From a virus, in IMG/VR virus record IMGVR_UViG_3300005996_000002, positions 1 through 48,563 of that record: 48,563 bases of DNA. The stretch is one strand, 5' to 3'. Shown here piece after piece: positions 1-48,563 of the stretch (positions are counted from its first letter, which is position 1; each line of letters begins with the position of its first letter). The translations under genes and the position numbers were made by a program. The notes under the pieces were generated by a model. That model made no database searches. It worked only from the letters and a program-made list of their open reading frames with translations, and was not told the DNA's origin.

Positions 1-8688: not shown

Positions 8689-8880
8689 TTAAGCGGCCCA
8701 GACCCAGCCGGTCCGGTAACGGTCGGTGGTGACCCAGTGGCCGGAAAGCTGGTCAGCAATGGCGCTCGAAAGATTGGCGCGCTCCACCAGCAGGGATGCG
8801 ATGCGCTTGCGGTCCATGCCGAGCTTGGCAGCGAGCCGGTAGATTGCACCTATGCGAATTTCCTGAACCGTGGTCTGCAT
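8689..8880 (-). CDS. First gene of the leftward early operon, hypothetical (63 aa from MQTTVQEI)
   Basis: The ATG at 8880 is preceded by GGAGAG. It lies about 75 nt downstream of the predicted leftward promoter. Confidence 0.5.
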   Translation of the reverse strand: MQTTVQEIRIGAIYRLAAKLGMDRKRIASLLVERANLSSAIADQLSGHWVTTDRYRTGWVWAA

Positions 8881-8962
8881 ATCCGTCTCTCCGTTTGCTT
8901 CTGTCTCAGCCTGCCCCTCGTCTTCGGCCCGGAGGCGATCAGTGGGTGGCTGATAGGGAGGA

Positions 8963-9007
8963 AGGTAAGGCAAACTTACATTGGATGTCAACCGGGAAAT
9001 GTAGGTG
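8963..9007 (-). promoter_or_regulatory. Leftward early promoter with flanking operator half-sites (PL-like)
   Basis: The minus strand reads CACCTACATT-tcccgg-TTGACA-tcc-AATGTAAGT-ttgcc-TTACCT. This has the same architecture and spacing (17 nt between TTGACA and TTACCT) as the module at 10044-10087. Confidence 0.6.
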
Positions 9008-9040
9008 CGGCTTACTTTTTTGTTGACGGGATGTAAGCCG
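9008..9040 (+). promoter_or_regulatory. 8-bp inverted repeat flanking a TTGACG box (candidate divergent promoter/second operator)
   Basis: CGGCTTAC (9008-9015) and GTAAGCCG (9033-9040) bracket ttttttgTTGACGggat. It lies back-to-back with the PL-like module. Confidence 0.3.
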
Positions 9041-9324
9041 AGGGTTTAGGGATGGGGCAAGTGATGGGCAACCGGGTGCAATTCCCGTGCTGGTGAAGCC
9101 CACGGCGCAGGAGCGAAGTCCTCAAGTGTGCTGCCAGAAAATAAGGACGAGGTGTCGCCAATAGCCCCTCTGCCAATCGACCGACCGAACGACGGTTCAA
9201 GTCGAGGCAAGCGTTCCCTCTGCTTCTTGGAGCTTTGATCGGCTTTGAGGGGTAGGGGGAGCGTTTGCCTTCTCCCTCCCTTCTCTCGGGTTCAAAACCT
9301 CAGAAAAGAAGAAAGATAGAGGGT

Positions 9325-10011
9325 TTAGGCGTTACCCGCGAGAGCGATGTAGTGGACACTGCGAACCGACGATGACGGGAACCGCAATTCCTTGGCCGGG
9401 TTGAACTGTTCCAAAACTAACTCGTCGCTGTTGTGCCGCAAGAATTTTTTGACGTATGCGAGCGGCGGGCTGTCGTCATCGACGCATACCTGGGCAATCA
9501 CATAGTCGCCCTTCTTGACCCTTCGGCGCGGATCAACAAAGCAAATCTCTCCGTCTTCGTATCTTGGCGACATCGAATCGCCAGAGACTGCCACGGCGTA
9601 GGCGCCAGAGATGCTGGATATGACAGGCGGGGCCATGACCTCGTATAGAACGCTTCCGTTCATCGAGAACTCACCATCAACGCCGCCGACCGCTTGCCCG
9701 AAGACAGGGATCATCGGCCCCGCTTCGGAAATTTTCGCGCCGATCCTGGCATTAGAAGCTTCGACATCCGCTTGCACTTTCCGCTTGAGCCTGTCCGAAA
9801 TAGGTAGTTGTCCATCACCAGACAGATACCATTCCATCGATCCGCCCAAAACTTCGGTCAGCAACTGGTAGCGATCAGGATGGGGCTGCGTCTGGTTAAG
9901 CTCCCATTGCGTCACCGACACGCGGGACACATTCATGAGCTTCGCAAGCTGGGCCTGCGTCATGTCCTTCATTTCCCGCGCCTTGCGGATTCGGTCGCCG
10001 ATCATTTCCAT
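9325..10011 (-). CDS. CI-type repressor: N-terminal XRE-family HTH plus C-terminal S24 (LexA-like) autopeptidase
   Basis: HTH segment MTQAQLAKLMNVSRVSVTQWE. The S24 catalytic Ser sits in VSGDSMSP and the Lys in YVKKF. Divergent from a Cro-like gene. Confidence 0.92.
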   Translation of the reverse strand: MEMIGDRIRKAREMKDMTQAQLAKLMNVSRVSVTQWELNQTQPHPDRYQLLTEVLGGSMEWYLSGDGQLPISDRLKRKVQADVEASNARIGAKISEAGPMIPVFGQAVGGVDGEFSMNGSVLYEVMAPPVISSISGAYAVAVSGDSMSPRYEDGEICFVDPRRRVKKGDYVIAQVCVDDDSPPLAYVKKFLRHNSDELVLEQFNPAKELRFPSSSVRSVHYIALAGNA

Positions 10012-10043
10012 AGTTCAACCGTAAAATCGGCAGGCGTAAATTT

Positions 10044-10098
10044 CACCTACATTCGCACTTGACAGAGAATGTAGGTGTAGCTTACCTTCGCCTACATG
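10044..10098 (+). promoter_or_regulatory. Rightward early promoter with operator (PR-like)
   Basis: An 11-bp perfect inverted repeat, CACCTACATTC (10044-10054) and GAATGTAGGTG (10067-10077), brackets TTGACA (10059-10064). TTACCT follows 17 nt downstream (10082-10087). A third half-site CCTACAT overlaps the ATG at 10096, which implies a leaderless or near-leaderless mRNA. Confidence 0.65.
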
Positions 10099-10296
10099 AT
10101 CACCATTGTTCAAAAAGCGGCAGAGAAGGCGGGGGGCGTAGTTTCGCTCGCACGTGAACTCGGCATCAAACACACGGCTTTCTACTCGTGGAAGCGTGTC
10201 CCTGCGGAGCGTGTGCTTGATATCGAGCGCGTCACGGGCATCGGGCGTCATGAGCTTCGCCCCGACCTGTTCACCACTCCCGAGGTGGCTGAATGA
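10096..10296 (+). CDS. Cro/YdaS-like small HTH regulator
   Basis: 66 aa. GGVVSLARELGIKHTAFYSWKRVP resembles the YdaS/Cro-type HTH. It is divergent from the repressor and is the first gene of the rightward operon. Confidence 0.8.
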   Translation: MITIVQKAAEKAGGVVSLARELGIKHTAFYSWKRVPAERVLDIERVTGIGRHELRPDLFTTPEVAE

Positions 10297-11345
10297 ACAC
10301 GATCAACTTTGATGCAGCGGACGCTCAAACCGGAGAGATCGTAGAAGTTCCTACTGTTGCGGAGCGCCGCCCTACCTGCCTCATCCTGAAAGACGACACA
10401 ACTTACGAGCAGTGGGCCGAAATCGGTCAATGGCTCCAGACTGTCGAGCGGTCGGTTATGTGGTGGATTGGCGACTGGGTTCGTTTTGGGGAGCATCGGT
10501 GGGGCGAGAAGTACGCTCAGGCTATCGAAGCCACCGGTCATAGCTACCAGACGATTGCCGACGCTAAATGGGTAGCAAGCCGGTTCGAATTTTCTCGACG
10601 TAAAGAAAATCTCAGTTTCTCCCTCCATAAGGAGGTTGCTAAGCTTTCGATAGATGAGGCAGACCGGCTGCTTGATAAGGCAGCGCGGGACGGATGGACG
10701 GTCAGGGAAACCCGCGCTCATGCCAACCGCATCAAGAACGAAGCCCGTCTCCCCGCCGCGTGCGCCACTGTAGAAGGCCGCAAGGTATTCGACTTTGAAG
10801 CTCTTGTCCGTAACGGCGAGAAGTTCGGCACCATCTATGCTGACCCGCCATGGCTCTATGACAATCAAGGCACCCGCGCCGCGACGGGCAACCACTACGG
10901 CGGAATGACGGTCGAAGAACTTTGCGCTCTCCCGGTCAAGGATATCGTAGACAAGGACGCCCAGCTTCACATCTGGACTACAAACGGCTTCCTTTTCGAG
11001 TGCCCGAAGATTTTCGAGGCGTGGGGATTTGAGTTCCGTTCGTCTTTCATCTGGGTAAAGCCGCAGATGGGCATTGGCAACTACTGGCGGAATAGCCACG
11101 AGTTTCTGCTGACAGCAATCCGTGGCGATGCCAAGCGGTTTAACGACCGTTCTTTGATGAGCTGGATGCAGTGTGAGCGTGGCGTCCATAGCGCCAAGCC
11201 TGAGCAAGTCCGGCACTTCATCGAAAGGGCTTCTCCCGGCCCGTTCCTCGAAATGTTTGCTCGGTCTGGTTCGCCCAACTGGACCGTCTGGGGCAATCAA
11301 ATCCCCGGCAACCTTCTCGACCACGGCATGGCTGAGGTGGCGTGA
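10293..11345 (+). CDS. MT-A70-family N6-adenine DNA methyltransferase with N-terminal DNA-binding-like extension
   Basis: The catalytic DPPW motif (IYADPPWLYD) and downstream WTTNGF...FEFRSSFIWVK...HSAKP are typical of MT-A70. Confidence 0.88.
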   Translation: MNTINFDAADAQTGEIVEVPTVAERRPTCLILKDDTTYEQWAEIGQWLQTVERSVMWWIGDWVRFGEHRWGEKYAQAIEATGHSYQTIADAKWVASRFEFSRRKENLSFSLHKEVAKLSIDEADRLLDKAARDGWTVRETRAHANRIKNEARLPAACATVEGRKVFDFEALVRNGEKFGTIYADPPWLYDNQGTRAATGNHYGGMTVEELCALPVKDIVDKDAQLHIWTTNGFLFECPKIFEAWGFEFRSSFIWVKPQMGIGNYWRNSHEFLLTAIRGDAKRFNDRSLMSWMQCERGVHSAKPEQVRHFIERASPGPFLEMFARSGSPNWTVWGNQIPGNLLDHGMAEVA

Positions 11346-11932
11346 TGAATCCATTCGAACGCTCACGCCAAGTAGAAGCTGAAGCAATGCGCCGCCTCAC
11401 TCCGTTCATCCATGAACGCAGCGGCACAGCGGACCAGCCGGGACGGTTTGTTCTTATTGAGAAAGGCCCGCTCGCAAAAGACCTTCAGGCGACAGTCGGT
11501 GATGTCTTGATGACAAACCGAAAAACCGGAGGGCTGGTAAGCGTCGAGATAAAGGCCGAACAAAAACACACTGGAAACCTTTTCATCGAGTGCTGGAGCA
11601 ATCTCAATCTCCACAGCGCCGAAAGCTGGGAGGCTCGCGGTAGCAATCCAGGCTGGGCTTGGAAGTTGCACCCCGGCTTGCTGTTTTATTACTTCCTCGA
11701 TGTGGACGCGCTTTACGTCATCAAAGGCTATTCGCTTTGGAATTGGATGCACAACAAGCCTTCGCAGAGCAACGCGATTGGCGCGAGCCGCATCCACGAC
11801 TTCCGGAAGATAAAGGTTAGTTCTGACCAGATGAATGACACCTGGGGGCACATTGTGCCGCTCCTCGTGCTTCAGGATGAGGTCGGCGTTCATCATTTCA
11901 ATCCGCTTTCATTGATGGGAGCCGCCGCATGA
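11342..11932 (+). CDS. PD-(D/E)xK nuclease-fold protein (putative)
   Basis: VGDVLM followed 14 residues later by VEIKAE gives a D...E-x-K signature. The start (GTG 11342 or ATG 11345) overlaps the methyltransferase stop. Confidence 0.55.
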   Translation: MMNPFERSRQVEAEAMRRLTPFIHERSGTADQPGRFVLIEKGPLAKDLQATVGDVLMTNRKTGGLVSVEIKAEQKHTGNLFIECWSNLNLHSAESWEARGSNPGWAWKLHPGLLFYYFLDVDALYVIKGYSLWNWMHNKPSQSNAIGASRIHDFRKIKVSSDQMNDTWGHIVPLLVLQDEVGVHHFNPLSLMGAAA

Positions 11933-12384
11933 CCTCCGACCTCACCTGCATGGAAGCCGTAGAGGGGATATCGCCCCGCTCTGCGCAATCTCGTTTCAAG
12001 TCGGGCAGCGGCGCAATAGAGCCGTCCGGTCCCGCATGGTCCACCGACATGCAAACCGCCCCACGCGGCCACACAGAGCCGGTAGAGCGCAAGACGAAGG
12101 ATGGCGTGGTCACGGATCAAGTATGGCGTCCTGACTGGATCTGGGCGGCTTCCAAGTGCGGCAAGGTGATCGCGACCTATTTCGCCCAGCCGACGAGCGG
12201 GCATCCCCTTGGCCAGTGGGTTTCATTCCGGTCCGACTGGGAGCGCGAGCCCGGCGATTTTGAGTGGCCTTTGGCATGGCGTCCTTTCATTGAGGGTGAT
12301 TTTCCCCGCGCCGTGATCGACAAGAATGCCACATATCCCAACTGCAAGGCCCCGGAATTTCCGGCGCATCTGGTGAAGCCATGA
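11929..12384 (+). CDS. Hypothetical protein (151 aa)
   Basis: ATGA-coupled ORF. No motif recognised. Confidence 0.6.
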   Translation: MTSDLTCMEAVEGISPRSAQSRFKSGSGAIEPSGPAWSTDMQTAPRGHTEPVERKTKDGVVTDQVWRPDWIWAASKCGKVIATYFAQPTSGHPLGQWVSFRSDWEREPGDFEWPLAWRPFIEGDFPRAVIDKNATYPNCKAPEFPAHLVKP

Positions 12385-12476
12385 CGATCATCACATTTCT
12401 CGACCTCGCGATAATTGGCCTGCTTGCCGGGATCATCGTGTTCGCCCTGTTTGAGAAGCTGGCGGGCAACCGATGA
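12381..12476 (+). CDS. Small single-TM peptide (31 aa)
   Basis: MTIITFLDLAIIGLLAGIIVFALFEKLAGNR, with ATGA overlaps at both ends. Below the ORF-track cutoff. Confidence 0.4.
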   Translation: MTIITFLDLAIIGLLAGIIVFALFEKLAGNR

Positions 12477-12706
12477 CCTCACTTCCTCAGCCCATCGACA
12501 ATCCTGGCGACGATTTCGCCAAGAGGTTCCTCCGCCTTTGGCAGGAGGGTGAAGACACCGCTTCCATTGCAGAGATCTGCGGTGTCCGAGAGTGCGTTGT
12601 TTACAATTTCCTTCACTGGAAGCGGTCCGGCAAGACCATCCGAGTGAGCGTCCATACCCTTTCGCGGAGGGCTAACCGCCTCGTCGGCCCCTACAGGGGC
12701 GTCTAG
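12473..12706 (+). CDS. Small HTH-like protein (77 aa)
   Basis: ASIAEICGVRECVVYNFLHW looks like an HTH. In operon register. Confidence 0.5.
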   Translation: MTSLPQPIDNPGDDFAKRFLRLWQEGEDTASIAEICGVRECVVYNFLHWKRSGKTIRVSVHTLSRRANRLVGPYRGV

Positions 12707-12815
12707 TCCAATCAATCTCTCCGTCGCTGTGTTGTTCATGAGGATCAACATAGCGACGGAGAAAACCAAAGTGCGTCAAGTTTCAGACCACCAACCCAGG
12801 GACGGGGAGCGCCCC

Positions 12816-13172
12816 ATGAGTACGAGTTCAACATTCGATTTTGGAGACTACGCCCGCAAGAGCGTCGAGCTTGAGGCACGGCGGCACGGGGATCAGATCA
12901 ACGCCATTGATACCGTCGCAAGGCGTGTCGGGCTTGGATCGCGGGCTTTGCGCCGCCTCATGAACGGGGAGCGCAAGACCTACACGCCGGCGCTGATCAC
13001 TCGTCTCAGGCATGCCTACTACGAGACCTTGCATCGTCAGGTGATCAAACTGCAACACGCGATCGACATCGAGATAGCAGCGAACGGAAATGCCAATGCT
13101 GATCTGGGACTTCTTAAGGCTGAAACTTCGGTTTTGGCTGAGAAAATTGAAAAGGCAAAACAAGGATCATGA
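12816..13172 (+). CDS. Hypothetical protein (118 aa from MSTSSTF)
   Basis: The ATG at 12816 is preceded by GGGGAG. Helical C-terminus. Confidence 0.55.
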   Translation: MSTSSTFDFGDYARKSVELEARRHGDQINAIDTVARRVGLGSRALRRLMNGERKTYTPALITRLRHAYYETLHRQVIKLQHAIDIEIAANGNANADLGLLKAETSVLAEKIEKAKQGS

Positions 13173-13175
13173 CAA

Positions 13176-13745
13176 TTGAAAATCCTTTCCTTCGACATAT
13201 CCAAGACCAAAACCGGATGGGCGCTTTGGGACGTTGCGTTTCGAAACGGCGTCCTTCCGGACATGCGCGGCATCAGCGGGATGCGGACAGGATCGTTCAA
13301 GACGGAAGGCGACACGCTGTTTGAAGCGGTGGCGTCGTTCCAGCCTCAATTCGTTCGCGTCGTCAAAGAGTGCAATCCCGACTTCGCTTCATACGAAGAG
13401 GGTCTTCCAAACATCAAGAGCTACGTGGGCGAAGGTGGAAAAGAGTCCGTTAATTCCAGCGCTCTCGTCCTCAATCGTCTTCTGGGAAGCGCACAAGGCG
13501 TCCTTATGGGTCTCAAGACTCCGCATGAAAGCGTCCCTGACCAGACATGGCGCAAGGCGTTCCTTGGCTTTGGCCGGAAGACCGGGTTTTCAAAAGCCGA
13601 TTACAAGCGCGCTGCAAAGGCAATGTGTGACGAGCTCGGCATTGACGCCAAGAACCAGGATGAGGCGGAAGCCGCTGGTGTTTGTTTCTGGACCGCATTC
13701 CACAGCCAGCACCTCAAGAACATGATTTCCGAGGTGGCGGCATGA
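13176..13745 (+). CDS. RuvC-like Holliday junction resolvase
   Basis: N-terminal ILSFDISKTKTGWALWD (first catalytic Asp) and C-terminal NQDEAEAAGV (DE pair), the typical RuvC-fold arrangement. Confidence 0.75.
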   Translation: MKILSFDISKTKTGWALWDVAFRNGVLPDMRGISGMRTGSFKTEGDTLFEAVASFQPQFVRVVKECNPDFASYEEGLPNIKSYVGEGGKESVNSSALVLNRLLGSAQGVLMGLKTPHESVPDQTWRKAFLGFGRKTGFSKADYKRAAKAMCDELGIDAKNQDEAEAAGVCFWTAFHSQHLKNMISEVAA

Positions 13746-13818
13746 TCGCGTCCGCCAAGATCCATGCCCGTCGATATGAGCAGCGGTTTATCGAACTGCG
13801 GACGGGGAGGGCGGCGGC

Positions 13819-15306
13819 GTGAGGGCGCTTGATCTGTTTTCCGCAGCGGCCGGCGGTTGGTCCCTTGGCTTGCACCGGGCCGGGTTCGAGACGGTCGCGG
13901 CTTGCGAGTTCATCGACTGGCGCCGCGCGCTTTACCTCCAGAATAACCCCGGCGTCAGGATGTACGACGATGTCAGAACACTCACTGCCGACCAGCTTCT
14001 TCGAGATATCGGGTTTCTGCCAGACATCGTCGTCGGAAGCCCTCCCTGCCAGGACATCTCCAGCGCGAACACAAAAGGCAAAGGCGTTGAAGGCGACCGG
14101 AGCGGGCTGTACTTCGAAGCCGTCAGGATCATCGGAGAAGTCCGACCTCGTTGGTTCGCTCTTGAGAACAGCTCTAATCTCCGAACTCGGGGCGCTGACG
14201 CCGTGCTCGCTGCGCTGGAAGCCATCGGCTACACCTGCTGGGCGTTTGTGGTCCGTGCTTCAGACATCGGCGCCAATCATGAGCGACCAAGATCATGGAT
14301 CATCGGGTGCGACCTCTCCCAAATTGCCGACGCCGATAGCTGGCAACAGCGGGATCAATCGGAGCATGGTGGACGGCGTTCGCGCTGGGCCGAATCGTCC
14401 GAATGTGAAGACACTCATCAATCAGGCGCAGCGTCTTCCAACGCCGATGGCTTCGGACGGGATGAAGGACGGCAAAGGCGGCGGGGCCGGATCGACCTAT
14501 CCATTCCGCAAGATACTGGCCACGCCGCGGGCATCCGGTGCGCACCACGGTCCGGAGATAGCGAAAGCCATGGCAGCGCAGTCAACGGGCGTGTCGCTGG
14601 TCACGCAGATGGAGATGGGCAGGCGCTTAGCCACACCTCGCAAGACGGACGCGGACAGGGGCTTCCGCGGGGACGTGCTGGCTCAGTTGCAGGGGCAGAA
14701 CAACAAGCATGCCGGGATGCAACTCCCGACGCCCACGGCGGCCCGCTACGGCTCTCAGAGCTATCCGGAAGACCCGAGCCGGAAACGCCCGTCGCTGGAG
14801 ACGCTTCTCTCGACGCCCCGCGCATCGGACATGAAAGCGGGCGGGAACGGCGACACGGGCCGGATGGGCACGGTTCGGCATCAACTGCAGAAAGCGCAGG
14901 AAACGCTCCCCACGCCGACGAAACGGGACAAGAGGCTGGACTCCTGGAGTCCAGCCTACGACCGGCGCAAGTCGCCGACGATGGATGCGGTTCTGGACGG
15001 AGCGCAGACGGGCAAGGCCCCGGAGAAGTGGGTCTATGCCCGACAGATAGCGACTATGCTCTCGGACGCCGGGCTGACTGGTCCCTCGATGACCTTGCCC
15101 ATCACCTACGGGTGGATGCTGGGCTATCCGCCTGGGTGGCTCAGTCGCGCATTGCAGTCGGCGGTCCAAGAGGGACTTCTGCGGCATCCCTCATTGTCGA
15201 AGCGTTCGGGGACTCGGTAGTGCCCCAGATTCCAGAGAGCATCGGCAGGGCCATCCTGCGAACCGAAGCGGCATTGTCCGCTGTCTATGGGAGGCAGGCC
15301 GCATGA
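13819..15306 (+). CDS. DNA (cytosine-5) methyltransferase; central part apparently encoded in the +1 frame (see findings)
   Basis: Motif I DLFSAAAGGWSLG, motif IV GSPPCQDIS, motif VI ENS, motif VIII ERPRSWIIG and motif X FGDSVVPQIPESIGRAI are all in this frame. The middle 840 nt translate to low-complexity text here but to seven LPTPxAxD-type repeats in ORF 13829..15220. Confidence 0.75.
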   Translation: MRALDLFSAAAGGWSLGLHRAGFETVAACEFIDWRRALYLQNNPGVRMYDDVRTLTADQLLRDIGFLPDIVVGSPPCQDISSANTKGKGVEGDRSGLYFEAVRIIGEVRPRWFALENSSNLRTRGADAVLAALEAIGYTCWAFVVRASDIGANHERPRSWIIGCDLSQIADADSWQQRDQSEHGGRRSRWAESSECEDTHQSGAASSNADGFGRDEGRQRRRGRIDLSIPQDTGHAAGIRCAPRSGDSESHGSAVNGRVAGHADGDGQALSHTSQDGRGQGLPRGRAGSVAGAEQQACRDATPDAHGGPLRLSELSGRPEPETPVAGDASLDAPRIGHESGRERRHGPDGHGSASTAESAGNAPHADETGQEAGLLESSLRPAQVADDGCGSGRSADGQGPGEVGLCPTDSDYALGRRADWSLDDLAHHLRVDAGLSAWVAQSRIAVGGPRGTSAASLIVEAFGDSVVPQIPESIGRAILRTEAALSAVYGRQAA

Positions 15307-15358
15307 CTCCCTCCCTCTCCCCAGTATCCCGCCTTTACCTGAACAAGGGGATTGCATC

Positions 15359-23244: not shown

Positions 23245-24523
23245 AACACTCTCGGATGCACAGTGCCGGGCGCTGCTCCACGATTGGAAGTTCCTGGCGC
23301 GCGAACAGCAACTGGCACCGGATGGGGATTGGCAGACGTGGCTGATCCTCGCAGGCCGAGGGTTTGGTAAGACACGCACCGGGGCAGAGTGGGTTCGCCA
23401 GCAGGTTCAAAGGGGAGTGGGGCGGATTGCCCTGATCGCCCCGACCGCTGCCGATGCGCGGGATGTTATGGTTGAAGGCGAGAGTGGATTGCTCTCGGTA
23501 TGTTGGGCCGGTGACAAGACCTTGAACGGGGATGTTCTGGGACGCCCGGCCTATCAGCCTTCCAACCGCCGGCTGACATGGGCGAACGGGGCGACGGCGA
23601 CGTGTTTCTCGGCAGAAGAACCGGAACGCCTTCGCGGTCCACAGCATGAGGTGGGCTGGGCTGATGAGTTGGCGGCCTGGCGGAACCTGAAAGACACCTG
23701 GGACATGTACATGTTCGGGCTCAGGCTCGGCGATGATCCCCGAACCTGCATCACGACGACGCCGAAACCATCGCCAACACTGCGCCAGATCCTCAAGGAT
23801 GCCCGTACAGTCGTTACGAGGGGTTCGACGTTCGACAATGCCGGGAACCTCGCCCCGACGTTCCTGAAGGCAATACGGGACAAATACGAGGGCACCCGGC
23901 TTGGCCGGCAGGAACTGAACGCCGAACTGCTTGATGATGTGCCTGGCGCTCTTTGGACGCGGGACATGATCGACGCGGCTCAGGTCCGATCGATACCGGA
24001 TATGCAGCGCATCGTGGTTGCGGTCGATCCGAGCGGAACGGCAGGCGAAAGCGACGAGGGCGACAGCATCGGTATCGTGGTGGCTGGGTTGGGCGTGGAC
24101 GGGCTGGGCTATGTCCTCGCAGACCGGACATGCAAGCTCTCCCCGGACGGATGGGGCAGGCGGGCAGTTGCCGCCTATCATGAATTTGGCGCTGACAGGA
24201 TCGTTGCAGAACGGAACTTCGGCGGCGCCATGGTCGAGCACGTCATTCGGACGGTCGACAAGACCGTATCATACAAGGAAGTCGTGGCCAGCCGCGGCAA
24301 GGTTGCTCGGGCTGAACCCGTTGCCGCTCTCTATGAGCAGGGCAAGGTCAAGCACCATGGCTCAATGCCGGAATTGGAAGACCAGATGTGCAACATCGCC
24401 TCGGATGGATATGTCGGGGAGGGTTCGCCTGACCGGGCCGATGCTGCGGTCTGGTCGCTGACTGAGTTGATGCTGAACGATCAGGCCGAGGCATTCTTCT
24501 ACCTGTCCAAGAGGCACCGCTGA
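23174..24523 (+). CDS. terL: Terminase large subunit
   Basis: Walker A AGRGFGKT, plus downstream ATPase and nuclease regions. The start is uncertain because the ORF overlaps terS by 70 nt. Confidence 0.9.
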   Translation: MHEASLNLSSLVSLPPEVRTAALRTLSDAQCRALLHDWKFLAREQQLAPDGDWQTWLILAGRGFGKTRTGAEWVRQQVQRGVGRIALIAPTAADARDVMVEGESGLLSVCWAGDKTLNGDVLGRPAYQPSNRRLTWANGATATCFSAEEPERLRGPQHEVGWADELAAWRNLKDTWDMYMFGLRLGDDPRTCITTTPKPSPTLRQILKDARTVVTRGSTFDNAGNLAPTFLKAIRDKYEGTRLGRQELNAELLDDVPGALWTRDMIDAAQVRSIPDMQRIVVAVDPSGTAGESDEGDSIGIVVAGLGVDGLGYVLADRTCKLSPDGWGRRAVAAYHEFGADRIVAERNFGGAMVEHVIRTVDKTVSYKEVVASRGKVARAEPVAALYEQGKVKHHGSMPELEDQMCNIASDGYVGEGSPDRADAAVWSLTELMLNDQAEAFFYLSKRHR

Positions 24524-25908
24524 TGAACCCGATCGCACTGATGGTCAACGCGGCCCGCCGACTTGAAACCATGTTTCCGGGCTATTTCCCCGGCACGAAG
24601 CACAACCACGCGCGCGACTTCGGATGGCCGGAGCATCTGACCTTTACGCAGCTCTACCAGATGTACCTGCGCAACGGCATCGCTCACGCTGGGGTCGAGA
24701 AGACGATCCTCAAGACATGGCAGGATGCACCGTTCCTGCTCGACCATGAGCGGGACGGGTCCGAAGGGGCCGACAAGAAGGAAACGCCGCTCGAGCTTGA
24801 GATCCGGCAGCGGTTCGATGATCTGCGCGTCTGGCAGCATCTTGCCGAGACTGATCGCCGCTCGCTGGTTGGCAACTATTCCGGCGCAATCCTTCGCCTG
24901 GCAGACAGCAAGCGCTTTCAGGAGCCGGTTGACCGGGTTCCGGGCGGGCTTGATGGTCTGGTCGAGATCATCCCGGCGTGGGAAGGGCAGTTGACCGTCG
25001 CCGAATGGGACACAGACGAGACTTCTGACGCCTACGGGCAGCCGAAGATGTTTCAGTTCAATGAGGCGCAGCTTCAAAAGGGCAATGAGGTCAACAAGAC
25101 ACGCCAGTTCATGCTGCACCCGGACCGGGTTCTGATCTGGTCCAAGGATGGCACGGTTCACGGCACGTCGCTGCTTGAGGCCGGATATAACGACCTGATC
25201 GACCTTGAAAAGATCAAGGGCGCGGGTGGCGAGGGCTTCTGGAAAAACGCCAAGAGCGCGCCGGTCCTGCAGGTCGACAAGGAGACCAAATTGGCCGAGA
25301 TGGCGAAGGCCATGGGCACCACGGCGTCCGACCTTGGCGACAAGATCAGCGATCAGGTCGAAGACTGGCAGAAGGGCTTTGATCAGTTGCTCATGCTGCA
25401 GGGCATGGAAGCCAAGACCCTGGGCGTGACGCTGCCGAGCCCTGAGCACTTCTGGGCTGCACCGCTGCAGTCCTTCGCCGCCTCGATCCCGATCCCGCTC
25501 AAGATCCTCGTGGGATCGCAGTCGGGCGAACGGGCATCGACGGAAGACGCCAACGAATGGGCGCAGACCAACACGTCGCGTCGGGCAAGCCAGACCATTC
25601 CGAACATCATGGCGCTGGTCAGGCGGCTTGAGCGGTTCGGCATACTGCCTGAGAAGGACTGGTATCTGGACTGGGCAAGCCTGCTTGATCCGAGCCCGAC
25701 AGAGAAGATCGACCGCGCCGGCAAGATGGCGGAGATCAACGCCAAGATGCAGTCCAGTGGCGAGATTGTTTTCACTCACGAAGAGATCCGCGCCGTCGGC
25801 GACTATGAGCCGTTGAGCGATGCCGAGAAGTTCCGGGATGATCCCGATGATGAGCGAGACGCGATCACGCCTCCGGGCGCGGTGACCGAACCAGAAGACG
25901 AGGAATAG
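24523..25908 (+). CDS. Portal protein (DUF1073-type by recollection)
   Basis: 461 aa immediately after terL (TGATG overlap), with an acidic C-terminus. Called from position and size. Confidence 0.8.
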   Translation: MNPIALMVNAARRLETMFPGYFPGTKHNHARDFGWPEHLTFTQLYQMYLRNGIAHAGVEKTILKTWQDAPFLLDHERDGSEGADKKETPLELEIRQRFDDLRVWQHLAETDRRSLVGNYSGAILRLADSKRFQEPVDRVPGGLDGLVEIIPAWEGQLTVAEWDTDETSDAYGQPKMFQFNEAQLQKGNEVNKTRQFMLHPDRVLIWSKDGTVHGTSLLEAGYNDLIDLEKIKGAGGEGFWKNAKSAPVLQVDKETKLAEMAKAMGTTASDLGDKISDQVEDWQKGFDQLLMLQGMEAKTLGVTLPSPEHFWAAPLQSFAASIPIPLKILVGSQSGERASTEDANEWAQTNTSRRASQTIPNIMALVRRLERFGILPEKDWYLDWASLLDPSPTEKIDRAGKMAEINAKMQSSGEIVFTHEEIRAVGDYEPLSDAEKFRDDPDDERDAITPPGAVTEPEDEE

Positions 25909-25913
25909 GCCCT

Positions 25914-26114
25914 ATGAAGCGATACGTGACGATCAGCCGATGGAATGGCGATCTGGACCGGGAATGCCCCGCTGTCGATTGCCTCGCCGCCACGGTGCTG
26001 GAGAGCGACAAGACCCCCATCAACACTGGCCTCGTTGATGCCCATGGCAACGCGATCATGTCGGTGCAGGAAACCGGCACGTTCGGGTTCATCAAACTCA
26101 AGGAACGGACATGA
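25914..26114 (+). CDS. Hypothetical protein (66 aa)
   Basis: Short ORF between the portal and scaffold genes, ATGA-coupled downstream. Confidence 0.5.
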   Translation: MKRYVTISRWNGDLDRECPAVDCLAATVLESDKTPINTGLVDAHGNAIMSVQETGTFGFIKLKERT

Positions 26115-27235
26115 CCAAGACAATCCGCGTCAATGTGCGCTCGCTGGCCAATGTCGCCGCCGTCCGCAAGGAAAAGCGCAACGGCCGGGACGTGGTGATC
26201 GTGCCATCGGCCACGCTGCCCGACGACATTGTCATGAATTCGATCAAGTATCCCGCTGCCGAGATCGCCAAGTCTTTCATGACCCTGAACCGGACCCCGG
26301 CACCGTTCGGCCACCCGCTGGTCAATGGCAAGTTCGTTTCGGCCCGTGACCCGGAAGGGATCAACGTCGGCTATATCGGGGCATGGAACGAAAACGTGCG
26401 CCAGGAAGGTGGCCGGGTGCTTCTCGACAAGGTGATTGATGTAGAGGTCGCCAATCGGACACAGAACGGCAAGGACGTGCTGAACGCCATCGACAAGGGC
26501 GAGCCGGTCCACACGTCCACAGGTCTGCTGTGCGAGCTTGGCGCCGCCAACGGTTCGGATCACAAGCACACCGCGACCAACATCATCTTTGACCACGACG
26601 CTATCTTGATCAACGAGGATGGCGCGGCCACCCCTGACCAGGGCGTCGGCATGCTGGTCAACGCCTCGGGCGAGGCAGAAGAAATCGAGGTCATCAATTC
26701 GGCTCTGAGCGAGGCGGATCGTGATCTGGACTGGGCGCTGGATTCAGCCGTCCGGGCTCTTGAGAAGCGCCAGCGCGCGCCGATCATGGAGCGACTGAAG
26801 ACCGCACTTATCGAAGCCTTTGCCGGTGTCGAGCGGGAACCCTCTATCAACACGAAGGAGAACGACATGACTGTTTCCAAAGAACAGTTTGATGCCCTCT
26901 CTGAGGAGGTCAAGACCCTCTCGGATGGCATTGGAAAGACGATTGGCGAGGCCGTCGCGAACGCGGTCAAGCCGCTGACGGACAATCTGGAAGCTCTCCA
27001 GAATGCCCAGAAGGCAAAGGACGAGGCCGAACTCTCCGGTCTGGTCGCCAAGATCGTCAAGGCCAACATCCTTGACGAGGAGTCGGCCAAGGAACTGACC
27101 CTCAATGCGGCGCGCAAGCTCGCTGAGAAGGCCGCTCCGGGCAAGGCCGCTGCGCTCAACGGCGCATTCAAAGGCACTGACGGCGATGACGAGTTCGCCG
27201 ACATGGACCTCAACGCTGGCATGGAGGCCAAGTAA
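26111..27235 (+). CDS. Scaffold / head-maturation protein (DUF2213-like)
   Basis: Globular N-terminal domain followed by a long A/E/K-rich helical C-terminus. Located between the portal and capsid genes. Confidence 0.7.
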   Translation: MTKTIRVNVRSLANVAAVRKEKRNGRDVVIVPSATLPDDIVMNSIKYPAAEIAKSFMTLNRTPAPFGHPLVNGKFVSARDPEGINVGYIGAWNENVRQEGGRVLLDKVIDVEVANRTQNGKDVLNAIDKGEPVHTSTGLLCELGAANGSDHKHTATNIIFDHDAILINEDGAATPDQGVGMLVNASGEAEEIEVINSALSEADRDLDWALDSAVRALEKRQRAPIMERLKTALIEAFAGVEREPSINTKENDMTVSKEQFDALSEEVKTLSDGIGKTIGEAVANAVKPLTDNLEALQNAQKAKDEAELSGLVAKIVKANILDEESAKELTLNAARKLAEKAAPGKAAALNGAFKGTDGDDEFADMDLNAGMEAK

Positions 27236-27236
27236 C

Positions 27237-27686
27237 ATGGCTGGAAACGTCATCTATCGCGGCCCTGTCACCTCTGGTTGGCAGCCCCGCACCGTCTCTG
27301 ACAAGCCTGTGGCCGGCGCTTATCTGCCGGGTACGTTTGTCGAGGAAACCGCAACCGAGCTGGTCCAGCTGACCACCGCTCTGGCGAAGCTGCCCATGAT
27401 CCTCTCCAACATGGAGTTCAAGGATCAGGACATCGACACCGCCTATGCCGATGAAGATACCGGCGTGGCCTATCACATCGAGCCGGGTCAGGTTTACCAG
27501 TGCCGCATGGCAGCTGCGACCTATGCCAAGGATGCCCCGCTGACCATCGGCGCTGCCGGCCGTCTTACGGCGGCTACCGCCGCCACGCCGGTTGTCGCGT
27601 TCTTCTCGGACACCCCCGGAGCCTACTCCGCTGGTGATCTGGCTGATGTCGTGATCGCCAACACCTACACCGTTCCGGCCGCATAA
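27237..27686 (+). CDS. Head structural/decoration-like protein (149 aa from MAGNVIY)
   Basis: The ATG at 27237 is 2 nt after the upstream stop. Small Ala-rich beta-type protein directly upstream of the capsid gene. Confidence 0.6.
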   Translation: MAGNVIYRGPVTSGWQPRTVSDKPVAGAYLPGTFVEETATELVQLTTALAKLPMILSNMEFKDQDIDTAYADEDTGVAYHIEPGQVYQCRMAAATYAKDAPLTIGAAGRLTAATAATPVVAFFSDTPGAYSAGDLADVVIANTYTVPAA

Positions 27687-27697
27687 GGAGAACCGAT

Positions 27698-28687
27698 ATG
27701 CTGCGATTTACACCTGAACAGCAGGCGTTCGTCCTTGCCAACCGCCGGGAGTTCAATACCCGGCAGTCGGCAATTGCCAACGCACACGGTCAGATCCTGA
27801 TCGGCAACGCACTGCCACTCCCCAGGGATGTCTGGGGTCAGTGGGACCGCGAAGGCATCGAAGTGCAGCGCGATATCCTCGCTGTCTTCAACGACCTGTC
27901 GGCGTCGGTATCCACTCCGATGCCGATCGGCAAGCTGGTCCACCACTTCCAGACAATCTCGGACAGTGGTTCGGTCAACAAGTCCCTGGACGGTCGTTCC
28001 AAGGCTCGCACCGATCAGCCTGTGTTTGAGTATCACGGCACCCCGCTGCCCATTTTGGACTCCACGTTCAGCTATGGTTGGCGCCAGGTTGCCGCCGCCC
28101 AGACTGAAGGCTTCCAGCTTGACGCCGCGGCCCGGACCAATGCCATGCGCAAGGTGGCCGAGGAACTGGAAACCCAGACCCTCGACGGTGATGCCGGCAT
28201 CGTTGTCGGCGGCGATCAGCTTTATGGCCTTCGCAACCACCCGAACCGGAATACCCGGGCCACGACCAACGACCTGAACGCATGCACGGGGCCGGAATGG
28301 CTTGCCGACGTGAACGCAACGCTTGCGCTGCTTCATGCCGACAACTTCTATTCCCCGGCCACGCTGTATGTGAACTGGGCAGACTGGCGCTATGCCACTT
28401 CGACCGACTATTCCACGCAGTATGCGGGCAAGACCATTGCCCAGCGGATCATGGAAGACTCGGGCGTTGCGGCCATCGTGCCATCGTCCAAGGTTGCGGC
28501 CGACGAGATCATTGCGGTGATCAAGGACCGTCGTGTCCTCCAGGTTCTCAATGGCATGCCGATGACCACCCGCGCTCAATTCCGGGCCAATCCGGAAGAC
28601 GAGTACAATTTTGTGACCATGGCCGCCGCGGCTCTGGAGATCAAATTTGATGCGGATGGTCAGTGCGGTATCGCGCATTCGACCTGA
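27698..28687 (+). CDS. Major capsid protein (HK97-fold, DUF2184/encapsulin-like family by recollection)
   Basis: 329 aa at the canonical position, followed by a strong hairpin. Confidence 0.85.
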   Translation: MLRFTPEQQAFVLANRREFNTRQSAIANAHGQILIGNALPLPRDVWGQWDREGIEVQRDILAVFNDLSASVSTPMPIGKLVHHFQTISDSGSVNKSLDGRSKARTDQPVFEYHGTPLPILDSTFSYGWRQVAAAQTEGFQLDAAARTNAMRKVAEELETQTLDGDAGIVVGGDQLYGLRNHPNRNTRATTNDLNACTGPEWLADVNATLALLHADNFYSPATLYVNWADWRYATSTDYSTQYAGKTIAQRIMEDSGVAAIVPSSKVAADEIIAVIKDRRVLQVLNGMPMTTRAQFRANPEDEYNFVTMAAAALEIKFDADGQCGIAHST

Positions 28688-28702
28688 TCGTGACGATCCA
28701 TT

Positions 28703-28730
28703 GACGGGGCTGTAGCGGCCCCGTCTTCAC
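28703..28730 (+). terminator. Hairpin after the capsid gene (attenuator/terminator candidate)
   Basis: GACGGGGC (28703-28710) pairs with GCCCCGTC (28718-28725) over a 7-nt loop, followed by TTCAC. The U-tract is weak. Confidence 0.5.
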
Positions 28731-28735
28731 CCTCA

Positions 28736-29092
28736 ATGGAGAATGAAGATATGAAAATGGAAGTCACACGCCGCGGCGTCTATGACGCGAAGGGTAAGAT
28801 GATCGAGGTTGGGACCGTGGTCGATGTCAAAGGCGACAAGGTTCCCGGCTATCTGCTGAACAAGGCCACCGAGGTCAAGTCCGGCAAGACTGCCGTGACC
28901 AATCCCGCCAAGAACCCGGTTCAGCAGACCGTGGGCTATGCCGTGGCCGAGAAGTCGCCGGGCTGGTTTGTCGTTACCAAGGACGGCGCCGAGATCAGCA
29001 AGTCGCTGCGCAAGTCGGATCTCGACGGCTTCGATGCCATGAGCGACGAGGACAAGGCAGCCTTCGCCGATCTGCACAAGGCGGAAGCCTGA
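28736..29092 (+). CDS. Hypothetical head-associated protein (118 aa)
   Basis: ORF in the late operon. The start could instead be the MKMEV codon a few codons in. Confidence 0.55.
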   Translation: MENEDMKMEVTRRGVYDAKGKMIEVGTVVDVKGDKVPGYLLNKATEVKSGKTAVTNPAKNPVQQTVGYAVAEKSPGWFVVTKDGAEISKSLRKSDLDGFDAMSDEDKAAFADLHKAEA

Positions 29093-29095
29093 GCC

Positions 29096-29302
29096 ATGGA
29101 TCGCATGCCGAGCACCGCGAGTGAGGTTCAATTCCATTTGGACCGTCTCGACGCATGGTTCCGCGACCTTTGGGAGGTAAAAGACATGGACCTCCATATG
29201 TGCGACGGGACCGTGAAGGAAGGGCAGCGCGGGACGCTTCTGAACATTCGAGACGACGTGCGCGTGTTGCGCGCGGAACTCGCCAAGCATCGGAAGGCCT
29301 GA
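29096..29302 (+). CDS. Hypothetical protein (68 aa)
   Basis: ORF in late operon register. Confidence 0.5.
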   Translation: MDRMPSTASEVQFHLDRLDAWFRDLWEVKDMDLHMCDGTVKEGQRGTLLNIRDDVRVLRAELAKHRKA

Positions 29303-29305
29303 TCC

Positions 29306-29758
29306 ATGTATGGTGACCTGGCAGGTTTCAGGGAATACGCAACGGCACGGGGCAACAGCGCCCCGGCCGACGCCGTTGATGCCGACGCTACGGCTGCACT
29401 GGCCCGTGCATCCGACATGATCCGGCTGCGCTATGTCCCGAACCTGTTGCCGGGCTATGGCGTCGATTTCACGCCGTCCGGGTCCGATCTGCCGTTGGTC
29501 GAGGAAGCGGCCTATATTGCCGCCGCAATCGAGCTGACCACGCCGGGCTTTTTCGCCAAGACCTATACCGAGGCAGAGAGCAAGGTCTTGACCGGCGTGG
29601 GATCGATCAAATGGACCGTGACGGGCAAGTCGTCGGGCATCTATGCCTACGTGCCTACGTCCAGCCTGATCGACGCGCTGTTCTGGCCGTATGTGGCTGA
29701 TGTCGACGCAAATCAGTTCACGATGATGTCGGTTGGCCGGAGTTCGTGTCTTGAGTGA
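29306..29758 (+). CDS. Head-tail connector/adaptor protein (DnaT_2-like by recollection)
   Basis: MYGDLAGFREYATARGN... is an N-terminus typical of this adaptor family. Position supports the call. Confidence 0.6.
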   Translation: MYGDLAGFREYATARGNSAPADAVDADATAALARASDMIRLRYVPNLLPGYGVDFTPSGSDLPLVEEAAYIAAAIELTTPGFFAKTYTEAESKVLTGVGSIKWTVTGKSSGIYAYVPTSSLIDALFWPYVADVDANQFTMMSVGRSSCLE

Positions 29759-30134
29759 GGATTGGAACGCGATCGCCGCGGAAGTCGACACGGCGCTGAA
29801 ATCCATCGGATCAACCGACGCTGGCTTTCTGGCGACGCTGACACAGACCAGCACCACGGGCGGCGATCCATGGAACCCGGGCAGCGGCACCACGACCACG
29901 ACCACGGTCAACACGTCTGTGGCTATCGTTCTGTCCGAATACCGCAAGGATGAAATTGACAGCACACTTATCCTGTCGAAGGACCGCAAGGTGATGATGA
30001 CGGCCACGGCTGGCGTCGAGCCCAAGCCGTCCGATGTCCTCACGATCTCGGGCGTGGCGCATAACGTGGTGAATGTGTCGCCGCTGTCGCCGGCTGGTGT
30101 GGTCGTGATGTATGAACTTCAGGCGAGGGCGTGA
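29733..30134 (+). CDS. Hypothetical head/tail joining protein (133 aa)
   Basis: ORF in late operon register. The start is uncertain because it overlaps the upstream gene. Confidence 0.55.
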   Translation: MAGVRVLSEDWNAIAAEVDTALKSIGSTDAGFLATLTQTSTTGGDPWNPGSGTTTTTTVNTSVAIVLSEYRKDEIDSTLILSKDRKVMMTATAGVEPKPSDVLTISGVAHNVVNVSPLSPAGVVVMYELQARA

Positions 30135-30177
30135 TGGCTAGGCGCCCGACACCACGCCAGCGGATTGAGGCCGAACG

Positions 30178-31251
30178 ATGCTGAAGCGCCTGTCAGCCCG
30201 CGAAATGCTGGAGCAGTTGGCCGCAGATTGGGAACCCCAAATCCGCGCGGCATGGCTGGCCTCTCTGGCCGATATTTCGTCAAGCATCGTGATCACCCGC
30301 GTGATCGAACGACTTGAACGAAACGACGTGGCCGGCGCGGTGCAGATGCTCAATATCCGCGAGGAAATGTTCGCCCGCGTCGAGGGTGCTATTATCCAGG
30401 CATACAATGCGGGCGGGCTGGCAACGGTCAACAACATGCCCCGCCTCATGGACCCGGAGGGCAACCGCGTTGTGCTGACGTGGGGCGTCCGCAATCTTCA
30501 AGGCGAGCAGGAGCTTCGCCAGCATGCCGCACAGGCCGTTCGTGGCATCGCGACGGACATGCGGGCCGGTATTGCCGAAACGCTCTCAGAGAGCCTTTCT
30601 CGCGGTGACAATCCTACGCGGGCGGTTCGTCAGATCGTCGGAACCGGGAAGATCAACCCGCTCACCGGCACAAGGATGGGCGGCAACCTCGGGCTCACGC
30701 AACGCCAGATGCAGACCACGGCATGGATACGCCGTGCGATGGCAGAGGGCGATACAGCGAAAATGAGGGCCTATCTGGATTTGAGCCCGGCCATTCGGGG
30801 CAGGCGATATTTCGATACGGTCACAAAGGCCATCGCAGAGGGGAAAGCATTCACAGTCGAAAGCGCGAACAAGATCGCTGACACCTATGCCGAACGCGCT
30901 CTGGACTATCGCGGCCGACAACTGGCACTGCACGAAACCCGCATCGCTCTGGACAAGAGCCGCGACGACGCCTTCGCCCAGCAGATCACCGAAGGCAAAC
31001 TTGATCAGCAGGACGTGACCGCAACGTGGTTCCATACCAAGCGGAAGAACCAGCGCGATCAGCATGCAGCCATGGACGGGCAGACAATCGCCTATGGTGA
31101 GAGTTTCATAGCGCCAGACGGCACAATGATCCGCTATCCGCATGACCCGGACGCACCGATTGAGCACACTATCGGCTGCTGGTGCCGGGTAGAGTACAAG
31201 ATCGACTATGCCGGCCGGGCGGCGAGGCGCTACCGGGATGAGCAAGTCTGA
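30178..31251 (+). CDS. Minor head / head-morphogenesis protein (SPP1 gp7 / Mu F-like)
   Basis: The C-terminal DQHAAMDGQTIAYGESF...YPHDP...HTIGCWCRVEY matches the gp7/F signature (H..ldG...F...P...nCrC). Confidence 0.8.
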   Translation: MLKRLSAREMLEQLAADWEPQIRAAWLASLADISSSIVITRVIERLERNDVAGAVQMLNIREEMFARVEGAIIQAYNAGGLATVNNMPRLMDPEGNRVVLTWGVRNLQGEQELRQHAAQAVRGIATDMRAGIAETLSESLSRGDNPTRAVRQIVGTGKINPLTGTRMGGNLGLTQRQMQTTAWIRRAMAEGDTAKMRAYLDLSPAIRGRRYFDTVTKAIAEGKAFTVESANKIADTYAERALDYRGRQLALHETRIALDKSRDDAFAQQITEGKLDQQDVTATWFHTKRKNQRDQHAAMDGQTIAYGESFIAPDGTMIRYPHDPDAPIEHTIGCWCRVEYKIDYAGRAARRYRDEQV

Positions 31252-31706
31252 TGGCTGAGACCTTTGCGGCCCAGATTGGCGATTGGGTGAAGCGCGTTAC
31301 GGGCGCTGAAGAAGCAGTTTTCAAGGAAGCCGCTCAAGAGCTGATGTCGCAGCTCAACTCGCAGATCGAATCCATGATCTACGAGACGCCGGAGACGGAA
31401 GGCTACAAGCGCACAAAGTTCCTGCAAGCCTCGCTGATGGCGTCGAACTCCACGATGCCGCGGCTGAGTGCTGACAATCCAGGTCAGCCGGTATCGCCGA
31501 ACTTCGGACAGATCGAGCTTGTGATCAACAACGCCGAGTTGGGCGATACAATCTATCTCGGCTACACCGCGAAATACGGGCCATATGTTCATTACGGCGC
31601 CAATGGCATGGCTCCCCGCCCGTGGGTGGCCCTTGTGGCGCAGCGGTGGCAACAGATCGTGGCGTCGGTGGTTCCGAAGGTGAAGGCTGCCTACGGGCTG
31701 TCCTGA
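31251..31706 (+). CDS. HK97 gp10-family tail-completion/head-tail joining protein
   Basis: YTAKYGPYVHYG...PRPW resembles the gp10 family motif. Confidence 0.7.
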   Translation: MAETFAAQIGDWVKRVTGAEEAVFKEAAQELMSQLNSQIESMIYETPETEGYKRTKFLQASLMASNSTMPRLSADNPGQPVSPNFGQIELVINNAELGDTIYLGYTAKYGPYVHYGANGMAPRPWVALVAQRWQQIVASVVPKVKAAYGLS

Positions 31707-31749
31707 CCATCTGACATGGGCTCAGGCATCGGCGTGAAGGGATAGCACA

Positions 31750-32175
31750 TTGGCGGCTCACATTGAAACCAAAATAGCCGAGGGGTTTGCCGCCCGGCTT
31801 GCCGCTTTGGTGTTTACCCCGGCGCTGCCGATCGCATGGCCCAATGTGGCATTTACGCCGCCCGCATCGGGCAAATATCTCCGCGCCAACCATCTGCCGA
31901 ACACGACTTCTCAGATCAGCCTCGGAACATCGGGGCAGAACCGGCACATCGGGCTCTATCAGATTGACGTGCTCTGGCCGCTCAATTCCGGAGACACGGC
32001 GCCGAAGGAAATCGCGGGCGCAATCGCAGCCCATTTCAAGCGCGGAACCGAGTTCACCCGTGAAACCGTCCTCATCCGCATTCCATCGCCGCCGTCAATC
32101 GCGCCGGCATTGGTCGGCAGTGCAAGCTATCAGATCCCGGTGACCGTCAGTTACCTGGCAGATGTCGCCAACTAG
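31750..32175 (+). CDS. Tail terminator-like protein (DUF4128-like)
   Basis: 141 aa with a TTG start, located just upstream of the tail tube gene. Confidence 0.6.
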   Translation: MAAHIETKIAEGFAARLAALVFTPALPIAWPNVAFTPPASGKYLRANHLPNTTSQISLGTSGQNRHIGLYQIDVLWPLNSGDTAPKEIAGAIAAHFKRGTEFTRETVLIRIPSPPSIAPALVGSASYQIPVTVSYLADVAN

Positions 32176-32185
32176 GAGAACCCCC

Positions 32186-32371
32186 ATGTCCAAGGTTGAA
32201 ATGCTGGCGCTCCGGCGCTTCCCGCGCATGGATGGGCAGGCAATTCTCCCCATTCGGGAGGGCGAAACATTCATGGCCGATGAAAAGGAAGTCGCGGCGC
32301 TGTCCGCATCCGGCAAGGCTAAGCCGATTGAAACCAAACCGGCTGCCGCGCCGGGCAAGAAAGGATCCTGA
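32186..32371 (+). CDS. Hypothetical protein (61 aa from MSKVEML)
   Basis: The ATG at 32186 is preceded by AGGAGA. Confidence 0.5.
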   Translation: MSKVEMLALRRFPRMDGQAILPIREGETFMADEKEVAALSASGKAKPIETKPAAAPGKKGS

Positions 32372-32373
32372 CA

Positions 32374-33282
32374 ATGGCAACTGGTAGCGATTTCGCGCGC
32401 GATATCTCCTACGTCCCCGAGGTCACGTTCGGCACCACGCCGGGCACACCTTCGATGAAGTTCCTGCGCTTTACCGGCGGGTTTGCCAACATCGAAAAGC
32501 CCGGCTTCGTCTCCGAGGAAATCCGGTCTGACGGGCAGATTGCGGACATGCGCCACGGCATGCGCCGGGTCAACGGCGATCTGGGGTTCGAGCTGTCCTA
32601 TGGGGCGTTCGATGACTGGTTGGAAGCGGCCCTTGGCGGGACATGGACAACCAACGTGCTGAAGGCGGGCCGCACACCGCGGTTCTTCTCGCTTGAGGAA
32701 CGCCATACCGACATCACTCAATATGCGGCGACAACCGGCGTCGTGGTCAACACCTTCTCGCTCAATATCCAGCCCGAGGCGATGGTCACCGGATCTTTCG
32801 GCATCGTGGGGCGCAACCAGTCATGGTCCGGAACTTCGCTTGGCACTCCCACTGCAGCCGGCACCGCTCCGCCGTTCTCCGGCTTCACAGGCGCCATTGA
32901 AGAGGGGGGCGGCGCGGTCGCCAACCTGACGGCGCTTGAATTCAGCATGACGCGAAATGTGGAGCCCATCTTTGTGGTTGGCCCGGCCGACACAGCCAAG
33001 GAGATGAACATCGGGCAGAACGTGCTCACCGGCACAGCGACCTTCCTTCTTGAGGACGCGACGATGATCAACAAGTTCCTCAACGAGGACGAAAGCTCGA
33101 TTGAGGTGACGCTTGACGGGCCTTCCGGGGATGATCTCACGATCTTGATCCCTCGCCTGAAATACACTGGCGCGGCCCGTCAGCGCGGCGTCGGCACATC
33201 AATCGTGGTCTCGATGCCGTTCCAGGCTCTCTATGACAACACCGCGGCGTCGAACATTGTTCTGACCCGCATCCCGGCTTAA
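32374..33282 (+). CDS. Major tail tube protein
   Basis: 302 aa, beta-rich, directly upstream of the chaperone pair and the tape measure gene. Confidence 0.8.
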   Translation: MATGSDFARDISYVPEVTFGTTPGTPSMKFLRFTGGFANIEKPGFVSEEIRSDGQIADMRHGMRRVNGDLGFELSYGAFDDWLEAALGGTWTTNVLKAGRTPRFFSLEERHTDITQYAATTGVVVNTFSLNIQPEAMVTGSFGIVGRNQSWSGTSLGTPTAAGTAPPFSGFTGAIEEGGGAVANLTALEFSMTRNVEPIFVVGPADTAKEMNIGQNVLTGTATFLLEDATMINKFLNEDESSIEVTLDGPSGDDLTILIPRLKYTGAARQRGVGTSIVVSMPFQALYDNTAASNIVLTRIPA

Positions 33283-33293
33283 CAGGAGCTCCC

Positions 33294-33695
33294 ATGGACC
33301 TGAAACAATTCGAGGGCCTTGCAAAAGGCTTTGACGACGGCATCGAAGTCGAAATCCTGCACCCCGTCACTCAGAAGCCGCTCGGAATGAAGGTGCGCGT
33401 TGCGTCCTACCAGTCGGAGCGGGTCAAGGCGAAGGTGCGCCAGATCGAGAACCAGCGCCGGCAGGACGCCAAGCGCAATCCGCGCAAGATCGTGTCGGTC
33501 GAGAAGGATGAACAGACCAGTCATGATGTGTTTGTCGCGGCGGTCATCTCATGGGAAGGGTTCGAGGTCGGCGGCAAGCCGCTCGAATGCACCCCGGCCA
33601 ATGTGCGCATGATCGCGGACAATCCCGATCTGTGGTTCATCGTCAAGCAGGTTGATCAGGCTGCAGATGACGAACTGGCTTTTATCAAGGCCTGA
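33294..33695 (+). CDS. Tail assembly chaperone (gpG analogue)
   Basis: 133 aa, acidic, immediately before the tape measure region. A -1 frame extension is open from 33671. Confidence 0.8.
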   Translation: MDLKQFEGLAKGFDDGIEVEILHPVTQKPLGMKVRVASYQSERVKAKVRQIENQRRQDAKRNPRKIVSVEKDEQTSHDVFVAAVISWEGFEVGGKPLECTPANVRMIADNPDLWFIVKQVDQAADDELAFIKA

Positions 33696-34027
33696 CGGCC
33701 GATCTCTGCGAAGTCGTCAGGCAGCAGATCAGGCTCGACACGGCGGATGAAAGCGGCGTCACTGCCCGGCAGCACCTCATGCAAGCCGGGCAGGAAGTCG
33801 ATGAGCCTGACCCGCCTGCGGGCTATGAATACCTGCTCGAATGGGCGTGGACCCTGGCAAACCGATCAGGCTCCAATGGCTTTGGCCGAAACCCCGTGAC
33901 CTACGTCGATATCATGGCATGGGCGGCGCTAACCGGCGCGGCTCCCGAACCATGGGAAGTCGGGATCATCGTTGATCTTGATGACGCGATGATGAGTGAG
34001 AGCGCGAAGATCAGTCGGGCTGGGTGA
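33294..34027 (+). CDS. Tail assembly chaperone -1 frameshift product (gpGT analogue)
   Basis: The -1 frame is open from 33671 to 34027. A T-run (GCT TTT ATC, T at 33680-33683) lies four codons before the G stop codon and allows a TTT to TTT slip. Confidence 0.6.
33678..33686 (+). other. Candidate -1 programmed frameshift site
   Basis: GCTTTTATC. The P-site TTT can re-pair on TTT one nt upstream. This is not a canonical XXXYYYZ heptamer. Confidence 0.45.
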
Positions 34028-34043
34028 TCACCCAGATGGACGG

Positions 34044-34439
34044 CTATTCGAAATCCTCGCGGGTGCCGTCTTCGAAAAGCACAGATCGAACGCAGGTGAA
34101 CGCCTCGGTTTCTTCTGGCTTGAGATCAAGCAACCTCTCAAAGGTGTATTGCCCCCATGTGCCAGTCTGGGTGAACGTGCCGCCGGGAGAAACATCCACA
34201 TCTCGCGTAAGGGAAAACCTTCCGATTTCCTGCCCAAGAGCATCCCTAAAACCGGCCGATCCATCAATCATACGGATCGGCTTGGTGAAATTAGATTTGA
34301 ATGTGGTCTCTAGCCGGTTCGTATCCGCATCGATGGACTTAATAGACCAATTCTCGACAGTCAGAATCTGATCGTTGCAAGCGGCATAGCTCGCCGAAGT
34401 TGCGGCAAGAAATGAAATCCAGAAAGTCAATGCGCGCAT
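34044..34439 (-). CDS. Secreted protein/possible lipoprotein, reverse-strand moron (131 aa from MRALTFW)
   Basis: GGAGG lies 5 nt upstream of the ATG at 34439. Signal peptide MRALTFWISFLAATSASYAAC. Local GC is lower and the strand is opposite to the tail operon. Confidence 0.65.
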   Translation of the reverse strand: MRALTFWISFLAATSASYAACNDQILTVENWSIKSIDADTNRLETTFKSNFTKPIRMIDGSAGFRDALGQEIGRFSLTRDVDVSPGGTFTQTGTWGQYTFERLLDLKPEETEAFTCVRSVLFEDGTREDFE

Positions 34440-34499
34440 TCGTGCCTCCATAGGTTGGGGCGCGAACGCTAGACATGATCGCATCGAAAGGCAACAACC

Positions 34500-36824
34500 A
34501 TGGATTTGGCCACTTTAGGCATTGCCGTTAGGTCCGATCAGGTCGTGCAGGCAAACCGCGAACTTGAGAAGATGCCAGGCGCGGCACGGCGCGCCGAAAG
34601 CGCGGCCAAGGGGTTCGGGACCAGTGCGAGCGGCGCGGCGCGTAAGGTGGCGGCCGCAAACGACAATGCGGCGCGTTCGGCCGGCCTCGTGACCAAGGCC
34701 TATGGCGCGATGAGGATTGCGGTGGTGGCGGCGCTTGCCACCATGACGGCTGTCCTCGGCAGGTTTGTCACGACTTCAATCTCGGCAGCGTCTGACCTGA
34801 ACGAAACCATATCCAAGACATCGACCATATTCGGCGACCAGGGTGCGGCCATGCTCGAATGGGCGTCGAACAGTGCGCAGGCGATGGGTTTGAGCCAGCA
34901 AGCCGCGCTTGAGGCCGCGTCCACGATGGGCAACATGTTTTCGCAGCTTGGCGCGGGTCGCGAAGTTGCGGGTGGCATCAGCCGTGACATGATCCAACTC
35001 GCCGCCGACATCGCTTCGTTCAACAACGTGGCCGGTGGTGCGGTGGCGGTTTCGGACGCCATGCAGTCGGCGTTCCGTGGCGAATACGATTCACTCCAGC
35101 GATATATTCCGACCATCAATGCCGCAACCGTTGCGCAGGAAGCTTTGCGCATGACCGGCAAGGCGAACGAAAAGCAGCTGACGGCACTCGAAAAGGCATT
35201 GGCCGCTCAAAAGCTGATCATGGAAGGCGCTGGTGTTGCCGCTGGTGACTTTGCTCGAACATCGGGCGGACTGGCGAACCAGCAGCGCATCCTGGCAGCT
35301 TCCCTGACCGATGTGTCGGCGAAGTTCGGCGCGGCGTTTACACCATTGGCGACGTTGATCGTCCAGGGTCTGAATGCAGCAGTGTCGGGCCTTAGCGCGG
35401 GAATGTCCATCCTTGCCGATAATATCGACACGATCGGCGTTGCGGCCGGAACCGCTGGCACCTTGATGCTTATCGCCTTCGGGCCGACCATTCTTGCAAG
35501 TATGGCCGCTGGTTTCGTGGCGCTCGGGACGGCTGGCGTTACCGCTATTCGCGCCATCACGGCGGCGATAGCGGCAAACCCGCTTGGCGCTCTTGCGGTC
35601 GGTATCGTGGCCGCAGTGACCGCACTCTATGTGTTCCGTGACGAGGTCCAGAAGGCAATCGGCGTCGATGTCATCGGCATCGTGAAGAACGCGGCCAATC
35701 TCATCATTGGCTCGTTTGTCGCGGCATTCGAGGATATCAAATTCGTCTGGTCGAACTTCGGAAACATCATTGGCGGCGCTGTCATGGGCGGCGTCAATGT
35801 GGTGATCGCAGGCGTCGAGATGATGGTTAATGCGGCCATTTCCGGGATCAACAAACTGATATCGGCCGTAAACTCCCTGCCTGATTGGATGAAACCGGAA
35901 TCGCTGGAGAACATATCCGCCCTTGGCGACGTGTCTCTAGGTCGCGCGGCAAATCCCGGTGCTGATGCGATGACCGGCGGCGGTCGGCATAGTGCGCTTT
36001 CCCGGCACAATGAGCGCCAGCAAGCGGCATTGAACACCGACTATCTCGGATCAATCGGAAAGTCGGCAGAAATGTCCACTCCCGCGGTGCAAGCGCTCAA
36101 TGCCGCGATTGGCGTGACAGAACAGACAGCGGCGGGCGCAGGCAAGGCAATGAAGGCCGCAGCCGATACAGACCCATGGAAGGGCATGCGCAAAGCGGTC
36201 GATGTAGTCAATGAGGGTCTAGAATTCGCCAAGGGACTCGCCCAAGGCATTGGATCGGACATCTCAAGCTCTTTGCAGTCGGGGATGAGCCTTTGGGAAT
36301 CGTTCAAGGTCGCCGGCGTGAATGCAATCAAGAAGATTGCCGATCAGTTCATTTCGTCTGGAATTGAACGCATGTTCTCCGGACTTGGGAAAGGCAGTGG
36401 TGGCGGGTTCTTCGGCACTCTCTTGAGCGGTATCGGCTCACTGTTCGGATTCGCCAATGGTGGGTACACCGGAAGCGGCGCGGCATCGGCGGTGGCAGGC
36501 GTTGTCCATGGTGGTGAATACGTGTTCTCCAAAGCCGCGACCGATCGCATCGGGGTGAGCAATCTTGACAGGGCTCATAACGCGGCAAAGGGCTACGCCA
36601 ACGGCGGATATGTTCAGCCACGGATGCAGGCGCCGGCCAATTCCAACGGTGGCGGCGTATCCAACCACGTCACGATCCATCAGACGTACAAGATTTCCGG
36701 CGCGGTCTCGGAGAAGGATGTCAGGGCGATGGTGCGCAAGGGTTCCGAGGAGTCGGTTGAATACGTCAAGCAGAACCTGCCGGGATGGAGCAATGATATT
36801 CAGGTTCATGGGGTGCCAGCGTGA
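34500..36824 (+). CDS. Tape measure protein
   Basis: 774 aa, Ala/Gly-rich with multiple hydrophobic helices, at the canonical position after the chaperone pair. Confidence 0.92.
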   Translation: MDLATLGIAVRSDQVVQANRELEKMPGAARRAESAAKGFGTSASGAARKVAAANDNAARSAGLVTKAYGAMRIAVVAALATMTAVLGRFVTTSISAASDLNETISKTSTIFGDQGAAMLEWASNSAQAMGLSQQAALEAASTMGNMFSQLGAGREVAGGISRDMIQLAADIASFNNVAGGAVAVSDAMQSAFRGEYDSLQRYIPTINAATVAQEALRMTGKANEKQLTALEKALAAQKLIMEGAGVAAGDFARTSGGLANQQRILAASLTDVSAKFGAAFTPLATLIVQGLNAAVSGLSAGMSILADNIDTIGVAAGTAGTLMLIAFGPTILASMAAGFVALGTAGVTAIRAITAAIAANPLGALAVGIVAAVTALYVFRDEVQKAIGVDVIGIVKNAANLIIGSFVAAFEDIKFVWSNFGNIIGGAVMGGVNVVIAGVEMMVNAAISGINKLISAVNSLPDWMKPESLENISALGDVSLGRAANPGADAMTGGGRHSALSRHNERQQAALNTDYLGSIGKSAEMSTPAVQALNAAIGVTEQTAAGAGKAMKAAADTDPWKGMRKAVDVVNEGLEFAKGLAQGIGSDISSSLQSGMSLWESFKVAGVNAIKKIADQFISSGIERMFSGLGKGSGGGFFGTLLSGIGSLFGFANGGYTGSGAASAVAGVVHGGEYVFSKAATDRIGVSNLDRAHNAAKGYANGGYVQPRMQAPANSNGGGVSNHVTIHQTYKISGAVSEKDVRAMVRKGSEESVEYVKQNLPGWSNDIQVHGVPA

Positions 36825-37522
36825 GCCGGCCGCTTTACACATGGCGTACAAGCCTCAGACCGGTGCGCGGCGTGATCCGGGTTGTCTCGACAGTCGAGGA
36901 AGGTCGTGTCTCACGGTCTTCATTCGAGACATCTGCTGCCATTCCGGGCGGACGGTGCGTTCTCAAACTAGAGTTTGATTATCAAGGTCAGAACGCAATC
37001 CCTCTTGAGGATTATTCGTGGACCTGTTCAAAGCTCAAGGGCAACCTGTTCCGCGTCCCGGTTCCGGAGACTGCCCAGATCGCCCGCGACGTGGATATCG
37101 GCGTTCCGCATCTCTATGGGTACGGTGGCATTCCATTTGAGGGCGCGGCCTTCTTCGAAGGCGGATCAGGCTTTGCCTTCACGCCGACCGTTGATATCGC
37201 TGCGGTCGCGCTTGAAGGCGAGAACACGATCACCCTTGATGAGACCAGATACCCCGGCATTCTCCGCTATGGCAAGTGGATCGGATTGGGCCTCGGATGT
37301 CATCACATCGATGATGTAGAGCGGGACGGAACGCAAGTCACAGTCACCGTCAGCCCGCCATTGCATCGTGATTTCGCATCTGGCGAATTGGTCTCGCTTC
37401 GGCCTTCACTGATCTGCCAGGCGCGGGACATCGACAGCTTTGTCACGATGTACGAGCCGGCAAGCCTGATCAAGCCGGGCTCTCTCACGCTGGTGGAGGT
37501 GATCGATGAGCGGTTTTTATGA
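36821..37522 (+). CDS. Distal/minor tail protein
   Basis: GTGA overlap with the tape measure stop. Called from position. Confidence 0.65.
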   Translation: MSRPLYTWRTSLRPVRGVIRVVSTVEEGRVSRSSFETSAAIPGGRCVLKLEFDYQGQNAIPLEDYSWTCSKLKGNLFRVPVPETAQIARDVDIGVPHLYGYGGIPFEGAAFFEGGSGFAFTPTVDIAAVALEGENTITLDETRYPGILRYGKWIGLGLGCHHIDDVERDGTQVTVTVSPPLHRDFASGELVSLRPSLICQARDIDSFVTMYEPASLIKPGSLTLVEVIDERFL

Positions 37523-38150
37523 CGCCATCGACGACTATCTAGACAGCACTGCTGAGAGCGATCGGCAGATGGATATCATCGACGCGATCTATGTCGAGAT
37601 TGACGGGTTTCCGGCATGGCGATGGGCAGGCGTCGAGGGAACGCTGATCACGCCCGATGGCGAGCGGTGGGCGGGATGGTACTATGAGGGTCAGCCCTAT
37701 ATCAGCCCTCCGAAGCTGACCGATATCAGGGACGGGAATTCACCGCTCTATGAGCAGGTACTCGGCTTTGTTGATGAGGAATCGTATCTCAATCTCCGCG
37801 ATAACAAGGACGCCATCAAGGGCAAGCTGCTGATCTACTACAGCATCCTGATGACGAACAAATCATTGCGCAGCGAGTCCATGCCGGGGGATGCGTGGCG
37901 GCTGCGCATGGTGGCGGCAAAGTTCACCGAAATCACTCAGAAGGATGATGACGGAGGGCACAAGAAGATGTTCCGCGTCTCCGTGCTGGCAAAGAACGCC
38001 AATGCCGGCCGGTCACGGACGTTCTTCGGAACCATGACAGAGACGGGCCAGAAGGCCAGATCAGAGCGCCTGTTCGGGATCACGGGCGATGTCTATGGCC
38101 AGTTCCTGATCAAGTATGCCGGCGGCTACACGATCAACCTCGATGCCTGA
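37506..38150 (+). CDS. Minor tail protein
   Basis: 214 aa. Called from position between the distal tail protein and the peptidase-like gene. Confidence 0.65.
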   Translation: MSGFYDAIDDYLDSTAESDRQMDIIDAIYVEIDGFPAWRWAGVEGTLITPDGERWAGWYYEGQPYISPPKLTDIRDGNSPLYEQVLGFVDEESYLNLRDNKDAIKGKLLIYYSILMTNKSLRSESMPGDAWRLRMVAAKFTEITQKDDDGGHKKMFRVSVLAKNANAGRSRTFFGTMTETGQKARSERLFGITGDVYGQFLIKYAGGYTINLDA

Positions 38151-38544
38151 TCTTGATGCACTGATCATCGCCACGCTGGACCGCTGGCACCTGGAGCCGT
38201 TCGTGTGGGGCATGTCCGACTGCGATATGTCGATGGCTGATTATGTCATCGATCTGACCGGCAAAGATCCGGCATCATCATGGCGCGGAAAGTATCACGA
38301 CGAGGTGAGCGCGCATGAATTCGTCGATGCGGCTGGCGGCAATCTGCACCTTGTCACCGAAGGCATGAAATCAATCGGCATTGACCCGTCAGCAGCCCCG
38401 CAGCGCGGCTCCGTGGTGGTGGTCGATGTTGCCTGTAAGCAAATCACCGGGCTGTACCTTGATCCCTACGTGGCGCTCCGAATGCGGCGCGGCGTGATGC
38501 GGACCATGCGGCTTGAAATCTTGAGGTCATGGCGATGCGTTTGA
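38143..38544 (+). CDS. NlpC/P60-like tail-associated protein (gpK/GTA gp14 analogue)
   Basis: PFVWGMSDCDMSMADYV matches the pF.wG..DC pattern of tail-associated cell-wall peptidases. The ATG at 38143 overlaps the upstream stop. Confidence 0.6.
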   Translation: MPDLDALIIATLDRWHLEPFVWGMSDCDMSMADYVIDLTGKDPASSWRGKYHDEVSAHEFVDAAGGNLHLVTEGMKSIGIDPSAAPQRGSVVVVDVACKQITGLYLDPYVALRMRRGVMRTMRLEILRSWRCV

Positions 38545-40730
38545 AGTTGATCGCTCTTGCCTTGATGGCTACCACGGCAATGGTCACGCCGGCACTCGCT
38601 GATCCGATTTCGATTTTCGTCATCGTCACGGCCACGCTGCAGTCGACCATCGGCGTGTTCGCCACCTCATTGCTCTATGGTGCAATTCAGATCGCCGCGG
38701 GCGCTGCGCTTTCGGCTTTGGTTGGATCTCTGCTTGCGCCAAAGGGATCGGCCAATACCGTCCGGCCACCTCAAGAGCTGGTTTCGAACTTCGCCCAGGA
38801 AATCCCTGATCGGTTCTGGGCCATGGGGAAATGCCGCATCGGTGGCAACCTTGCCCTTGGCGAGCAAAAGGGCGGGCAGCTTTCCAAACTGATTGCTCAT
38901 TGCGATGCCGAGGCCACAGAAGAGCTTGGGCTCTATCTGAACGATATTCTGGTCACGTTGGACGAGGATGGCTACGTCACAGATGCCGAGTTCCTGCTCG
39001 ACAGCGGGGCGAAGGTGATCCAGCTCGAAAGCCGCCCCGGCACTGGCGATCAGGTTGCCATGCCGACGCTTACGGCTCGGTTCAGCGAATGGACCGAAGA
39101 TCACATTGGCGCGGGCGTTGCCGACACGCTGATGACCATTGCTCCGGTCAGTCAGGCCAATCGCAGCCAGATCTACAGGCACCGCGGCGTTCTCGGGCTG
39201 GGTGAGCCAGATATTTCGAGAGTGGCCCGCTGGGGCCGCTATTACGATCCGCGCAATGACAGCACGAACGGCGGGACGGGCTCGGAGCGATATGACGATC
39301 CGGCGACATGGGGGCCGGCGCTCGGAAACCTGCCCTTGATGATCGTGGCGCATCGCATGGATCCTGAGCGGTTTGCGATGGCCCCAGAAGACATCGACTG
39401 GGTAAACATCGCAGAGCAAGCCGACATCGCCGACATCACGGTTGTCGATCGCTACGGCGCCAACGTCCCGCTCTATCATGGCGGCATCGTCTTCTCGAAA
39501 AACGCAACGTCCTATATCGAGGGCGAGAATGCCATGCTTTCCGCGTGTGACGGGATTCGGCGTGAAGACGAGAGCGGCAAGTTCGGTATTCTGATCGGGA
39601 GATATTACGAGCCGACGCTGATCCTGACCGATGCCGATATTTTCGAGATCGCATCATCCGAGGCAGACAACGGGGAGAGCGTTTTCACGCATCTTTCGGC
39701 GAAGTACACCGAACCGCAGTTTGCTTACAAATCGGCGGCAACGCTTCCGTTTGTCAACACGGACATATGGTCGGAAGGCGATCAGGTCACCAGCCGTGAA
39801 ATCCAGCTCTATGCCGTGCAGCACATCAATCACGCATTCCGGATGTTGAAGGCGCTGGCAAGGCAGTCAAGTGCAGAAAGGCAGTTGAATGTGGTCGCGG
39901 GGCCGCGCGCAAAGCGAGCCCGAGAGCATCGGTTCATCCGGCTTGATCTTGCTGATGCGCAACTGTCCGGCGTCTACCAGGTGCAAAGCATTGGCCGCAG
40001 TCAGGACCGAATGACTGTGCCCCTGGCGCTGATCAAGGTCGATGACGACTGGTGGACCCTGAACGAGGGCGAAGAGCCATCGCGGCCGAACTTCGCCACG
40101 GCCATCGAGGTGGATGCGACGATCACGAACATCGCAGACGAGGACATGGTTATCGTCTCTCAGGCGGTCACGACATCATCAGGTAGCGCGGTGCGGTTTG
40201 CAGCAACATTCCCGGTTCCGGCGCGGCCCGACCGGATCGTTGAAATCGAGCACAAATATGTGACCGATACAGCATGGCTCTCATTCTCGGTGCAGTCCGA
40301 AGATGGATCTGGGACATCATCTGTGGTTTCCGATGGGTCGAGCAATCAACTCCGCTGGCGGGTTTCCGCAATGTCCGGAAAGACTTCGGGATGGAGCGAC
40401 ATCAGGACGATCAGTGCCGTTGCTGATCCTGTCGCGCCAGACGCACTGACATCGTTTGCAGCAACGGGCGGTGCCGGTACGGTTAATGTCACCTACACCA
40501 CGGCAAACGATGCACGGACTGCAGCTGTGGCAATCTATGCCGTTGCGACTGGAGATCCGTTCGTCGCCGCTGATGAAACGCCCATCGGGACATATGCAGC
40601 AAGCCCCAATCTGGCCTATTCGACAGACATCGCAATAGCGGCCGACGATTGGGATTTCTACGCGATCCCATTGAACGGATCTGGAGTGCCCGGAACGGCT
40701 TCCGGACCTGAAACGGAAACCGTTACCTAA
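38529..40730 (+). CDS. Host-specificity / central tail protein (gpJ-like)
   Basis: 733 aa with hydrophobic N-terminal segments and an Ala/Thr-rich Ig/FN3-like C-terminal region. Position after the peptidase-like gene supports the call. Confidence 0.8.
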   Translation: MAMRLKLIALALMATTAMVTPALADPISIFVIVTATLQSTIGVFATSLLYGAIQIAAGAALSALVGSLLAPKGSANTVRPPQELVSNFAQEIPDRFWAMGKCRIGGNLALGEQKGGQLSKLIAHCDAEATEELGLYLNDILVTLDEDGYVTDAEFLLDSGAKVIQLESRPGTGDQVAMPTLTARFSEWTEDHIGAGVADTLMTIAPVSQANRSQIYRHRGVLGLGEPDISRVARWGRYYDPRNDSTNGGTGSERYDDPATWGPALGNLPLMIVAHRMDPERFAMAPEDIDWVNIAEQADIADITVVDRYGANVPLYHGGIVFSKNATSYIEGENAMLSACDGIRREDESGKFGILIGRYYEPTLILTDADIFEIASSEADNGESVFTHLSAKYTEPQFAYKSAATLPFVNTDIWSEGDQVTSREIQLYAVQHINHAFRMLKALARQSSAERQLNVVAGPRAKRAREHRFIRLDLADAQLSGVYQVQSIGRSQDRMTVPLALIKVDDDWWTLNEGEEPSRPNFATAIEVDATITNIADEDMVIVSQAVTTSSGSAVRFAATFPVPARPDRIVEIEHKYVTDTAWLSFSVQSEDGSGTSSVVSDGSSNQLRWRVSAMSGKTSGWSDIRTISAVADPVAPDALTSFAATGGAGTVNVTYTTANDARTAAVAIYAVATGDPFVAADETPIGTYAASPNLAYSTDIAIAADDWDFYAIPLNGSGVPGTASGPETETVT

Positions 40731-41104
40731 TCCTCGGACTGGAGATTATAGGCGATCCCATACGCCTGGAGCGATGACCAGCAATTCTTGAGAAGGCTTG
40801 CCCCTTCCGGATTGACGATCACTGTATGGATCGCGTTGAACCCACCGGCCTTGGCCTGTTGTTTCATAAGGGATATCGCATTCTCTCGGCTTGGTTCCGG
40901 ATCCCACATCTTGCTCTTGCAGGAAAGGCCGTAAACCTGAGTTCCGCGGGGGCCTGTATCCGTAATGGTGACGCCGGATGGATTTTCAGGAACCGGACGA
41001 GAATCACCAGCATAGATGCCGACTGGGACGTCGCTGTTCAACCCGGGCGGCGTTCCACATGAGCTCAATGCAATCAGGGTTGATAGCCAAACAAGCCTTT
41101 TCAT
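40727..41104 (-). CDS. Lipoprotein, reverse-strand moron (125 aa from MKRLVWL)
   Basis: GGAGGA upstream of the ATG at 41104. Lipobox LIALSSC|G. Four further Cys residues. Lies between the host-specificity and fibre genes. Confidence 0.7.
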   Translation of the reverse strand: MKRLVWLSTLIALSSCGTPPGLNSDVPVGIYAGDSRPVPENPSGVTITDTGPRGTQVYGLSCKSKMWDPEPSRENAISLMKQQAKAGGFNAIHTVIVNPEGASLLKNCWSSLQAYGIAYNLQSED

Positions 41105-41224
41105 GCCGCATCCTCCGTCTCGTTCTGGGTCGGCAGGAATAGCAGGGTTTCGGCTCATTCAAAATCACAAATCGAAAGATCTTCCTCTGGCCAATCGCCG
41201 GAGAGCTTTGCATTGGAGAAATCA

Positions 41225-43144
41225 ATGACCGTCTTACCTCCTAAAACGATCTATGGCGGTAGCCCGTACAGAGATGATCATGATCCGAACAAGCTTGAGA
41301 TCGTGACCTTTCTGGATTGGGTAGTCTCCATGGTCACGGCCATGGGCTACGCCAATTACCAGCCGTTCGAGACAAAAGCTCTGATGGATGGTGATCTTGA
41401 TCACGACGCCAAGACGCTCGCGGTTGTCTACGACGACGCCGGCAATGAGGGGATCTACATCAAGATCGGGGCATCGGGCTCGGGATCATGGAGCAGGATC
41501 CTCGATTTCCTGCCGGGATCCCAGTTCGTGGCGTTGACCGTCACGGGCGGCACGGTCAACGCGATCGAAGCGACGGCATCTCCGGGGCTTTCCGCTGCTG
41601 ACGGAGTGCAGAAGGCACTGCTGTTCGCACCTGGCACAAACACGTCTACCACGGTGACTGTCGAGGTTGATGGCGTGACCTATCGCGTCAAGACGGCATC
41701 CGGCATTGATCCGGTGGTTGGCGGGATTGTCACGGGCATGCCGCTTGAGGGTGTCGTGGCCAATGGCGGGACATGGTTCCGGCTGACATCCGACCAGGCA
41801 AGTGCGGCCATTCAGGCGGCGGCAGAAGCTGCGGCGGCTGATGCAGAGGCGGCTGCGGCGAGCATCTTGTACAAGACAGCGGCCGACAGGACTGCGCTCG
41901 CTGCCCTCACTCCTGCAAGCGCGGCAATTGTGCATCTCAACGAAGCCAGTGAAGAAAACTGGTGGATCTGGAGGTCGGACGATCTATCCGCCGAGGTCGC
42001 CGGGGACACATCTGACCGGTACGTGCCGCTGACCGGTGACGATGGGTCGGGCGGCGCTTATGTCATGGCGGGTGCCGTGCAAACCGGCAGTTTCTTCAAA
42101 ACCGATACTCCTGCGGCTCGCATTATCCCTATCGCGGATCGGCTCATGGGTGGCGACAGCGTTGCCTATGATGGGACGCAGGGCGCGCTCGCTGAAGGGT
42201 CTTACCAATCGCTGACTACGGGGATAGCGGCGGATTCGACTGCAAGGCTCCCCGGACTCGGTTGGATCGAGCGAAATGCCGGCTTCTCCTGGGCGGTGGG
42301 GCACGGGCAGATTGCTGTTGCTGGTTATGCGCACACACTTGGCGGCACAGCTGGGGCCAGCATTGGTGTTTCTGCCGCCGTTTCGAACGATACAGGTGCT
42401 GCGACAACGGCCAACGCATGGGCCAGGTATGGCGATGCGCAGCGCTGGCCGGGCAGCCTGGGGACGACGTGGGGGGACGAACTCAATATCTCGAACCACG
42501 GATCTACCGTGGACGACAGCGCCTATGGCGCAGACGCAGGCGGCGGTGTCACAAGAGGCCTTGATCTGGCGATTGGTGGCGGCTCTGCTGCAATGGGCCT
42601 GTCCAACCCGGTGTCGGCCGGATACAGGCTCGGCTCGAATGGTGGAACGGCTCGCAAGGGCTTCATCTTCAGCAGCACGGCGCTCTATGACTATGGCGAT
42701 TACAAGATCGCGATCGAGATGGGGGCACGGGCGCGGTTGCAGTGGCTTGCCAATGCCAGCAAGACGCTCGGGGCTTACATCCAGTCGGATGTCAACAGCG
42801 CCTCGGTTGGAATGGGATTGGTTTTCCGGAACAACTCAACCGTGTTTGAGGGCATTGGCGGGGAAGAGGCTTTCCACGTCAATCGGACAGGCAGCGCGGT
42901 GAACTACCTTTATGTCTCGGGCGGCGCGGCCGGCAATGGCCCGACGCTTGGAGTCGAAGGAAGTGATACGAACCCTGATATGCGGATTGTCTTCAAGGGG
43001 ACCGGGACACTCAATTTGGTCAATATCGCAACAGCGACGGGAGCGTCGGCAGGAGGTGGCAGCGCCCTACCGGCTGCACCTGTCGGCTATATGACAGTGA
43101 AGATTGCGGGCTCAAACCGTAAAATCCCATACTACAACACATGA
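41225..43144 (+). CDS. Tail fibre / receptor-binding protein
   Basis: About 640 aa, Gly/Ala/Ser/Thr-rich with an Ala-rich coiled segment. The ATG at 41225 has GGAGA upstream. The TTG at 41213 is an alternative start. Confidence 0.75.
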   Translation: MTVLPPKTIYGGSPYRDDHDPNKLEIVTFLDWVVSMVTAMGYANYQPFETKALMDGDLDHDAKTLAVVYDDAGNEGIYIKIGASGSGSWSRILDFLPGSQFVALTVTGGTVNAIEATASPGLSAADGVQKALLFAPGTNTSTTVTVEVDGVTYRVKTASGIDPVVGGIVTGMPLEGVVANGGTWFRLTSDQASAAIQAAAEAAAADAEAAAASILYKTAADRTALAALTPASAAIVHLNEASEENWWIWRSDDLSAEVAGDTSDRYVPLTGDDGSGGAYVMAGAVQTGSFFKTDTPAARIIPIADRLMGGDSVAYDGTQGALAEGSYQSLTTGIAADSTARLPGLGWIERNAGFSWAVGHGQIAVAGYAHTLGGTAGASIGVSAAVSNDTGAATTANAWARYGDAQRWPGSLGTTWGDELNISNHGSTVDDSAYGADAGGGVTRGLDLAIGGGSAAMGLSNPVSAGYRLGSNGGTARKGFIFSSTALYDYGDYKIAIEMGARARLQWLANASKTLGAYIQSDVNSASVGMGLVFRNNSTVFEGIGGEEAFHVNRTGSAVNYLYVSGGAAGNGPTLGVEGSDTNPDMRIVFKGTGTLNLVNIATATGASAGGGSALPAAPVGYMTVKIAGSNRKIPYYNT

Positions 43145-43153
43145 GGACTGAAC

Positions 43154-48563: not shown

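Follow-up and report, generated by a model that had tools for sequence, protein, structure and literature searches.

The original account of M.EcoHK31I reportedly goes back to Lee, Kam & Shaw in 1995. This C5-methyltransferase (C5-MTase) of E. coli HK31 is composed of an alpha and a beta chain, the gene for beta lying inside that for alpha in a different frame (PMC2836561, PMC3404938). Methylation is restored when the two chains are supplied from separate plasmids and is abolished when the beta start codons are removed by changes that are silent in alpha (PMC2836561), while the affinity between the chains is governed by the beta N-terminus (PMC2836561, PMC3404938). Division of a C5-MTase between polypeptides is also known from M.AquI, whose consecutive subunits each hold half of the TRD, the first together with motifs I–VIII and the second with motifs IX–X, and from artificially split M.SssI, M.HhaI and M.BspRI, in which splits at the motif VIII/TRD boundary complement best (PMC3404938).

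Here we analysed a viral DNA stretch of 48,563 nt (IMG/VR record IMGVR_UViG_3300005996_000002; hereafter the window) and propose that two of its same-strand nested genes in all probability jointly encode a heterodimeric C5-MTase of the M.EcoHK31I type (Table 1). As in M.EcoHK31I, the phage beta gene is read from the alpha strand in a different frame, is contained entirely within alpha and has a putative internal start codon of its own, and motifs I–VIII and X are found in alpha with a motif IX(-like) element in beta. The phage beta differs in being much larger (416 aa vs 176 aa), in covering 84% of alpha, in starting as early as motif III and in bearing seven shuffled xPTP cassettes; moreover, the phage gene is an orphan within the replication module rather than half of a restriction-modification pair. 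Whereas the TRD of M.EcoHK31I was published as part of alpha, the centre of the phage locus is selected in the beta frame and the alpha centre is a disordered spacer. The comparison is drawn from layout and motif content, M.EcoHK31I being known here from published descriptions, and no EcoHK31I-named protein was among the matches to alpha, beta or K1ind2 beta queries. Like M.AquI and the split enzymes, the phage enzyme would be a two-polypeptide C5-MTase with the alpha-to-beta handover at the motif VIII/TRD boundary; unlike in M.AquI, alpha holds both ends (I–VIII and X) and beta the middle, nested over 1251 nt.

Table 1 Features of the nested methyltransferase locus, in window positions
Feature	Position	Strand	Remarks
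ORF A (frame A)	13819..15306	+	495 aa, stop-free
ORF B (+1 frame)	13829..15220	+	463 aa, stop-free
Alpha gene	13819..15306	+	motifs I–VIII, ~260-aa spacer, pre-X/X module
Alpha catalytic large-domain coding part	13819..14307	+	frame-A substitution pattern
Alpha motif I	13828-13869	+	reads LDLFSAAAGGWSLG
Alpha motif IV (PPCQ)	14035-14061	+	reads GSPPCQDIS
Alpha motif VI (ENS)	14155-14178	+	reads FALENSSN
Alpha motif VIII	14275-14307	+	reads NHERPRSWIIG
Alpha spacer	14308..15078	+	R/G/D/S/H/A-rich low-complexity read-through of beta-coding DNA, -1 frame
Alpha C-terminal module	15079..15303	+	frame-A selection; many invariant columns in alignment A4
Alpha motif X variant FGDSVVPQIPESIGRAI	15205-15255	+	GNAV-type helix position
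AGGA, Shine-Dalgarno-like element	13957..13960	+	9 nt 5' of beta ATG
Beta gene	13970..15220	+	416 aa, 1251 nt, +1 relative to alpha, wholly within alpha
Dual-coded segment	14144..14269	+	beta ~aa 59-100 = DLVGSLLRTALISELGALTPCSLRWKPSATPAGRLWSVLQTS; alpha motifs VI–VIII
Beta cassette array	14321..15004	+	seven xPTP-headed cassettes, architecture T-B-E-C-J-D-A
Beta motif-IX-like box LPITYGWMLGYPPGWLSRAL	15095..15154	+	WMLGYPPGW at 15113-15139; overlaps alpha's conserved HHLRVDAGLSAWVAQSRI

An earlier note, made from the window sequence, had described ORF A and ORF B, and both were recovered with exactly its coordinates and frame. It had also judged their joint openness to lie beyond chance. Indeed, synonymous shuffling of the B centre introduced a mean of 5.9 frame-A stops, and none of 300 shuffles stayed open in A. 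The third forward frame of the locus contains 16 stops, and in the +1 frame of the other window genes a stop occurs once per 35 codons and the longest open run is 48–224 codons, compared with 465 at the methylase locus. Third-position G+C, counted by hand in the note for two central samples, came close to the values that we computed: 0.70 in B vs 0.55 in A for 14401-14580, and 0.825 vs 0.60 for 14701-14820. Over the entire centre (14306-15140), it is 0.78 in B vs 0.565 in A.

Alpha starts with a GTG codon preceded by GGGGAGGG. All motifs that had been read in A, namely I, IV, VI and VIII near its 5' end and X near its 3' end, were located, so that motifs I, IV, VI and VIII, by which, with FxGxG, PCQ and ENV as the patterns of the first three, a C5-MTase is recognised, lie within one chain. 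The Pfam profile DNA_methylase (PF00145) matched aa 1-180 at 114.7 bits (E 8e-33), the gathering cut-off being 22; the match covers only profile positions 1-177 of 324 and did not reach motif X. TIGR00675 (dcm) gave 75 bits, under its cut-off of 100.65. Phrog_363 matches aa 1-262, and 1029 homologues bear the NCBI name ‘DNA cytosine methyltransferase’. AlphaFold2 (AF2) folded aa 1-186 and a C-terminal helix (465-495, pLDDT 86-88), and Foldseek retrieved M.HaeIII and M.HhaI over ~175 columns of the large domain only (E 8e-12 to 2e-9). Motif X at the C-terminus shows frame-A selection, invariant columns and a confident helix. Between motifs VIII and X, alpha has neither a TRD nor motif IX, the motif-IX-like box being located in frame B. 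Spacer aa 188-460 have pLDDT values of 27-50, and residues ~167-420 are disordered and not conserved as protein, yet stop-free. Over the motif-IX-like DNA of beta, the alpha sequence RVDDGLxxWV is also conserved, and from its sequence it could be a degenerate motif IX.

The beta ATG is preceded by an AGGA built from the alpha codons Arg(AGG)-Met. Among 50 loci, a beta ATG with a Shine-Dalgarno-like tetramer occurs in 43, where synonymous shuffles of frame A predict 12.4; restricting the count to core tetramers leaves 33 loci vs 8.3 expected. Frame-B stops crowd just 5' of this ATG (44 in 2295 codons), and between it and motif VIII there is one in 5892 codons vs 48 expected. B-type proteins form 169 close and at least 1348 distant clusters (50% identity), nearly all of which start at an equivalent residue. 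The 5' end of B had earlier been dismissed as ‘meaningless’; that does not hold, as residues ~59-100 are conserved, limit the synonymous sites of A and are the best-predicted part of beta. In the AF2 model this module is a helix plus beta-hairpin (pLDDT 79-87), and it is kept in distant family members. Across 14144-14269, frame-A third-position diversity falls from ~0.5 to 0.12-0.27, and the value at four-fold sites over the N-terminal module falls from 0.64 to 0.43. Phrog_1008 matches beta (E 2e-21).

In the central part of B, the seven L-[PAS]-T-P-type units noted before, together with WMLGYPPGW, were located as cassette starts at 14321, 14432, 14513, 14624, 14720, 14804 and 14903 and at the position given in Table 1. 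An eighth, related unit, PSATPAGR, lies in B at 14222. Across 50 loci, the central region is a mosaic of ~20 cassette types in 39 architectures. Similarly, the Bacillus phages SPR, phi3T and rho11s encode multispecific C5-MTases in which a variable number of tandem target-recognising modules, shuffled among related phages, lies between motifs VIII and IX, in that case within a single polypeptide and one frame; to our knowledge, their TRD consensus is unrelated to xPTP. Canonical motif IX reads LTP-7 residues-GFP-xx-F in M.HhaI and M.HaeIII. The counterpart of the beta box in distant members, LNPxxVEWLMGFPxGW, has the form LNP-7 residues-GFP-xx-W and thus the spacing and residues of canonical motif IX, and by this motif-level similarity we putatively assign motif IX to beta. 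Since beta had no match in Pfam, NCBIfam or PDB sequences, Foldseek with its AF2 model was uninformative (best E 1.2) and the cassette array has pLDDT values below 50, its suggested role as small domain or TRD draws on the motif-IX-like box and on analogy.

Substitutions among the loci indicate which frame is selected in each region. Mismatch at the first, second and third A codon positions is 0.13/0.09/0.53 in the N-terminal part 5' of the B start and 0.14/0.07/0.47 at motif X, identifying A as the coding frame there; in the catalytic part 3' of the B start it is 0.16/0.09/0.31. In the centre the pattern turns to 0.40/0.18/0.13, so that the third position of B is the most variable and B is the coding frame, and in the motif IX region (0.19/0.04/0.05) B is primary with both frames constrained. 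These phases agree with the earlier suggestions that the centre evolves as +1-frame coding sequence and that coding passes from A to B and back to A. Protein-level constraint on both frames is confined to two stretches, the N-terminal overlap with ~45-70 codons and the motif IX region with ~20. In the centre, frame A nevertheless has no stop in 8918 codons (51 loci) vs 176 expected. At locus L079, an HNH_3 domain is inserted in frame in beta, and A is open across its 135 codons, for which 6.1 stops are expected and none of 2000 shuffles was open. For the 21 genome loci, open spans had served to define the regions, which makes an observed stop count of zero partly circular; there, only the expected values and the HNH segment are informative. 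The broad alignment A2 was too diverse for the locus scan, and A5, with three wrongly framed rows, was left out.

The same nested layout is present in three cultured Rhizobium phages, in ~70 of 76 IMG/VR loci (~50 unique), in 21 genomes of Planctomycetota, Alpha- and Betaproteobacteria and in two distant metagenomic loci, and beta accompanies alpha at every locus examined. The comparison with orthologues proposed earlier thus returned the same two-frame layout, with the +1-frame central translation as the selected one. Megablast of the locus against phages gave a single match of 163 nt. For Paenibacillus phage Bloom (gp56/gp57) and Escherichia phage K1ind2 (ORF29/ORF28), GenBank lists both nested CDS, annotated as ‘DNA (cytosine) methyltransferase’ pairs; as in the window, the +1 nested ORF carries GS.LR...L.WK..T..., WPTPxAxD units and LNPxxVExLMGFPxGW. 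These pairs are shorter than that of the window, with 2-3 PTP units, and weakly similar in sequence; hhalign of the window family against the Bloom and K1ind2 nested ORFs gave E 7.5e-4 and 6.6e-6. Our literature searches found no functional study of the Bloom and K1ind2 pairs or discussion of their nesting, and no description of this layout in phage methyltransferases besides M.EcoHK31I; neither the GeneTack frameshift survey nor a paper on out-of-frame remodelling in E. coli mentions it.

Could the two frames instead be the product of two compensating indels, through assembly error or the inactivation of a pseudogene, as had been considered for this locus? Deletions do fuse A to B or drop the centre in a few relatives (loci L067, L074 and L078, proteins P0016, P0089, P0120 and P0163). 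But the identical layout recurs in the ~50 unique viral loci, in the bacterial genomes and in independently sequenced cultured phages, which refutes assembly error, and each region shows purifying selection on the frame expected of it, with stops absent from both frames; artefact or decay is accordingly close to inconceivable. The A-to-B fusions (P0016, P0089, P0120, P0163, L067 and L078) were also considered as genuine single chains; their switch points all differ and essential motifs are missing, and we took them as deletions or errors.

The second explanation to be weighed is programmed ribosomal frameshifting at two sites, by +1 past motif VIII and by -1 past motif IX, which would yield one canonical single-chain C5-MTase (I–VIII, TRD, IX, X). 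The A-to-B-to-A switches fall just where such an enzyme would require them, and the first LPTP unit lies only 7-10 codons past motif VIII; the earlier note had held the two shifts to be necessary for function and had listed recoding among its explanations. However, the stretch from motif VIII to the first PTP unit is variable DNA with no conserved shift-prone, rare-codon, stop or stall element. At the second junction no slippery site is conserved: the heptamer A_AAG_GGN, which as a sequence could permit some -1 shifting, occurs between motifs IX and X in 20 of 50 relatives and is absent from the window and from the other 30 loci. A frameshift gene has a zero frame that ends shortly past the shift site, and its new frame need not be open ahead of that site. 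At ~50 loci, by contrast, neither frame closes over more than 1 kb, well beyond expectation, a double openness for which frameshifting has no need. Frameshifting would leave unexplained why, at every locus, B is stop-free for 110 codons 5' of the supposed +1 site and A for 170-280 codons 3' of it, why an ATG with a Shine-Dalgarno element is conserved, and why B is constrained as protein over motifs VI–VIII. None of the best 150 of 1348 profile hits was a single-chain relative that continues from motif VIII into B-type sequence in the same frame. Finally, M.EcoHK31I loses its activity when the beta starts are silently removed (PMC2836561), so frameshifting does not supply beta in that enzyme. 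Given its own ATG, the dual openness and the lack of a conserved junction site, we regard frameshifting as the source of the B-encoded part as very improbable.

The comparisons thus show two open and conserved frames, with selection shifting between them by region, and start signals that belong to beta, but no conserved frameshift site. Among the explanations offered in the earlier note, dual coding came nearest to this evidence in that both frames are open and selected; its exact form, as we see it, is two nested genes and two polypeptides. By analogy with M.EcoHK31I, we infer that both polypeptides are made, bind each other and are both required for methylation, with the cassettes reading DNA. 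According to this two-subunit model, ribosomes would start independently at the ATG at 13970 inside alpha and end at 15220, producing beta. Alpha would supply motifs I–VIII, run through the spacer, an out-of-frame reading of the beta-coding DNA kept stop-free, and end in a pre-X/X helix, making the AdoMet-binding large domain complete. Beta would comprise a short low-complexity leader, the helix-hairpin, the seven-cassette array and a helical C-terminal module with WMLGYPPGW. In M.EcoHK31I the beta N-terminus matters for alpha binding; in the phage, the corresponding part is the conserved helix-hairpin from the dual-coded segment, by which beta probably attaches to alpha. The xPTP cassettes are candidate target-recognition modules, and association of alpha with beta would rebuild the usual large-domain/small-domain enzyme.

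It could also be argued that alpha is a self-sufficient, small ‘TRD-less’ methyltransferase on which beta was overprinted for an unrelated role, e.g. anti-defence or DNA binding. Alpha does have all catalytic motifs, and its conserved RVDDGLxxWV...FGDxVVP module could act as IX–X, while beta lacks detectable similarity to solved structures or Pfam families and its array looks disordered. Yet from motif VIII to its C-terminal module alpha lacks any conserved, foldable stretch that could read DNA, and it is the terminal box of beta that has the spacing and residues of motif IX. The constant company of beta at the loci examined and its requirement for methylation in M.EcoHK31I (PMC2836561) also speak against self-sufficiency, which we therefore consider unlikely. 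The two-subunit reading may extend well beyond the window. Tentatively, and with the odds slightly against it, we suggest that phage and prophage C5-MTases of the short ‘TRD-less’ kind, a very large clade with at least 1348 beta clusters that reaches from Firmicutes phages to Planctomycetota, are as a rule encoded by nested alpha/beta genes. True target recognition would then lie in the hidden beta frame as recombining xPTP cassettes, each maybe with its own specificity, and the ‘variable region’ of alpha would be their stop-free shadow.

In bacteria and phages, long genes nested on one strand are uncommon, and their reality is often contested. For the 1251-nt pair described here, comparative support is unusually clean and a precedent has been validated by biochemistry; what is new relative to M.EcoHK31I is the much enlarged beta and the occurrence of the layout in many phage, metagenomic and bacterial loci. 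Engineered tools for targeted methylation have heterodimeric methyltransferases as their starting point (PMC2836561). If the family-wide reading is true, a large group of ‘orphan’ cytosine methyltransferases of phages would be two-subunit enzymes, for which current annotation usually lists one subunit or calls the other ‘hypothetical’, thousands of database entries would describe half an enzyme, and the TRD given to M.EcoHK31I alpha would be mis-assigned. The specificity module would then be a shufflable cassette array whose evolution is further bound by the need to keep the other frame open, which would make it a natural system in which to study two proteins on one DNA.

The two same-strand open frames reported earlier at this locus were recovered as a 495-aa ORF with a GTG start (frame A, the C5-methyltransferase reading) and a 463-aa ORF one base ahead of it (frame B), while the third forward frame held 16 stops. 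The methyltransferase motifs lie in frame A where the earlier note had placed them, and the seven xPTP units and the motif-IX-like box WMLGYPPGW are present in frame B. Pfam DNA_methylase matched only residues 1-180 of A (profile 1-177 of 324, E 8e-33); the Pfam search with B gave no match. Third-position G+C in the centre was 0.78 for B versus 0.565 for A, and the earlier hand counts in two samples were near the computed B/A values of 0.70/0.55 and 0.825/0.60. The +1 frame of the window's other 43 long ORFs carries one stop per 35 codons, with longest open runs of 48-224 codons versus 465 at this locus. The second-longest run (224 codons) belongs to a 643-aa gene with a 208-aa nested ORF. The RuvC-like resolvase gene also contains a +1 nested ORF (163 aa; open run 181/190 codons, 2 stops only), which probably arose by chance, because L040, the one related locus with the resolvase gene, has 3 stops in that frame.

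Coordinates of the nested frames, their motifs and other features of the window
Feature	Position	Strand	Remark
Methyltransferase	10293-11342		phrog_359
RuvC-like resolvase	13176-13745
Resolvase nested ORF	13234-13725		+1 frame
ORF A	13819..15306	+
ORF B	13829..15220	+
Motif I	13828-13869	+	frame A
SD-like AGGA	13957-13960	+
Motif IV (PPCQ)	14035-14061	+	frame A
Motif VI	14155-14178	+	frame A
Motif VIII	14275-14307	+	frame A
Seven xPTP units	14321, 14432, 14513, 14624, 14720, 14804, 14903	+	frame B
Motif-IX-like WMLGYPPGW	15113-15139	+	frame B
Motif X	15205-15255	+	frame A
SNF2-like helicase	15287-16753
Methyltransferase	16741-17742		phrog_67
DnaB-like helicase	17739-19163
Gene with second-longest +1 run	41213-43144
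Its nested ORF	42276-42902

The sole megablast match, Rhizobium phage RHph_X2_25, has both frames open as in the window, with LPTP units and WMMGYPPGW in its +1 frame; Rhizobium phages RHph_N2 and RHEph18 likewise keep both frames open with an LPTP-type +1 reading. IMG/VR was queried with the frame-A N-terminal domain alone, so that the result was not biased towards B, and yielded 76 loci at 68-88% identity. In about 70 of these, frame A stays open all the way from motif I through motif X; B does so from at most 133 nt after motif I to past the motif-IX-like box, and the third frame has 10-23 stops.

A codon-phase test, in which mismatches in pairwise comparisons of 50 unique loci were scored by frame-A codon position (1/2/3), revealed plain A coding from motif I to the YDD box, a conserved frame-A peptide (0.13/0.09/0.53), and again in motif X (0.14/0.07/0.47). 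The centre (0.40/0.18/0.13) is B coding, since its most variable position is B's third. This comparison with orthologous phage genes upholds the earlier proposal that the centre evolves as +1-frame sequence and identifies the B translation as the selected one there. The motif-IX-like box (0.19/0.04/0.05) is primarily B coding, with both frames constrained. From the YDD box to motif VIII (0.16/0.09/0.31), A is coding with damped synonymous sites: its third-position diversity falls from about 0.5 at codons 1-72 to 0.12-0.27 at codons 100-144, where B reads LVGSLLRTALISEL..L.WK.SATPAGR.W.VL.TS, and at four-fold sites the value drops from 0.64 to 0.43. The 5' part of B, previously described as meaningless, is therefore nothing of the kind; over motifs VI-VIII it is a second protein-coding layer.

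Across 51 unique loci, central frame A contained no stop codon in 8918 codons, and frame B, from the YDD box to motif VIII, one in 5892, versus 176 and 48 expected from synonymous-codon shuffling of the same loci, a conservative null because the gene's own codons are reused. For the window alone 5.9 A-stops were expected, and 0/300 shuffles stayed open. The openness of both frames is maintained by selection. Just upstream of the YDD box, frame B has 44 stops in 2295 codons, many of them TGA or TAA 3-4 codons ahead of a B-frame ATG. The YDDV codons spell a B-frame ATG in 49/50 loci (35 expected); in the window, TAC GAC GAT GTC places it at 13970. Upstream of it, at a distance of 5-16 nt, 43/50 loci have an SD-like tetramer (12.4 expected) and 33/50 a core SD tetramer (8.3 expected), the window's AGGA including the rare Arg codon AGG. 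Gene callers start B-type proteins elsewhere at the equivalent residue, as do nearly all of the 1348 clusters retrieved at E<=1e-3 by a B profile from 1.84 billion representatives, and the best 150 of the 1348 include no long single-chain methyltransferase. These sequence signals suggest that B has a start of its own.

The earlier note had reasoned that a functional enzyme needs a +1 and then a -1 shift. Double frameshifting accounts for the A-B-A coding switch, but leaves unexplained B's own start signals and the openness of both frames, neither kind of which shifting at two junctions would require. The expected signal is also missing: from motif VIII to the first LPTP the DNA is variable, and neither a slippery nor a rare-codon nor a stop element is conserved there. 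The motif-IX-like box and motif X stand a constant 122 nt apart, and the sole X_XXY_YYZ-type heptamer between them is A_AAG_GGN, found in 20/50 loci and absent from the window, which has CAAGAGGGA at about 15166-15174. In the relatives (L003-L078) this heptamer lies in the beta frame about 56 nt past the start of the motif-IX box, and in those 20 a -1 shift leading into motif X of alpha could occur at it. We consider double frameshifting very unlikely.

Assembly error of this record was rejected, the same layout occurring in three Rhizobium phages and about 70/76 IMG/VR loci, and the comparative data likewise refute compensating indels; an artefact or pseudogene is extremely improbable, even with a few relatives visibly damaged (loci L067, L074 and L078; proteins P0016, P0089, P0120 and P0163). 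In these, A is fused to B by deletions at differing points (before PCQ, at ENS or after motif VIII) or the entire centre is deleted, and each lacks an essential motif. That alpha (the frame-A product) is self-sufficient and beta (the B product from its ATG) overprinted with an unrelated role is unlikely. In its favour, beta resembles no known structure and the C-terminal reading of alpha is itself conserved; against it, no segment of alpha is a candidate for reading DNA, and M.EcoHK31I, the precedent, requires beta.

M.EcoHK31I is a published natural enzyme with this nested layout, in which methylation is restored by alpha and beta from separate plasmids and lost once the beta start codons are silently removed, and alpha binding is weakened by beta N-terminal deletions (PMC2836561, PMC3404938). 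The partition here fits C5-methyltransferase anatomy, where the large domain comprises motifs I-VIII plus X, and the small domain the variable region and motif IX (PMC3404938). From this motif partition and precedent, we read the window as alpha (13819..15306) with a nested beta (13970..15220). Predicted alpha (53 homologues) is confidently folded at residues 1-186, falls below pLDDT 50 at 188-460 and ends in a 30-residue helix (pLDDT 86-88); about 175 columns, the large domain only, aligned in Foldseek with M.HaeIII, M.HhaI and a methyltransferase from the CP-933R prophage. Predicted beta (52 homologues) reaches good confidence in residues 55-100 alone (helix and hairpin, pLDDT 79-87), is moderate in the C-terminal helices 330-410 and below pLDDT 50 in the cassette array, and found no match in Foldseek or PDB sequence searches. 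By analogy, the dual-coded helix-hairpin would be the likely docking element onto alpha, and the motif-IX-like box would complete the small domain; we infer that two chains are made, associate and are both needed.

The window's pair differs from M.EcoHK31I in that beta is 416 aa rather than 176 aa and spans 84% of alpha, whose centre is a stop-free, unconserved spacer. Whereas the literature places the M.EcoHK31I target-recognition part in alpha, the selected central frame in this family is beta. Its centre is a mosaic of about 20 xPTP-headed cassette types in 39 architectures among 50 loci, the window having seven in the order T-B-E-C-J-D-A. Multispecific Bacillus phage methyltransferases carry recognition modules in tandem, and the modularity of beta resembles theirs, a resemblance we treat as a lead only.

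Distant B-type proteins share an SPAKTSA box, which is motif IV (PCQD(F/I)S) read in the +1 frame, an overlay seen in the window as PPCQDIS over LPARTSP. They also contain a G.SLRT..L.WK.SATPAGRSWW module, WPTPxAxD units that number from one to over ten, and a C-terminal LNSxWVxQLMG(F/Y/W)PxxW. Two traced to contigs were both +1 inside a C5-methyltransferase gene. At one of the two, L079, B (1455-2510, within A at 1298-2572) carries an in-frame HNH_3/AP2-like endonuclease domain, over all 135 codons of which frame A is open (6.1 stops expected; 0/2000 shuffles open); next comes another HNH_3 gene (2544-2948). A GTDB scan found 21 loci, all with both frames (Planctomycetota, Alpha- and Betaproteobacteria), the smallest pairing an A of about 250-260 aa with a B of a single LLPTPRARDWK unit plus LNPxxVEWMMGFPxGWT. 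Among cultured phages, tblastn with a B fragment matched 86: Paenibacillus accounts for 48, Escherichia for 17 and Klebsiella for 7, and the remainder include phages of Salmonella, Lacticaseibacillus and Acinetobacter. GenBank lists both nested CDS, +1 apart, as methyltransferases for Paenibacillus phage Bloom and for Escherichia phage K1ind2; their N-terminal modules aligned with the window's family by hhalign at E 7.5e-4 and 6.6e-6, and the K1ind2-type B clade alone numbers 5745 database proteins. Judged from these sequences, the nested layout is family-wide and old. Database naming is inconsistent: in NCBI, 'DNA cytosine methyltransferase' is the name for proteins of the alpha type, and those of the beta type appear as 'hypothetical protein', 'DNA methyltransferase' or 'Mte8-like'; phage records give both nested CDS or one, and on the window's contig JGI called a 284-aa beta fragment (P0001).

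The pair belongs to a phage module for replication and recombination that encodes two more methyltransferases. The beta stop (15218-15220) falls within alpha's motif X, and the SNF2-like helicase gene begins 20 nt ahead of the alpha stop codon (15287-15306). Counting phrog_359 and phrog_67 along with the nested C5 pair, three DNA methyltransferase genes lie within 7.5 kb of this module, a heavy phage investment in DNA modification.

The nested gene pair, on one strand at this locus, is real and strongly conserved. Of the earlier suggestion of genuine dual coding, selection on both frames stands; its form is a nested gene pair, jointly constrained over motifs VI-VIII and the motif-IX-like box. 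Enzymes of the M.EcoHK31I kind are already known and some phage records annotate both CDS; our literature search found no description of the family-wide extent, selection pattern or cassette array. The best explanation for the locus is a cytosine methyltransferase of two subunits, like M.EcoHK31I in kind but much enlarged and cassette-bearing.
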